Positions 1-64,000 of a stretch of 64,000 nucleotides of DNA are shown here, piece after piece. Origin of the DNA: Nitrospirota bacterium. GTDB lineage: Bacteria; Nitrospirota; Nitrospiria; Nitrospirales; Nitrospiraceae. The stretch covers positions 164,045 through 228,044 of the forward strand of contig CAVPBK010000003.1 of the NCBI GenBank assembly GCA_963701855.1. Reading direction: 5' to 3'. The stretch's first letter is position 1; every line of letters starts with the position of its first letter. The notes beneath the pieces are model-generated. The model saw only the letters and a list, made by a program, of their open reading frames with translations, was not told the origin of the DNA and ran no database searches. Position numbers and translations under genes: made by a program.

Positions 1-13
1 GTCTTTCCAATGT

Positions 14-90
<77 letters not shown>

Positions 91-92
91 TA

Positions 93-105
93 AATCAACA
101 GCTTA
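93..105 (+). promoter_or_regulatory. Putative IHF-binding site next to tRNA-Arg 3' end
   Basis: AATCAACAGCTTA fits the IHF consensus WATCAANNNNTTR; position is typical of an att arm. Confidence 0.5.
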
Positions 106-192
106 CGATGTTCCGCGAATCTGATATTTAGAAAAGTAGGGGCTAAGTGGGGGACTGGCTCCCCTTCCCAGAGTTTCCCGTTTGGAGTCGAA

Positions 193-1017
193 GTGGACGT
201 TGGCAGCTATCTCATCACCGGCGGCTTCACACTCTTTGCTACGCTCAGTGGTGTCTTGCTCGCAAATCTTTCCCAGGCCAATAGATTGCGGACGCAGCTT
301 GCCCACGAGCGGGAGATGAAGAACCGTGAACGAGAGATGTCATTGCGAAAGGATATCTACCTTGAGGCCGCTGAGGCGGTGCAGGCCGGGTTGCTCGCTG
401 TCAACCAATTCGCCAATCTCGAAACTCCTCACGAAAAGCTCATCGAGGGGTATCTCGACAAAGCTCCCTCGCTCGCCAAGGTCCATATAATCGCGAAGGA
501 AGAAACGGTGAAAGCTCTCGTAGCGTTCACGGCTGCACTGGACACGTTATTCATTCGCCTATTCGCGAAACGAGGTCAGCTGCTCTTAGAGAAGCAGAAA
601 ATTGACGCGCTCAGAACTCAAGCCGATATCACACTCAAGGAAAACACTCGAACGCTCGAACTCATAAAGCAATACAGCCTCGATGGGCTCACTGATCAAA
701 ACAGACGGGACTGGCTCCAACGGAACTTTGACTTTGAGCAAAAACAAGGTAAGGCGGCAAATCAGGAGGCAGATTCCCTAGCTGGGACGCTATATCTCAA
801 GCAACTTCAGCTAATGGAAAATTCCACCGACGAGAAGAACAAACTCGTGCGGCTCTTGATGCCTGTGGTTTTCTCAATTAGGAAAGAGCTAGAGCTTCCC
901 ATCGACGAGGTCGAGTACTGCAGAGTCTTGGACGCGGCAGCCTCCGAGCAGCTTAAGATTTTCAAGGAATATCTACAAGAGCAGCGTGCCGCCTGTTCTA
1001 AAGTGCTGTCTTCGTAG
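193..1017 (+). CDS. Hypothetical protein, N-terminal TM helix plus predicted helical/coiled region
   Basis: 274-aa ORF, GGAG before GTG, hydrophobic N-terminus. Confidence 0.75.
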   Translation: MDVGSYLITGGFTLFATLSGVLLANLSQANRLRTQLAHEREMKNREREMSLRKDIYLEAAEAVQAGLLAVNQFANLETPHEKLIEGYLDKAPSLAKVHIIAKEETVKALVAFTAALDTLFIRLFAKRGQLLLEKQKIDALRTQADITLKENTRTLELIKQYSLDGLTDQNRRDWLQRNFDFEQKQGKAANQEADSLAGTLYLKQLQLMENSTDEKNKLVRLLMPVVFSIRKELELPIDEVEYCRVLDAAASEQLKIFKEYLQEQRAACSKVLSS

Positions 1018-1179
1018 TCACTGGAACGAGGTCTCCAGTCTCACCCCATCCTCATCGACGAGCTGGATGTGCTGGATTCTCTCGCGCAGGCTCAGCCCGT
1101 GGGCGCACTGTCGCGCTTCGGCTTCGGTCGGAAATCGGGCGACGCATTCGCGTCCGTCGTCGGTCCAGCGGAAGTTCAT
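1018..1179 (-). CDS. Possible small hypothetical protein (53 aa)
   Basis: Manual translation MNFRWTDDGRECVARFPTEAEARQCAHGL...; TTTACT-N18-TATAAT just upstream. Confidence 0.35.
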   Translation of the reverse strand: MNFRWTDDGRECVARFPTEAEARQCAHGLSLRERIQHIQLVDEDGVRLETSFQ

Positions 1180-1329
1180 GGTGCATTATTATACCGTAAT
1201 TGAAGTACACTAGTAAACAGCGTGCACGCGGTGCAGGTCTTGAACTTTCGAGGATAGGCGCGCAGGATACAGGAAACGGCCAGCAGCCCATGGCCAGATC
1301 GACGTGAAGTGGACTGGGGAGGAGTAACA

Positions 1330-1557
1330 ATGCTCAAGGCGAACATTGAAATCAAACTCAATGACGACGGAGACCGGTGGTATGTCGAAGCCTGCTCTGC
1401 GAACATCGATAATGAGGACCTCAAGCTTCTGCCTTCAGGAGAACTCTTTCCGACTAAAGATGCGGGTATTACGGAAATGAAGCGGCGCGTCATGGCATGG
1501 TTTGAAGAAAGAGGCCGGAAGGAGACGAAAGAAAAGGTGGAATGGCGAGTCCCGTGA
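1330..1557 (+). CDS. Small hypothetical protein
   Basis: GGAGGAG RBS before ATG 1330; 75 aa. Confidence 0.65.
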   Translation: MLKANIEIKLNDDGDRWYVEACSANIDNEDLKLLPSGELFPTKDAGITEMKRRVMAWFEERGRKETKEKVEWRVP

Positions 1558-1787
1558 CCTAAGGATGCTCACCCCAATGTCAGAACCCCTTAAACGAATT
1601 TTTGACGACCCGCGAACAGCCCCTGCACGAATTTAGCGTGGCCTGATTTCTAGTGCCGAATCTGGGGCGCTTTGCCAACGAACTGGCTGTATACCACCGC
1701 TGCACCCGCTTACATTCGACCTGTAAGAATTAATTCCGGTTAGTCGCCCAGCGTTAAGCCATATGATCTTCAGCCGCGACAGTTCCG

Positions 1788-2504
1788 CTATTCCTCCGGC
1801 GGCTCGCACGTGAAGTCGACCCGCATCATGCAAGCCCGCCAGGCGAACTTCTTGGCCCAGTAGGTATAGGCCGCTTCGACATCGTCCCAGCGATGCAGCG
1901 ACTTCCAGGCATATTTGCCGCCTCCCCGGCGATCAACTGCTGCGGCCAGCAGTTCACCGGTCTGACTGTCGGTCGCTTCCGCTTCAATCGTCGCCTTGCC
2001 GACAAACGGCTGAATGCCGCCGAAAGATTTCTTCCCATCGGATAACACCATGGAGACCGGGGCGGTGAGATTATCCAGCACCGGAATGTTTTTGCCGGCT
2101 TCGGTAATGCCGACACGCAGTCGCATCACGCCAGGCCCTGGCTCCTGCACCATCATATAGTCCTTGCGGAATTCTTCATCGAGTCGTGACCAGAGGAATT
2201 GGGACAGGTAGTGGGCATCCTCTTTATCCAGATCCTTCGCATCAGACTTTTCCCCACGCCAGACCTGCACCGGCTCCACCAAGACCTTCGTGTAGGATTT
2301 GAACTTGGCCCTGTCCAGCGTAAAGTACACCAGCGTCGAGTCAGTCTCGTTCGCCGCTGCATGGAGCTTCGAATAGTCTTTCAGGAACCCGGATGGTTCG
2401 GCCTTATCCCAATAACCGGTGGCATGCTCCGAATGCGCGCAGCCAGCAAGAGCCGCGATGCAGATGGTACCCATCAGCCAGAATCGCTTTGTACCCATTA
2501 CCAT
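1788..2504 (-). CDS. DUF3313-family lipoprotein
   Basis: Lipobox LAGC, SGFLKDYSKL, DSQTGELLAAAVDRR motifs; GGAGG RBS. Confidence 0.85.
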   Translation of the reverse strand: MVMGTKRFWLMGTICIAALAGCAHSEHATGYWDKAEPSGFLKDYSKLHAAANETDSTLVYFTLDRAKFKSYTKVLVEPVQVWRGEKSDAKDLDKEDAHYLSQFLWSRLDEEFRKDYMMVQEPGPGVMRLRVGITEAGKNIPVLDNLTAPVSMVLSDGKKSFGGIQPFVGKATIEAEATDSQTGELLAAAVDRRGGGKYAWKSLHRWDDVEAAYTYWAKKFAWRACMMRVDFTCEPPEE

Positions 2505-2749
2505 CCTCCATATCTAGGGTAATCACAAAAAGGAACATCAGGGGGAGAGTGGGAGCAGAAAATTAACTGACTATTCTTATGTTTTCAAGCGAAACCTTAG
2601 ACCGACATTCAATTGGAACCAGGTCGCGCATACTGACCTAGCCCCCTTAAACAGCTCTAGATCCTACGTTAGGGTCGGGCCGAAAGGAGGGGCGTATATC
2701 ACGTTTGCGGCAGATCGTCGAATAGACCCTCGCCAAATTGCGTGAAGCT

Positions 2750-2941
2750 TCGGTCGCACTGCCCGATGGCACCAATGTCAATTACGCGCTGATTAAAGAG
2801 CGTTGGTGTTGGTGGTATCGGAAATATGCCCCGCTGGATACGATGCTGAAAGGACTAGAGAAAGAAGCAAGAGAGGCAATGAAAGGGTCGTGGAATGATC
2901 CGCAGTCGGCGCCGCAATGGGAGTGGCGAAAGCGCAAATAG
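2750..2941 (+). pseudogene. Thermonuclease (SNase-like) C-terminal fragment
   Basis: LPDGTNVN...WCWWYRKYAP...LEKEAREAMKGSW...WEWRKRK; the N-terminal catalytic half is absent. Confidence 0.8.
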
Positions 2942-3212
2942 CTGATATCGATTCCCAGGAAATGCCAATAGGGCTGTGTTCACAAAATCTGCAAGAACTC
3001 CGGCTCTCAAGCCCTCGAAATTCAAGCTTGCCATAACTAGCATTTCGGTGTTCCTAAATCAGATGCTAAATGGACGGGCGGGTGAGTGCTCGTGCGCGGG
3101 ACACAGCACACTGTGTTACGGATCGCATCTCCAATAACAATCACAAGTTTGTTCACCGACCTGCGGAGGGGAAACCTGTTTCCATCATCGTGCAGGTTTA
3201 TTACAACATTGT

Positions 3213-3443
3213 CTACGGTTCGGGCAGAGACTCACTCAGCTCTACCGGGACCGTTGCTGGGAGGTCGTCGCCTTGGTAAGAAAGTTGAATGCCGCCGATC
3301 CCGATGATCAGTGCACAGAAGGCCAATAGGATAAAAAATGTAAGCGGGAACGCTCGCTGATTGGTGAACGCGCCGGACACATAGAGGTAACAAGCGATGA
3401 GTCCCAGCGGGAGAAAAAACATCGTGGTGATAAAGATATTCAT
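3213..3443 (-). CDS. Small two-TM hypothetical protein
   Basis: 76-aa ORF with two hydrophobic segments. Confidence 0.45.
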   Translation of the reverse strand: MNIFITTMFFLPLGLIACYLYVSGAFTNQRAFPLTFFILLAFCALIIGIGGIQLSYQGDDLPATVPVELSESLPEP

Positions 3444-3718
3444 TCTGGTGGACTTTCCCTGGCATCATAAAAATCGGGATACGAACTGTTTCAACATCCA
3501 GCAAGCCACATGCCTAATCTAAAATGCACGTGTCCTCGGTCGCAACCTGCCATTTTTCCAAGAATTTCTCCTGTCTGGAAGCGGCTCCACAAGGATGGAG
3601 CGCGGTCCGCATGCATCGAAAATGATTCAGTGCTGAATCAGATTTGATTTACCGCAACGAATCGAATAGACCGGCTAAGGGTGTGCATACAGGAGGCAGA
3701 ACCAGTGGAGCCGTGCGC

Positions 3719-3789
3719 AAGGAAGGCACGCTCCAGACGTATGGAAGGACTAGTACGGGCACATCCGTGCCGATGTAACTCTGCTGAAC
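3719..3789 (+). pseudogene. Thermonuclease internal fragment
   Basis: With one frameshift reads KEGTLQTYG-KD*YGHIRADVTLL, resembling the KEVTLQTxGxDKYGRTxADV segment. Confidence 0.55.
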
Positions 3790-4093
3790 TTGAACCGTGG
3801 AAGGAATAGCTCCATGGTACCTGTGCCAGTTGGATTGTTCGCTGTGCTCTTGATGGTCAGACCGCCTTCGTGCTGCTGATCCGCACCGCGGCGCTAGAGG
3901 CTAGAGGGAGAGACTGTGTTACTGTCGTTGCGCCAGATCGCGCCGTCCGGGTTCTTGCCCCAGGCCTTTACCTTGGATTGATCGGAGGGCTGTCATTCAT
4001 GATTGCCTGGGGAAGCAATGCCTGTTCGCTTCCCTGGGTTCGTGAGACAACTTTTTCAGGGTATTGGTCTCGCCATGGCCCTGGTATTAGCGC

Positions 4094-4243
4094 CTACTTC
4101 AGCGTTCGCACGAGGATTCTTATTGCATAGCCGTCAATGATGGCGTGCAAGTCCTGCTTGGTGCAGAGGCCCTTCCGTTCCAGCACCTCCACAATCGAAG
4201 CCATCGCCCACCTATTGGAGATGGTTGCTTCTTCGATGGGCAT
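4094..4243 (-). pseudogene. Remnant of a small hypothetical gene
   Basis: EEATISNRWAMASIVEVLERKGLCTKQDL; similar to the ALEHLLREKQLCTRKDL motif of ORF 29871-30128. Confidence 0.4.
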
Positions 4244-4353
4244 GCTTTCGCTTGTGGGATAGTCGTCGTTAAGTTCGATTTTGGTTTCCACTCTCGCAAC
4301 GGCATCTGTGAGCTGGCCAAGCAAAGTCGAGCGAGGTGAATCAACTCGTTTGT

Positions 4354-4692
4354 TTAACGATTCGGATTTGCCACGCACACAACTTTATTTGCAAATGCAG
4401 GAGTGTTTATGGATGCAGCCATACGGCATGCCGGCGCGTCATCATAGATACATTCTGCACCCCGGGGGGTAACAAGACAAAATGGTGCTGTACCTGAAGG
4501 AGCCTTGTCTTCCTTTTGATTTTTTTCACATCCGCCATCACTGCCTGCAGCTCGAAGACATTCATCGATGTCTTTGTAATCACATGATGTTCCCCAAGTA
4601 AAAACGGCACAGTAAGGGCCTGCAATGGCACCGCTGGTAGTAAGAGCCAATAAAAGGGAACTGGTTATTATTATCTTCGTGCGCATATACAT
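4354..4692 (-). CDS. Secreted Cys-rich protein with two tandem DUF3551-like repeats
   Basis: Signal peptide, then two units of the form P[YF]C-x7-C-x-Y...C-x-x-A...C-x-x-N. Confidence 0.7.
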   Translation of the reverse strand: MYMRTKIIITSSLLLALTTSGAIAGPYCAVFTWGTSCDYKDIDECLRAAGSDGGCEKNQKEDKAPSGTAPFCLVTPRGAECIYDDAPACRMAASINTPAFANKVVCVANPNR

Positions 4693-5015
4693 CTCTTTCC
4701 TAAGTCTCTGCCGGCAATAGGGACGAGTCAAGAAGGGCGTCGGGGCCTTGCAGGTTGAGCCAGTGTAGAAGGCGAAGGAGCAAACCGCAAGGCCGACCGT
4801 AGGGAGATGTCAAGGCTCTCAGGTGGGTGTCGGAGGACGCGCGCGCGTTCTTGACTGAAGTCGATCTGACCGTGTCGGATTAGGAGAGGGCGAGAAGTCG
4901 ATTGAATATTACGGCTGGTGAATAAGCTGAGGTTTCCCCTTGCACTTCGTCTAGGAAGAACAGTAACGTATCGCGATAGCGAGTCGATTCATTGGCTTGA
5001 ATAAGGGAGGTCACT

Positions 5016-5651
5016 ATGGCTATACGACTAGGAGATGAGGCGCCGAACTTTACGGCAGAGACTACTGAAGGGACCGTCAACTTTCACGAATGGTTGGGCG
5101 GCGGGTGGGGGATTCTCTTCTCGCATCCTAAAGACTATACCCCTGTCTGCACGACCGAGTTGGGAACCGTTGCCAAAATTACGCCGGATTTCAAGAAGCG
5201 GGGTGTGAAAGTTATCGCCGTCAGCGTCGATCCGTTAGATTCGCACAAGGGGTGGATCAACGACATCAATGAGACGCAAAAGACGACGATGAACTATCCA
5301 ATTATTGCAGATCCTGACAAGAAGGTTGCGACTCTATACGATATGATTCATCCGAACGCGATGGACAACATGACGGTCCGTTCAGTATTCATCATCGGCC
5401 CGGATAAAAAGGTAAAGCTAACATTGACCTATCCTGCTTCATGTGGTCGAAACTTCGATGAATTACTGCGCGTAATTGACTCTCTTCAGCTGACCTCGAA
5501 GTTTAAGGTCGCGACGCCTGCCAACTGGAAAGACGGGGAGGATTGCATCATCACTCCGGCTGTAAACGACGCCGAAGCAAATACACTTTTCCCCAAGGGC
5601 TTTAAGACCGTGAAGCCGTATCTTCGTTACACCCCGCAGCCGAACAAGTAG
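5016..5651 (+). CDS. 1-Cys peroxiredoxin (Prx6 subfamily)
   Basis: FSHPKDYTPVCTTE active-site motif; GGGAGG RBS. Confidence 0.95.
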   Translation: MAIRLGDEAPNFTAETTEGTVNFHEWLGGGWGILFSHPKDYTPVCTTELGTVAKITPDFKKRGVKVIAVSVDPLDSHKGWINDINETQKTTMNYPIIADPDKKVATLYDMIHPNAMDNMTVRSVFIIGPDKKVKLTLTYPASCGRNFDELLRVIDSLQLTSKFKVATPANWKDGEDCIITPAVNDAEANTLFPKGFKTVKPYLRYTPQPNK

Positions 5652-5670
5652 CCAAACTGTACCGGTACTG

Positions 5671-5703
5671 AGAGCGGGAGAGACCTTGGGTCTCTCCCGC
5701 TCT
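5671..5703 (+). terminator. Stem-loop after peroxiredoxin
   Basis: AGAGCGGGAGAGACC-TTG-GGTCTCTCCCGCTCT perfect 15-bp stem; weak U tract. Confidence 0.7.
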
Positions 5704-5807
5704 TCGCTTGTCAGAGCGTGCTTCCTTCCGATCCGTGTCCATGCAGTGGACTGGAAAGAGATCGGCTGATTGCTGGAGGAAGGGAACTGTGCTAGGGTAA
5801 ATGCTCA

Positions 5808-6278
5808 ATGAGACAGATATGTAACAAGCAATCATGGTCTCGGGTAGTGATCCTCTTGTGGGCGTCCATATGGATGCTCGCTGCGCCACTGGTCCATATC
5901 CATCCTGAGGCCGACCATCGCCATGGGGCGGCAGATCACAGGCATGGGGGGGCAGTTCACACTGTTTTTTCCCCGGACCTGAACTGTGAGTTCTCGGTCT
6001 ATAACCATGCCTCGGTTGCACACGACGAATCCCACTGTCCGCTTCATCTGATCGCGCAACCTCCCCATGGGGCGGAGCACCTCGAAATTGATTTGGTTCT
6101 CGCGTCTTCTGCCGAGCCGCAAGTCGGCAAAGGCACCGCGCTGGATGTGGCCGCACATTCCTTCCACACGCTCCCCCCCGCGAGGTCTCATGTCGTTTGG
6201 CAGCCGCAACCCAGTCCTTCACTGACGAATCTGTTTCTCACGACCAGTCTGTCCTCCCGCGCTCCCCCTATCTGTTAA
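5808..6278 (+). CDS. His-rich exported leader protein ending in RAPP (DUF2946/CzcI-like position)
   Basis: N-terminal TM segment, HIH...HRHG...HRHG...H, C-terminal SSRAPPIC*, directly upstream of czcC. Confidence 0.75.
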   Translation: MRQICNKQSWSRVVILLWASIWMLAAPLVHIHPEADHRHGAADHRHGGAVHTVFSPDLNCEFSVYNHASVAHDESHCPLHLIAQPPHGAEHLEIDLVLASSAEPQVGKGTALDVAAHSFHTLPPARSHVVWQPQPSPSLTNLFLTTSLSSRAPPIC

Positions 6279-6387
6279 TCGCGTCTTTTCACATCCTCTA
6301 ACGCTTCGATCTATTTCGTCGGCGCACCATGCCCGTCTCGTAGTGTGACGGAGGCGAGTTGCCATGGCGCCGATGTGGAGGCCCCAT

Positions 6388-7647
6388 ATGAAACCTGTAT
6401 TCATCTGTACGATCACTGTCTTGCTTGGATCGGTGATCGTGGCCGCGCCTTTTCCGGCAGGCTATGCAGCCGAGCCTAGCCCGTCCGGATACACATTGAA
6501 CCAAGTCCTACAACTCGCGCTCCAACACAACCCGGTGATGAACGGCGCAGAGGCCGTCTTGGAGCAGAGCCAGAGTCAACGTGTCACGGCTGGTGCGTAC
6601 CTGAATCCCACCATCTCGGGGTCAGCCGGCCGCGGGTCGATTCGCGATCCCAGCACCAATGTCTCCATCATCGAACGTACGATCACCGTGGAGCAACCGC
6701 TGGAGTGGCTGGGCAAACGAGCCGCTCGACAACGCGCCGCTGACGCGGGATTAGCGAGCGCTCTTGCCGGGATGGACGAAACGAAAGTGGTCCTCATGGC
6801 CGACGTGAAGGCGGCGTTCTTTCAACTGCTCTTTGCCCAACAAGAGGCACAGCTCGCGAGGGAAAATCTAAAGACCGTCGACGAGCTCGTGAAATTAGTG
6901 AATGCGCGTGTCAGCACGCGGGAAGCGCCGAAATTCGAGCTGGTCAAGGCGACTGTCGAACTCCAGAAATCAAAAAAGGATCTGTCGAGGGCGGACAATG
7001 CGCTGCTCGTGGCCCGCGCCAGACTCAATACGGTCACGGGCAGGGCCCTGGGGGAGGGATTTGCCATCGAAGGAGCATTTGAACCGGTGAGGTCGGGATT
7101 GGAGCTACGCGTATTGACGGATCAGGCACTCGACCGACACCCCACACTTCGGCGACAGCAGAGAGTGGTGGAGCAAGCCGAATTCACGATCGAAAAGGAA
7201 CGGGCATCGCGCATGCCGGACGTGGCGGTGATGGGCCAGTATCATCGTGAGGCCGGCGATGAATCCGTCACGGCAGGATTGAGTGTGCCGCTGCCCCTTT
7301 GGTATCGCCGACAGGGAGAAATCGGTACGGCGATGGGCACGCATCGACGAGCGCAAGCGGAGCGAGATCGACTTCAGCAGGAGCTGGAGCAGACCATCAC
7401 CCAGCATTTTCAGGAGGTGCGGACCGCGCAAGCACAGATGCAGGTTTTCGAACAAGGACTCCTGTTTCAGGCCAAAGAAGCGTTTGACATCGCCCAATTC
7501 AGTTTTCGCCATGGAGCAACCAGTCTGCTCGAAGTCATCGATGCGCAGCGTGTCTACCGTCAGACCTTGCTCGAATATGCCCAAGCGCAAGCCGATCATT
7601 CCATTGCAATGGCCCGATTGGAACGAGCGGCGGGAGGGTTGCCATGA
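6388..7647 (+). CDS. czcC: TolC/CzcC-family outer membrane efflux protein
   Basis: Signal peptide, two OEP-like repeats, first gene of RND operon; GGAGG RBS before ATG 6388. Confidence 0.9.
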   Translation: MKPVFICTITVLLGSVIVAAPFPAGYAAEPSPSGYTLNQVLQLALQHNPVMNGAEAVLEQSQSQRVTAGAYLNPTISGSAGRGSIRDPSTNVSIIERTITVEQPLEWLGKRAARQRAADAGLASALAGMDETKVVLMADVKAAFFQLLFAQQEAQLARENLKTVDELVKLVNARVSTREAPKFELVKATVELQKSKKDLSRADNALLVARARLNTVTGRALGEGFAIEGAFEPVRSGLELRVLTDQALDRHPTLRRQQRVVEQAEFTIEKERASRMPDVAVMGQYHREAGDESVTAGLSVPLPLWYRRQGEIGTAMGTHRRAQAERDRLQQELEQTITQHFQEVRTAQAQMQVFEQGLLFQAKEAFDIAQFSFRHGATSLLEVIDAQRVYRQTLLEYAQAQADHSIAMARLERAAGGLP

Positions 7648-8864
7648 AAGCTCACTTCGTGAGGCCTATATCACCGGTGTCTCTCACGATCGTCCTGTGC
7701 TTGTTCGTAACCCTAGCGAATACGTCTTGCGAGTCCAAGCAAGAAGACGCGCGGAAGCCACCCGCCCCGGCAGCCACGTCCTCTGCTGAGCCCGGTATCA
7801 TCGAACTGCCTGATGGTAGCCCGACCTTCGCACACCTTCAAACTGATCGAGTGGCTCTCCGTCCGATCCGGACGTCCCTCAAGGCTCAGGCCGGGAAGAT
7901 TTTGGCCAACGAGAATCGATTAGCGCATCTGAGCGCGCGAGTCCCCGGCCGCATTGTGGCCGTGTATGCCAACCTTGGCGATCGAGTGAAGGCAGGAGAC
8001 CGGCTTCTCTTACTCGATAGCCCGGCCTTTGGTGAAGCCCAGTTGGAATATCGCAAAGCGAGGACCACGCTGAGCGTGATGGAAAAGGCGCTCGAACGGG
8101 CCCAAGCGCTGTTGGATCGCGGCGCAATCGGTGTGGGTGAACATCAGCGGCGCGAGGCCGACTATGAGAACGCACGAGCGGACCTGCACGAAGCAGAGGA
8201 AAAGCTGCATTTACTCGGCATGACGGAGCGGGAGATCCAGCAACTGGCCGCCAAGACATTACCCCATGCGGAGGTCGCGCGCGTCTCCCTCCGAGCCCCC
8301 TTTACAGGTGCAGTGATTGAGCGGAACGCCACCATCGGCGAAGTCATCGACCCCAATAAGATGCTCTTCACGGTGGCCGATCTCTCGACCGTCTGGGTGC
8401 GCGCCGATTTTCCGGAACAGCAGGCCGGTCGGCTGAAGACCGGACTCACCATCGAAGTGCGGGTGTCGGCCTATCCGGGCACGATGTTTCAAGGCGCCAT
8501 TACCTATGTGGGGGCGGTGATCGATCCCACAACGCGGACTGTGACGGCGCGTGCAGAGGTGACCAACGCTGACGGCCGATTGCGCCCAGAGATGTTCGCC
8601 GAAGTCACCTTGGTCACGGAAGAGCAATCCGTCTTAAGCGTGCCGCGCGCAGCGGTTCAGCAGGTCGGCAGCCGGACGGTTGTCTTCGTGGTGCGGGGGC
8701 CGCGTCGGTTCGAATCCCGCGAGGTGACCCTCGGTCAGGCCTCAAGCGAGTTCACCCAGGTTGTCTCGGGGCTAACTTCGGGAGATGACGTGGTCACGGA
8801 AGGCAGTTATGCCCTGAAGTCAGAGTTGTTGCGTGAGCAGATGCCGACGGGAGGCCCGCTATGA
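7644..8864 (+). CDS. czcB: CzcB/CusB-family membrane fusion protein
   Basis: ARVPGRI, LRAPFTG, VADLSTVWV, LRPEMFAEV; ATGA overlaps with neighbours. Confidence 0.9.
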   Translation: MKAHFVRPISPVSLTIVLCLFVTLANTSCESKQEDARKPPAPAATSSAEPGIIELPDGSPTFAHLQTDRVALRPIRTSLKAQAGKILANENRLAHLSARVPGRIVAVYANLGDRVKAGDRLLLLDSPAFGEAQLEYRKARTTLSVMEKALERAQALLDRGAIGVGEHQRREADYENARADLHEAEEKLHLLGMTEREIQQLAAKTLPHAEVARVSLRAPFTGAVIERNATIGEVIDPNKMLFTVADLSTVWVRADFPEQQAGRLKTGLTIEVRVSAYPGTMFQGAITYVGAVIDPTTRTVTARAEVTNADGRLRPEMFAEVTLVTEEQSVLSVPRAAVQQVGSRTVVFVVRGPRRFESREVTLGQASSEFTQVVSGLTSGDDVVTEGSYALKSELLREQMPTGGPL

Positions 8865-11800
8865 TCGAACGGCTGATCCGTGCCGCGCTCGCACAACGGC
8901 TCATCGTGCTGCTCCTCGCACTCGGGCTCATCGTGAGCGGCGTGACGGCGTTCCGCCATCTGCCGATTGATGCCTTCCCTGACGTCACTCCGGTGCAGGT
9001 CCAAGTAATCACCAAGGCGCCCTCTCTGGCTCCTGCAGAAATCGAACGCCTCGTGACCTTTCCCCTGGAAATCGAGTTCACAAACCTGCCGGGTAAAACG
9101 GAACTGCGGTCGGTGTCGCGGTTCGGGCTCTCGGTGATTACGGTGGTCTTTGAAGACAAGATCGATATCTATTTCGCCCGGCAACTCGTCTTGGAACGGA
9201 TGCTCCAGGCGCGATCCCGTCTTCCACAAAGCGCGGAGCCGATGCTTGGACCGGTCAGTACGGGATTAAGCGAAGTCTTTATGTATCTCGTCGAGGGCTC
9301 GACACAGACCCTGATGGAGTTGCGGACCCTCCAAGATTGGGTCATCCGTCCGATGCTGCGTGCCGTCCCAGGCCTCGCGGATGTCGATACGTTGGGTGGC
9401 CTGGTGAAGCAGTATGAAGTGCTCATCGATCCCAATCGATTGACGAGCTTTGGGCTCACATTGCGCCAAGTACACGCTGCCGTCGCAGGGAATAACCAGA
9501 ATGCTGGGGGCGGGTACATCGAGCAGGGCGGAGATAAGTTGGTGGTCCACGGTGTGGGACTGGCCCGCTCTGCGACGGATTTAGAACAGATCGTCGTGGC
9601 GGCACACAGGGGCACGCCCATCTATCTCCGGGACGTCGCCCAGGTTCGACAAGGGAGCGCGATCCGGTTGGGGGGCGTGACGCGTGACGGAAAGGGCGAG
9701 GTGCTCGAAGGCATTGCTGTCATGCTGCGTGGCGGCAATAGCCGGGAGGTGGTCTCCGCGGTGAAAGACAAGGTCGAGCTGATCAACCGGGTATTGCCGA
9801 CCGGTGTGCAGATGATTCCGTTCTATGACCGCATCGAATTAGTGGCGCGGGCGCTGGACACCGTCGAGCGGGCCTTGCTGGAGGGCGTCGCGGTCGTGAT
9901 TGTCGTGCTGTATCTGTTTCTCCGGAATCTCCGCGGGGCTCTTGTCGTCGCCGTGACATTGCCGCTGGCCATGCTGGCCACGTTCCTGATCATGCAGCAA
10001 GTCGGCCTGTCGGCGAATCTGATGTCACTAGGCGGCTTGGCCATCTCGCTGGGGATGATTGTCGATGCGGCCATTGTGCAGGTAGAGAATGTCGAGCGCC
10101 ATCTGAGCGAGCAGACCAAGGGTCGAACCCTCTTGATCGCTGACCGGTTGCCGGTCGTATTACGCGCAGTCCTGGAAGTGCGGAAGCCGAGCCTCTTCGG
10201 AGAGTTGATCATCGCCTTGACCTTTATCCCGCTTCTGACTCTCCAAGGGATGGAAGGGAAGATGTTCATTCCGCTGGCCCTAACGGTGGTGATCGCCCTC
10301 CTGAGTTCCTTGGTGCTGTCGATGACGGTGGTCCCGGTGCTGGCGGCGATGCTGATGAAGCCTCGTGCCGCAACCGAGGGCGGGCGCCTGTTGGAGCGTG
10401 TCCGGGGACGGTATCGCCGGCTGTTGGAGGGGGCTATCCGCAGAACCCGACTGGTCGTGATTGCGGCGGTCGGCTTGCTCGTCGGCGGGGCGGCCCTGGT
10501 CCCGTTCATCGGCCGGGAATTCGTACCGAGTATGGACGAAGGGTCGATCGTGGTGAATATGATGCGGCTCCCGAGCATCAGCCTGACCGAATCGCTGAAG
10601 ATTTCGGGGGATGTCGAACGGGTGTTGCTGGAGATCCCAGACGTGCACTCCATAGTGTCGCGCACAGGCGCCAACGAACTGGGGACAGATCCGATGGGAA
10701 TGGAACTCAGTGATATGTACGTCTTGCTTAAGCCCGACTCCGAGTGGCAGGCACGGTCTAAAGCCGAGATCGAAGCGCAAGTCCGCCGGCGACTGGAACA
10801 AGTGCCCGGCATCGCGTTCGGGTTGTCCCAGCCGATTGCCATGCGGGTCGATGAACTAGTGTCGGGGGTCCGGTCCCAGGTCGCAGTCAAATTATTCGGT
10901 GATGACCTCGAAACATTGCGTATGAAGGCGGACGAGATTGTCCGGGAGCTGCGGCAGGTGCGCGGCATGGTTGATCTCCGGGTCGAGCAGGTGTCGGGCC
11001 TCTACTATTTGAAGCTAGACATCGACCGTGCCAGAATCGCGCGCCACGGAATTAATGTGGCGGAGATTACGGAGGTGATTGAAGCCGTCGGAGGCGGGAT
11101 TGCCGCCGGTGAGGTGTTCGAAGGGCAATGGCGCTTTCCGATCATGGTGAGATTCCCGGATGCTCAGCGCGCCGATGTGGAGTCGATTGCGGCGCTGTGG
11201 GTGACCGCGCCAGACGGTTCCCGCATTCCACTTCGCGAGCTGGCCGACATTCGAATTGTGGAAGGGCCGGCGCAGATCAGCCGTGAACATGCGAGCCGCC
11301 GGATCGTCATCGAAGCCAATGTGGTCGGGCGTGACCTCGTCGGCGCCGTAGAAGAGGCGCAGACGGCAGTGTCCCGCCAGGTACAGCTCCCGCCCGGTTA
11401 CTATGTAACCTGGGGCGGTCAATTCGAAAACCAACAGAAGGCCATGGCACGCCTGGCCGTTGTCGTGCCCCTGGTCCTTGGACTGATCTTTCTGCTGCTC
11501 TATTTTACGTTCGGAAACCTCAGGCAAGCCGCGCTGATCCTGCTCGCGATTCCGTTTGCGATGGTCGGCGGCCTGCTGGCGCTGATGCTCGGAGGGCTGT
11601 ATCTGTCGGTTCCGGCCTCCGTCGGCTTTATTGCCTTGTTCGGTGTCGCGGTGCTCAACGGAGTCGTGAAGATCGCCTATATCAACCAACTCCGGGAACA
11701 AGGGATGTCGTTGGACGAGGCGGTGCTAACCGGCATGGTCCTGCGGTTGCGCCCTGTGATGATGACCGCGGTCGTCGCGATGATGGCGCTCATCCCCCTG

Positions 11801-11998
11801 CTGTTGGCCAGCGGTCCCGGCTCCGAAATACAACGACCGCTCGCCACGGTCGTGATCGGGGGGTTGTTTTCATCAACCGCCTTGATCCTTGTGGTGATGC
11901 CCGTGTTGTATCGGTGGATGGAACAACGAATTGTTCAACGGCGGGAAGCGGATTCCCCAACGCTTACCCCACGGTTGGGCACGGAAACGACAACGTGA
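8861..11998 (+). CDS. czcA: CzcA/CusA-family heavy-metal RND transporter
   Basis: LPIDAFPDVT, NLMSLGGLAISLGMIVDAAIVQVEN, RLRPVMMTA, GSEIQRPLATVVIGG. Confidence 0.95.
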   Translation: MIERLIRAALAQRLIVLLLALGLIVSGVTAFRHLPIDAFPDVTPVQVQVITKAPSLAPAEIERLVTFPLEIEFTNLPGKTELRSVSRFGLSVITVVFEDKIDIYFARQLVLERMLQARSRLPQSAEPMLGPVSTGLSEVFMYLVEGSTQTLMELRTLQDWVIRPMLRAVPGLADVDTLGGLVKQYEVLIDPNRLTSFGLTLRQVHAAVAGNNQNAGGGYIEQGGDKLVVHGVGLARSATDLEQIVVAAHRGTPIYLRDVAQVRQGSAIRLGGVTRDGKGEVLEGIAVMLRGGNSREVVSAVKDKVELINRVLPTGVQMIPFYDRIELVARALDTVERALLEGVAVVIVVLYLFLRNLRGALVVAVTLPLAMLATFLIMQQVGLSANLMSLGGLAISLGMIVDAAIVQVENVERHLSEQTKGRTLLIADRLPVVLRAVLEVRKPSLFGELIIALTFIPLLTLQGMEGKMFIPLALTVVIALLSSLVLSMTVVPVLAAMLMKPRAATEGGRLLERVRGRYRRLLEGAIRRTRLVVIAAVGLLVGGAALVPFIGREFVPSMDEGSIVVNMMRLPSISLTESLKISGDVERVLLEIPDVHSIVSRTGANELGTDPMGMELSDMYVLLKPDSEWQARSKAEIEAQVRRRLEQVPGIAFGLSQPIAMRVDELVSGVRSQVAVKLFGDDLETLRMKADEIVRELRQVRGMVDLRVEQVSGLYYLKLDIDRARIARHGINVAEITEVIEAVGGGIAAGEVFEGQWRFPIMVRFPDAQRADVESIAALWVTAPDGSRIPLRELADIRIVEGPAQISREHASRRIVIEANVVGRDLVGAVEEAQTAVSRQVQLPPGYYVTWGGQFENQQKAMARLAVVVPLVLGLIFLLLYFTFGNLRQAALILLAIPFAMVGGLLALMLGGLYLSVPASVGFIALFGVAVLNGVVKIAYINQLREQGMSLDEAVLTGMVLRLRPVMMTAVVAMMALIPLLLASGPGSEIQRPLATVVIGGLFSSTALILVVMPVLYRWMEQRIVQRREADSPTLTPRLGTETTT

Positions 11999-12161
11999 AG
12001 TGTGAGGAGCTGATCTTCTCAGAAATCAGTGATAGGGACATACGCTAAGTTCATTGTGTCTGCTGGTCGTTCGCTGACTTCCTATAATACGGCCATGCCT
12101 CCTAGGGTCGCAGGTTCCGGCACTTTGAAGAAACACTGCAACCCACAAGCAAGGGATTCCC

Positions 12162-13043
12162 GTGCATAACCACTCAGAAAGCAGATCCGTCCAGCAAACA
12201 AATCTGCTGATCGTCCTCCTGATGACTGGCACGTTTATGGTCATCGAGGTGGTCGGCGGTCTGTTCACGGGAAGTTTAGCGTTGTTGGCAGATGCAGGCC
12301 ATATGCTGACGGATGTAGCGGCGCTTGGACTCAGTGCTTTTGCCATGTGGATGGCTGCAAGGCCGTCGACGCCGGAGAAAAGCTACGGGTATCACCGCGC
12401 CGAGATCCTCGCCGCTGTCACCAATGCTGTGGTGCTGTTGTTGCTGGCTGTCTGGATTCTTTACGAGGCGTACCGGCGTGTATTCTCGCCGCCCCACGTG
12501 CTTGGCGTTCCGATGTTGCTCATCGGCCTCGTCGGCCTCGCCGTGAATGTTGCAAGCATGAAGCTGCTCGCTGACGAATCCGCGTCGAGTCTGAATGTTC
12601 GCAGTGCGTATTTAGAAGTGCTCAGCGATGCGATCAATTCGGTCGGAGTCATTCTTGGTGGGGTCACGATCTGGCTCACCGGGTGGTTTCTCATCGATCC
12701 GTTCCTCAGCGCCGGCATCAGTGTCTTCATCGTCTGGCGCACGTGGGCACTGCTCACTCAGGCTGTGCATGTGCTCATGGAAGGAGTGCCGACTCATCTG
12801 GACGCCAAAGAGGTTGGACGAGCCATGGCCGGTGTGCCTGGCGTGAAAGGTATTCATGATCTTCACATTTGGACCATTACCTCCGGCCTGGACGCCCTCA
12901 GTGCCCATGTGGTGGTCCCTGTTGGAGAGGATCGGGATGCAGTGTTGGGCCGTCTCCAATCTCTTCTACGAGACCGATGGAGAATCGACCATGCCACGCT
13001 GCAGATTGTGGAAGAACGATCGGACCGAGTTCAGGTGGAATAG
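12162..13043 (+). CDS. czcD: Cation diffusion facilitator (CzcD/ZitB-like)
   Basis: SLALLADAGHMLTD, HDLHIWTITSG, HATLQ. Confidence 0.92.
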   Translation: MHNHSESRSVQQTNLLIVLLMTGTFMVIEVVGGLFTGSLALLADAGHMLTDVAALGLSAFAMWMAARPSTPEKSYGYHRAEILAAVTNAVVLLLLAVWILYEAYRRVFSPPHVLGVPMLLIGLVGLAVNVASMKLLADESASSLNVRSAYLEVLSDAINSVGVILGGVTIWLTGWFLIDPFLSAGISVFIVWRTWALLTQAVHVLMEGVPTHLDAKEVGRAMAGVPGVKGIHDLHIWTITSGLDALSAHVVVPVGEDRDAVLGRLQSLLRDRWRIDHATLQIVEERSDRVQVE

Positions 13044-13124
13044 GAAACACCTGTGCTAACAGGGGCAAGGCGATGCACGAAAGGAGGATAAATGTATTGA
13101 TGTGGGGGGCTTGAGTCATTCATT

Positions 13125-13460
13125 TTATTCTTTCGCGGTCCAGCCAAAGACGATAACCGCCATACCAAGCATGGCAATTCCGGCCCCAGTCCAGTCGAAG
13201 ACGGATAGTTTCTCACCGTCCACGACCTTCAGCCAGACGAGAGCCGCTGCCACGTATACACCACCATAGGCAGCATAGACCCGTCCGCTGGCGGCGGGGT
13301 GGAGAGTGAGGAGCCAGACAAAGGCGGCGAGACTGAGCGCCGCCGGAACCAAGAGCCAGATTGATCCGTTCTTGCGAAGCCAGAGATATGGTAGAAAGCA
13401 ACCGACGATTTCGGCGAGGGCAGTGAGAACGAAGAGCGCAGCGGTCTGGATCAGGAGCAT
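13125..13460 (-). CDS. ynfA: YnfA (UPF0060) SMR-like membrane protein
   Basis: [26 protein letters not shown]. Confidence 0.9.
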
Positions 13461-13590
13461 AGGCACGTTCCCCTTCTTATGGGCGATAACGTCTCATCAT
13501 GCATTATAAGAGTCAAGTTCGAAGGGCTCGAGCCGGGTTGACAATTTGTCATTGAAGCATAGTGTGAAAAAATTGTTTTTCTGCAGCCTG

Positions 13591-15778
13591 CTATACAAGT
13601 AGCAGGCCGGTAGCGCGAACTTTTTTCCAGGAGGTCGTACCGAGGAAGGTTTCAAATTCTTTTGCGGTTCCTGGGAATGCGGTTTTTGTTTCTCGTAGCA
13701 GGGGGTAAGAGTTTGATGGTTTATTTTGTGGTGTGGATTCTTGAATGAGATTCTCAATCCACTGAGCCCGTTGATGAGAGACGGTGACGGCTTGATCGCT
13801 GGTACGCCCCGGTAGAATGAGTCGCATCCCCCTTCCGACAGGTTCGCATACTGGTTGCCCACCTAACCAGACAAACCGCCGTTCTGCCTGTGGGTCATCC
13901 TCAACGATTCTTTTCTTGAGAAGTCGGCGTACCCAAGTGGAGGAGACACGTGGCTTTGGCACGGAATGGTCGAACCACTGGCGGACGTCGAGTGCGAGTC
14001 CTTGCATTTCGAGGTAATTGAGTACCGACCGTCGCAGTCCTTCACCGATCCACTCCGGCGTCTTGCCGCGTTGGTCTTGGTGGAGGAGATCATTCTCAGC
14101 GAAGCCCTGAAATTCAGGACCGAGGATGCGCAATCCATGGGCAGCCGAGCTCGAGCCCGATCGGGCTATGGGCTGTGGCGGTGAAGCGATGCCAGAATGC
14201 AGATTGAATCAGATCTGCAGCGAACAATTGCCGCACCCGTTCAAGTGAGTCCACCGTTTCTTGCACTGTCTCAGAAGGACAACCGTACATGAGATAGGCA
14301 TGAACGAGAATGCCTGCATCCTTGAAGGCCGCCGCCACGATCGCAGTTTGATCGACGGTAATCCCTTTCTTCATCTTCTCTAGTAGACGATCTGATGCCG
14401 CTTCGAGTCCTGCTGTCATGGCGATGCAACCGGAGGCGGCCAGGAGGCGACAGAGGTCCGGCGAGAAGGCTTCTTCAAAGCGAATATTCCCCCACCATGA
14501 AATGGTGATGCCTCGTTCCAGTAGCGCCAAGGCGAGCGATTTTAAGGCAGCGGGAGGCGCAGCCTCATCGACAAAGTGGAATCCTCGACAGCCTGTCTCG
14601 GCGATCAGTTGCTCGATCTGTTGGATGAGCCGATCGGTCGGCGTCATTTCATAGCGGCTGATGTAGTTGAGCCCGACATCGCAGAACGTGCATTGCTTCC
14701 AATAACAGCCATGGGCAACGGTGAGTTTGTTCCAATGGCCTTCCGACCAGAGACGATGCATCGGGTTGGTGCTGTCTAAAATCGTGAGATAGCGATCCAA
14801 GATCAGGCCGCTATAGGTCGGACACCCAACCTCATCCATGCTGAAGTCCCGATCAGAGGGATCATTTGCAAAGACCACTCGATCCTTGTCGCGATAGAAT
14901 GTCCGGCAGAGTTGTGCGCGCGGTCTAGTCCCTGCCAGATGTTCGATCAACGAGAGCAGCGGCCGCTCCCCGTCGTCGAGCGTGACGTAATCGATGTAGT
15001 CGAATACGCGGGGGTCCGATAGACGGCGAAGCTCCGTGTTGGCATACCCGCCGCCAAGAGCAATGGTGATGTCGGGTCGTTGGCCCTTGAGCGAGTGGGC
15101 CATACGAAACGCGCCATAGAGATTTCCGGGAAAGGGAATAGTCAGGCAGACGAGTGAAGGATTGAGTCGATGGAGATGCTCCCACATGGATTCGAGCATG
15201 AATTGGTCCGTCAGTGTCGGAGGGACGGCCACCGAGTCGATGATAGTCTCAAACGACGAGGCTGATCGAGCGATGTGTTCGGCATAACGGTTCAAGGCAA
15301 AATGGGGAGAGACGGTTGCTTGGGTCAGATCAGCCAGGTCTTCGAGATACAAGGTGGCGAACCGTTTTGCGCGATCCTGTTCCGGTAGGGCACGAAATGA
15401 GGTCGTGTGTTCTCTCTGAGCGGCAAACCGAGGGCCCTGGGGAAGAAACCCTGGACGGGCGAGGAGTAAAGCTAAGGAGGGATTGCGTCCTTGGAGAAAT
15501 TCAACGACTGGGTCGATAGCATCTAGATAGGCCGGTTCGACTGCCAGCATCTGCTTGGCTTCACCGGGCAATTCATCTTTTCGCGCGCGCACCTGCGCAA
15601 ACAGGGTCTGAAGTCCCGATCGACAAAAGAGCCGGAGTACCATCTCGATGCCGAGATCCGCTTGAAAGGCTTCGATCCTGCGACCACGGAGGAACCCCGT
15701 GAGATAGGCGGTGGAGGGGTAGGGGGTATTTAATTGAGTGAGCGGAGGAGTGAGAAGCAGAACGCGTGGGCCAGCCAT
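13591..15778 (-). pseudogene. B12-binding radical SAM protein split by a 1-bp insertion near 14148
   Basis: PPLTQLNTPYP, CYWKQCTFC; removing one base joins HSPIGLE-PAAHG-LRILGPEF of ORFs 14114-15778 and 13591-14133. Could be a sequencing error. Confidence 0.8.
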
Positions 15779-15862
15779 GGGCTCGACATACCATACTGCC
15801 AGAGTGGAATGCTACGCGATAGGTATTCTGCAGGCGTGTTTCCTGCTGACCGGAGGGGTCGG

Positions 15863-16216
15863 CTATTTCATGATATCCAGGAGGCTGCCCAGCATGTCGT
15901 CCGTAGTTTTTATGGTTTGAAGATTGGCCTCGAACCCTCGCCGACCGGTGATTTGATTGGCGGTTTCCTCACCAAGATCGACATTCGACAATTCCAACAG
16001 AGCAGGGCCATAGCCTGTGTTGTTCAGGATGAATGGACCAGCTGACTCATTCTTCTGAATAACCGGGAGTACGCCACCGGTTTCCAGTGCGACAAACTCC
16101 GTTCGAGACTTCTTGAATTCATTGGTCATGACGTTGGCCACGTTATGAGCGGAAACGTCGAGCTGTGTAGAAAATGCAGTGAGCCCGGAGAGAGCGGAGT
16201 GAATTGAGCCGATCAT
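15863..16216 (-). CDS. Small flagellar basal-body rod/hook-like protein (Flg_bb_rod N and C motifs)
   Basis: SALSGL...SAHNVANV, SNVDLGEE...FEANLQTIKTTDDMLGSLLDI. Confidence 0.85.
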   Translation of the reverse strand: MIGSIHSALSGLTAFSTQLDVSAHNVANVMTNEFKKSRTEFVALETGGVLPVIQKNESAGPFILNNTGYGPALLELSNVDLGEETANQITGRRGFEANLQTIKTTDDMLGSLLDIMK

Positions 16217-16296
16217 CGGGCACCTCCAGGAGGTCCTTTGTCAGGCTTCGACTCTGACTATTTTGAGTGATAGCCCTTTTAATCCCATCGATATAC

Positions 16297-16324
16297 CTAT
16301 CGGTCAAATAATCGAGATGCTTGA
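16297..16324 (-). promoter_or_regulatory. Possible sigma28 (FliA) promoter
   Basis: TCAA-N16-ACCGATAG upstream of the flagellar-like gene; spacer is one longer than consensus. Confidence 0.35.
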
Positions 16325-16382
16325 TTCCTGACTTGTTACGTGGCTTGGGAGACGAGTAGGTGGGAATCGACCACAATGAGCA

Positions 16383-16574
16383 CCATCGAGGCGACAGGAA
16401 CAATGCACGACCAGGCATCTGCCCATCATTGCCCTTACCGGGCACGCGTCATCGGAGGATGAGCAGAAATGCCGGCATGCCGGAATGGATGACGTCGTCA
16501 CGAAGCCAATAACCCTCCCAACCCTCCGAGCAAAACTAGAGTGCCTCCTCGCACAGCTTGTCCGGCATCACTAA
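16383..16574 (+). pseudogene. C-terminal half of a receiver domain, no start codon
   Basis: Manual translation RRQEQCTTRHLPIIALTGHASSEDEQKCRHAGMDDVVTKPIT...*. Confidence 0.75.
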
Positions 16575-16722
16575 ATCGCTAGCAGTGTCTTCCGCTGAAG
16601 GCCGTTCTCCCTCGACGCGTGACTGTCATTACGTCTTGATGGTGGATTTTGTTCGAGCGCGTCGGTACCATATCCATGGGTAGAAGTTAAGGGTCGCCGG
16701 GGTCCAGAGGAGAATAGACAAC

Positions 16723-17298
16723 GTGAATGAAAAGCGGAACCTTCTCTACAGTGATTTCAATTGTCCGTTCTGTTATGCGATGCACGAACGGCTGCACGAA
16801 ATGAATCTGCTCGATCGCTGTGAATGGCGAGGTGTGCAGCATGCGTCGCATTTGCCTCGTCCAATGAAACCTTGGCAGGGTTCGCTGGGTGCTGAGCTGC
16901 GCCACGAGGTAACGGTCGTGCAGCGGCTGGCGCCGGGTCTGCTCATTGCGCTCCCTCCCGGTAAGCCCAATACGAGGCCAGCGATTGAACAAGCGGTGGC
17001 ATTCCTACGGCATGACCCACCGCATATGATGGCGTTTGTGCGTGAGACCTATCGGGCCTTCTGGTGTGAGGGCAAGGACATCTCTGACCCTGAGGTGCTC
17101 AGACAACTGGTCGAACAGGCAGGGAGTTCTCCAGAGAGTATGGGTACGATCAATGACGGGGATCGCCAGGTGGCTCAAAAATGGGAAGCGGCCTGGCACG
17201 TCACAGGCCAGGCCGGGGTTCCCCTCATTGTCTCGCCGGAGGGTGACATCCTTGCCGGTTGCGCACCGTCAGAAGATGTCCGGCGGTTCTTCGCCTAG
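16723..17298 (+). CDS. DsbA/FrnE-like thioredoxin-fold protein
   Basis: YSDFNCPFCY, GKDISDPEVL, GVP cis-Pro loop. Confidence 0.85.
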   Translation: MNEKRNLLYSDFNCPFCYAMHERLHEMNLLDRCEWRGVQHASHLPRPMKPWQGSLGAELRHEVTVVQRLAPGLLIALPPGKPNTRPAIEQAVAFLRHDPPHMMAFVRETYRAFWCEGKDISDPEVLRQLVEQAGSSPESMGTINDGDRQVAQKWEAAWHVTGQAGVPLIVSPEGDILAGCAPSEDVRRFFA

Positions 17299-17303
17299 GA
17301 AAA

Positions 17304-19385
17304 TTAGGCCACGTCCAGATTCATCACGTAGTTCTGCAATTCCCGCCGATGTTCTTCTTCTACGTTCTTGAGGCGTTCGATTTCTTTGCGAAAATTCTCC
17401 AACTCGGTCTCCTGCTGGTCCAACTTCTTGACATAGCGAGTATAGAGATCAGAGTTCTGCGGGAGCCGCTGCATATTCTCTCTGATGCGAGCATGTTCCG
17501 CCGTGATCTCGGCGGAGCGGTGGTCTAGGCGCGTTCGTTGGGCGCGCGCGTCGTCCAGCTTACTGCGCAATTGCACCACGCGTTGCAGCGCCTCTTTCAC
17601 TTTTTGGCTTACTTCCCTGGCTTGCTGATATTGGATGATCTGGTCGATGCCGCTGTCTATCAAGAGGATCGATTCCTGAACGGGCAGCGTTTCTTTGACG
17701 CGGAGCGTCGCGATTTTCCCTGGATCGACCGTGACGCTAAAGCGGTATAGGTCGCGCGTCCGTTCTGCCGGCTCCTTCGGTTCGGCAAGTTTCCAGTCTG
17801 CACGATAGGGATGTTCGATCAGTACGGTCTTGGCTTTGGCGTCGCGGTTCCTTACGAGATAGGTCCGGTCTTCGACCAAACGGCGTGAAATGAGCATCGT
17901 GCCCTTCTTCAGCGAGACTGTCGTGATCTCTTGCGTGCCGCCTTCGAGGTTTGGTTCTACTTCAGTCTTGAGGTCGAGCGCATAGCTGATCAGCCTGTCT
18001 TGTCCAGGAGGAAGGTCCTCGATGCGCGCGTCGCCCGCATAGGTTCCGCTTTCGAATAGCGTGATAGGGCCTTGCATCAAATGCAGGGTTGATGTGTTTT
18101 TCAGCCGATACCCGCTCAGTGGATGTTTCGCATTGACGCTCTGATTGTAGAGCGACACTTTCTGTCCCTGGAGCGTCTGGCCAATGATGGGCAGCAGTGC
18201 GCTGGTGTGTTTGGCGAGGGTGACGGGCTGGTCAATACGATATTCGAATAACTCGCCCTTGTCTTCAGCCATCGCCATGGAGGCGACGCCTTCTTCCAGG
18301 CGGCCCATATCCATTTCGGCGGCGACGGATGCTGCTGCCGGAGCATTGGCCCGGCCACTGGTAAAACCTTGGGTCAACTTGCCGAGTAAGCGCTCTTTTT
18401 TCATATCGCTGCGGGCTGGAGGGGAGGCTATCGCTTTGAGTTCATCCATGGCCTCGCCGTACGTCTGAGGTTTGAGATTAGCGTAAAGCTCAGGCTGAAC
18501 GGCGGGACGCGGGTTATAGAGCGGTTGATACAGATCCATCGTGAATGAAATGGGACGTCCAGAGACCAGCGAGAGTTTCACATTGCGCCAGTCCTGTGGG
18601 GTCTGATTCTCCACAATGGCCCAGCCTTGCAGATAGGGTGCCTTATCCTCGTCCAAGACGAGTCGATAGGTGGTTTTCCAGACCGGCGTTTCCGTCAGAT
18701 ACGCGACACGGGCTTGGCGACTCCCGATGCCGTCGAAGGTAATCGAGACTGTCTTCTTCTGGGCATCGTGATTCGTCGCGAGTGCGGCCAGAGCCAGGTG
18801 CAGCTCAGCATTCAACGCGGGATTGGTCAATTTGATGCGCTGCACGTTTGCCAGCGAGAGTGAGCGGAACCCTTCTTCCGTCAGGAGCGTGACATATTCC
18901 TGTTCGATGATGCGGTGCTGCGAGCCCTCGCTGATGGATTCCGTTTTCTTCTCCACGCCCAGTAACGTGCCGACAATGGGATTGGGTGCGGTGACTTCGA
19001 TCGGCTCTCCACGGACCTGAGTTAGAATCTGCCCCAGGGTCGGGTTGCCGTTCAGGTTGATGCCGAAGCTTCCGAGCGTCTTGGTCACGGGATCGCGTGA
19101 CCCATAGGTGACAGTCGAGATTCTACCTCCACCAAAATCTTGCACGACAAGACTTTTCAGCATGTCGTTGATCTGATTCGCATGCAAGCGGAGATCGAGT
19201 TGCATTCGATTGTTCACTGTGCCGTCATGTTGAAAATACCCCACGCCGCTGGAATAGAGCACGATCTTGGATAGGGGGAGCGTGGCCGTTTCCTCTGCCA
19301 AGACAGGCCAGGGGAGCAGCAGGAGTGATACGAATACCAATTGCTTCATAAGAGCGTGATTGGAGCAAAGCGATCGTGCAAACAT
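17304..19385 (-). CDS. DUF4139-domain exported protein
   Basis: VLYSSGVGYF, WKTTYRL, LQGWAIVEN, C-terminal coiled coil; GGAGG RBS before ATG 19385. Confidence 0.85.
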   Translation of the reverse strand: MFARSLCSNHALMKQLVFVSLLLLPWPVLAEETATLPLSKIVLYSSGVGYFQHDGTVNNRMQLDLRLHANQINDMLKSLVVQDFGGGRISTVTYGSRDPVTKTLGSFGINLNGNPTLGQILTQVRGEPIEVTAPNPIVGTLLGVEKKTESISEGSQHRIIEQEYVTLLTEEGFRSLSLANVQRIKLTNPALNAELHLALAALATNHDAQKKTVSITFDGIGSRQARVAYLTETPVWKTTYRLVLDEDKAPYLQGWAIVENQTPQDWRNVKLSLVSGRPISFTMDLYQPLYNPRPAVQPELYANLKPQTYGEAMDELKAIASPPARSDMKKERLLGKLTQGFTSGRANAPAAASVAAEMDMGRLEEGVASMAMAEDKGELFEYRIDQPVTLAKHTSALLPIIGQTLQGQKVSLYNQSVNAKHPLSGYRLKNTSTLHLMQGPITLFESGTYAGDARIEDLPPGQDRLISYALDLKTEVEPNLEGGTQEITTVSLKKGTMLISRRLVEDRTYLVRNRDAKAKTVLIEHPYRADWKLAEPKEPAERTRDLYRFSVTVDPGKIATLRVKETLPVQESILLIDSGIDQIIQYQQAREVSQKVKEALQRVVQLRSKLDDARAQRTRLDHRSAEITAEHARIRENMQRLPQNSDLYTRYVKKLDQQETELENFRKEIERLKNVEEEHRRELQNYVMNLDVA

Positions 19386-19576
19386 AGTGGCCTCCATCGT
19401 AGGGTGTTGTACCAGGCCGAGACGGCCAAGGTGATATGACCTATCTCTGTCATGTCGTGAAGGGGCGAATCCTTTCAGCAACCGGGTGAGAACAGCACTT
19501 TTTGAACACCCTACGGACTGTTTGGTCTCTTACTCAGAATTGTTCCTCAGTGCATCTCATGATACTGTTCGATCCC

Positions 19577-19993
19577 ATGGGCTTCACGGATAAGATTACG
19601 ATTACACGAATCATCAAGAATTTCCGCACGATAGCCGTGGTGGGATTGTCGTCGAATCCAGCGCGGCCGTCTTATCGCGTGGCGGCCTATATGCAGAGTC
19701 AGGGCCATCGAGTCATTCCGGTGAATCCGAACGAGACGAATGTTCTTGGTGAGCCGGTCTATCCATCACTCGCCGCCGTACCTGGCACAATCGATCTCGT
19801 AGATATCTTCAGAAAGTCTGAAGATGTGCTTCCTCTTGTTGAAGAAGCTATTGCTCGTGGCGCCAAAGCCGTCTGGATGCAAGAAGGGATTATAAATGAA
19901 CAGGCAGCCATACGTGCTAGAGAAGCTGGCCTGCTCGTCGTGATGGACCGCTGCTGGCTCAAAGAGCATACCGCTTGGTCACATCGTGGCTGA
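19577..19993 (+). CDS. CoA-binding protein (YccU-like)
   Basis: TIAVVGLSSNPARPS, PVNP, VWMQEGI, VMDRC; start codon uncertain. Confidence 0.9.
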   Translation: MGFTDKITITRIIKNFRTIAVVGLSSNPARPSYRVAAYMQSQGHRVIPVNPNETNVLGEPVYPSLAAVPGTIDLVDIFRKSEDVLPLVEEAIARGAKAVWMQEGIINEQAAIRAREAGLLVVMDRCWLKEHTAWSHRG

Positions 19994-20498
19994 CCCAGTC
20001 CCACACCTCCCCCCAGAGTCTCCATCGTCCGATCGTCAACGAGAAGCTATGGTGGCGACGGCCGAACTATTAGCTAAGGCTCTGGATACGACCGTCAAAA
20101 TTCCTGGCACACCATTTTATTTGGGGCTCGATCCGTTGCTCGGACTGATACCAGGAATCGGTGACATGCTGGCCAATCTCATCGGGACAGTGATACTGGT
20201 CTTGGCCGCCCGGCTTCAAGTGCCGCAGATCGTTATTGCACGGATGAGCCTGAATCTCCTCATCAACGGCACCATCGGGGCGATTCCCATCCTCGGCGAT
20301 CTCTTCTCCATCTGGTTTCGGAGTCACGCGAGAAATGCAGCGTTACTGCGGCGGGCTGCGGCTCAACCCTATCGAGAGACGCAACAGGCCAGGTTCTATG
20401 TGGCCGGCATTATCGGCGGAACCGTCGTGTTTCTGCTGCTCGCCATTGCAGCGGTTCTATGGATCGTCGTGAAGATTTGGACCGCAATCTCCCTGTAA
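19986..20498 (+). CDS. DUF4112 membrane protein
   Basis: IPGT..GLDPLLGLIPGIGD, GAIPILGDLF. Confidence 0.88.
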   Translation: MADPVPHLPPESPSSDRQREAMVATAELLAKALDTTVKIPGTPFYLGLDPLLGLIPGIGDMLANLIGTVILVLAARLQVPQIVIARMSLNLLINGTIGAIPILGDLFSIWFRSHARNAALLRRAAAQPYRETQQARFYVAGIIGGTVVFLLLAIAAVLWIVVKIWTAISL

Positions 20499-20502
20499 GC
20501 TA

Positions 20503-20639
20503 GCTGCGCAAGACGGGTTGATCTGGTTCATCGGGTTTATTTTGTTTATCTGGTTGGTCTTGTTTAACCAAACAAACGAGACAGACCAGATAAACCCAAT
20601 AACGGTCTTCGTGCGATGGCAGACCTTGTCAGTGTTCTG
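20503..20639. repeat. Degenerate copy of the MITE-like element with 9-mer palindromic core
   Basis: TCTGGTTCA-like units, then AACCAAACAAACGAGACAGACCAGATAAAC, ending GGCAGACCTTGTCAGTGTTCTG, similar to 37469-37598. Confidence 0.65.
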
Positions 20640-20766
20640 CCGGACGGGGCAGCTCCGTGACCCTGCACGGTTGTTTTTCTGAGGTGGGAGGCTTTATAGT
20701 TCCCGCCCATTAGGCTATGGAGGGTAGGGTGCCATGGTTTCTTTCAACAGAATGCGGAGGCGGTTC

Positions 20767-21591
20767 ATGAGGACGATGCTTGTGCTGGTTGCGTTGCTTG
20801 GGCTCGCTGCTTATCCGGCGATGGCCGCGGCGCCTGTTGAGAAGGGCGCCAAGGAATCGGCTATGGGGAAAAAGCAGAGTCAGGAGACGCCTGTGGCGGC
20901 CAAACCGCCAGAGGGAGCGATGGTGGTGGTGCCGGCTGGGGAATTCATGATGGGAAGTGCGGCGGGAGATTCAGACGAACAACCGGAGCACAAGGTCCAT
21001 GTGGATGCTTTTTCCATGGATGTGTATGAAGTGACGGTAGGGCAGTATGCGGCGTTTCTGCAGGCGAAAGGGATCGATCCACCTTCGGATTGGAAGACGA
21101 TGAATCAACCGGCGCATCAAAAGCGCCCGATTGCCAATGTGGATTCGACGGATGCGTCCGCGTACTGCAAATGGGCCGGCAAGCGTCTGCCGACAGAGGC
21201 GGAGTGGGAGAAGGCGGCGCGGGGGACAGATGGCCGCATTTATCCGTGGGGCAACGATCCTCCGACCCCGCTTCATGCGAACTTTGGGAAAACTGAGTGG
21301 AGCAATCACGGGGTATTGGCGCCGGTGGGTTCGTTTGAGTCGGGCAAGAGTCCCTATGGCATCTATGACATGGCGGGGAATGTCTGGGAATGGGTGAGCG
21401 ATTGGTATGACTATAACTACTATAAAAGCAGCCCATCGCTGAACCCGACAGGACCGTCATCGGGTGGGACCAAAGCGATTCGTGGCGGTGCCTGGAACAG
21501 CAATCCTCGGGCCATGCGTTCTTCGAATCGGAGCCTCATTTCTCCGACGGACCAGGGACTCAACGGGTTTCGGTGCGCAAAGACTCCGTAG
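20767..21591 (+). CDS. FGE-sulfatase (SUMF1/EgtB/PvdO) fold exported protein, copy 1
   Basis: GEFMMGS, RLPTEAEWEKAARG, DMAGNVWEW, GFRCA; lacks the FGE catalytic CxxxxC. Confidence 0.9.
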   Translation: MRTMLVLVALLGLAAYPAMAAAPVEKGAKESAMGKKQSQETPVAAKPPEGAMVVVPAGEFMMGSAAGDSDEQPEHKVHVDAFSMDVYEVTVGQYAAFLQAKGIDPPSDWKTMNQPAHQKRPIANVDSTDASAYCKWAGKRLPTEAEWEKAARGTDGRIYPWGNDPPTPLHANFGKTEWSNHGVLAPVGSFESGKSPYGIYDMAGNVWEWVSDWYDYNYYKSSPSLNPTGPSSGGTKAIRGGAWNSNPRAMRSSNRSLISPTDQGLNGFRCAKTP

Positions 21592-21755
21592 GTCGTACAT
21601 CGAATAGTTAAACCCCACACAGACGGTGGAGATAGGACAGCCTCGAGGCTCTGTACGGTTGTGTTTCTGAGGTGCGAGGCTTTATAGTTCCCGCCCATTG
21701 GGCTATGTGAGGAGGAGAATGGCATGGTTTCTTTAGTAGAAAGCGGAGGCCGTTG

Positions 21756-22586
21756 ATGAGAAGGATACTTGCACTGGTTGCGTTGCTTGGGCTCGCGGCT
21801 TACCCGGCGATGGCCGCCCCACCCGATGAGAAGGGGGCTAAGGAGTTAGTCATGGGGCAGAAACTGAGTCAAGAGAGGCCTGCAGCGCCTAAACCGCCGC
21901 TAGGCTCTATGGTGGTGATACCGGCTGGGGAATTTACGATGGGGAGTCAGGATGGCGATCCGGACGAACGACCGGCGCACAAGGTCTCTGTGGATAGTTT
22001 TTCCATCGATGTCTATGAAGTGACGGTGGGACAGTACGCGGACTTTCTACGGTCTGGGGGAGGTCATTTGCCTCCGGACTGGGAAAAGATGAACCAAATG
22101 AAATACCAAAAGCATCCGGTCATGGGTGTGGATTGGGCGGACGCAGCCGCATTTTGTAAATCAGTAGGGAAACGTTTACCGACAGAGGCGGAGTGGGAGA
22201 AGGCAGCACGGGGGACGGATGGTCGCCTGTATCCGTGGGGCAATGATCCTCCGACGTCGCGTCATGCAAATTATGGGAGAAATGGCTCGAACGACTATGC
22301 GGCATTGGTGCCGGTGGGCACATTTGAAGATGGCAAGAGCCCCTATGGCGTCTATGATATGGCTGGGAATGTCTGGGAGTGGGTCAGCGACTGGTATGAC
22401 TCGGACTATTATAAGAAAAGCCCGCAGCAGAATCCGGAAGGGATGCCGACGGGCGGGTTCAAAGTGATCCGTGGCGGAGCCTTGAACACCAGCGCACGAA
22501 CCCTGCGATCCTCGGATCGGTACTGGGATCCCCCGTCGTTCCGGAGCTTATACCTCCCGGGGTTTCGGTGCGCGAAGAAGCCGTAG
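21756..22586 (+). CDS. FGE-sulfatase fold exported protein, copy 2 (tandem paralog)
   Basis: Same motifs as copy 1; about 100 bp of upstream DNA is also duplicated (from 20663 and from 21651). Confidence 0.9.
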   Translation: MRRILALVALLGLAAYPAMAAPPDEKGAKELVMGQKLSQERPAAPKPPLGSMVVIPAGEFTMGSQDGDPDERPAHKVSVDSFSIDVYEVTVGQYADFLRSGGGHLPPDWEKMNQMKYQKHPVMGVDWADAAAFCKSVGKRLPTEAEWEKAARGTDGRLYPWGNDPPTSRHANYGRNGSNDYAALVPVGTFEDGKSPYGVYDMAGNVWEWVSDWYDSDYYKKSPQQNPEGMPTGGFKVIRGGALNTSARTLRSSDRYWDPPSFRSLYLPGFRCAKKP

Positions 22587-22598
22587 CCCACAGCAGGG

Positions 22599-22672
22599 TA
22601 GGCTTAGGCTGAAGCTGGGAAGGCTGAAGGTCGGAGTCCGAACATTTCAGTCTTCAGCCTAACCTTCAGCCG
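22599..22672. repeat. Palindromic cluster of AGGCTGAAG/CTTCAGCCT units between convergent genes
   Basis: AGGCTT-AGGCTGAAG...AGGCTGAAGG followed by TTCAGTCTTCAGCCT...CTTCAGCC. Confidence 0.6.
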
Positions 22673-22690
22673 CGCCTGTCGCCTACATAG

Positions 22691-23284
22691 CTATTTCACT
22701 GGAATGCTGATCACAATCGCACCCATAACGTCATTGATCTTGAAGTCCCGTTTTGGGCTGTCCGGATGGGAATTATGGCAGCCAATACATGCCTGGGCCA
22801 CAGCAAGATCTGGATAGACGGCCTGGAAATAGCGGGCTCCCCCTTCCTTCACAAAACCGGTATAGGGTTTAGTTGGATGAGTGAGGACTGTCCCCAGGCC
22901 GATCTTCTCAAACTCGGTTGAGCCAACATTCCGCTTATTGATCGGCCAGAGGCTGATCAATCGATACTGTACGCCAATGCCTTTTCTTGCCATGACGCGG
23001 CCAGATTCCATCAGGAATTGCGCCGGGAGCGGCAGCGTATTTTTCTCTTCCCAGTTCTCTGAGGCCACGACCACTCCCTTAGACTGCATCCGTTCAACGA
23101 CATGCTTGGTGTATACCTCACGGTCCGCTTCAATCATGGCGTACAGATAGTCCGCCACCGTTTCGACGGGCAGACTCACAGCTGCCCCTTCCGCCGTTGC
23201 GCTACTCGGCCACGCTAATCCGATGATGCCCAACCAGAACACCAGCACGAGAACTCCCGATTGCCACTTGCTGGAGGATGTCAT
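22691..23284 (-). CDS. DUF3365/Tll0287-like monoheme c-type cytochrome
   Basis: Signal peptide, LPLPAQF, YRLISLWPIN, CIGCH, FKINDVMGAIVI. Confidence 0.85.
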   Translation of the reverse strand: MTSSSKWQSGVLVLVFWLGIIGLAWPSSATAEGAAVSLPVETVADYLYAMIEADREVYTKHVVERMQSKGVVVASENWEEKNTLPLPAQFLMESGRVMARKGIGVQYRLISLWPINKRNVGSTEFEKIGLGTVLTHPTKPYTGFVKEGGARYFQAVYPDLAVAQACIGCHNSHPDSPKRDFKINDVMGAIVISIPVK

Positions 23285-23896
23285 AGAGACCTCCTTGGTT
23301 TCTTCGTGGACGCCCCGGTGTCATTCGCCGCGGTTCCATGAAGGGGTGAGGGGTATTGTGGATCAGAGGGTCCACAATTGTAGCGATGGGCAGGTGGATC
23401 AGTTCGATCGTCGAGATGGAGTCAGGAAAATGGTGAGGGGAGTGGAAGCCGTGATTTGTTCGAGGCGATTGAGTTAGCTGGTCGTTGCGATCTCTGGATG
23501 GGTAGAAGGAAACCGTACAGTAGGAAAATACCGAAGCCATGGCCCGGTTCTCCCTGTCAGCATGATGCAGCGTATCCACTGAATCATGTGACGAGTCATC
23601 ATACTCTTCACTCTGCAAGCTGTCCAATTACCAGGCTCAATACAATTCTCGGTTGGAGAAACAGGAGCAGGTCTTGGGATCATACGTCGTAAGGGGGAAA
23701 GGTTTTCGTGCCTCATCAACAGGCCTATCGGGCAAGAAGAGTGTCGGTCAGCCAAGATTGTGCCTTGTGTGGGTGTTCATGGAGTGACCGTCAGTTGTCG
23801 CTTGAAGCAGGGTAAGGGTGCCAATATTGGATTGCACGCCTGACGTCCATTGTGCATGTATACGATCGGCAGAAATTCCTGGTTCTTGCCCTCCGC

Positions 23897-24416
23897 TTAG
23901 CTCTGCCAGTTCGCCCGGAGCAGGTCTTCATTCTCTTCATAGCGACAGGTGAATGTGCCGTGATGTGCGCGATGCAGAGCCTCGCCAATGCGTCGTGCGA
24001 GATGGGGGTCAGTCGTGGTGATGATCACCCCTTCGGGCTCTTCGGCTTGGTCCTCGATCTTGATAATTCGAGCCAATGGATGTTCGGCTTTGATACTGGC
24101 CTCTTCATTGCGGGCGAGCCCGAGAACCTGATCCCGATGCGAGGTGACAAACTTATCGGTGAGCAGTAGCACTCCGCTCGGCGCGCCATCCCGTATCCGT
24201 TCACAGGCAGGGCACACGAGCGCGTGACTCTTCGCCGGGGCAGGAGCCCATGCCCACCGGCCTGTGTGGTAGACCGCTTTGCACTCACGACACACCGACG
24301 GCTCCAGGGTTTTACCCTTTGCCTTGTAGAGGTCATGCTTTCGGGCTCGAACAGATGTGTGAAAGATTCTGATCATTCTGCCAGGAAGGAAAGCCCCCCG
24401 TAGGCCCTTTCCGCAC
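23897..24416 (-). CDS. BCAM0308-family protein with probable N-terminal 1-bp frameshift
   Basis: HDLYKAKGK..EPSVCRECKAVY..GRW..CPAC..HPLARI..TTDPHLARRIGEAL; the AGGAG-preceded GTG at 24416 is out of frame with ATG 24376. Confidence 0.75.
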
Positions 24417-24862
24417 CAGCCTACTCCTACTGCACCGCTCTAACAGAATGCCAAATCGGCACGTACAATGCCACATGGCAGAAGGATGTGTAGGGGAATT
24501 CTGCCAAGCTCTAGATGAATACGAGAGGATTAGGCGCAGGGATGGACCACTCCCAATAAGGCTGTGGTGTTATTTGTCACAACCAAACGGAGATCCTGTT
24601 CCCTAATGCCACAGTCGGAGTGGTCAATCGCGGTGAACATCTCTAGTTCCATAGCGTGAAGATTTAGAAGGGTTCAGCACACAATCACATCGGGAAGAAC
24701 CGTGAAATTAAGAGACTGTCAAAGCGCTGGGGTATGAAGTCACCAGGCTCAGGAGAATTTAATATTGTCCTCTTCAAACTTGAAGATCTCCCGTCAGATG
24801 CGCGGAGCGAGACCACAATCGATGATGTGAGGAAGGCGCTTCGATTGTGACCAACTTGTTTA

Positions 24863-24982
24863 TGGTCTGTCTGGTTTCTCCGATTCATCTGGTTTGTTTA
24901 GTTTGTCTCATTCATTTGGTTGAACCAGACTAACCGGATAAACCAGAAAAACCAGATGAACCAGATGAACCAGACACACCAG
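24863..24982. repeat. Palindromic array of 9-mers (TCTGGTTTR / AACCAGATG)
   Basis: TGGTCTGTCTGGTTT...CATCTGGTTTG, then AAACCAGAAAAACCAGATGAACCAGATGAACCAGAC. Confidence 0.75.
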
Positions 24983-25194
24983 GGCAACCAGCCAGTTCTC
25001 ACGCATCACAGGGGGACGATCTGTTCGTGACGGAAGGCGCGGGAGGAAGGCCACCTTGGAGGAATGACTGCCGAGCTCTCAATCTCTTCAAGCGAAGTGA
25101 CCGACTCCAATGACTCAATGGTCATGTCAGAACCCACTTGAGCTGGTCCGTCACTAAGTCCGTTGTTCGACTGCGACACTCAGGTGAGACACCG

Positions 25195-25347
25195 TTAAAA
25201 CAGGGTATAGATAAACGGCGCCACTGCCGACCCCTGGGTCAGAACAATCAGGCTTCCCAGGAGTACGAGCACGACAATGATGGGCAGGAGCCAGAATTTC
25301 TTGCGCTCCTTCATGAACGCCCAGAGCTCCATCACAAACTCGCCCAT
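25195..25347 (-). CDS. DUF5989 / SxtK-like small membrane protein (50 aa)
   Basis: Manual translation MGEFVMELWAFMKERKKFWLLPIIVVLVLLGSLIVLTQGSAVAPFIYTLF*; AGGAGG RBS; not in ORF track. Confidence 0.9.
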   Translation of the reverse strand: MGEFVMELWAFMKERKKFWLLPIIVVLVLLGSLIVLTQGSAVAPFIYTLF

Positions 25348-25374
25348 GCGCACCTCCTATTGACACGCGTCGGG

Positions 25375-25770
25375 TTAAAACTGATGTTTCATATGGGACG
25401 GGGGTCTCGGCGAGCGGACCACTCGATAGGTCGTACTCGACTCGGCAAACCCCCGCCGCATTGTATCTTTCCCCATCAGACGAAACACCAGGCCAATGGG
25501 GGTCACCAGGACATAAAATACGATACCGAGCAGAATCCTGGTGTTGATCCACCCCAGAATATGCCCGACCCACATCCACCCGGTATGCACGGGTGCTAGT
25601 ACAGAGGGCCGCACTCCCCCGCACGCGATGAGCAGGCCTCCGAGTCCGAGTGCCCACAGGCGCAGCGGCTCCCCACGAAAGACGAGTGGCCACAGACCGA
25701 TCACGGTAAAGACCGCGCCGACCAACAGTCCAAATTGCCGGAGCTCTTTGCGTGTGGCGGCCTGCTCCAT
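25375..25770 (-). CDS. SxtJ-family membrane protein
   Basis: ELRQFGLLVG, WMWVGHILGWINTRILLGIVFY.LVTPIG. Confidence 0.88.
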   Translation of the reverse strand: MEQAATRKELRQFGLLVGAVFTVIGLWPLVFRGEPLRLWALGLGGLLIACGGVRPSVLAPVHTGWMWVGHILGWINTRILLGIVFYVLVTPIGLVFRLMGKDTMRRGFAESSTTYRVVRSPRPPSHMKHQF

Positions 25771-25790
25771 GGTCCCTCTTCCTCGTTTAG

Positions 25791-27635
25791 CTAGTCGAGC
25801 GCGAATTCTTTCTTCCAATCAGAATCCCCTGCCAGGGGCGCCTGATCCGCTTTCCGTAACACATAATTCTCGATCACGAGCACATCCATCTCCGTCCGCA
25901 TGAAACAGCGATACGCATCTTCCGGTGTGCAGACAATGGGCTCGCCTCGCACATTGAACGACGTATTCACACAGGTGGCATACCCGGTCTTTGCCTCAAA
26001 CGCCTTGAGCAACTTGTAGTACCGGGGATTCGTCTCCTCGTGCACCGTCTGGACCCTGGCCGAATAGTCGATGTGCGTGACGGAGGGAATGTCTGAGCGT
26101 GGCACATTGAGTAACTCGATGCCCCAGAGCGCTTTCCGGCCTGGATCGAACGGCAGTCGTCGTTTTTCCAGCACCGGGGCCACGAGCAGCATGTAGGGAC
26201 TATCACAGTCCATCTGGAAGTAGTCCGACACCCGCTCTCTCAACACGGACGGCGCAAAGGGTCTGAATGACTCCCGGTACTTAATCTTGAGGTTCAACAC
26301 GGACTGCATGGTTGTGTTCCGCGCATCCCCCAGAATACTGCGCCCGCCAAGCGATCGTGGGCCAAACTCCATCCGTCCCTGATGCCACCCCACGACTTTT
26401 CCCTCCGCCAGTTCATCGGCCACCCAATCATACAACTCCGTCTCATCAAGCCGACGAGACACCGCGCCCAGGGTCTTCAGCCTGGCTTCGACCTCCTCGT
26501 TGCTGAATGCCGGCCCCAGATAGCTCCCCTTCATGTTGTCGTGAATATTGTCTGCGGTCCTGGGCTTGTTCTCATACTGGTGCCAGGCGCTCAGCGCCGC
26601 CCCCACCGCCCCGCCGGCATCGCCGGCGGCCGGCTGAATCCACATCCCTTTAAACGGTCCCTCCCGCAGCACTCGTCCATTCCCGACACAATTGAGCGCG
26701 ACACCACCGGCCAAGCAGAGATAGTCCACTCCGGTTTCCCGATGCATGGTCCGTGACAACCGCAGCATGACCTCTTCCGTCACTTCTTGAATCGATCGAG
26801 CCAAATCCATCTCGCGCTGACCGAACTTTGACTCGGCCTTACGAGGGGGGCCGCCGAACACCTCGTCAAACTTGCCGCTCGTCATGGTCAAGCCGGTGCA
26901 GTAATTGAAATATTCCATGTTCATTCGGAACGTGCCGTCCGGTTTGAGATCAATCAGGTGTTCATAAATGGCTTTGACATACTTGGGCTCTCCGTACGGA
27001 GCCAGCCCCATGACTTTGTATTCACCGGAGTTGACTTTGAACCCCGTATAATAGGTGAAGGCGGAATACAGGAGACCGATCGAGTGAGGAAACGGAATGT
27101 CCCACAGTGGCGTTAATGTATTGCCCTCCCCCAACCACGCCGAGGTGGTGGCCCACTCCCCAACCCCGTCCATGCAGAGCACGCCCGCCCGTTCATAGGG
27201 GGAGGGGTAGAAGGCTGAGGCGGCGTGGGACTCATGATGTTCGCCGAAGAGAAACTCCGGTAAGGCCGCCTTCGCGAGGCCGTTCGAACAGGCCAGCACT
27301 TCTTTTTGCAGCAAGGTGCGCAGAAAGAGCTTCTCTTTTAACCACACCGGCATCGCGGCCAGGAAGGATTGGATGCCTTGGGGGGCGAATCCCAGGTAGG
27401 TTTCTAACAATCGCTCAAACTTGATGAGCGGCTTGTCATAAAATACGACGTATGTCAGATCCTTGATGCCGATTCCGGCCTGGCCCAGACAATACTCCAC
27501 CGCTCGGCGCGGGAATCCCGGGTCGTGCTTCTTGCGCGTAAACCGCTCTTCTTGTGCCGCCGCAACAATCTCGCCGTCCTGCACCAGGCACGCCGCGCTA
27601 TCGTGGTAAAAGGCTGATATGCCGAGTATGTACAT
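25791..27635 (-). CDS. O-carbamoyltransferase (NodU/CmcH/SxtI family)
   Basis: ILGISAFYHDSAA, EHHESHAASAF, GEYKVMGLAPYG, QPAAGDAG, FGPRSLG, KYRESFRPFAP, NTSFNVRGEP. Confidence 0.95.
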   Translation of the reverse strand: MYILGISAFYHDSAACLVQDGEIVAAAQEERFTRKKHDPGFPRRAVEYCLGQAGIGIKDLTYVVFYDKPLIKFERLLETYLGFAPQGIQSFLAAMPVWLKEKLFLRTLLQKEVLACSNGLAKAALPEFLFGEHHESHAASAFYPSPYERAGVLCMDGVGEWATTSAWLGEGNTLTPLWDIPFPHSIGLLYSAFTYYTGFKVNSGEYKVMGLAPYGEPKYVKAIYEHLIDLKPDGTFRMNMEYFNYCTGLTMTSGKFDEVFGGPPRKAESKFGQREMDLARSIQEVTEEVMLRLSRTMHRETGVDYLCLAGGVALNCVGNGRVLREGPFKGMWIQPAAGDAGGAVGAALSAWHQYENKPRTADNIHDNMKGSYLGPAFSNEEVEARLKTLGAVSRRLDETELYDWVADELAEGKVVGWHQGRMEFGPRSLGGRSILGDARNTTMQSVLNLKIKYRESFRPFAPSVLRERVSDYFQMDCDSPYMLLVAPVLEKRRLPFDPGRKALWGIELLNVPRSDIPSVTHIDYSARVQTVHEETNPRYYKLLKAFEAKTGYATCVNTSFNVRGEPIVCTPEDAYRCFMRTEMDVLVIENYVLRKADQAPLAGDSDWKKEFALD

Positions 27636-27707
27636 CGTGAGCCGCTCCTAGCTAGCGCTGAAGCATACGTTTATTGCGTCGAGAAAGTACTCGTACGAAA
27701 GCAGGGA

Positions 27708-27782
27708 GCTGGTTATTCTGGTTTGCGGGTTCATTTTGTTTGTTTTGTTGAGCGACATCAAAGAAACCAGAGGCACCAGATA
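27708..27782. repeat. Degenerate 9-mer palindromic repeat between pepM and the carbamoyltransferase
   Basis: CTGGTTATTCTGGTTTGCGGGTTCATTTTGTTTG...AAACCAGAGGCACCAGAT. Confidence 0.5.
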
Positions 27783-27796
27783 GGGCTCCCGGCCGG

Positions 27797-29431
27797 TTAA
27801 AAGTTTCCAGCCTCGACCACATCCTCGATGCTGTTGATGTCAAGCCAGTGACCTGCTGTATAGAGTACCCGGATGGGATATTGCCGTTTCAAGAGTTCTT
27901 GGAGCAGCTGGGGGATGCCGGTTTTGCGGTTGGCTGGCTTTGCCAGCATTTCTACAATGATGTCGGTGACGAGTGTGGCCGCACTGGGTGAGACTTTGAG
28001 GAATCCCATCCAGACCCCATGGATGGATTCTTTGGGGAGACTGTCGCCCAATTGCTTGAGATAGATTTTGGCGTTAAAGGCCTTTCTCGAATTTGGAATA
28101 GTGCACTCGGTAAATCCGCCGAGGCGGGCATAGCTGCTCTGCTCCTGCCAGTTACTATCGACGAAAATCACGCAGTTATCCGTTTCCTGGCAGAGAGACT
28201 GGGGAATGTATTTGTTGAACAGGACATCGCCGTAGGAAATGACCGTGCTCTGTGTCGGTCCTTTCCGGGATCGGAGGGCTTTCAAGAGGGAATCCAGTTC
28301 GCCTGTATCTGCAAAGTCGTCATTATCGACATAGGTCAGGTTGGGCAGATTGACGGCTTCTTTTTTATACCCACGGACTACTACGATATCCTTGATGCCG
28401 ACGGCATTGTAGGCGTCGACAATGTGGGAAAGGATCGGTGCGCCCTGGATGTTGACCATCGTTTTAGGTTGCTGTCCGGTGAGTTCTCCCAGTTCTTTTC
28501 CTCGGGAGGCAGCCAATACAATGGCGTAGGTATCTTCGGCGCCTTTGGGTAGATAGCGGTCTTCAGCCTCTTGGAGCTCCGCGGCGTTTTGCAGGCGGAA
28601 GATTTCTGAGACCGGCGCGACTTTGTCTTCAATGGAGAGCAGGTGTTCCTGCTCCTTGAGTGTCCGAGCAGTTTTTTGCATAGCAGCCACGGCAGTCCGC
28701 AGCATGTGATTGGCCCATATGACCATCGAAAATCCATGTTGCCGAAACACATCAGTGGGTGTGGCGTAATACTTCGTAGGCACGATGATGACGGGGCAGC
28801 GATTGCCCCACTCCTGCTTGAATGCCAGGATTTCATCCGGCACCGACAGGGCACTGTGAATGAGGATGCCATCTGCCCCTGCTTGATGATAGGCCTCGGC
28901 GCGTCTTAAAGCTTCCGCCAGCCCCCAGCCGCAGATGAAGGCTTCGACTCGGGCGATTATGGAAAAGTCAGGATCGGTTTGCGCGTCCTTGCCTGCCTTG
29001 ATCTTGCCGCAGAACTCCTGCATGTCCGCCATTGGTTGGGCGTTCCCCTTGATAAAACTATTCGTCTTGGGAAAGAGTTTGTCTTCGATGCAGACCGCGG
29101 CAATGCGGCGTTGCTCCAGTTTACGGACCAGTCGCTGCATGTTATTGAAATTTCCGTACCCCGTATCGCCATCAAGGAGGATCGGAATCGTGGTCGCATC
29201 GGACATGAATTCCAGGTTTTCCAGGACTTGAGTCCAGCTGGCTTCGTTGTTGTCACGGACGCCGAATTGCGCAGAAATGGAAAGACCGCTGGCCCAAATG
29301 CCTCGAAATCCGGCTTCTTGAACGATTTTAGCGCTGAGGCCATTGTGGGCTTCACAGATGAATTCCAACTGTTCCGACAAGAGGAGTTTCCTAAATTGAT
29401 GCGATTGAGAGATGCCTGGTGTTGAGCTCAT
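27797..29431 (-). CDS. pepM: Phosphoenolpyruvate mutase fused to a C-terminal nucleotidyltransferase-like domain
   Basis: [15 protein letters not shown], diagnostic [11 protein letters not shown]-terminal IVLAASRG...PKTMV...VRGYK...ISYGDVLF...WLDINS. Confidence 0.95.
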
Positions 29432-29448
29432 GGATTCCCTTCCTTTAG

Positions 29449-29571
29449 CAGGATGCTGAAAAAGTCCGTCAGCATCGTTCTCACATCGTTCAGATCCTCA
29501 ACGTGCCCCAGAGGGTACGCTTCCGGTCTTTACTCGTTGTGGCCTGCTGAACGGCCTTTTTGAGCATCCTG
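29449..29571. mobile_element. MITE-like element, family A (GC-hairpin core)
   Basis: TIRs CAGGATGCTGAAAAA / TTTTTGAGCATCCTG; near-identical inverted copy at 35870-35994. Confidence 0.8.
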
Positions 29572-29870
29572 CTGGATTCTTCTCCTGGTGTGCCACATAG
29601 TCCTGTTCGGGACGGTACGGCGGTGGCGTACATGCTGGCTGTAAAGAATACCGTTTTCCCCTGGAGAAATCACCTTGCCTTTAAAAGGGCGTGAGACGTA
29701 AGACATGAAAGGTGAAACGTGAGGAGATGGGAGGGTATTGCGGATGACTAGCGGGGCTGATGCCGCTACGGTGGTCCTCGTGTATCATGCGATGTCAATT
29801 AGGGTCTTGGCGTTGTCGATGACAGGCCCGCACAGTCGCGGAGAAAAGGACTCTCAACTTGGAGGGAACT

Positions 29871-30128
29871 ATGTCCATTAAGAGAATCGTTCCACGGAAG
29901 CGTGTGCAAGGTCGAGTGGTTAGTCGGGCGAAGAAGAAATCCGCTATGAAGCGAGGAGATTCGAGGCTGAGCCGACGGCTGCAGGATCTGCGAGAACAGG
30001 TTGATATTGTGTTGCCGGAGATGATCGCCCGGATTGCGGCGCTGGAGCATCTGTTGCGCGAGAAGCAGCTCTGCACCAGAAAGGACCTGATCGCCGCACG
30101 CCAGTTCGTGCGCATGCAAGAGGCGTAG
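29871..30128 (+). CDS. Small basic hypothetical protein
   Basis: GGAGG RBS, 85 aa. Confidence 0.7.
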   Translation: MSIKRIVPRKRVQGRVVSRAKKKSAMKRGDSRLSRRLQDLREQVDIVLPEMIARIAALEHLLREKQLCTRKDLIAARQFVRMQEA

Positions 30129-30134
30129 AAGGTT

Positions 30135-30552
30135 TTAGTTCACTGCCTGGCCCTGGAGGAAGAGGGCCTGCTCCAGGGTGCGGAAGAACTTGTGATAGGG
30201 AGCCGGATCTTCGACGGCGCGCAGGTAGTATTGGGTACTGGCGCGCACGACCAGCTGTGTTTCGTTTCGTGTGCGCACGGTGACGCCGATCACGTCTTAA
30301 AATTTTGGCTCGGCGGACCGCGCAGCTGTCACCAGGCCCAAGGGTTCGTTTGCCCATTCGATGATAAAGCCCAAGTCCTGCAGTGCGGCAATGACTTCAC
30401 TCGAAGGTGCGGGTCTGAACGCTTCGGATCTTCATCTGCGCTTCGGTCAGCGCGAGTAAGTCCTGGTTCGGTTCCGGAGCTGCGCACCTCTGCAGGAACA
30501 ACGCCCCCGCGATGACAATGATGACCGAGATTGTTCGCACGATGTTCATCAT
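30135..30552 (-). pseudogene. Degraded lipoprotein, paralog of 30563-31135
   Basis: ...SVQTRTFE* then frameshift to EVIAALQDLGFIIE...KF*DV...YHKFFRTLEQALFL. Confidence 0.75.
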
Positions 30553-30562
30553 GGTTTCTCGA

Positions 30563-31135
30563 TCAGAGTGCGAAGGCCTCTAGGAAGACTGCCTTCGAAA
30601 GCTTGGCAAAGAATTGCTGGTACATCACTGGATCGCGGAGCATTTCTATCTTTTGCTGGCCTGGCGGGATGTATCCGCGATTGGCCTGGCCATCCCCCTT
30701 CCAGACGACCCGATAGAATATGATTCTGACTTCCTGGCGCGTGGCCTCCGAATTGATCGGCCGTGTGATGCGTACGGCTGCGATTTTCTAGCGGAGATCC
30801 ACGGGCATGATGAATCTGCCCAAGGAGAGCACGAAGGCGAACAAACGGACGATGTCCTGACCTTACTCTCTGGCGCTCCGTTCCTTGGTGGCTTGCAGGA
30901 ATCCCATGTCTTGCACTCTCTCCTCCATCTGAAAGCCGAGATCCTGAAGGACGGCGGCTGAGGCAGACAGCAACTCCACTTCGTCCTTGGTCTCGAAGAA
31001 GCGGGTCTGCACGGCCTTGTTGCGAGAACTCTCTGCAGTGAGCCGGAAGAGTTCTGCCGGCTGGGTATATGTGGCACAGCCGGCGAGCTGGCTCGAAAGG
31101 AGAAGACATGTCTCTGCCACGAGGGCTCGCCGCAT
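30563..31135 (-). pseudogene. Lipoprotein with two in-frame stops
   Basis: LAGC lipobox, QTRFFET, VLQDLGF, TAA at 30863 and TAG at 30788; continues in frame to YQQFFAKLSKAVFLEA. Confidence 0.8.
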
Positions 31136-31154
31136 TCTGGTACTACCACTCTTG

Positions 31155-31550
31155 CTAGAACTGCGTAGAGCTGTAGGCAAAGTCGCGGACATTTTTCTCT
31201 TCGTCGTATTTGATGATGATGGTGAGGGTGCGCTGCCTTGTTGAGCTGGAACTTTCGCTCGATTTGGTGCCCATGATGAAGGTGATGCCACCAATAGACG
31301 AATTGGCCATGTCCACCCGATCGGTCGAGACCTTGTCGTAGATCCAAACTTCACGACGCTTGTCATCGGTCGTGACGATGTTAGGACTGCCGAGCAATTC
31401 CGCGACCTGGGAGGCAGACATGCCGACTTTGATCTCTCCCTGAACCTTTCCGACGGTCAGTCGGTCTTCTTTGATTTCAGCCCTCCCACTAGCACAGCTT
31501 GCAATGATGACCGACGAACACAGTCCTAATACGATCCATGCGTTCTTCAT
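31155..31550 (-). CDS. SmpA/OmlA (BamE)-domain lipoprotein
   Basis: IASC lipobox, IKVGMSASQVAELLGSP, EVWIY. Confidence 0.8.
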   Translation of the reverse strand: MKNAWIVLGLCSSVIIASCASGRAEIKEDRLTVGKVQGEIKVGMSASQVAELLGSPNIVTTDDKRREVWIYDKVSTDRVDMANSSIGGITFIMGTKSSESSSSTRQRTLTIIIKYDEEKNVRDFAYSSTQF

Positions 31551-31777
31551 CTGGTGTTTTCCTTCTGCGTGATGTTTCATTGGAGCATGATGTCATGCGA
31601 GAGTATGTGTGGCTCCCTTCCCTCAGCCGGTTCGACCACCTCCCTCTATTCCTGGTACAGGCGGTTGCTTTTGACACTTCCCTCAGTCTCGGAAGATACT
31701 CTTTTTGCGTAGAGAAAACACTCAGCCTTGAAAGGGCGTGAAAAGTGAAACGAGCGTGATTGGCGAGACCGGGCTAG

Positions 31778-31832
31778 ATTATCTGGTGTGTGGGTTTGTC
31801 CAGATGAACCCAGTAAACCAGACAGACCAGAC
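31778..31832. repeat. Short 9-mer palindromic repeat
   Basis: TATCTGGT...CCAGATGAACCCAGTAAACCAGACAGACCAGAC. Confidence 0.6.
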
Positions 31833-31845
31833 CTGCCCCGGTTGC

Positions 31846-32208
31846 TTACTTGGCAGTGATGCGCATGTGTTCGGCCTCAGTAGGAGGGCCACACGTCGAT
31901 TTTTCGTAACAGGATTGGACGGTCACGTTCCACATTTCTTCATGGTTGGCGCCAGCGTCCTTGCAGGACACCGTTGTGGTATCTGCGGGGATGAACTGCA
32001 CTGTTTTCTTCGCCTGCTTGCTCTGGCCGGTCACTGTGAGCTGATACCCGGTGACTTTCTGGTCGGTCGTCTTATCCCATGCGATGCTACAATGCGGCCC
32101 TATGGTTGTCGGCTGCTGCTTCGATGGGGTTGCACAACCAATATTCATTAGTAGCGAAATCACAAGCAGAAACTCTAAGTGTTTTGCCAGGATTGCTGTA
32201 GGTTTCAT
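31846..32208 (-). CDS. Lipoprotein with FN3-like beta domain
   Basis: NIGC lipobox, SIAWD...VTGYQL...WNVTVQS. Confidence 0.6.
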   Translation of the reverse strand: MKPTAILAKHLEFLLVISLLMNIGCATPSKQQPTTIGPHCSIAWDKTTDQKVTGYQLTVTGQSKQAKKTVQFIPADTTTVSCKDAGANHEEMWNVTVQSCYEKSTCGPPTEAEHMRITAK

Positions 32209-32349
32209 ATGCGCCTTCAGGACAGAGGGCTGCTAGGTTTGGGACTGGTTTGAGGCTATAGGATACAGGGGTGAGAATCTGGTTTCTACTTCTCAGAGGG
32301 TGGTAGTTTTTGATCACTAGTATCACTTAGACGGAGGGAGGCTATCTCG

Positions 32350-32877
32350 ATGGCGATGTCTGCGGCTTTGTCGAATAAGGCGGTTCAGGCTGCATGGGAA
32401 AAATTGGCTGAGGATGTCCGCACGGGGGTTCTGCTGACGCTCAGAAATGGGCGGCCGTTTGGGTCACATGTGCCCTATGTTTTTGGCGAACACTGGATAC
32501 GTGCCTACATTCATGTGAGTCGGTTGGCGTTGCATACTGAACATCTGTTGCATGACCCTCGCGTAGGGCTGTTTGTCTCGGAGCCGGATCAGCTGGGGAA
32601 GAACCCTTTGGCCCTCAGGCGAATGAACCTTCAGGGTGAAGCAACACCGTTGAATGTTGGTGCGCCGGACTATGCTGAAGTGAAAGAGCGTTATCTGGCT
32701 CGATTTCCCCAATCGGCCATGATGTTTGGCTTTGCGGATTTCTCGCTCTGGGAACTGCGGCTACAGGACGCGCACTTAGTTTTGGGATTCGGGCAGGCCT
32801 ACCTTGCCGAGGCCGCCACCCCTTTCGCCTGGACACATCAGAAACCTAATACGAAGAGCGTGAAAGGTGAGACGTGA
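32350..32877 (+). CDS. HugZ / pyridoxamine 5'-phosphate oxidase-like protein
   Basis: GRPFGSHVPY, HVSRLALHTEHL, FADFSLW, LVLGFGQA. Confidence 0.88.
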   Translation: MAMSAALSNKAVQAAWEKLAEDVRTGVLLTLRNGRPFGSHVPYVFGEHWIRAYIHVSRLALHTEHLLHDPRVGLFVSEPDQLGKNPLALRRMNLQGEATPLNVGAPDYAEVKERYLARFPQSAMMFGFADFSLWELRLQDAHLVLGFGQAYLAEAATPFAWTHQKPNTKSVKGET

Positions 32878-32941
32878 GAGGTTTCAGAGGAAAGCCAATC
32901 GGCGTCTTTACATTTCAATGTCACCCTTTGCATCTCACGTC

Positions 32942-33157
32942 TCACGGTTCGCTCTGAGCTGAGGATCGGTAGGTGAAATAGAGCGCGATGCTTCCTATCA
33001 GAGCGATGATCACGCCAGCAAAAAATAGAGTGTCAAAGCTCAGGGGCGCGATGTAGTGGTGGTATAGGAAGGGCAGCAGAATGGGGGAGATCACGGCCAG
33101 GGTGAGGCCCAGCATGTGACGCTTCAGATAGATCGGTTCGCCCGGCTTACGACTCAT
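32942..33157 (-). CDS. Small two-TM hypothetical protein
   Basis: 71-aa ORF, GAGGG RBS. Confidence 0.65.
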   Translation of the reverse strand: MSRKPGEPIYLKRHMLGLTLAVISPILLPFLYHHYIAPLSFDTLFFAGVIIALIGSIALYFTYRSSAQSEP

Positions 33158-33251
33158 GTCCGACGAGTTCCCTCAGATATTTCCTCCACGTTCTTCTATT
33201 GCTCCCTTGAGGGTAGGGCGAGCACGTCACAATTCTCTACACTTCTCTCTA

Positions 33252-33347
33252 AAGGAGTGGCCAAGGTTGCCCTTTACTGCGCGCATCGAACGAGCACTTT
33301 CTGAATGTGCGCGTTCTGCGAGCAAGAAGGGCACCTGGCCGCTCCTT
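33252..33347. repeat. Long imperfect hairpin repeat
   Basis: AAGGAGTGGCCA-AGGTTGCCC ... GGGCACC-TGGCCGCTCCTT; core GACTGCG..CATCGAACGAGCA partly recurs near 55734-55755. Confidence 0.65.
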
Positions 33348-33354
33348 CCCTTCT

Positions 33355-33828
33355 CTATTTCACGAGGAACGGTTTTGAGTTTTCTCCCGAGGCAGTGGTA
33401 ACGCTGAGGAGGACCAGGCCCCTCTTCCCTCCGTTTGGCACGGTCGTTGTGATGCTGTCTTTAATCTGTTGAAACTGAGCTGGGTGGCCCGGGCCAAAGG
33501 AGACGCCTCGTAAACAGGCAGCCTCACCGAAGCTGCTCCCGGTGATGGTGATCTTGTCTCCTGCTTTTCCTTCGTCAGGCGTGATTTTGTCAAGCTTCGG
33601 TGCTTCACCGAAACAGGCGGTAGACTTTCCCGCGGTCTCTGGCATAGCGGATTTCGTAGCGGTCGATTTTTTGGCGAGCGCGTTCGTGCGTGCCTGGGCC
33701 GGCTTTTTCACCTGCTTCTCCTGCTTAACTGGTTCGGCGGCCCAGGCGACGACCGGGATGATTGCTGCCAGGCTGAGTGCCAGTACTCCAATTGCGATCG
33801 TGATTCTCGTCCCTATTGCTGTATCCAT
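33355..33828 (-). CDS. Exported IPT/TIG-domain protein
   Basis: Signal peptide, PKLDKITPDEGKAGDKITITGSSFG. Confidence 0.8.
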   Translation of the reverse strand: MDTAIGTRITIAIGVLALSLAAIIPVVAWAAEPVKQEKQVKKPAQARTNALAKKSTATKSAMPETAGKSTACFGEAPKLDKITPDEGKAGDKITITGSSFGEAACLRGVSFGPGHPAQFQQIKDSITTTVPNGGKRGLVLLSVTTASGENSKPFLVK

Positions 33829-33895
33829 GACGTCCTCCAATTGAATTATTGTGATCACGACATCGCATTGATCACCGGTCTTGAAGCCGGTTGAA

Positions 33896-35785
33896 TCAAT
33901 CTTCGATCGTCGAGATATCTCCAAGATCCTGTCCGAGCTCTTTCGCTTTGAGTACCCGCCGCATGATTTTCCCAGATCGGGTTTTGGGGAGTGAGGGTAC
34001 GATATCGATTTCGGACGGCACGGCGATTTTGCCCAACTCCTTCATCACTTGGTCCTTGATCGATTGGATCAGTGCCGGACTACCTACTTCCCCTTGCTTC
34101 AAAATGATAAAGGCTTTGATGGATTCGCCGACGAGCTTGTGCGGCTTGCCGATCACCGCCGCTTCCGCCACGGAGTGATGGCTGACCAGCGCGCTTTCCA
34201 CTTCGGCGGTGCCGAGCCGGTTGCCGGCTACTTTAATTACGTCATCAGCGCGGCCCATGAACCACATGTAGCCGTCTTTGTCTTTGTGGCAGATGTCGCC
34301 GGCGGTGTAGCAGTTCGGAATCGTGTTCCAATAGGTCTTGTAGCGTTCCGGATCTTTGTAGATGGTCCGCATCATCGAGGGCCAGGGTTTTTTGATGACG
34401 GCAAGGCCGCCGGCATTGGCGGGGAGGCTGTTGCCTTGACTGTCTACGACATCGGCTTCGATGCCAAGGAAAGGTCTGGTTGCGGAGCCTGGCTTCAAGG
34501 GAACGGACGGCAGGGGGGTAATCAGGATACATCCTGTTTCGGTCTGCCACCAGGTGTCCATGATTGGTTTATCCCCACCGGCTGCGCGATGGAACCATTC
34601 CCAGGCTTCCGGATTGATCGGTTCGCCCACGCTGCCTAGGATGCGCAGGGTGGAGAGATCATATTTTTTAGGCCAGTCTTCTCCGTAGCGCATGAGCAGG
34701 CGAATGGCGGTGGGGGTCGTATAGAAAATCGAGACGCCATAGCGTTCGATCAAGTCCCACCAGCGGCCCGGGTTTGGATAGTCCGGTTTGCCTTCAGCAG
34801 TGAGGATTGTGGCGCCGTTGAGGAGGGGACCATACACAATGTAACTGTGGCCGGTGACCCAGCCTGGGTCGGCGACACAGAAGTAGACATCTTCTTCTTT
34901 GAGGTCGAAGACGTATTTCGTGGTGATGTAGGTTCCGACCATGTAGCCGCCATGGACGTGGACTACGCCTTTGGGTTTGCCAGTCGTGCCGGACGTATAG
35001 AGGATGTACAACGGATGTTCTGCATCTAGAGGCTCGGCCTCGCAGATCGCCTTTTCATCTTTCAGCCAATCGTGCCAATCGATTTCTTTCGGTGTTGATA
35101 GACTTACCCCCGGAGTTTGACGCCGTAATACGACGACATGTTCTACGGTGGGGGAATTAGCGACGGCTTGGTCGACCACTGGCTTGAGGTTGAGGATCTT
35201 TCCCCGGTCGAACCCGACGTCGGCTGTAATGACCAGTTTAGATTCGGCATCCTGAATACGGTTCGCAAGGGCCGGGGCGCTGAATCCTGAGTACACTACA
35301 CTATGAATGGCGCCGATGCGTGCACAGGCGAGCATGGCGACGATCTGTTCGGGAACTTTCGGAAGGTAGATCGTGACTCGGTCGCCTTTCTTGATCCCGA
35401 GTGTCTTGAGCGCATTCGCGCAACGATTGACCTGACGGTACAGCTCGCCATAGGTGATGATCCGTTCTTGGTCGTTTTCGCCCACCCAGATGACGGCGAC
35501 TTTGTTCCTGCGCCATGTTTTAACGTGACGGTCCAGACAGTTATAGGTGATATTGCAGGTGGCGCCGACAAACCACTTGGCCCAGGGGTAATTCCATTCG
35601 AGAACCTTGGTCCAGGGGGAGAACCACTCAAGCTCCTTGGCGACGCCGCTCCAGAAACCTTCGGGGTCGGCAATCGATTTCTTGTAGGCGCTCTCATAGT
35701 CCTGAATATGGGCAACGGCTCTGGTCTGAGCGGTCGGTTGATACACGCGGCTTTCCTTGAGGAGGGAATCGATGTTCTCTGCCAT
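33896..35785 (-). CDS. acs: Acetyl-CoA synthetase
   Basis: YTSGTTGKPKG, DTWWQTETG, PKTRSGKIMRR. Confidence 0.96.
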   Translation of the reverse strand: MAENIDSLLKESRVYQPTAQTRAVAHIQDYESAYKKSIADPEGFWSGVAKELEWFSPWTKVLEWNYPWAKWFVGATCNITYNCLDRHVKTWRRNKVAVIWVGENDQERIITYGELYRQVNRCANALKTLGIKKGDRVTIYLPKVPEQIVAMLACARIGAIHSVVYSGFSAPALANRIQDAESKLVITADVGFDRGKILNLKPVVDQAVANSPTVEHVVVLRRQTPGVSLSTPKEIDWHDWLKDEKAICEAEPLDAEHPLYILYTSGTTGKPKGVVHVHGGYMVGTYITTKYVFDLKEEDVYFCVADPGWVTGHSYIVYGPLLNGATILTAEGKPDYPNPGRWWDLIERYGVSIFYTTPTAIRLLMRYGEDWPKKYDLSTLRILGSVGEPINPEAWEWFHRAAGGDKPIMDTWWQTETGCILITPLPSVPLKPGSATRPFLGIEADVVDSQGNSLPANAGGLAVIKKPWPSMMRTIYKDPERYKTYWNTIPNCYTAGDICHKDKDGYMWFMGRADDVIKVAGNRLGTAEVESALVSHHSVAEAAVIGKPHKLVGESIKAFIILKQGEVGSPALIQSIKDQVMKELGKIAVPSEIDIVPSLPKTRSGKIMRRVLKAKELGQDLGDISTIED

Positions 35786-35869
35786 GGTGCGATGACTCCT
35801 TCAGGTCAAGGTGCGAAGCAAATCGCGCTCATTATGCTGGAGGTGCGTGGGGGAACTCAACTATACCTG

Positions 35870-35994
35870 CAGGATGCTCAAAAAGGCCGTCCAGCAAGGC
35901 CGCAGCGAGTGAAGGCCCGGAGGCGTACCCTCTGGGGTACGTTGAGGGTCTGAACGATGCGAGAACGCTGCTGGCGGACTTTTTCAGCATCCTG
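35870..35994. mobile_element. MITE-like element, family A, inverted relative to 29449
   Basis: CAGGATGCTCAAAAA...TTTTTCAGCATCCTG followed by TTAG. Confidence 0.8.
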
Positions 35995-36085
35995 TTAGAC
36001 CTCGGTCTGCCGTTTCTTGACAGTCGCGTAAAGGCGAGAGTAGGGTAAATTTATTGCAGGTCACACGTTGAGAGCAGGCCATTTG

Positions 36086-37468
36086 ATGTTGCCGGTCATC
36101 CTCCGACAATCGCGGCCCTCCTTCCTTCTCGCGTTTCTCGCATATTCGCTGGTAGCAGCGGTCTGTCTTCCGTCGGCGTTCGCCCAAATGGGGAAGCCGG
36201 AAGGGCTGTATTACAAGTCATGGGCCATTGTTATCGGGGTGGAGAACTATCTTCTGGCCCCGAAAATTTCCGGCGCGATTGAGGATGCCAAAGCAGTGGC
36301 CCAGGCGCTCCGTCGACTGGACTTCGATGAGGTTATTGAACTCTATGACAAGGATGCGAGCGCTCGCCGCGTGCAGCAGATACTCTCGGATTTTTTGCCT
36401 CGCAAGGTCGGTCGATATGATCGTCTTGTGCTCTATTTCGCCGGACATGCCGGTGTCACACAGGACCTTGATGGCATGGAGCTTGGCTATCTCGTTCCTT
36501 GGGATGCGCAGCTGGGAAATGTGTCAAAATCGGTGACGTTTGAACAGCTGAAGGAGTTCAGCCGTCGGAGCGCGTCTAAACACACCCTGTTCTTCTTGAA
36601 TGTTGCGGCTCGTGGGTGGGAGGTGAGCACGGCTCAGCCCCTGTTCCTCGAAGGTCGGTTGTCTCCGGAAGACGAGACGGAGCGGCGAGCCGTGCAAGTG
36701 TTGACGGCTGGCGATAAGGGTGAGTCGTTGAGTCAGGAAAATGGGAGGAGTCTGTTCGTGCAAGCACTGGTGAACGGGTTGAGCGGAACGGCAGATCGTA
36801 ATAAAAATGGATGGCTCATGGCTTCGGAAGTCGGAGCCTATGTCATACAACAAGTTCTGGAACGGTCGAAAGACACCCAGCATCCCTTCTTTATGCAGCT
36901 TGAGGGAGAAGGGGATACGGTGTTGATCGAGGGCCGAAAGGCCGCCTTTATCATGGGGGCAGAGCCCCAGTCTCCGTTCGAACGACGACAGGCGGCGAAG
37001 ATGCAATATGAACAGGCCTTCGCGCTTCTCCAGACCGGGAAATCGCCGGAGGAGACGCTGGAGCGACTGGATAAAGCCCTGGAATACGACCCTACGTTTG
37101 GTGACGCCTACGTGCTCAAGAGCTATGTGCGGCTAGAAGTGCTGCCGAACCTTGACGATGCGTTGTCTGCAGCAAAGCTGGCGGTGCAGTATGCCCCGCA
37201 GAATCCGGATTCTCAGTATACGCTCGGGTTGATTTACGAAAAGCGAGGGCAGTATGTCGAAGCTGAGCGTGCCATGAGGGAGTCGCTGCTGGTCAATCCC
37301 ACCTATGCCGATGTCTATTTCTCGCTGGGAATCCTCTATGCCGACGAGATGAAGGATCAACCGAAGTCGGTCGAGGCATTCACGCGCTATCTCGAACTAG
37401 GGGGCAACCATGTCCGTGCTAGGGCTGCCATTGTACAGCCAATCCCTGCCGCTCCCTCGAAGCCTTAG
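36086..37468 (+). CDS. Exported caspase-like (peptidase C14) domain plus TPR protein
   Basis: SWAIVIGVENY, LYFAGH, GYLVPWDA, SLFVQAL, C-terminal TPRs. Confidence 0.88.
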   Translation: MLPVILRQSRPSFLLAFLAYSLVAAVCLPSAFAQMGKPEGLYYKSWAIVIGVENYLLAPKISGAIEDAKAVAQALRRLDFDEVIELYDKDASARRVQQILSDFLPRKVGRYDRLVLYFAGHAGVTQDLDGMELGYLVPWDAQLGNVSKSVTFEQLKEFSRRSASKHTLFFLNVAARGWEVSTAQPLFLEGRLSPEDETERRAVQVLTAGDKGESLSQENGRSLFVQALVNGLSGTADRNKNGWLMASEVGAYVIQQVLERSKDTQHPFFMQLEGEGDTVLIEGRKAAFIMGAEPQSPFERRQAAKMQYEQAFALLQTGKSPEETLERLDKALEYDPTFGDAYVLKSYVRLEVLPNLDDALSAAKLAVQYAPQNPDSQYTLGLIYEKRGQYVEAERAMRESLLVNPTYADVYFSLGILYADEMKDQPKSVEAFTRYLELGGNHVRARAAIVQPIPAAPSKP

Positions 37469-37598
37469 CAGGTTGCTCAACCTGGTTTGTTTTGTTTATC
37501 TGGTTCATCTGGTCTGTCTGGTTTAACCAAAGAAACGAGACAAACCAAATAAACTAAATAACGCTCTTCTTCTGCTGGCGGATTTTTTCAGCAGTCTG
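37469..37598. mobile_element. MITE-like element with family A ends and 9-mer palindromic core
   Basis: TTAG|CAGGTTGCTCAA...CTGGCGGATTTTTTCAGCAGTCTG; same length as and similar to 51565-51694. Confidence 0.75.
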
Positions 37599-37601
37599 CT
37601 G

Positions 37602-37772
37602 TTAGGTTCGTTCGCCGCCCTTCAGATACCCCAGCCCAATCTTGACTGCTTTCCGGGTAATTTCTGCCCAGCGGACTTGAGGATATTCGGCGAGGACCGC
37701 GGCTGCTTTGGGATCTTGAACTTCCAAACTCAGAATTTTAATGATGCCATCATCTATCTGGACATCTGTCAC
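37602..37772 (-). CDS. Small hypothetical protein (56 aa)
   Basis: Manual translation (M)TDVQIDDGIIKILSLEVQDPKAAAVLAEYPQVRWAEITRKAVKIGLGYLKGGERT*; GGGAGG RBS. Confidence 0.7.
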   Translation of the reverse strand: MTDVQIDDGIIKILSLEVQDPKAAAVLAEYPQVRWAEITRKAVKIGLGYLKGGERT

Positions 37773-37948
37773 GGGCATCCTCCCTTAGGGAAACAGTGAG
37801 ACGGTTAACCATCTGCCGTCGGTTTCGTTGACTGGGGTATGGGTGCATGTTAGCATGAATTTACGTGAATTCTCGAACCTTCGTTGTGCCATCGGCGGCC
37901 GGTATGTCGAATTTTCTCCGTCCTGATCATCACCAAGGAGGCATGCAC

Positions 37949-38515
37949 ATGAATAAGGTATTGGGGTTAAGGTCGAAGTTGGTCGGGGGAGGAATGGCTA
38001 TTGTCCTGCTGATCGGACTTGCTGCCTGCGGCGGACCTCCGAAATGGGTGAAACAAGGATCGGGGGCGTTTAATGAGAATGACAGTAAAGGCTTTTATGG
38101 CGTTGGGTCTGTCGTCGGTGTTCGGAACGAGCCGCTGGCCTGGGACACCGCTGAAAATCGTGCCAGGGCAGAAATCGCCAAGACCTTTGAAACCTATACA
38201 GGCTACTTGATGCGTGACTATGCGGCCTCCACGACGGCCGGAGATTTTACCAAGAACACGGAAGAGCAGAATGTCGAGCGGGCCATTAAGACGGTGACAA
38301 CGACGACCCTCAGTGGCGTGCGCCCCATCGAGCGTTACAAGGATGAGAAAACGAACACGTACTACGTGCTGGCCAAGCTGAATCTCGAGGAGATGAAGAA
38401 TAATCTTGAGCAGGCGAAAGAACTCAACGCGCAGGTTCGCGATTACGTGAGAAAGAATGCCGATAAGCTCTTTGATCGGCTTGAGAAAGAAGAAGAGAAA
38501 CGGGCGCCGCGCTAA
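37949..38515 (+). CDS. LPP20-family lipoprotein
   Basis: LAAC lipobox, PKWV, FYGVGS, AENRARAEIAK; AAGGAGG RBS. Confidence 0.85.
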   Translation: MNKVLGLRSKLVGGGMAIVLLIGLAACGGPPKWVKQGSGAFNENDSKGFYGVGSVVGVRNEPLAWDTAENRARAEIAKTFETYTGYLMRDYAASTTAGDFTKNTEEQNVERAIKTVTTTTLSGVRPIERYKDEKTNTYYVLAKLNLEEMKNNLEQAKELNAQVRDYVRKNADKLFDRLEKEEEKRAPR

Positions 38516-38564
38516 GGGCTCCTACTGATCGACCGCAATTGCTGCATCTGCAAGGAGGTATCGC

Positions 38565-39176
38565 GTGAGCGTGATGGATCGAGGACGAATCGGGCTCGTG
38601 GCGATGGCGCTGTTGTTGCTGGCTGGTTGTGCGCAGGAGACAAAAATAACCAGGATCGACTCAGATGTCGTCACGGATCTGAGCGGGCGTTGGAACGATA
38701 CCGACTCCAGGATGGTTGCGGAGTCCATGGTCAAAGAGGCGCTGGAGAATCCCTGGCTGAACAATTTCTCCGGCTCCAAGCGACGCCAGCCGGTCGTCAT
38801 TGTCGGGGCTATCATGAACAACAGCCACGAACATATCGACGTCAACACCTTTGTGGCCGATCTTGAACGTGAGCTCACGAATTCCCAGAAAGTCACCTTT
38901 GTAGCAGGAAAGGGGGATCGCGAGGAACTTCGCACGGAACGCAAAGAGCAAGCGATACATGCCCGAGAGGATACGCAGAAAGCGCCGGGAAAAGAGATCG
39001 GCGCCGATTACATGATGAAGGGCACCATTGCGACGATCCTCGATGAGGCCGAGGGGACGAAGGCGGTGTTCTACCAGGTCGATCTACAGATGGTGGATTT
39101 GGAGAGCAATGCCAAGGTCTGGTACGGTCAGAAGAAGATCAAAAAAGTCGTCGAAAAGAAACATACCATCTTTTAG
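38565..39176 (+). CDS. LpoB/CsgG-like lipoprotein (penicillin-binding protein activator family)
   Basis: LAGC, DLSGRWNDTD, NNSHEHID, GADYMMKG, FYQVDL. Confidence 0.85.
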   Translation: MSVMDRGRIGLVAMALLLLAGCAQETKITRIDSDVVTDLSGRWNDTDSRMVAESMVKEALENPWLNNFSGSKRRQPVVIVGAIMNNSHEHIDVNTFVADLERELTNSQKVTFVAGKGDREELRTERKEQAIHAREDTQKAPGKEIGADYMMKGTIATILDEAEGTKAVFYQVDLQMVDLESNAKVWYGQKKIKKVVEKKHTIF

Positions 39177-39191
39177 GTTCCACGACCTCCG

Positions 39192-40685
39192 TTGAGCCAT
39201 TTTGTCTCACGCCCCACCGCCCTTGTTCCGGCACGGTGGGGCTTTTTTATTTCCATCCAGTCTCTCTTTGCTCTGGTGGCGTTCGTGCTGCTTGCCGGAT
39301 GCGGCCCCTCGGTCAATCGGTATCTCCTCATCGAAGCGAGTCTTCGCGCCCACGACCCCAAAGGAGCCGATGCCATTGTCCAGCGGGCTGAAGATGAGTA
39401 TGGCGAAAAAAGCCGGGTGCTCTATGGCATGGATCGAGGGATGACCCTTCACCTCGCCGGCGACTATCAGCAGAGCAACGTTGTATTGGAACAGGCTGAG
39501 GAGGAATTGGATCGTCTCTACACGCGAAAGGTTAGAACGGAAACCCTCGCATTCATGACGAATGATACGGCGTTACCCTATGAGGGTGATCCTTACGAAC
39601 AGGTGTTAATCAATGTGCTGAAGGCACTCAATTATACGGTGCTGGGTCAGTGGCAAGATGCACTGGTCGAGGCCCGACGTATCGACCACCGGCTTAATCT
39701 CTTATCGGATCGAACCCAGGAGAAGAATGCCTATCGGGATGACGGCTTTGCCCGCTATCTGAGTGGCATCCTCTATGAGAGCACCGGCGATGTGAACAAT
39801 GCGTTTATTGCCTATCGGAATGCCTACGAGACCTTTGAGGCCACGCGCGCATGGACACACACGACTGTTCCGCATCAGCTGCGGGCAGATCTATTACGAA
39901 CGGCCGAGGCACTGCATTTCACTCAAGAATTGGCCGACTACAAACATGTGTTTCCCGATATCAGGTGGGAGACCAGTCAGGCGTTGCAACAACTCGCTCA
40001 AGTTGTCGTGATCAGCTATAATGGCCGCGCACCACGCAAGGAGGATCTGTTTCTTGACTTGCCGATCAGTCTCAACGCACTCCAGTTGGTGCTCCTCAAC
40101 CGCGGGTTTTCGCAGGTGAACCAACATTCCAATCGGGCGGTGGACACGGCCTTGTACGGGCTTAATGGACACGTTGTTCGCGTGGCTTTGCCACGGCTCA
40201 TTCCGCAGAAGACCCAAGCGCCTGTCGATACGGTGAGTCTCATTCCAGACAATGGCACACAGGTGACCCTGAACACGGAGTTGGTACACAACGTGACGGC
40301 TTTGGCAGATAAGGCTCTATCGGAACGAATGGCTGTGATAACTAGCAAAGCTCTCGCCCGTGCCGCCACGAAGTTCGCGGCGGCCGAGGCAACGGCGAGA
40401 GGGGCTCAGCAGTTAGCGGGGAAAGATGCGGGGCCGTGGGTCGGTCTTCTCGTTGGGCTGTTGACGAAAGGACTGGCGGTGGCATCGGAAGAAGCCGACA
40501 AGCGGAGCTGGCAGACATTGCCCGATGAAATCCACCTCGCGCGAGTCTGGGTTCCGCCGGGCCGCTACCAGGTGCAGAGCCAAGTAGCCGGCGGGTCTCA
40601 TAAATCTCTGGAGCCTGAGGCCGTGCGGACACTGTCCATCGGGCCAGGTGAAACTGCCGTGCTCATTCAACGGGTGATACCATGA
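39192..40685 (+). CDS. COG3014-family TPR-like lipoprotein
   Basis: LAGC, YEGDPYE, DALVEARR, EEADKRSWQTLP; start codon uncertain. Confidence 0.85.
   Translation: MSHFVSRPTALVPARWGFFISIQSLFALVAFVLLAGCGPSVNRYLLIEASLRAHDPKGADAIVQRAEDEYGEKSRVLYGMDRGMTLHLAGDYQQSNVVLEQAEEELDRLYTRKVRTETLAFMTNDTALPYEGDPYEQVLINVLKALNYTVLGQWQDALVEARRIDHRLNLLSDRTQEKNAYRDDGFARYLSGILYESTGDVNNAFIAYRNAYETFEATRAWTHTTVPHQLRADLLRTAEALHFTQELADYKHVFPDIRWETSQALQQLAQVVVISYNGRAPRKEDLFLDLPISLNALQLVLLNRGFSQVNQHSNRAVDTALYGLNGHVVRVALPRLIPQKTQAPVDTVSLIPDNGTQVTLNTELVHNVTALADKALSERMAVITSKALARAATKFAAAEATARGAQQLAGKDAGPWVGLLVGLLTKGLAVASEEADKRSWQTLPDEIHLARVWVPPGRYQVQSQVAGGSHKSLEPEAVRTLSIGPGETAVLIQRVIP
39211..39248 (+). terminator. Intrinsic terminator-like hairpin after the LpoB-like gene
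   Basis: GCCCCACCG...CGGTGGGGC-TTTTTT. Confidence 0.65.
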
Positions 40686-41845
40686 TAGACGGATTACGGT
40701 TTGCGGGCCGAATTGGGGTGGTGCTTATGGCGCTGGTCGCACTCTCCGGCTGTTCATGGTTTGGAGGGCAAGCGAAACCTGACTGGATCGATGGGGTGAG
40801 TGTTGCCTATCCGCCCGGTCAATATCTCGTCGGCGTGGGACAGGCAGAGAGTCGCGCGGTTGCCGAGGATCGCGCCTATGCAGCGGTAGCCCGTATTTTC
40901 AAAGCCGAGGTCAATGCTCAAGCGAAAGACTGGGAGTCGTATTTGGTGGTCGAGCAGCGCGGACAGAGCAGCGCTGAACGACGGTTGACGCTCGACAATC
41001 TAACCCGTGTGTCGACCGACAAAGTATTAGAAAACGTCCAGATTGTCGATCGGTGGGTCGATGGGCACAAGGGACTCCATTATGTTTTGGCAGGGATGCA
41101 TCGGACTCAGGCAGAGGCATCATTTATGGAACGGATTACCGAGCTGGATCGATCGATCAGCGACGATATCGAAGAGGCCCATCACTCCTCCGATAAACTG
41201 GCAAGAGTCAGAGCGCTGAGACGGGCTGCTAGAAATCTGGTGTTGAGGGAGACTTATAATGCCGATCTTCGCGTGATTCGTCCGAGTGGGCAGGGTACCG
41301 CCGCACCCTACCGTGTGAGCGAACTCACGCATGAACTCGAAGAGTTCCTTGCCACGAATCTGGTGCTGGCGGTTGCGGTGGCTGGTGACCAGGTTGAACC
41401 GGTGAAACGTGCTTTGACGGAAGGGTTGTTGAAGGAAGGGCTCCAAGTCACGAGTCGACAGTGGGGAGGGGAGCGTTCGATGGGCGGCGATTCCAATGGT
41501 CCATCTCCGGAGTTGCTCGTGCGGGGTGTGGTGCGGGTGTGGCCGATCGATGTACGCGATCCGCAGTTCAAGTTTGTGCGATGGTGCAGCGATTTCGAAG
41601 TCGTGGATTTGACCAGCCAGCGCGTGGTTGGCGCCTTGTCGAAGGGTGGCAAGGAAGGCCATCTATCGGATCGTGAGGCGACAGCCAAAGTCGTGCGTGT
41701 CATGCAGCAAGAGTTTTCTACCGATGTGGCGAAGGCCATTGCGGCTCATGTGTATGGAGAGTTGGAATTGCCGGCACAGGCGAGCCAGCCTGCGGGATGT
41801 CCGCGGGACGGGCTGGCATCTACGCCGGCGTCTGCGCCCCACTAA
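40682..41845 (+). CDS. LPP20-family lipoprotein (long)
   Basis: LSGC, KPDWI, YLVGVG, AEDRAYAAVARIF. Confidence 0.82.
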   Translation: MIDGLRFAGRIGVVLMALVALSGCSWFGGQAKPDWIDGVSVAYPPGQYLVGVGQAESRAVAEDRAYAAVARIFKAEVNAQAKDWESYLVVEQRGQSSAERRLTLDNLTRVSTDKVLENVQIVDRWVDGHKGLHYVLAGMHRTQAEASFMERITELDRSISDDIEEAHHSSDKLARVRALRRAARNLVLRETYNADLRVIRPSGQGTAAPYRVSELTHELEEFLATNLVLAVAVAGDQVEPVKRALTEGLLKEGLQVTSRQWGGERSMGGDSNGPSPELLVRGVVRVWPIDVRDPQFKFVRWCSDFEVVDLTSQRVVGALSKGGKEGHLSDREATAKVVRVMQQEFSTDVAKAIAAHVYGELELPAQASQPAGCPRDGLASTPASAPH

Positions 41846-41863
41846 TTCGGAGAGAGGGAGGGT

Positions 41864-42142
41864 ATGACCAAATCAAAATCAGAAGCAGGACGCACATCGA
41901 CTCGCGCGCCACGCAGCCGTGGCCGTGGGTTGACGGTCACAAAACAGCGGGTCCCCAGTCGCTTGGCGAAACGCCGGCTGGGTGAGCGGCTTAAGAACGA
42001 CACGGCGTCGTTCAATCAGGGCAACTTAGCCGATAAGTTCCGTAAGGAGGGGTATGACGAGCTGCCGCTGGACGAACTCCAAGATCGGCTCTCAAAAATG
42101 TCTGGCCCTTTGGCCGCCATTATTCTGAAGGGGAGAGTGTGA
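41864..42142 (+). CDS. Putative antitoxin-like protein
   Basis: 92 aa, immediately upstream of the PIN gene; C-terminal GPLAAIILKGR resembles VapB tails. Confidence 0.55.
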   Translation: MTKSKSEAGRTSTRAPRSRGRGLTVTKQRVPSRLAKRRLGERLKNDTASFNQGNLADKFRKEGYDELPLDELQDRLSKMSGPLAAIILKGRV

Positions 42143-42146
42143 TCGC

Positions 42147-42590
42147 ATGCCATACTACTATTTCGACTCAACCGCGCTGGTGAAACGGTACAGCATGGAG
42201 CGCGGCACTCGCATCATCAGCAGGCTCATGGTGAAACGGAGCAAGGTGGCTATATTACCGACGCTCTCCGTGACTGATTTTTATACGGCCTTCGCGAATC
42301 GAGCCCATCATGGAGAAATCACCCGTGACGATTGTTACTCGGTGATCCATAAGTTCGAGAAGGAATCGCAGGAGGGTCTCTATCAATTCATTGCCCCGAC
42401 GATGCAGACGTACTTAGCGACGAAAGAACTCGCGTTGGAGTATCCTGCGCTCCGAACACCACAAGTATTACATTTGGCGCTGGCGTTAGAACTCAAGCCC
42501 TTGCGGCTGACCGTCGTCAGTGCCGACACACCATTGCTGGAGGCCTGTCGTTCGGCCGGCCTCCATATCATTAACCCTGAGGATGACTAG
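42147..42590 (+). CDS. VapC-like PIN-domain protein
   Basis: YFDSTALVKRY..E.GT, LRTPQVLHLA, VSAD. Confidence 0.85.
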   Translation: MPYYYFDSTALVKRYSMERGTRIISRLMVKRSKVAILPTLSVTDFYTAFANRAHHGEITRDDCYSVIHKFEKESQEGLYQFIAPTMQTYLATKELALEYPALRTPQVLHLALALELKPLRLTVVSADTPLLEACRSAGLHIINPEDD

Positions 42591-42688
42591 TTTGGGAAGT
42601 GCTGAGCGCTGAGATCTGACTGCGCAAGAGAGACAAGTGCCGGGGGCATAGACAATCAGTGATTATCGAGTCGGTGACGGTCATCTAA

Positions 42689-43867
42689 GGAATCTCTGAT
42701 TTATTCCCCCCGTCCGATATGCTAAGGGTCGCGCAGCACTGATGAGGAGGCGCACCCATGCAGCAACAGACGTTTGCAGACGCGTCGTGTGAACGGTATC
42801 GCAAGCCCACTCGCCGTGAGCGGTTTCTCGATGAGATGAACCGCGTTGTGCCGTGGGCGGAACTGGCCGCCGCGATTGAACCGGGCTATCCCAAGGCCGA
42901 GGGCCCGGGGCGCCCACCCGTAGGCGTCGAACGCATGCTGCGCCTCCATTGCCTGCAACAGTGGTTCACCTTGTCGGATCCGGCGGTGGAGGAAGCGCGC
43001 TACGACTCGCGCACTATGCGGCAGTTTGTCGGGATTGATCTGGGCCGCGAGCCCGTGCCTGATGAAACCACGCTCTGCAAATTTCGCCACCTGCTGGAAG
43101 CCCATCAGCTGGGCGAACAACTCTGTGCGCGGATCGGGGAGTATTGGGCCGCGCAGGGCTTGACGGTCAGCCGGGGTACCATCGTGGATGCCACGATCAT
43201 CAATGCGCCCAGTTCGACAACGAATCGCAAGAAGGAACGGGATCCGGAGATGCATCAGACGAAGAAAGGGAACCAGTGGTACTTCGGCATGAAGGCCCAT
43301 CTTGGCGTGGATAGCCGGACCAAGCTGATTCATTCGGTCGCCGCCACCGCGGCGAATGTGCATGACAGTCAGGTGTTGCCAGACTTGCTGCAGGGGCAGG
43401 AGACGCGGGTGTGGGGCGATGCGGCCTCCAGCGGGCACCGCGACGTGATGCAGCAATACGCCCCCGGTGCCAAGAGCTTCATCCAGGCCAACGCCCCTCG
43501 TCATCGGCCCCTGAGCGAGGCGGAGCGTGCCCGCACCCGCACCAAGTCGAAGGTTCGTGCGAAAGTCGAACAGGTGTTCTTGGTGATCAAGCAGATCTTT
43601 GGGTGGTCTAAAGTCCGCTACCGTGGGCTGGCGAAGAATACCAACTGGCTCTTCGTCACGTGCGGCTTGACGAATCTGTACCTGGCTCGACGGCGCCTGT
43701 TGGCGGGGACGTAAGGCGCGTGTGTGGGCATGGTGGCAGTGGGCCATCGGACGGTGGGCACACCCCGACGAAGACACTTCCGAACCATCGGATTTCCACC
43801 GGATTCCCCGTGTTGACCAACTCATGAATAGCGCTCTCAGTCTAAACGTGAATTAATCAGACCTTCC
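42689..43867 (+). mobile_element. IS5-family insertion sequence (1179 bp)
   Basis: TIRs GGAATCTCTGATTTATTC / GAATTAATCAGACCTTCC; CTAA duplication at 42685-42688 and 43868-43871. Confidence 0.92.
42758..43714 (+). CDS. IS5-family DDE transposase
   Basis: IVDATII, KKGNQWYFGMKAH, WGDAA, RAKVE, KVRYRGLAKN. Confidence 0.93.
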   Translation: MQQQTFADASCERYRKPTRRERFLDEMNRVVPWAELAAAIEPGYPKAEGPGRPPVGVERMLRLHCLQQWFTLSDPAVEEARYDSRTMRQFVGIDLGREPVPDETTLCKFRHLLEAHQLGEQLCARIGEYWAAQGLTVSRGTIVDATIINAPSSTTNRKKERDPEMHQTKKGNQWYFGMKAHLGVDSRTKLIHSVAATAANVHDSQVLPDLLQGQETRVWGDAASSGHRDVMQQYAPGAKSFIQANAPRHRPLSEAERARTRTKSKVRAKVEQVFLVIKQIFGWSKVRYRGLAKNTNWLFVTCGLTNLYLARRRLLAGT

Positions 43868-43882
43868 CTAACAGAATGCTGA

Positions 43883-43912
43883 AAGCCCCGACCGGAAGGG
43901 CGGGGCTTCTTT
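43883..43912. terminator. Hairpin terminator between IS5 and the phosphatase gene
   Basis: AAGCCCCG...CGGGGCTT-CTTT. Confidence 0.6.
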
Positions 43913-43939
43913 ATTCGCGCGTCAGGTTTAGATGGTCTC

Positions 43940-44773
43940 TTACGGTACCTGTGCCAAAAGATCCAGGACCGCTTCATTCCATCCCACCGGCCCGATGCCG
44001 GAAGCACGAATCATTCCAGACAGGTGAATATCAGAGTCATAGGATCCGTCTGGTTTCTGGACGAGAATCGGGTGATCCACCATGGCGAGCAGTGGGGCGT
44101 CGTTGATGCTGTCTCCGATCCCAACCGTTTCGATCCGCTTCGCGTGTCCGCTCATGCGTTGTTGGCGATGGTAGCAGCGCAGGAGCACGGACGCGGCCTC
44201 TCCCTTATTGTTTTCCCCCATCAGATGAAATAACCGTCCCCCTTTTGTCCATCGAAGGCCCCGAGTGACAATTTGCCGACAGACTTCTTCAATGAGCGCC
44301 TGAGGGCCTTGCAGGAGATAGGGCTCGTCGTATTCCCGTTGCTTGGCTAGAAAAGCGTCGGCATGTGGGAGCCCGGTCACCTGCATGATGGCTTCTACCG
44401 ACAGGTCACCGAAGCCTTGTAATGGCGTTTCAACAGCATCTTCTATTTGTTTCAGCACATCTCGCAGCATGTGATAAGGAAGGCCTAATTCGATGACCTG
44501 ATAGGGAGATCTGGTTCGCATGCGTTCCAAAGGGAAGTCGAAAAGACCATGAGGGATAAATACCGCGCCGCCGTTTTCGACAATGAAAGGATCTTGATGG
44601 CCAAGACGCTGTCGTAGCGGTTCCATTTCCGCGCGCGTTTTACTCGACACCAAGACGAGGGGAATACCCTGGTCACGAAGCGCAGTGAGCGCCGGTATGG
44701 CCGCTTGATAAGAATAGGTCGTGCCGTCCAGGAGCGAGCCATCCAGGTCTGTGAAGACGATCAAATTAGGCAT
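43940..44773 (-). CDS. Mannosyl/glucosyl-3-phosphoglycerate phosphatase (HAD-IIB, MpgP/YedP-like)
   Basis: FTDLDGSLLD, SSKTRAE, IVENG, REYDEP, GDSINDAPLL. Confidence 0.9.
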   Translation of the reverse strand: MPNLIVFTDLDGSLLDGTTYSYQAAIPALTALRDQGIPLVLVSSKTRAEMEPLRQRLGHQDPFIVENGGAVFIPHGLFDFPLERMRTRSPYQVIELGLPYHMLRDVLKQIEDAVETPLQGFGDLSVEAIMQVTGLPHADAFLAKQREYDEPYLLQGPQALIEEVCRQIVTRGLRWTKGGRLFHLMGENNKGEAASVLLRCYHRQQRMSGHAKRIETVGIGDSINDAPLLAMVDHPILVQKPDGSYDSDIHLSGMIRASGIGPVGWNEAVLDLLAQVP

Positions 44774-44785
44774 GGTCTTGTGCCG

Positions 44786-45493
44786 TTACCAGTGGTGGAG
44801 ATCATCGACCGTGCTGGTTTTGGATCGGCCCTCCAGCCGTCGCTCTATGAACCCTTTCGCAAGATCGGCGGCGCCGAGTCCAAATGCGATCGCTCCGGCC
44901 AGCATGATCCCTCCCCAGGTAATGCCGAATCCCACAACGACGATGTGTTGGGCAATGCCGAGTTGCTCTAGCGCCATGGCGCCCGCGAGTACTTGTATTC
45001 CCCATCGGGAACAGGCTGCGATGAGTTTGGCGGGGGGCAGTCCGGCGTTGACGGCGGCAATCAGGACAGCTTGGGATACAAAGTTCGAGAGAAAGTACCC
45101 GGCCAGGAGAATGACCGCTGCCGTCACCAGATGGGGCACATAGGCAAGGAGTGACTGCGCGAACTGGTTGATCGGAGTCAGGTTCAGGGCTCCTAACGCT
45201 GCGATCGAGGCCAGTACAATCACTGTCCAATAGATACCACGGCCGACGATGCGAGAGGGATCGGTCTTGATTCCTCCACGCAGAAGCGCCGCATTCATTC
45301 CCAGCCGATCACAGAGATGGTCGAATCCGATCACGCGAAACATCCGTTCAAAGAAGGAACCGAACGCCCATGCGGTGAAGAGGCCACCGAGTAGGATAAT
45401 GCCCATAGCGAGCACATTGGGGAGCACGGTCAAAACCTGATGCCCGATCAGTTGCAGCGGCCCTAGAAGCGCTTGGTTAAAGAAGTCGTTCAT
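44786..45493 (-). CDS. CmpX-like / mechanosensitive-channel TM-helix repeat protein
   Basis: Two LP/VP-N/H-x-x-A TM repeats, ALEQLGI, AIAFGLGA. Confidence 0.8.
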   Translation of the reverse strand: MNDFFNQALLGPLQLIGHQVLTVLPNVLAMGIILLGGLFTAWAFGSFFERMFRVIGFDHLCDRLGMNAALLRGGIKTDPSRIVGRGIYWTVIVLASIAALGALNLTPINQFAQSLLAYVPHLVTAAVILLAGYFLSNFVSQAVLIAAVNAGLPPAKLIAACSRWGIQVLAGAMALEQLGIAQHIVVVGFGITWGGIMLAGAIAFGLGAADLAKGFIERRLEGRSKTSTVDDLHHW

Positions 45494-46821
45494 GATTCAC
45501 CTCCTGCATCGATGATCGTGTGATGCAACAGAGTCGGCACTTCGGGTTGCAGCGCCGGTGGTTGCCAACATTCAACCAGATAGGGTTTCATGTGTTCGAA
45601 CGTGTGGCATAAGGCCTCGATCTTCTGTTCTGCTTCCGTAGACGTCAGGCCTTGAGTAGCATGGACGAACGAGGCGGTACGGCCTAAATATAGAGGGGTC
45701 AGGGCTTTTAGGAGGTGATCGCGCGGTATGATTCGTTTGTGGTACGCGGTGGCCGCATCGTAGACGACCTGGACCCATAACTCATCGGGGATACGACAGT
45801 CGGTGCCGGATGTCCCTTGGATGTCACGCAACTGAGTGAACGTGTCGTTCGCCAGGATCTGCCGCCAGATGGGTTCAAGATCGGTGAGGCCCTGTCGAAA
45901 GTGCGACACCATCCGCTCCATGTTGACATGGACCGGTTCGACCCCGACCTCGTAGGAAAATCCAAAGAGTGGAACCGGCTGCGATCCTTCCTGGCGAGAC
46001 CAGAGGCTTTCATGCTGTTCCATTAAGGCAAACAGTGCGCCCATTACTTGCATCAACATGGCCGACAGGTCGGCAGCAGGATCCTTCGGATTATGGATTT
46101 TTGCGCCGAGGAAGCTTTGGCAGACCCGTGCACCGCAGGCAATAGCTTCCGTCGTCATCCAGATATCGATGCCGAACCGCGCCACTTCAGATTCCCAGAC
46201 ATGTTGGTCAAGATAGTGGGCCGCGAGAGCGCCGGAAAAACCAAACTCTCCGCCGATGGGCTGGCGGATCCGTTGCCCGTAGAGCGCTCTGGTGAGTGGG
46301 TAGGCGAGACTGTTCGTAATTGTGCCGTCGTATTTGTGGCGCAGATAGTAGGGGGCGACGTAGTCGTATCCTTCTTCCACGATAGGACGGAGTAACAGTT
46401 CGATCCATTCCGGTGAAATGCTGCGAAGATCCGCATCGACAACTGCACAGGCCTTAGCTCTCAGCCGTCGCGCAATCTCGAAGATCGTCCGGAAGGCACT
46501 GCCTTTTCCGGGAATGCCATGGTAGGGCGTAACGATCCGATGCAGGATGCTTTGCTGATCGCCAATGAACAGATATTGGAAGTCGACGGCAGTGCGGGCG
46601 ACGATGGCAGGAGTTCCATCTGAAGAGCCGCCGTCGGAGTTGACGAGGACGGCCCGACGATCAGGAAAGTGTTTGGCGAGGCCCACACTGACGGCTCGCA
46701 CCACATGCCCGACCGTGTCTGCGTTGTTGTAGCTCGGAATTCCGACGAGAATCTCCGCCGAATCGATATCTTGAAGTCGTGACTCAGTTGATGTGGTGAG
46801 TGGGGTGAGGCCGGTGCTCAT
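45490..46821 (-). CDS. GT2 glycosyltransferase, glucosylglycerate/mannosylglycerate synthase-like
   Basis: VGIPSYNNA, NSDGGSSDGT, GKGSAF, DADL, RHKYDGTITN, IRQPIGGEF, FGIDIWMTT. Confidence 0.8.
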   Translation of the reverse strand: MSTGLTPLTTSTESRLQDIDSAEILVGIPSYNNADTVGHVVRAVSVGLAKHFPDRRAVLVNSDGGSSDGTPAIVARTAVDFQYLFIGDQQSILHRIVTPYHGIPGKGSAFRTIFEIARRLRAKACAVVDADLRSISPEWIELLLRPIVEEGYDYVAPYYLRHKYDGTITNSLAYPLTRALYGQRIRQPIGGEFGFSGALAAHYLDQHVWESEVARFGIDIWMTTEAIACGARVCQSFLGAKIHNPKDPAADLSAMLMQVMGALFALMEQHESLWSRQEGSQPVPLFGFSYEVGVEPVHVNMERMVSHFRQGLTDLEPIWRQILANDTFTQLRDIQGTSGTDCRIPDELWVQVVYDAATAYHKRIIPRDHLLKALTPLYLGRTASFVHATQGLTSTEAEQKIEALCHTFEHMKPYLVECWQPPALQPEVPTLLHHTIIDAGGES

Positions 46822-48062
46822 GATAGCGTGGTGGCAGGTTCTGACCTGGGGTCCCAGTCGTGATCCGCTTCGACGGCGTCGATCAGACGATTGAAAATAT
46901 CGGGCACAGCATGGGTCACTCGACTCCAGTTGGAAATCATGGGGACACCAAGCGGATCGTCGAGAAACCCGTCGGTGGCCAGCTTCATGCCGTTTAAGAA
47001 GACTTCGACGGCCGTCCGCTCTTGGTGGCGGTCGAACGTGAGGCTGTTGATGGCCGCGTCGTTTTCGTAGCGGCTAATCGCTTCTTGCGCGGCTTGCAAA
47101 TACGTCGCCCGCAAGGTCTTGAGTGCCCCGTCAGACAAGACGACGCCTTCGCTCGCAAGATTTCTAAAGAGCGATTTCGTGATGTCGACGCACATCTTGA
47201 GAAGGCCGGCATCGGGATTGTGATCCGAGAGTTCCTGGTGTTTGTGGTCATAAGCATCCGCAATATCGGCTTGGCAGATGCGGCGCAGGGCGCAGTTCCG
47301 ATATACCTCCGCGAGGACACCGATTTCGAGACCCCAGTCACCTGGGATTCGGTTGGTCCAGGCCAGATCCCGCACCATGGCGAACTCGCCGGCCAGGGGG
47401 TAGCGAAAACTGTCGAGAAACGTCAGGAGCGCATGCGGTCCCACGAGCTGTTGGAGACTTCGGATCATCGGAGTAATGAACAGGCGTGTCACCCTTCCAT
47501 GGAGCCGGTCTGTGACGCGACTGTAATAGCCTTTACAGAATTCATAACCGAGATTCGGGTTAGCGATGGGATAGCAGAGGCGTGCCAGATATTCTCGGCT
47601 GTAGCTTGTGATGTCGCAGTCGTGGAGCGCGATAACCTGGCTGTGGTTTCGGGCCAGCACGTAGCCGAATGCCGTCCAACAGCCTCGTCCTTTGCCCTGC
47701 AGGCCGATGTCGAGGTTATGATCGACCAAGAGCTTGAGGATGGTTTGGATGCGATCACCATCATTCCATATGAGACGAACCCGCTGAGGGAGTATGGAAA
47801 AGAATTGCTTGGCCAGGCGAAATTCCAAGGCGGATGAGCGATCTAATGAGACAACAATTTCATTGAGATACGACACATTCTTGAGAGTTTCAACTATGGC
47901 CTTCAATGCCGGGCGGCCTAACTCTGCATAAAGAGAGGGGAGGACCAGGGCTATGGGATTGATGCGTCCATACTGCGTCAACTCTCGCTCCAATTGATCG
48001 ACATTCGGCTGCCCGAGGCGGTGAAGCACCGTGACGACACCGTTTTGGTAGAAGTCTGACAT
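46818..48062 (-). CDS. gpgS: Glucosyl-3-phosphoglycerate synthase-like glycosyltransferase
   Basis: MSDFYQNG, LPSLYAEL, GKGRGCW, LHDCDI, FCKGYYSR, FRYPLAGEF, DWGLEIG, YDHKHQ. Confidence 0.8.
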   Translation of the reverse strand: MSDFYQNGVVTVLHRLGQPNVDQLERELTQYGRINPIALVLPSLYAELGRPALKAIVETLKNVSYLNEIVVSLDRSSALEFRLAKQFFSILPQRVRLIWNDGDRIQTILKLLVDHNLDIGLQGKGRGCWTAFGYVLARNHSQVIALHDCDITSYSREYLARLCYPIANPNLGYEFCKGYYSRVTDRLHGRVTRLFITPMIRSLQQLVGPHALLTFLDSFRYPLAGEFAMVRDLAWTNRIPGDWGLEIGVLAEVYRNCALRRICQADIADAYDHKHQELSDHNPDAGLLKMCVDITKSLFRNLASEGVVLSDGALKTLRATYLQAAQEAISRYENDAAINSLTFDRHQERTAVEVFLNGMKLATDGFLDDPLGVPMISNWSRVTHAVPDIFNRLIDAVEADHDWDPRSEPATTLS

Positions 48063-48185
48063 TGGGGCCTCCGATGGGCGAGTCACTGCAGGGCCTGACG
48101 ATAATGTGCAGCGAGATCAGGCGCGAGCGTCAATGACAAGCGCCGCAGGCACTCTAGAGGCTGCATCAGTATATGACACTACTTG

Positions 48186-48201
48186 TGCAGATGACGTGCC
48201 A
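48186..48201 (-). promoter_or_regulatory. Putative sigma54 -24/-12 promoter of the compatible-solute operon
   Basis: TGGCACG-TCAT-CTGCA versus consensus TGGCACG-N4-TTGCW, about 125 bp upstream of the ATG. Confidence 0.55.
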
Positions 48202-48290
48202 CTAGGGAATGCCCTAAATGTTGAATGTTCGAGTAGCAAATCAGGTGAGAGGTGAAGAGGGTGGTGGCAAAACCCTTCACTTCAAAGAGA

Positions 48291-48352
48291 GGGTTGTTTA
48301 GTTTATTTGGTTTGTCTTGTCATTTGGTTCAACCAGATTGACCAGACCACCA
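48291..48352. repeat. 9-mer palindromic repeat
   Basis: TTGTTTAGTTTATTTGGTTTGTCTTGTCATTTGGTTCAACCAGATTGACCAGACC. Confidence 0.6.
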
Positions 48353-48358
48353 GAGATG

Positions 48359-50017
48359 CTAAGGGCGATCAGTGGATAGTCGCTTGGCGAGGCGATGAGC
48401 CAGTCGGACCATGCCGGCTGAGCGATCGGCTGGATCAAGCAGCACATTCATGACATGCAGGCGGCTGGTGTCAGCCAAGGCGGCGGTGAGCCCCCTCTCG
48501 AACTCCCCTTGGGTTGCGACCCGCGTGCCGACTCCGCCACCGATCATCTCGCAGATCCGTTCATAGCGCCACTCATGGACATCGTTGAATGGGCCTTCGA
48601 GAATTTCCCGTTCGGTGGAGTAGCCTCGGTTGTTCAGCACGACGACAATCGGCGTTTGGCCAAATCGCACGGCGGTCGAGAGTTCCGTTCCCGTCATTTG
48701 AAACGCGCCATCGCCGACCAGCACGATTGGTCTGAGCGTGGGATCGGCAAACGAGGCACCCACGGCTGCCGGGACGGCAAATCCCATTGAGGTGTAATAG
48801 GCTGGAGAAATGAATTCGAATCGCCCATGGACATGGAGATCGGCTGCTGCAAAAAGCGATTCTCCGACGTCGGCAATAACAAGGGTGTGTTCATCCAACA
48901 GGCTATCGAGGTGGCGGAAGAGCCCATTCAAAGTCACGGGGGTATCCGGTGCGATGGTACCTTGTGCTACGGCGAGCGGTGTCGGCAGTGGGCGGGAAGG
49001 AAACGAAGGGAACTGATTGGTCACCAGTGCCTTCACGAAGTCTTGAAACCGGATCGCATCGTAGCGGTGGTGTTTGATGGCTATCCGATCGGCTGTCGCG
49101 TGAATCGTGCGGCCTTCCGTCAGCAAGGGCGAATCGGCATTGAGGTCCTCGACATCGGATAAGATCGATCCCAGGATCAGCAGGCAGTCGGATGCATTGA
49201 TGAACTGTTGGACTTCGTCACGTGCGATAAGCCCCCCGTAGACTCCGACGTAGAGGGGGTGGTTTTCACGAATGATGGATTTGCCTAGCAGGGTCGAAGC
49301 GATGGGGACATTGAGTTGTTCAACCAGACGAATCAGATCGTCTTGCAGGCCGAATCGCCCGATCTCTGCACCGGCTAAGATCGCAGGCCGGCTGGCTGAG
49401 GCCAACATGGCGCGGACTTCGGCGATGGCTTCGTCCAGTGCGGCGGTATCGCTGGGTTCATCGTCGAGGCACAGGGGCCGTAACGGGTTTGCCAGTGGCG
49501 TATGGACGAGATCGCGAGGGATTTCGATGTAGATCGGGCGGCGATAGCGCAACAGCGCTGCAAAGGCCCGATCCATTTCTCGTTCGGCGGTTGAAGGATC
49601 GTCCAGGGAGATGGCGGCCACCGTGATCTTCTCGAATACATCGCGTTGTGTGGAAAAATCCCGCACCATATGGTGCAAGTAGGGCGTTCGAACACGTTCT
49701 GAGAGTCCTGGCGATCCGGTGAGCAGCACCACCGGCGACCGTTCTGCATAGGCGCAGGCGATCGCATTTACGGTATTGAGTCCGCCGACGCAGTAGGTCA
49801 CACAGACCGCCCCGATGCCGTTGATACGCGCATAGGCATCCGCCGCGAACCCCGCACAATCCTCGCGCGTGGTGCCGACATGTTGAATCGGCGAGGCCTC
49901 GATCAATTGGTAAAGGCTGAGGACATAGTCGCCGGGGATTCCAAAGATATGACGGACCCCCAATTGGTGGAGCCGATCGATCACGGCGGAACCGATAGTC
50001 GGTATTCGTGTCATCAT
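48359..50017 (-). CDS. ThDP-dependent 2-oxoacid decarboxylase (PDC/IPDC family)
   Basis: FGIPGDY, FAADAYAR, LHH, GDGAFQMTG...NNRGYSTE. Confidence 0.9.
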   Translation of the reverse strand: MMTRIPTIGSAVIDRLHQLGVRHIFGIPGDYVLSLYQLIEASPIQHVGTTREDCAGFAADAYARINGIGAVCVTYCVGGLNTVNAIACAYAERSPVVLLTGSPGLSERVRTPYLHHMVRDFSTQRDVFEKITVAAISLDDPSTAEREMDRAFAALLRYRRPIYIEIPRDLVHTPLANPLRPLCLDDEPSDTAALDEAIAEVRAMLASASRPAILAGAEIGRFGLQDDLIRLVEQLNVPIASTLLGKSIIRENHPLYVGVYGGLIARDEVQQFINASDCLLILGSILSDVEDLNADSPLLTEGRTIHATADRIAIKHHRYDAIRFQDFVKALVTNQFPSFPSRPLPTPLAVAQGTIAPDTPVTLNGLFRHLDSLLDEHTLVIADVGESLFAAADLHVHGRFEFISPAYYTSMGFAVPAAVGASFADPTLRPIVLVGDGAFQMTGTELSTAVRFGQTPIVVVLNNRGYSTEREILEGPFNDVHEWRYERICEMIGGGVGTRVATQGEFERGLTAALADTSRLHVMNVLLDPADRSAGMVRLAHRLAKRLSTDRP

Positions 50018-50111
50018 TGGACTTTCCTGGTTTACGGAACGGAAAATATGCGGCATCTCCTGCGTAGGCGCAGCAAACCACAGCCTGGGTCATCCGTCAA
50101 GCAACTAGCCG

Positions 50112-50313
50112 GCATTATTCATGACAGTTCGTCGCGAAATCACGCAGTCGCCACGCGAGACAGGCGCGCGGAGTCGCGAGGAAGGGAGGCATACTTGAAA
50201 TAGTATGTTGACCGACCGAGCGGCGAGCCCGCCTACCTGGACGCGGGCTGACCGCGTCCGGCTTGTCGCAGCGGCGAATCCGCGATTGCAGCAGAAGCGT
50301 TCATGAATAATGC
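50112..50313. mobile_element. MITE-like element, family B
   Basis: Perfect 13-bp terminal inverted repeat GCATTATTCATGA / TCATGAATAATGC, internal hairpins, no coding signal. Confidence 0.65.
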
Positions 50314-50370
50314 GACTTGATGCATGTGGAAGGGCTTGACGTTCGGGTCACGCCATTGGATAAGTAGGCC

Positions 50371-51564
50371 ATGACTCTTCATGATGACAGTCCACGCGGC
50401 CACGTCCGCCTCTCCCGCACACGTGCGATCGAGGAATTGGGGCACCTCTGGATCTATGCCGGTTATATGGAGGAGGCCAGCGGCGAGCTGGTCTCGGGCG
50501 ATGTGGTCGATGTCATGGCATCGAATGGGCGATTCTACGCCAGAGGTTTCTACAATCCTGCATCCAAGATTCGCGTGCGAATTCTGACTTTCGACGACGT
50601 ACCCATTACAGAACTGTTTTGGAGGGGGCGGCTTGCGCAGGCTGTCAGGTTGCGTCGACGTATTGTCGCCGGCACCAATGCGTATCGTCTTATCTATGGA
50701 GAAGCGGATCGATTGCCTGGCCTAGTTGTGGATCGCTATGACGATGTCTTGGTTATGCAGACCCTGTCTTCCGGTATGGACCGCCGGAAAGATCTGCTGG
50801 CCGATCTCCTGTGTCAGGAGTCTGGAGCCACGCGAGTATATCTGCGCAATGATGCTAAAAGTCGCATATTGGAGGGGCTGCCAGTGGAGAGAGGGTTTCT
50901 CCGAGGGGGTGGCGCGACGACGGTTGAGATTCAGGAAGGGCCGGCTCGATTTCTCGTCGATATTGAACGAGGGCAAAAAACTGGTTGGTTTTGCGATCAA
51001 CGAGAGAATCGCTTGGTGACAGCAGCGTTCGCAGCCGGCGCAGAGGTGCTGGAGGTGTTTGCTCATACTGGAGCTTTTGGGATTCATGCGGCGCTCGCGG
51101 GAGCGAAGTCAGTGGAAGGGCTGGATGTGAGTGAGGAGGCCTTGGCGTTGGCGCGCAACCATGCGGTGATAAACAAGGTGGCCGATCGTTGCGTATACCG
51201 AGCAGCGGATGCGTTTGAGGAGATGCGAAAACTGGAACGGGCCGGGTGCCGTTACGATCTGGTATTGCTCGACCCCCCGGCATTTGCCCGCAGTAAGCAG
51301 GCCGTGCCCCGTGCGCTGACTGGGTACAAAGATGTGAACTTGCTGGGAATGCGGCTTACCAAGCCGGAAGGATTTCTGGCTACGAGTTCCTGCTCCCATC
51401 ACGTAACTGAACAGCAATTGTGGACGAGTATCCGCCTTGCTGCACGAGATGCCAAGCGGCAGGTCCGTCTGCTTGAACAGCGTGGACAGGCCAGCGACCA
51501 TCCCATCCTCGCCACCATGCCGGAAACGCGCTACCTGAAGTGTTTCATACTGCAAGTTCTCTAG
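50371..51564 (+). CDS. rlmI: RlmI-like class I SAM-dependent rRNA methyltransferase
   Basis: PUA-like N-terminus, EADRLPGLVVDRY, GQKTGWFCDQREN, LDPPAF, SSCS, PETRYLK. Confidence 0.88.
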   Translation: MTLHDDSPRGHVRLSRTRAIEELGHLWIYAGYMEEASGELVSGDVVDVMASNGRFYARGFYNPASKIRVRILTFDDVPITELFWRGRLAQAVRLRRRIVAGTNAYRLIYGEADRLPGLVVDRYDDVLVMQTLSSGMDRRKDLLADLLCQESGATRVYLRNDAKSRILEGLPVERGFLRGGGATTVEIQEGPARFLVDIERGQKTGWFCDQRENRLVTAAFAAGAEVLEVFAHTGAFGIHAALAGAKSVEGLDVSEEALALARNHAVINKVADRCVYRAADAFEEMRKLERAGCRYDLVLLDPPAFARSKQAVPRALTGYKDVNLLGMRLTKPEGFLATSSCSHHVTEQQLWTSIRLAARDAKRQVRLLEQRGQASDHPILATMPETRYLKCFILQVL

Positions 51565-51694
51565 CAGGATGCTCAAACTGGTTTGTTTTGTATATCTGGT
51601 TCATTTGGTCTGTCTGGTTTAACCAAATAAACAAGACAAACCAAATAAACTAAATGACGGGCTTCTTCTGTTGGCAGACTTTTTCAGCGCCCTG
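51565..51694. mobile_element. MITE-like element with family A ends and 9-mer palindromic core
   Basis: CTAG|CAGGATGCTCAAA...GACTTTTTCAGCGCCCTG|CTAA. Confidence 0.78.
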
Positions 51695-52156
51695 CTAATC
51701 ACTCGGTGGTTCGAAGTGGCCCGATGGGCGGTTCTGCCAGGGGATCGTCGCCTGCTTGGCTTGTTTGACGAGGCTACGCAAATTGACTTCCGCTGCACGG
51801 AGCAGCTTTGGTTCGCCACTTTGCATGATAGCAGTCAGCAGGACGTAGAGCGAACGATCCATCCGTGATCCGGCGAGGATTCGTTCTGTGACAGGATCGG
51901 GGCCTGTGGGGGAGGAACTCTCATCTTCCTCAGGATCGTCAAACAAGGTACGAAACGAAGTCGGATGGCTAAAGAGCCAGGCAGGAGGGATCTTCATGGC
52001 CGCAGCGAGCGTTTCAAGTAGCGAGGCAGAGGGATCAACCACTTCCGCTTCAATTTCCTCTAACACATGAGGCGGTAGATGCGATTCGGCTGCCAAGTCG
52101 TCGACCGAGTGACCTCGGGAGATACGCCAAGCTTGAATCTGTTGTCCGAGCGCCAT
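51695..52156 (-). CDS. XRE-family HTH protein
   Basis: LGQQIQAWR...SVDDLA...EIE...DPS..LL..LA.A. Confidence 0.8.
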   Translation of the reverse strand: MALGQQIQAWRISRGHSVDDLAAESHLPPHVLEEIEAEVVDPSASLLETLAAAMKIPPAWLFSHPTSFRTLFDDPEEDESSSPTGPDPVTERILAGSRMDRSLYVLLTAIMQSGEPKLLRAAEVNLRSLVKQAKQATIPWQNRPSGHFEPPSD

Positions 52157-52330
52157 GGTGCAATGGTACTGAAATGAAGCCCCTCTCCGCAACCTCCCTG
52201 TATCGGGCTATGGCTCGATACGCCTTGAAACACAATGGCTTATGCGTAATTTCCCTCTGTGGAAGATGAGCGATGAAATCAGGTATACTCAGACGCTCAG
52301 TTCATGCTCGATTCAGCGAGGAGGCGCATC

Positions 52331-52672
52331 ATGTTAGGCACAGATATTCGTGGAATTATTGCAGAAGAAGAGGAAGTTCAGCGGCGCAAGGACGCCTTGA
52401 AATCGCTTTTAACCATGCGTTCCAAGCAGCTGCGCGAGTCGTTGGAACAGCGGATCAAGCGTGCTCGGACTTGTGGAGATTGGATACAGCTTTCTCAGGA
52501 AGAATGTGCCACGCTTCACAAACGTGAAAAGCTCCATCTCAAGTCTCAGTTCGATAAGCTTCAGCACGAGCAGGATCGAACCAGAGGGAAGTTGACTGCT
52601 CTCAAACGAGCAAAGGCGCGGGCTCAACGGATTCGCGCTGCTGAAGCTGCATCCGGGCGGAAACGTCGCTGA
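52331..52672 (+). CDS. Hypothetical coiled-coil protein
   Basis: GAGGAGG RBS, 113 aa. Confidence 0.75.
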   Translation: MLGTDIRGIIAEEEEVQRRKDALKSLLTMRSKQLRESLEQRIKRARTCGDWIQLSQEECATLHKREKLHLKSQFDKLQHEQDRTRGKLTALKRAKARAQRIRAAEAASGRKRR

Positions 52673-52701
52673 ACCAGTTCTCTCCACTGTGACGCACTAG
52701 C

Positions 52702-53508
52702 GTGGCTGCCTCACTCCCCCTCCTGACGCGCTCGCAAAGGGCGCATATCCGTGAACTTCTCCTTGATAGACGTGTACGTGCACAGGAGGGTGCCTTCGTG
52801 GTTGAAGGCGCCCACCCAGTTAGAGATCTCCTGACTCGGTATCCTGAGCAGATTCTCACAATCGTCACCGCCCACGGCTATTTGCTAAAAGAGGCGGAAG
52901 GAGACCGACTGGTTCGACTAGCCTCCTCGGCGCAACAGTACTCCTGTCCCGACCCCCAGTTCTCAAAACTGTCTGATCTGGATGCGCCGCAGGGTATCCT
53001 TGCTGTGGTGCGGCAATCGACATGGGATGAAGGAGAGATTCTTAGACAGCCGACTGTCTTGGGGATTTTTGGAGAGCAGCTACAAGACCCTGCCAATGTT
53101 GGAGCCATCATTCGAACGGCGGCCGCGCTCAATGCGAGTGCCCTATGGCTTACGCCGGAATCCGCCGACGTCTATCATCCCAAGGTGGTTCGTGCGACGA
53201 GCGGTATGTTGCTCGCGCTGCCGATCTTTACGGCCAAAGGTGTGCTTGGCCTGATTCAGCAAGGCTGTCAGATTTTTGCGGCAGAAGTGACAGTGGGCGG
53301 GACTATTTCGATTGATGAGATTCACCAGGCGCCAGGGAAACTTGTGCTTGCTGTAGGCAATGAAAGCCGTGGTTTGTCGGCTCAGATCCGCAGACAAGCG
53401 ACCATACGGTTTACCATCCCTCTCAGCCGCAATATAGAATCTCTCAATGTTGCGGCGACCGTGGCCATCGCCACATTCTACTTTTCTCGACTTCCTAAAG
53501 GGAAATGA
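52702..53508 (+). CDS. TrmH/SpoU-family RNA methyltransferase
   Basis: FVVEG, PQGILAVV, QDPANVGAIIRTA, GNESRGLS, ESLNVA. Confidence 0.92.
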   Translation: MAASLPLLTRSQRAHIRELLLDRRVRAQEGAFVVEGAHPVRDLLTRYPEQILTIVTAHGYLLKEAEGDRLVRLASSAQQYSCPDPQFSKLSDLDAPQGILAVVRQSTWDEGEILRQPTVLGIFGEQLQDPANVGAIIRTAAALNASALWLTPESADVYHPKVVRATSGMLLALPIFTAKGVLGLIQQGCQIFAAEVTVGGTISIDEIHQAPGKLVLAVGNESRGLSAQIRRQATIRFTIPLSRNIESLNVAATVAIATFYFSRLPKGK

Positions 53509-53579
53509 CCCAGCGCCCATTCGCTCGTGCGAATAGGATAGGCCTGTTGGTCATTAATCTGTAAATGGAAAGTGAGAAG

Positions 53580-53629
53580 TGGTGCCGAGGGACAGAATTG
53601 AACTGTCGACACCAGCCTTTTCAGGGCCG
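53580..53629 (-). other. 3' half of tRNA-Phe(GAA): attachment-site duplication at a genomic island boundary
   Basis: Minus strand CGGCC-CTGAAAA-GGCTG-GTGTC-GACAG-TTCAATT-CTGTC-CCTCGGC-ACCA; 5' acceptor strand and D arm missing. Confidence 0.85.
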
Positions 53630-53699
53630 CAACAAACTGAACAGAAACGACAGCTTGTCAAGAAAAGACGATGCAAAAGTGACATTTCATGTCATGGAA

Positions 53700-53740
53700 T
53701 ATCAATGAGTTACAGCGCCAGGTGCCACTAGTGGCACCTG
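53700..53740. promoter_or_regulatory. IHF-consensus site plus perfect 22-bp palindrome in the att arm
   Basis: TATCAATGAGTTA (53700-53712); CAGGTGCCACTAGTGGCACCTG (53719-53740). Confidence 0.55.
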
Positions 53741-53819
53741 AGTGAATCGCATGGTGAAGTTGCTCGTGGAAGGCTGATTGCTCTGCGAAAGCAGAATGAT
53801 CGCGCCTACACGAGTGACG

Positions 53820-53963
53820 CTATCTTCTCTTGCGCTACTCTCAGGGCGGTACCGGCTGCGGATCAGCCCACAAGCCTTTCCGCTCCTCTCGTACTGCCAT
53901 TTCCAACCCGTCCAACACCGTATCTCCCGGCGCATACTTTCGATACTACCGGCACCAACCGTT
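53820..53963 (-). pseudogene. Thermonuclease C-terminal fragment with three Trp-to-stop changes
   Basis: GWCR*YRKYAPGDTVLDGLEMAVREERKGLWADPQPVPP*E*RKRR*. Confidence 0.85.
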
Positions 53964-54164
53964 TTGATGTTGCCCACCTATTTGGGTGCCGCCGAGAGCT
54001 ATCCAGAAGGTGTTGCTCTCGCGGCCTTGACGTGAGAGGCTATTCCTTGCGGCAATTGTGAGAACGACGTTGCACCAGAGTTGTTGGATGGAGGGCAAGT
54101 GAAGGTTCACCTGATTCGACAGCATTTCCCATCCAAGTGCCCCGTTTCCCGCTCGCATGGAGGA

Positions 54165-54776
54165 ATGGTCTGCCTCGGCCTCTTTGCAATATTGTGGGTT
54201 GGCATCACGACGGTGTTTGCCCAAGGCCGCGTCACGGATGTGTTGGTGTCAGTGGTCAAAGACAAAGTGATCGCAGTGACGGGGGTCGGGCCATCCGAGA
54301 TCGACCTCTCAGTCGATGAAACCGTGCAGAGTACCAAGGCTCAGGGTCTGACCGCACTAGCGATTACGTCAACGAGATTACTGGGGTTTTCCTCTCAGCT
54401 TCGACGCTGGGGGGAACAGCCGCTGGGGGGAGACGAGCATGTTGGCACATCGCAGGTGCGTCGAGAGTTCTGCCTCGTGGTCACCGATCAGCATCTGTTT
54501 GGTTTTCAGGAAACCCTCGCGCATTGGACCGGCGAGGACCTCGGCGCGTCTGAACGGGTTCAGGACGTCCATGCCCAGGGCCACTTGGCTGTGGTAGTCA
54601 CGACGGAACGGCTGTTGGGGTACTCGGCGTTGATGAGCGGGTTTCATACGATAGCTCTGCAGGTAAACGAACGGGTACAGGGCATCGAACACACTGGCGA
54701 TGCCATTCTCATCAAGACGAGCAGCCGGATATTAATGTTTCGCAGTCGCATGGCTGGTTGGATTGAACAGGGCTGA
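54165..54776 (+). CDS. Secreted hypothetical protein with about 40-aa beta repeats
   Basis: Signal peptide; four units ending TSTRLLGFS / TDQHLFGFQ / TTERLLGYS / TSSRILMFR. Confidence 0.75.
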   Translation: MVCLGLFAILWVGITTVFAQGRVTDVLVSVVKDKVIAVTGVGPSEIDLSVDETVQSTKAQGLTALAITSTRLLGFSSQLRRWGEQPLGGDEHVGTSQVRREFCLVVTDQHLFGFQETLAHWTGEDLGASERVQDVHAQGHLAVVVTTERLLGYSALMSGFHTIALQVNERVQGIEHTGDAILIKTSSRILMFRSRMAGWIEQG

Positions 54777-54780
54777 GTGC

Positions 54781-55088
54781 GGCAAGTGTACGCCCGTATC
54801 TCTCGAAGCTGTAAGTCTGTAGCGTGACATCCTTCCCAGGCAGAAGCTCGGATGCGGCTTGATTGGCTCGCTTGCCGTAGGCCTAGCCATTTTCAGGGCA
54901 GTCGATGCGGCTCAGGCAGATACGTTCAGCGCGGTTGTTGTGCAGGACTTCGAGAGTGTCACCGTCGAAGACGGAGATGACGAGGTCAGCGAAGTACTCG
55001 GCGTATGAATTCCAGGAAAGCAAGGAGTGAGGGGAAGAACTAACAGGAGAAGGGTGGAAAGGAAGATTTTCGGTGCGCTGCGTCTCAA
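54781..55088 (-). pseudogene. Thermonuclease N-terminal fragment
   Basis: VISVFDGDTLEVLHNNRAERICLSRIDCPENG*AYGKRANQAASELLPGKDVTLQTYSFERYGRTLA; signal peptide in a shifted frame. Confidence 0.85.
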
Positions 55089-55799
55089 CCTAGTCGCAAC
55101 TATTATCTCGGAAGGATGCTCTAGGATCACTTTCCTGCAATAGCTCCTCGAATCTCCGTACAACAGAGATGACTTCCCAATAATAATCTCGTAGGACCTT
55201 TTCAATCAATCCCGCTTTTCGGTCAGACAATTCTGACAGACGGCACCGGCCAAATATCCTTCTCGATGGGGCGATGGTGTTTACTTCAGGTTACGGGTGA
55301 TTGGCGAGAATGGCCACTGGCAGGCTGTGGCGAGCCAGACGGGATACGCGTCCGCAGTTCATGGGGCCAGATCCTGCGGAGAGAACAGAGGACTGGATAT
55401 GAGTTGTCAGCGTTGCGGAGGATTTTGGGCTGCTGAGGTTGTAGATGCAGACGAAGCCATTCTGAACATGCTTCAACGACATGAGTGTCATGCAATTTTT
55501 TAGGGGACACATTCGATGTAATACGAATTATTCATGATGTGGGTTGTTGGTAGCATTGCAGTGGTTGCGGCCAGCATGGTGCTCGGTGGCTTATTGTGTG
55601 TGGTGTGTCTTTAGAGGTAATAGGCGCTCCCGATTCGTCTCCACCCGTGCACGTCAACAACGTCTCCCGTGAAAGAGCTCTCTCCAAACTTGTTTGTTTG
55701 CCCTCCTCCGAAATGACACACGTAATCAGGCCTGACTGCGGCCATCGAACGAGCAGTGCTATCTATGGGCCTCCCAAGCTCGCTCACCTTCTTCTTTGG

Positions 55800-56047
55800 G
55801 GGTGAAAGAATCTCTTTTGCATGAGTTGATTCTTCCGTACAAACGGACACCCCGTGATGATCTTTTCGGAATAGGTATCGCCAATGCCAGGGAGGGCTTC
55901 GAGTTAGTCCGCCGGCGCGGTATTGAGATCAAGCAATTCTGTCTAGTCGCCAGTGATCGCCAGAGACGGGCCCACAAGGATCGAAGGCCTGAAGCTCCAG
56001 GAACAGAGCCACGATAGAGTAAGGACAACAATACTAAAATATTTCAT
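55800..56047 (-). pseudogene. ComEA-like helix-hairpin-helix protein with two stops
   Basis: AGGAGG RBS, MKYFSIVV...D*TELLDLNTAPAD*LEALPGIGDTYSEKII. Confidence 0.8.
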
Positions 56048-56253
56048 GGGTGGCCCTCCTTACGCGGAATGGAATGTACCGTTACCGTGAGGCAGAGAGC
56101 CGTCTCCGGCGTGCCGGAGAGGGATAAGCGGCGGGAGTGACAGTCTTACTGGCGCGAGCGGTGCACCTCGTAGGTGATAGCCGGTCGGCCGTTGCCGGAG
56201 GCTACCACAAGAAAGCGAAGAAATGTGGCAAGCAGAATCTCTGGTGAATCCGC

Positions 56254-56554
56254 TTAGCGATTAGCGGGATTCAAGGGATTGTCAGGATTGTACTGGTCCG
56301 CAGGATTGAACGGGTTGCTGGGGCTGTATGTAATCGCCGGATTAACCGGATTACTGGAATCATAGCGGTTTGCAGGGTTGAAGGAATTGTCTGTCGCATA
56401 GGTCTGTGCGGGGTTCAGGTGGTTATCCGGAGCACATTTGATTGCCGTATTGAAGATGTCGTAGTCGCGCTCGTACTTCGGATCGAACCCTTGCTCGGCA
56501 ACCGCGGGTGTGACGGAAAAGAGCAGCGGCAGGAGAAGGAGGACTTCTTTCTAT
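56254..56554 (-). pseudogene. Secreted protein of 12-aa Y-x-P-x-N-P-x-N-P-A repeats, start codon disrupted
   Basis: KEVLLLLPLLFSVTPAVAEQGFDPKYERDY...YSPSNPFNPADQYNPDNPLNPANR*; preceded by ATAG instead of ATG. Confidence 0.75.
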
Positions 56555-56755
56555 AAAAGGAGGTCTAATGGTAGGAGCCGCTTCGGGCGCAATGATAGGT
56601 AGTTTTCATGGTGCGGCCATAGGTTTCATAGGCCAAGTGAGAGAGGTGTGAGCAGGCTATGGGCAGTCAATATGGTTCCTGAATGAGAAGCGCTCCCGAT
56701 ACTGGAATCTTTACACCTGCCTGACTAAACGTATTCTGTCACACCAAGCCACAAC

Positions 56756-57232
56756 TTATCGATGATGCCCGTGTCCCCAATTGCCATAGTACCGAGGTCC
56801 CCAAAACCGATGGCCATACCCATAGGGGCCTCCAAAAGAGAATCCTAATCCAATCCCGGGCGGATAATAGCCATATCCGTACTGATACCCGTACGGATAG
56901 CCGTAGCCGTAGGCATACGGGACTGGAGGCGGCGGAGCAGGCACTGCCGGTGGCGTCGTGACTTGCGGTGGCCGTGCGGCTTGATCCTGGAGAGCTTTCA
57001 ACTGAGACTGTTGTGTCTGCAGCTGCCCTTCTAATTGCCCAATCCGATTGCGTTGCTCTTCAAGCATTCCATGGATGCACCGGGTTTGGGCGTCTCCACT
57101 GTAATTGGAGCATTCCCATGGCACACTCGGATCCGAGGCCTCGGCCTTCGGCAACAGAGGGAAGATGACGGGGAGGATGCACAGGATGAAGAGCGCTAAA
57201 TTTCTGGTGAGCGACTGGGACGGGGAGATCAT
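56756..57232 (-). CDS. Secreted protein with coiled coil and Pro/Tyr/Gly-rich tail
   Basis: AGGAGG RBS, signal peptide, C-x9-C, YGY repeats. Confidence 0.75.
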   Translation of the reverse strand: MISPSQSLTRNLALFILCILPVIFPLLPKAEASDPSVPWECSNYSGDAQTRCIHGMLEEQRNRIGQLEGQLQTQQSQLKALQDQAARPPQVTTPPAVPAPPPPVPYAYGYGYPYGYQYGYGYYPPGIGLGFSFGGPYGYGHRFWGPRYYGNWGHGHHR

Positions 57233-57369
57233 GGTGTCCTCCTATCTGCCTACAATAGATAGTCTTCAGTCTAACATCCCCCAGCGGTGGAAGGGCGCGA
57301 ACTCCTTCAAGCATCGGTGGCTCGAAACGATTGAACGGGCAGGGGTTGCTCAAGGACCGACTTCTCAGG

Positions 57370-57597
57370 TCCGCCAAGCGCGAGCGGAGCCTGATCGAGC
57401 CGGGCGATTTTGAAGCATGCTTGAACGCCGCGGCCGCCCTCGGAGACGACCGGCTCCAAAAGATGGGACAAGGCTATGTCCAACCGGAAAGCTTGACACA
57501 TGGATCCTCCGAACAACGCAGGGCATGGCTGCGAAAAGGCTTGGAGATCGGGCCTCTAAACGCCTGCGACCTTTTGCATGCCACCAGCCTTTGTTAG
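57370..57597 (+). pseudogene. YpfJ-like neutral zinc metallopeptidase C-terminal fragment
   Basis: IEPGDFEACLNAAAALGDDRLQ...QPESLTHGSSEQRRAW...ACD; HEXXH region absent. Confidence 0.8.
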
Positions 57598-57654
57598 CGA
57601 ACTAGGGTTTATCCTTTGATCCTGTTCCATAGACATCATCGAGATATCTATTAC

Positions 57655-57966
57655 TCAACGGAGGATGCCTTTGGCGGTTTCGGTTGTTTTATTGACGATG
57701 CGTTCGGCAGTTCCGATCGCTTTCCCTAGGAATGTCCCCACCGTTTTGCCAGCCTCGCGCGCCGTTGATCGAGTGGTACGCTTAGCACCCTTGGTTTTCC
57801 GCTTGAGGGACTTGGCTCCTTGAAGTGCCCGTTTACCGGGAGTGCGCGCAACACGGCGCGGTTTGGCGGCGACGACAGGGCGCTTCTTTAGGACCTTCCG
57901 TTTAACGCCGGAAAGTTTCCGATCCACCTTCTTGCCCAATTGTTTCATCTTTCGCAGAACCTTCAT
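57655..57966 (-). CDS. Lys/Arg-rich basic hypothetical protein
   Basis: TAAGGAGG RBS, 103 aa, very basic. Confidence 0.7.
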   Translation of the reverse strand: MKVLRKMKQLGKKVDRKLSGVKRKVLKKRPVVAAKPRRVARTPGKRALQGAKSLKRKTKGAKRTTRSTAREAGKTVGTFLGKAIGTAERIVNKTTETAKGILR

Positions 57967-58099
57967 GTAACCTCCTTAATTTGGGGAAATAACTGTATAA
58001 GCATGGGATAGGCAACCAACGTACAGCTTCAACGTAACAGGCCCCTCCCTGCTTTTGAACAGCCGATACCTTCAGAGCCCTCGAAAGAGATTGTTGGCA

Positions 58100-58597
58100 T
58101 CAAGTCGTATGCTGACATTCGCGAGGTCCTGATGTGGGAAGCCGATCGTTCTTCTTGATGCCTCTGGCCCGCAATTCACTCATGAGAAGATACCCAACGA
58201 TCACGACATTGATACCCAGCGTCAGAAGCTTCAGAGGTGTCACCTCGTCTAGCAGGCTATACAGCTCCCACGGGATAAATGAGCCGACCACGAGCACCGT
58301 GAGATAGGAGGCCCAGGGCTTAGAGAAGAAGAGACCTCCCCCTTGTACAAACGCGAGTCCGCCGTACACAAAGGAGCCAATACTGAATGTTTCCAGCATG
58401 TGATCCGTCACCGGCAGAACCTTGGTCAGGAGCCAATGAATAATGCGATTCTCAGGGTCCAAGTGGATCACACGGAGCCACTGCTTGATAACAAGCAGAT
58501 GATTCTGATCCACGAGGATCAACCCGCCAACTCCCACCGCAATCAGCAGCAATCCTTGAGCCAAGTAATAGACAGCGAGCAGCTTTCTCATACTCAT
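58100..58597 (-). CDS. DUF2127 membrane protein
   Basis: LHLDP-like IHLDPEN, WASYLTV..GSFIPWELY, INVVIVGYL. Confidence 0.8.
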   Translation of the reverse strand: MSMRKLLAVYYLAQGLLLIAVGVGGLILVDQNHLLVIKQWLRVIHLDPENRIIHWLLTKVLPVTDHMLETFSIGSFVYGGLAFVQGGGLFFSKPWASYLTVLVVGSFIPWELYSLLDEVTPLKLLTLGINVVIVGYLLMSELRARGIKKNDRLPTSGPRECQHTT

Positions 58598-58622
58598 ATA
58601 GAACTGCGTAAAAACAATTCAA

Positions 58623-59342
58623 TTACCGCCGCTCAACCGCTTGGCCTGATTCGAGAGTATGGTCATTCCTCCGATCAGGCGAGGGAATCGACAGGACGTG
58701 ATTCTGCTCGTTCACTGTCGCCTCAATAAGCTCCCCTTGGTCAAGTTTTTTATCGCTCATCGTGGTCGTTTGGTCGATATGCACACGTACTTCCTTTCCG
58801 TCCTGGCCTTTGACGAAATAGTTATCGCCTTCAATGCGCAATATTTCGCCCTTGATCACTTTCGCGCTTTGTGACTGGCCCTCCTTCATGTCCTTGTGAA
58901 CTTGTTTGTCATCGACTTGCTCGTCTTGCCTCTGACCTACTTGGTCCGCTTTCATGTCATCTGATGCATTGCCAGAGCCACTTCTGTTACTGCTACTCTC
59001 GGAGGACCCCTCACCGCTTGAAGAGTTCGAAGAGCTAGCGTTTCCCGAGGGTTTCACTGCGCTAGATCCAGATGGTTCACCGCCTCCCTTGTCCGGCTCG
59101 CCACCCTGCCGAACCTTCCCCATCTCCATATTTCCTTCGTTGCCCTTTCCAACATCCTTCGTTCCGCCTGGTGAGTTAGGGTCCGGCACCCCGCTGAAGA
59201 CTCCACTATTTGCGCTTCCGCTGTGTATGTCTCCGCTAGGCGCCATTCCTTTCGCCGAATCGGAGGCCATGGCAGGTCCCCCGCTCCAGGTAAGCCCGAT
59301 GGCGACTATACTCATTGCGAATAAATGCTTCGAGTTCATCAT
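58623..59342 (-). CDS. Secreted low-complexity protein with C-terminal OB-like domain
   Basis: Signal peptide, Ser/Gly-rich middle, IKGEILRIEGDNYFVKGQDGKEVRVHID. Confidence 0.75.
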   Translation of the reverse strand: MMNSKHLFAMSIVAIGLTWSGGPAMASDSAKGMAPSGDIHSGSANSGVFSGVPDPNSPGGTKDVGKGNEGNMEMGKVRQGGEPDKGGGEPSGSSAVKPSGNASSSNSSSGEGSSESSSNRSGSGNASDDMKADQVGQRQDEQVDDKQVHKDMKEGQSQSAKVIKGEILRIEGDNYFVKGQDGKEVRVHIDQTTTMSDKKLDQGELIEATVNEQNHVLSIPSPDRRNDHTLESGQAVERR

Positions 59343-59383
59343 GTTCTCCTCCTAGTTAATGGTTCATGCCTTCGATAGCTGTT

Positions 59384-59842
59384 CTAGGAACGCGCGGCCA
59401 GTTTGGCTGTCAATTGTTCTTTCCGCTCGTGTACCTCCGCACTGAGGGCTTCCCAATCAAGATCCGCCTTCTGCGCCTTCGGAAACATTTCGCCCTCTTC
59501 TTCCTTCACGTGATGCTTGACCAGCTCGCCCAACACGGTGAATTTGGCCGTGAAGATTTCGTCGTTCGCGTCGAGTGTTTTCAATTCGCCAATGAGCACA
59601 TGCACGAGATGGTGCTCTTCCGTCGATTCGTTCATGAGTTCATCCTCATCGATCTGCCCCCGAATCTCCGGATAGATCAGGTCCTCTTCCAACGCCGCGT
59701 GCACCTCGAGCTCATGAACGACGGTGTCGGCGATTTCTTGTTGCTTTCGCGAGTTCGCGCCTTTGAATTCCTCGATCAGCCCCTTCACTTTTTTATGGTC
59801 ATCCTTCAACATCGCCAGGACAGGGTTGGTTTTGGTCGGCAT
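59384..59842 (-). CDS. Hemerythrin-like (HHE cation-binding) protein
   Basis: DHKKV, HAALEEDLIYP, EEH, HHVKEEEGEMFP. Confidence 0.9.
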   Translation of the reverse strand: MPTKTNPVLAMLKDDHKKVKGLIEEFKGANSRKQQEIADTVVHELEVHAALEEDLIYPEIRGQIDEDELMNESTEEHHLVHVLIGELKTLDANDEIFTAKFTVLGELVKHHVKEEEGEMFPKAQKADLDWEALSAEVHERKEQLTAKLAARS

Positions 59843-59864
59843 GGATCCTCTTCAATGAATCGGG

Positions 59865-60059
59865 TTATAGGTTGGGAAGCAGGAGTACGGAGTATGCCGC
59901 CAATTCGAGACGCAGGGTATCGACAAGCTGCCGCAAGAATAGCGGGACGCCGTGATCTACAGGTGCAGGAGTCAAGGATGGCGCGAATCGTATTGCCGCC
60001 TTGTCCTTGCAACGCGCGATCAACTTTGTACGATTCGAAGTCAAAAACTTGTGGAACAT
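59865..60059 (-). pseudogene. N-terminal fragment of a sensor histidine kinase
   Basis: MFHKFLTSNRTKLIARCKDK...DHGVPLFLRQLVDTLRLE resembles RsbRD_N-type kinase N-termini; no kinase core follows. Confidence 0.55.
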
Positions 60060-60343
60060 TTCAGGATGATACTCGATCCCTTGTTGGGTGTCTGATCAAT
60101 ATGGCTCACACTTCATAACTGAACGCACCGGTCATTAACCAGGACCAGACCGTGCGTGAGGGTGTTCTGTTCGTGAGTGTGTTGCGAACGCCGGAATGCC
60201 TATGTCTTCAAGAACGGCAGGGGGAGCGGCGTTTGCCCTCTCCTAGTATAAGGGGATCAAACGCAGGGAGGAGCCAGCCATGGGAAATGGAAAGCGTAGC
60301 AGGGTAGGGGACGGCGGGGATGACGAAGGGTGTCCCTGCTACA

Positions 60344-60520
60344 CTACGGGGGTATTCTTGTGCGCCTCTTCTTCCAATCAGGAAAGTCTACGCGTAGCGC
60401 GTCCATCTTAGCGGCGATGATGGGTTCCTCAAATTCAGTCAACGATTTTCCAGCGCGAAAGAGTTTGAGCAGGGATTTCGTTGCGGTTCGGAACTCCTCG
60501 ACCGTTTGTGAGGGGGACAT
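60344..60520 (-). CDS. Small hypothetical protein (58 aa)
   Basis: Manual translation MSPSQTVEEFRTATKSLLKLFRAGKSLTEFEEPIIAAKMDALRVDFPDWKKRRTRIPP*; GAGG RBS. Confidence 0.5.
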   Translation of the reverse strand: MSPSQTVEEFRTATKSLLKLFRAGKSLTEFEEPIIAAKMDALRVDFPDWKKRRTRIPP

Positions 60521-60879
60521 ACTACCTCTATGCTGAACGCACTACCCTACAGGGAGTTGCGCGATGAATCTGGGCTGATCGATCAGTCGTCGTTTCTGGT
60601 TTTGGCGGGAAGCCATTCGGCACATTTGGGACCTCACTTTAGTAATATTCGTTGGTCCCACTGCTTCGCTTTAATTCTCTTCCCGAAGAGGACGAAACCG
60701 CATGCGTTAGCTGAGTAAATAGGGCTTCAACAACCTTGCACTCATTTTTTCATTGTTCAATCACCAGTAAACCCGCGGTAAGGTGTATGAGAAGACATCA
60801 CAGCCATTTCTGGCAGAAGTGGCCCCAGTTGTTTGGACAGCATGTTCCATTTCTTAAGTGGCGCCTCGCGGTGATCTGA

Positions 60880-61710
60880 CTATGCGGCCGTGAGCCGTGT
60901 CGTCAGGTTGTCGCAGTACACCTGTTCGGGCGTCTTGCCGTCAAGCGCTCGGTGCGGCCTCGTCTGGTTGTAGAATGTCAGGTACCGCCCCACACCCTGA
61001 TGGGCGGCGCTGATGCTGTCATAGGCCCGCAAATATACCTCCTCGTACTTCACGCTCCGCCACAGCCGTTCGACGAACACGTTGTCTCGCCAGCAGCCGG
61101 TGCCGTCCATGCTGATCTGGATGCCATGGTCTTTCAGCAACCCCGTGAACTCCTGGCTCGTGAACTGGCAGCCTTGGTCCGTGTTGAAAATGCCCGGAGC
61201 ACCATAGTTGGCCAGCGCCTCTTGGACAGCCTCGAGGCAGAAGTCGGTCGTCAGCGTGTTCGACAGCCGCCACGCCAACACCCGGCGACTCGCCCAATCC
61301 ATTACTGCGAAGAGATACACAAAGCCACGCGCCATCGGAAGGTACGTGATATCCGCCGCCCAAACATGGTTGGGGCGAGTGATCGCCAGATGGCGGAGCA
61401 GATACGGATACACCCGATGCGCCGGATGTCGCTGGCTGGTAGGAGGTTTTCGGTACAGCGCGTCGATGCCCATGCGGGCCATCATGGTGCGTACTCGCTT
61501 ACGCCCAATCCTGTGGCCTTCTCGCCTGAGCAGATCGCGCAGCATCCGGGCACCGGCAAACGGATGGTCCAGATGGAGTGCGTCGATCCGGCGCATCAGT
61601 GCCAGATCCGCAGCCGACACCGGCGTCGGCTGGTAGTACGTGGTCGACCGCGAGAGCGCCAGGAGCTGGCATTGCCGAACGACTGACAGAGCGTGGGTTC
61701 GGTTGATCAT
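60880..61710 (-). CDS. IS3 transposase OrfB (DDE/rve)
   Basis: WAADITY, FNTDQG, DNVFVERLWRSVKYE. Confidence 0.93.
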   Translation of the reverse strand: MINRTHALSVVRQCQLLALSRSTTYYQPTPVSAADLALMRRIDALHLDHPFAGARMLRDLLRREGHRIGRKRVRTMMARMGIDALYRKPPTSQRHPAHRVYPYLLRHLAITRPNHVWAADITYLPMARGFVYLFAVMDWASRRVLAWRLSNTLTTDFCLEAVQEALANYGAPGIFNTDQGCQFTSQEFTGLLKDHGIQISMDGTGCWRDNVFVERLWRSVKYEEVYLRAYDSISAAHQGVGRYLTFYNQTRPHRALDGKTPEQVYCDNLTTRLTAA

Positions 61711-62006
61711 CGCTTTGCGCTCAGCAATCCCGCCTTGGTGAGCGCCCCTTCTAAAAAATCATTCTCCAATGCCAGCTGCCCAATCTTGGCATGGAGGATC
61801 TTGAGATCCGGCGCGTCCGGCTTGTGAGCCGTGCCGCCAAATACGTCGGCGACCCGCTCCAGCAAATGCCGCTTCCATTCTGTGATCTGGGTGGGATGCA
61901 CGCCAAATTGTTCCGCTAACTCCGCCAGCGTCTTGTCGCCCTTGCATGCCGCCAAGGCCACCTGGGCCTTGAAGGCCGCCCCGTGATTGCGTCTCGTTCT
62001 CTTCAT
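61707..62006 (-). CDS. IS3 transposase OrfA (HTH)
   Basis: FKAQVALAA, LAELAEQFGVHPTQITEWK, LHAKIGQL. Confidence 0.92.
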   Translation of the reverse strand: MKRTRRNHGAAFKAQVALAACKGDKTLAELAEQFGVHPTQITEWKRHLLERVADVFGGTAHKPDAPDLKILHAKIGQLALENDFLEGALTKAGLLSAKR

Positions 62007-62430
62007 CGCCTCGCTCCTTGGTTCGCCCCTTGGGGCTTCGGTGAAGCAAGGCTACCACTTACCACACTGTCCGAATTTCCGGGACCCCCTCTGGCATCTA
62101 GAGTTCCCTTAGTGGACTGTGGCACTATGGTTGTGACAGCATAGGAACATAAATATCGTGATCGGACACGCTCTTCCGCTGGTAAATCGAAGGACAATGC
62201 TCTGATATTGCTCCTTAGCCTCGGCATGCTAGTTCTCGTATAAAGCAACCCGGCGGACTGCAGCGGGCTTTGCTCCGAGCCGTGATTTCATCGGAAACAG
62301 CTACTGCGGCCCACAATCCTCTCATCCAGCGTGATCGTTCTCGCTCGACCTCCTCAACTGTATTGCAGTGTTCCCCGTGACAGCCATCTTCCCAGATCAT
62401 CACTTTGAAATCTATTGGAGGGAGAGAAAG

Positions 62431-62889
62431 ATGATTATTTCGCAGCAGGGCCAAACCGCCGCTAGGCCACTCACATTCATTGATCGTTTTGATCGTGTGG
62501 CGAAGCAGACTGAATACCTCACGGGCCAGCCCTTGGCGTTTGCCGCCGCCGCTTGCTTCGTCGCAATCTGGGCGATGACCGGCCCGTTCCTCCACTTCGG
62601 TGATAGTTGGCAGTTTACCCTTATCTCCGTGACCTCCATTGTGACCTTTCTGATGGTGTTCTTGATTCAGAATACCCAAAATCGCACTCGTGCCGCGCTT
62701 CAACTGAAACTCGATGAGCTAATCCGCTCCACGAGCGGCGCTCACAATGTCATGTTGACACTGGAAGATCTGTCGCTGGGAGAGATCGAGACGTTCCGCA
62801 CCCACTATGAAAAACTGGCCACAACGGCTCGGGAAAAACTCAGAGGGGGTTACGCGGATACCGGCACTCCTGAGATCATCATCAGATAG
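62431..62889 (+). CDS. Low-affinity iron permease family protein
   Basis: GPFLHFGDSWQ, TFLMVFLIQNTQNR, LQLKLDELIR. Confidence 0.88.
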   Translation: MIISQQGQTAARPLTFIDRFDRVAKQTEYLTGQPLAFAAAACFVAIWAMTGPFLHFGDSWQFTLISVTSIVTFLMVFLIQNTQNRTRAALQLKLDELIRSTSGAHNVMLTLEDLSLGEIETFRTHYEKLATTAREKLRGGYADTGTPEIIIR

Positions 62890-62948
62890 CTCAATCGAAG
62901 GAGTCACGGCGACCCGTTTCAGGCGGTTGATTCCTTCGAAAGTATGTT

Positions 62949-63501
62949 GGGTTCTGCCCCGATTTTATGGACACCTAGTTAAGGCGTATCCTGGGCCAGG
63001 AGGGGTGTCATGGAGATCGGCGGAGATTTTCAGCGGAGTACAAGCGTGAAGCCGTGGCGATGCTCGACGCACCCGGCGTTAGCGTTAGTCAGATTGCGGC
63101 GGAACTCGGGATTGGGGCGACCGTGCTCGGGCGCTGGCGGCGCGAGGTGCTCCAGGAGTCGGCGCAGGCGTTTCGGGGGAATGGTCGCCCGCGGGATGAG
63201 AACCTGGCCCTGCTGCGGCGAGAGTTAGCTCGTGTGAGGAAGGAGCGGGATTGTTTGCGAGAAGCGGCCGCGTGCTTCGCGAGAGTATCGCGATGCAGTA
63301 TCGGATGATCCAACGATGCCGCACCGTGTTTCCCATCCGCATGATGTGCCGGTGTGTGCGGGTCTCGCCGAGTGGCTATTGAGCGGATATCTTGGACTAT
63401 ATCGAGCGCTGTCACAATCTCCGACAGCGGCGGAGACTGGAGAGGCAGCAGCAAGCGGCGCGACTCTTAACTCAACCGTCCGTGATATCGGGGTAGAACC
63501 C
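62949..63501 (+). mobile_element. Internally deleted IS3-family element
   Basis: TIRs GGGTTCTGCCCCGATTTTATGGAC / GTCCGTGATATCGGGGTAGAACCC; frameshifted orfA; orfB N-terminus (VSPSGY) joined to its C-terminus (DYIERCHN) near 63380. Confidence 0.85.
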
Positions 63502-63886
63502 CTTCCGCTTGAAACTGGGTAGCCTTGTCTTTACCGGAGTCGCGGAATCCGCCTAATTCTTCAGCAAATTGCTCGATAACCTCCAAGGCGCACGATGGGT
63601 ACCCTTTCATAAAGTAGCCTTCAATTCCAACCGTCTCTTCAGCATCGCGTGTCTTAACCTTCAGTTCAGATAGACCAAGAAGGCGCTTCAATTTAAATTC
63701 TGTATCAATAACAATGTCTGTTTCAGATCCCCAACGATCGGATGGGTTTGGATAATACGTATATGTCTTGTTAAATTACATTTTTGGACAGTCATCTCAG
63801 AGGCGGGCGCGTGAGCGATCCTTCATGGAAACACGAATGCGTTGCTCTGTGAGAGATTTACCGTGGCGAATTGAAAAAGGTTGCAT
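63502..63886 (-). pseudogene. Low-GC gene with two stops, cut by the IS; possibly AbiJ-N-terminal-like
   Basis: MQPFSIRHGK...RARL*...*FNKTYTYYPNPSDRW...LKRLLG..., in frame with ORF 63467-63691; family call is weak. Confidence 0.5.
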
Positions 63887-64000
63887 GTGATCATCTTGGA
63901 TGGATCAACCAAGTCTCCCAAACTGTTCCAAAGGCGTGGAAGTTTAGCATAGGGTATTTAATAGAATAGATGTTCAACCTATAGAGGGACCGAAAGAGGG

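Follow-up and report, generated by a model that had tools for sequence, protein, structure and literature searches.

Arrest peptides that carry RAPP or RGPP, namely ApdA and ApdP, were reportedly described by Sakiyama in 2021. In the published accounts of ApdA, ApdP and a set from Streptomyces lividans, these are small secretory or membrane proteins with the arrest motif near the C-terminus, ApdA and ApdP serving as monitors of SecDF (PMC10951233, PMC12992588). CruR (Bp2923) of Bordetella pertussis is described as having an N-terminal export signal, a CxxC at a fixed 45-residue spacing from a RAPP that lies 3 residues from its end, a spacer of 162 nt and C-rich RNA around the end of its ORF; it heads a metal-homeostasis operon before an importer, copper releases its arrest (metal means OFF) and it works by Rho termination (PMC9426467), while the arrest itself has been demonstrated in vitro (PMC12992588). 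CutF of Rhodobacter capsulatus (cutFOG), as published, is a small exported protein that binds copper through CxxxC and disulfides and stalls, with dependence on EF-P, on a C-terminal PPP; it acts in cis on the next, detoxifying gene, whose ribosome-binding site lies in a stem-loop, and periplasmic metal prolongs the stall, the stalled state being ON. Similarly, SecM, which precedes secA in Escherichia coli, is an exported leader that arrests a few codons before its stop on an R-A-G/P-type motif and is released by pulling force, the downstream ribosome-binding site again lying in a stem-loop, and according to the same kind of account it senses SecA activity and not a ligand (PMC10951233).

Leaders of this type have also been surveyed across genomes. 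Ozturk et al. 2023 give outer-membrane efflux genes as the commonest neighbour of CutF-like leaders, with genes for CusA/CzcA and CusB/CzcB also frequent, and the His-only clusters in their survey are reported to adjoin HupE/UreJ genes, not pumps (PMC9973294). The Fig. 4B source data of Fujiwara et al. 2025 place Nitrospira members of the family discussed here upstream of TolC-family and RND-adaptor genes, and in the source data of that paper RAPP upstream ORFs outnumber AAPP ones by 620 to 148 for RND adaptors, 530 to 380 for TolC-family genes and 50 to 7 for CusA/CzcA, an efflux class that the main text, in which the word 'efflux' occurs 0 times, leaves undiscussed (PMC12992588). A search of the literature on Nitrospira combined with CutF or with ribosome stalling, efflux or upstream ORFs returned no paper on this leader family.

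The window, by which we mean the whole stretch of 64,000 nucleotides from a Nitrospirota bacterium that was analysed, contains a short ORF before a heavy-metal efflux operon, and its sequence features indicate that this ORF most likely encodes a metal-sensing leader peptide of the kind described in other bacteria. The initial annotation had called it the best candidate for an undescribed system in the window, a description that we would withdraw, since CutF and CruR define the kind and the survey in PMC9973294 and the source data of PMC12992588 already cover such leaders; its suggestion that the logic may be the inverse of that of CruR agrees, by analogy, with the logic published for CutF. The parts of the leader are as follows.

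5808-6278, + strand: leader ORF of 156 aa, ending SSRAPPIC before the stop; member of an unnamed Nitrospirales family ending in RAPP
5826-5894, + strand: predicted N-in/C-out membrane anchor, residues ~7-29 (AlphaFold2 helix, hydropathy, conservation)
5895-5993, + strand: His/Glu region predicted to face the periplasm, residues 30-62 (H30-x-H32, HPEADHRHG..HRHGG, H51-TVF, E61; conservation)
6078-6101, + strand: H-L/P-E-I-x-L/F motif, residues 91-98, including E93, at a fixed distance to RAPP (conservation)
6258-6269, + strand: conserved RAPP codons CGC GCT CCC CCT, where a stalled ribosome is expected to hold Pro153 (6264-6266) in its P site and Pro154 (6267-6269) in its A site

Homologues number 231 at E<=0.01 and cluster representatives 226 at E<=0.001, so the ORF, whose stop codon is 6276-6278, is no chance one and the gene is real; its relatives, gathered in part by a genome search and a single-protein metagenome scan, were found almost only in Nitrospirales. 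Neither Pfam nor NCBIfam matched the ORF, and existing annotation either labels members of the family hypothetical or starts them too late to include the whole anchor, within which the shorter annotated forms of 129-138 aa begin. The hydrophobic N-terminal segment, the His cluster and the SSRAPPIC end all lie where the initial annotation had placed them: 16 of the 156 residues are histidine, with HIH at 30-32, two copies of HRHG and HDESHCPLH at 72-80, the hydropathy peak (19 residues, mean 2.17) begins at residue 13, AlphaFold2 models a helix at 7-28 in a block of pLDDT 89-96, and W18, W22 and P27 of the anchor are near-invariant in the family. The N-terminus looks less like a signal peptide than like an anchor that stays uncleaved, and the 3 positive residues that precede the hydrophobic segment suggest, by the positive-inside rule, an N-in/C-out topology. 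Beyond the anchor the model is weak (pLDDT averages 65 and falls below 50 at residues 83-98 and 108-117) and includes a beta-hairpin, 29-33/48-52, of moderate confidence.

The conservation of RAPP, on which the reading of the initial annotation hinged, is extensive: R[AG]PP stands 2-6 residues before the stop in 53 of the 53 loci read and is kept in 118 of 120 close homologues (116 RAPP, 2 RGPP, 2 without), and among the best 150 of the 226 cluster representatives R-x-PP lies at most 8 residues from the end in 124 (RAPP 106, RPPP 10, RGPP 7, RSPP 1) and is followed by exactly 4 residues in 88. Nearly all of the replacements are stalling-type motifs, either RGPP (compare PMC12992588) or PPP (compare CutF, as published). 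A C-terminal RAPP is by itself not rare: among 35,064 open frames of at least 60 codons, 25 have R[AG]PP and 26 the control A[AG]PP within their final 12 residues, so the signal is not the motif but its conservation. In an alignment of 101 sequences whose columns average 22% identity, the only invariant ones are R151, P153 and P154; H30, H32 and H51 are invariant in alignment A3 and at least 90% conserved in the 101 sequences, and E61 and E93 each reach at least 90% in alignment A3. There is also a fixed distance to RAPP of the sort that the initial annotation had looked to: every one of the 26 loci scored has a PE[IL]xF motif 58-61 residues before the RAPP Arg (exactly 60 residues in 20 loci), a spacing that persists although the sequence in between has diverged (the pattern missed 7 close relatives with LEIDL, including the window's ORF, and the scored set is therefore the 26). 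The description of the leader as a His-based variant without CxxC likewise stands, since no CxxC occurs in the 156 aa and 0 of 16 family members match DUF2946 (PF11162) at E<=10; no conserved Cys column occurs in the 101 sequences, and PF11162 run against the window's genome did not match the leader ORF; its two matches elsewhere, of 14.2 and 13 bits, fall short of the cut-off.

With DUF2946-type leaders the ORF shares a C-terminal RAPP, a predicted N-terminal export signal and a place at the head of a metal-homeostasis operon, and with RAPP-type arrest peptides a conserved near-C-terminal RAPP or RGPP in a small predicted membrane protein. It resembles CruR, as published, in having RAPP a few residues from the C-terminus, a fixed spacing from ligand motif to RAPP, a long spacer (109 nt) and C-rich RNA around the ORF end, and differs from it in its predicted His/Glu ligands, its spacing of ~60 residues and the exporter that follows. 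With the published CutF it has in common predicted export and metal binding, a C-terminal proline stalling motif, a stem-loop at the downstream ribosome-binding site and, in the scheme proposed below, the ON state of the stalled ribosome; unlike CutF, the leader is predicted to be membrane-anchored, lacks a DUF2946 match and a conserved Cys pair, and carries RAPP. At 156 aa it exceeds the 150-aa filter of the CutF-like survey, although its PP and 109-nt spacer fall within that filter (PMC9973294). ApdA and ApdP have the same motif at the same position, whereas our leader precedes an efflux pump; SecM is similar in length, in having its motif a few codons before the stop, in its downstream stem-loop and, in the proposed scheme, in release by pulling force, but no sequence relationship to it was found. 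The expected stall at Pro153 and Pro154 is drawn by analogy from the geometry of the ApdA and ApdP structures (PMC10951233) and the CruR toeprints (PMC12992588), as far as those are described.

Downstream of the leader lie the following genes.

6388-7647, + strand: outer-membrane factor, CzcC/TolC-like (PF02321, E 1.7e-51)
7644-8864, + strand: periplasmic adaptor, CzcB/CusB-like (PF16576, E 5.8e-59; TIGR01730 above cut-off)
8861-11998, + strand: heavy-metal RND permease (PF00873; TIGR00914 at 1180.9 bits, cut-off 701)
12162-13043, + strand: CDF cation efflux transporter, ZitB-like (PF01545, TIGR01297)

An outer-membrane factor, an adaptor and a CusA/CzcA-family permease in one operon identify a heavy-metal RND system of the CzcCBA/CusCBA type; the best solved relative of the permease is ZneA (735 bits), then CusA (673 bits), the permease standing between the two, and the CDF gene is possibly part of the same transcription unit. 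Adjacency to a metal transporter is a property of the family and not of this locus only: of the 53 loci, 33 have a gene for an outer-membrane factor 3' of the leader and 12 have one for an RND adaptor, a total of 45 that takes in all 20 loci of other genera; of the rest, 7 carry a different gene there and 1 is truncated. The initial annotation was also right that no two-component, MerR or ArsR family regulator is adjacent, none being found in the 23 ORFs other than the leader from 193 to 21591, and Rfam gave no match at E<=1 over 5000-13500, hence no NiCo or other riboswitch there. Paralogues of the leader also precede genes for secreted proteins (RTX-repeat, a 1087-aa multicopper-oxidase/Ig protein and GDSL-type hydrolases), and those before non-pump genes lack HPEADHxHG..HxHGG and keep the scaffold.

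This neighbourhood bears on two other functions that might be proposed for the ORF. Some czc and cus operons have adjacent genes for small periplasmic proteins, and a His-rich product predicted to be anchored with its bulk outside could be a stable, membrane-anchored, metal-binding accessory of the pump, a chaperone or buffer in which RAPP is a structural or interaction motif and no stalling takes place. We consider this very improbable, because the exported part is mostly predicted to be disordered and is poorly conserved, the sole invariant residues lie a few positions from the stop, the substitutions RGPP and RPPP are not conservative structural replacements, and the paralogues adjoin genes for unrelated secreted proteins. 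Hardly more credible, and if anything less so, is an arrest leader with incidental histidines that monitors envelope stress or the capacity for export or membrane insertion (compare SecM, MifM, VemP and ApdA/ApdP); an N-terminal export signal with a C-terminal RAPP is indeed the architecture of a monitoring substrate, and some paralogues without the His-rich motif precede secreted non-metal proteins, but Sec or YidC genes lie downstream in 0 of 53 loci, HPEADHxHG..HxHGG goes with the pump neighbourhood, and the degree to which H30, H32 and H51 are conserved argues against incidental residues. The reading that we prefer, a stalling leader that controls the pump genes, is probable from the sequence features taken together.

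How a stalled ribosome would be read out by the pump genes depends on the RNA around the leader, which holds the following elements.

5770-5798, + strand: conserved block upstream of the leader, TTGCTG (5770-5775), 17 nt, TGcTAGGGT (5790-5798)
6219-6323, + strand: C-rich, G-poor tract, candidate Rho-utilisation site, from the end of the ORF to nt 45 of the spacer
6318-6374, + strand: stem-loop abutting the czcC ribosome-binding site (outer helix 6318-6325/6367-6374, two inner hairpins; RNAalifold and single-sequence fold)
6377-6390, + strand: czcC Shine-Dalgarno GGAGG (6377-6381) and ATG (6388-6390), the predicted partner of the Shine-Dalgarno being the RAPP codons (6259-6265) or the Ser-Ser codons (6253-6257)

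The upstream block is kept across 20 loci, including those with different upstream genes, and is possibly a sigma-70 promoter with an extended -10, in which case the 5' UTR would be only a few bases long. Scans of 5550-6450 returned no consensus sigma-70 promoter, no intrinsic terminator in the spacer and one terminator-like site inside the ORF, which equals the chance expectation; a promoter of czcC's own within the spacer is conceivable. An alternative start of czcC at the in-frame ATG 6364 was rejected, this codon being out of frame in relatives, which leaves 6388. Public RNA runs covered the locus in two cases only and with small shares (0.06 and 0.04); these were short contigs of 90-95% relatives, the RNA origin of one being uncertain, and they yielded nothing usable on co-transcription or RNA ends.

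The 109-bp gap (6279-6387) and the hairpin beside the czcC GGAGG are as the initial annotation gave them: the hairpin is returned by RNAalifold and by the single-sequence fold, and its outer helix is 93% paired on 43 distinct sequences, with compensatory changes at 3 of its 8 pairs. The anti-Shine-Dalgarno TCCTCC that was claimed is present at 6252-6257 and is not conserved, its third base varying among relatives. In favour of masking of the ribosome-binding site, RNAalifold pairs the 3' end of the leader with the Shine-Dalgarno in two Nitrospira subgroups that have different spacers, the partner being the RAPP codons in one and the codons directly after RAPP in the other, and per-locus pairing probabilities are 0.56-1.0 in 16 of 18 loci. 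The RAPP codons of the first 33 loci are also biased, with GCU and CCY favoured at A-P-P (Ala GCT in 26 of 31, against 12.9% genome-wide), while elsewhere in these ORFs the codons of conserved Ala and Pro residues vary; in 20 loci of other genera the bias is gone (Ala GCG 10, GCT 5; first Pro CCG 9, CCT 9), so it may reflect ancestry within the genus, and there the pairing probability reaches at least 0.5 in only 6 of 20. Pairing of RAPP codons with the Shine-Dalgarno is thus predicted in the genus Nitrospira only.

The controls did not bear masking out. In most loci the duplexes of RAPP codons with the Shine-Dalgarno proved no stronger than those of synonymous recodings: for the window a fraction of 0.78 of the recodings pairs at least as strongly, and of 18 loci only 3 have a fraction below 0.05. 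Folding in silico with the footprint of the stalled ribosome masked hardly freed the Shine-Dalgarno, whose median unpaired probability was 0.15 before and 0.18 after masking in a set of 18 loci, and 0.18 before and 0.16 after in a set of 20 (0.24 to 0.31 for the window), with a rise of at least 0.3 in only 2 of 38 loci; the fold of the window was no more stable than its shuffles (z = +0.75; 156 of 200 at least as stable), and the helix between RAPP and the Shine-Dalgarno has one double change only and is otherwise constrained on both strands, which makes it uninformative either way. Since Pro-Pro codons pair with a Shine-Dalgarno by composition alone, such pairings are no evidence of mechanism. 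Unmasking of the Shine-Dalgarno is unsupported by these controls, as is the hairpin and masking mechanism of the initial annotation; that masking is the main read-out seems to us somewhat less likely than not.

The same arrest leader could also have a transcriptional read-out, as in CruR: Rho would load on the bare RNA at ~6219-6323 after normal termination and end transcription before or within czcC, a ribosome stalled at RAPP would cover the middle of the tract and allow read-through, and the hairpin would be a pause site. The composition of the window is suitable (last 60 nt of the ORF C 38% and G 15%; +1 to +45 C 33%, G 16% and T 38%), the C over G skew at the ORF end recurs in all three locus sets, the 53-locus means being 42% C with 15% G over the last 60 nt, then 28% C, 22% G and 31% T over the following 45 nt, and rho is present in the genome (703 bits, above cut-off). 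The missing intrinsic terminator and the failed masking controls favour Rho as well, as does CruR itself, whose near-terminal RAPP is reported to act through Rho termination (PMC9426467). However, the C-richness of the ORF end stems in part from a peptide rich in Ser, Pro, Leu and Thr that may be kept for tunnel contacts, the spacer skew is modest outside the genus Nitrospira, and the predicted Shine-Dalgarno pairing in nearly all loci would go unexplained. Rho-dependent attenuation fits about as well as Shine-Dalgarno masking, and taken on its own we regard it as somewhat unlikely.

The scheme that we propose for the stalling leader runs as follows. [quoted passage not shown] Zn, Co, Ni or Cd on H30, H32, H51, E61 and E93 and on the extra HxHG motifs would abolish the pull so that the stall persists, and a ribosome held over ~6250-6280 would leave czcC translatable and may also shield the C-rich Rho loading site. 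On balance we favour a cis-acting leader of the CutF/CruR type in which stalled means ON, as judged from its sequence and not for every step of this scheme, and that metal prolongs the stall, an idea taken by analogy, we put forward tentatively. Of the arrest-leader reading in the initial annotation, the conserved RAPP, spacing and pump adjacency survive; the masking read-out lacks support from the controls, and the claim to novelty does not hold.

The direction of the switch could instead be that of CruR, with metal-driven folding of the His/Glu region pulling the chain and releasing the stall, so that the leader lowers pump expression with metal or acts as a basal brake. The E93 motif, ~60 residues before RAPP, would by its inferred geometry be near the outer end of the translocon at arrest, where folding could generate force, and in the published account of CruR copper relieves the arrest (PMC9426467). 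We find this improbable: an exporter switched off by its own substrate makes no physiological sense, CutF, which serves a detoxifying gene, is reported with the opposite polarity (PMC9973294; 10.1101/2025.02.05.636593), and the stalled state is ON in both of the read-outs considered here.

Looking beyond this one operon, we raise as a speculation, and a doubtful one, that Nitrospirales possess in this family a modular scaffold for nascent-chain sensing (anchor, H-x-H, H-T-V-F, E, a second E ~60 residues before the end, and RAPP) whose exported segment has been retuned several times, so that with HPEADHxHG..HxHGG it would be the first His/Glu-only nascent-peptide sensor of divalent metals (Zn/Co/Ni/Cd) and without it would control unrelated secreted proteins. 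Nitrospira belong to the key nitrifiers of soils and water treatment, settings in which nitrification is inhibited by metals, and we know of no mechanism by which metal efflux is switched on in them. If the scaffold is what it appears to be, it would stand in for the two-component or MerR-type regulators that are missing beside the pumps, and its paralogues without HPEADHxHG..HxHGG would imply non-metal ligands. The leader family deserves a family model and a name; through it Nitrospira would gain a regulator-free, translation-coupled metal switch, and the principle of CutF and CruR would be extended from Cys-based copper sensing to His-based sensing.

Translation bore out what the initial annotation had described, a His-rich open reading frame (16 His in 156 aa) with a hydrophobic N-terminus, which ends in SSRAPPIC* and is followed, after a 109-nt spacer, by the outer-membrane factor gene (czcC) of a pump operon, in a genome of 4.30 Mb and 55.6% G+C.

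The leader ORF and its neighbours in the window
5016-5651, 1-Cys peroxiredoxin gene, upstream of the leader
5808-6278, + strand, leader ORF, 156 aa
6388-7647, outer-membrane factor gene (czcC)
7644-8864, adaptor gene
8861-11998, CusA/CzcA-family permease (TIGR00914, 1180.9 bits; cut-off 701)
12162-13043, CDF transporter
13125-13466, - strand, YnfA/UPF0060-family small membrane protein gene, next to the CDF transporter gene and opposite to it in orientation

The closest solved permease is ZneA (735 bits; CusA scores 673 bits) and, as had been claimed, no two-component, MerR or ArsR gene was detected among the 23 non-leader ORFs scanned between 193 and 21591, while Rfam gave zero matches over 5000-13500. 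The leader has an N-terminal hydrophobic segment, which marks its hydropathy peak, with three positive residues ahead of it; an AlphaFold2 model (mean pLDDT 65) has an anchor helix at residues 7-28, a beta-hairpin setting H30/H32 beside H51 and a short helix at 140-146, the rest being disordered, and the positive-inside rule would put the His/Glu part on the periplasmic side. Directly before the leader ATG, a block (5764-5807) is kept even where the upstream gene differs, with the layout TTGCTG, 17 nt, TGcTAGGGT ending 10 nt 5' of the ATG; the leader mRNA may be nearly leaderless, or alternatively AGGG (5794-5797) could be its ribosome-binding site. Further upstream, a G+C-rich hairpin (5672-5703) followed by TTCGCTT, both arms of which are kept in most aligned relatives, is probably the terminator of the peroxiredoxin gene, although a pattern scan for terminators did not call it.

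A word-index search with the leader found 231 homologues at E<=0.01, and a profile built from 16 diverse members retrieved 226 cluster representatives from 1.84 billion proteins at E<=0.001. No Pfam family was matched by any member, DUF2946 matched none of the 16 at E<=10, and when the window's own genome was searched with PF11162 the leader ORF was not among the matches. The family was found in 34 of 61 whole genomes of relatives (29 of 36 in the genus) and in 45 of 301 sampled across the phylum, where the 44 positives besides the window's own genome belong to three families only (38/50, 5/24 and 1/1 positive) and no member was found in the other families searched. Judged by sequence, the leader is a conserved gene whose family has no name.

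The expectation that RAPP would be conserved was borne out, since 118 of 120 close homologues carry RAPP (116) or RGPP (2) and two have neither, and all 53 loci examined at the DNA level (20 from a first search of relatives, mostly of the same genus, 13 distant homologues or paralogues and 20 from other genera) carry RAPP (50) or RGPP (3), placed 2-6 residues before the stop. Among the best 150 of the 226 representatives, 124 have R-x-PP no more than 8 residues from the C-terminus (RAPP 106, RPPP 10, RGPP 7, RSPP 1), exactly four residues follow it in 88, and the remaining 26 are mostly fragments or frames continuing beyond the motif. The ten with RPPP at the RAPP position (P0158, P0175, P0183, P0189, P0197, P0203, P0204, P0208, P0213, P0232) form a subgroup with HPEADHAHG..HSVLS motifs. 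When 101 full-length members were aligned (mean column identity 22%), only R151, P153 and P154 were invariant; W18, W22, P27, H30, H32 and H51 were at least 90% conserved, as were E61 and E93 in an alignment of 16. No other feature of the family is as well conserved as the putative stalling motif. The case rests on this conservation and not on occurrence, because a C-terminal RAPP is no rarity in random open frames of the window genome (25 of 35,064; A[AG]PP, 26). E93 sits within a PE[IL]xF motif that precedes the Arg of RAPP by 58-61 residues in 26/26 loci scored (exactly 60 in 20); the pattern missed the seven closest relatives with LEIDL, which stand outside the 26 and include the window ORF (HLEIDL). 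The stretch between this motif and RAPP has diverged beyond recognition.

Adjacency to metal transporters also holds up, with a pump gene next in 45 of 53 loci (outer-membrane efflux factor 33, RND adaptor 12), including 20/20 from other genera; one locus is cut off and the other seven are paralogues. Five of these (L024, L025, L026, L027, L029, in other genomes of the genus) precede genes for an RTX-repeat protein, a 1087-aa multicopper-oxidase/Ig protein, a HAD phosphatase (in an operon) and two GDSL-type hydrolases, and they lack HPEADHxHG..HxHGG while keeping the scaffold of H-x-H, HTVF, E, E and RAPP, which suggests its reuse for other signals. In three loci (L009, L010, L017) the leader directly precedes the adaptor gene, and in L020, which belongs to a further genome of the genus, a remnant for the final 48 residues of the outer-membrane factor (czcC 371-418) is all that lies between them, the gene having apparently been deleted. 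Elsewhere in the window genome are four more small RAPP ORFs (C5:305362-305760; C6:964986-965480, 967305-967610 and 970978-971331; loci L035, L034) with an N-terminal hydrophobic segment, His/Cys motifs (C-x-W-x-C in three) and a RAPP that is 2-4 residues away from the stop. Downstream of them lie genes of TonB-dependent receptor, TonB, redoxin and MetA-like outer-membrane type; no Pfam cut-off was reached by any of the four ORFs, and one had a weak sub-threshold DUF2946 match (13 bits).

The leader ORF is probably a cis-acting arrest leader, on which the stalled ribosome, its P site holding Pro153 and its A site Pro154 (a geometry taken from PMC10951233 and PMC12992588), would hold the pump operon ON. 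With confidence just short of even, metal on the exported His/Glu segment might prolong the stall by abolishing the pulling force, by analogy with CutF, which is described as sensing periplasmic copper through a PPP stall that copper prolongs, melting the stem-loop that covers the cutO ribosome-binding site (PMC9973294; 10.1101/2025.02.05.636593). Unmasking of the czcC Shine-Dalgarno (SD) sequence is a tentative candidate for the read-out. The hairpin 6318-6325/6367-6374 of the initial annotation is real, being recovered by RNAalifold (93% paired on 43 distinct sequences, compensatory changes at 3/8 pairs). It contains a second GGAGG (6350-6354) and ATG (6364) giving a longer, 427-aa reading of czcC, a start we reject as in relatives it is out of frame and runs to a stop overlapping the true start. 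Within the genus, folding pairs the leader 3' end with the SD (probability 0.56 in the window, 0.56-1.0 in 16/18 loci), and RNAalifold gives the same helix when run on each of two subgroups whose spacers differ, the partner being the RAPP codons in one and those just 3' in the other; the A-P-P codons of the first 33 loci strongly prefer GCU and CCY, while other conserved Ala/Pro codons vary. The controls nevertheless speak against giving this pairing much weight: synonymous variants pair equally well in most loci (fraction at least as strong 0.78 for the window, below 0.05 in 3/18), the codon bias is absent in 20 loci of other genera and pairing reaches 0.5 in only 6/20 of them, masking the stalled-ribosome footprint hardly changes how far the SD is paired (median unpaired probability 0.15 to 0.18 in 18 loci and 0.18 to 0.16 in 20; a rise of at least 0.3 in only 2/38 loci), the window fold is no more stable than shuffles (z = +0.75) and the helix has a single double change. 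Nor is the proposed anti-SD TCCTCC (6252-6257) conserved among relatives. Of the original interpretation the conserved RAPP and pump neighbourhood stand, but the RNA switch, apart from its hairpin, is unproven. Protection from Rho, a somewhat less likely read-out, would draw on a C-rich, G-poor tract over the ORF end and spacer start (53-locus means 42% C/15% G then 28% C/22% G; window 38/15 then 33/16), and rho is encoded in the genome; SD unmasking and Rho protection may both be at work.

CruR, as reported in PMC9426467, is a leader of the DUF2946 family carrying both CxxC and RAPP, whose arrest is relieved by copper and read out by Rho; the present family lacks both the DUF2946 match and the Cys motif, and most likely works like the DUF2946 family despite failing membership. 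The suggestion of an undescribed system does not survive, because the kind is known from CruR and CutF, from the 2023 survey, which lists 5,334 CutF-like proteins (150-aa length filter), with outer-membrane efflux genes as commonest neighbour and His-only clusters adjoining HupE/UreJ genes (PMC9973294), and from Fujiwara et al. 2025, on RAPP/RGPP small secretory proteins upstream of diverse genes (PMC12992588). The Fig. 4B source file of the latter counts, for RAPP and AAPP, RND adaptor 620/148, TolC-family 530/380 and CusA/CzcA 50/7, and includes Nitrospira members of this family, among them homologue P0111 of the word-index search; efflux goes unmentioned in its main text (PMC12992588). The family was already listed there, yet neither named, modelled nor tested, and the leader is a new His-based representative of a known kind.
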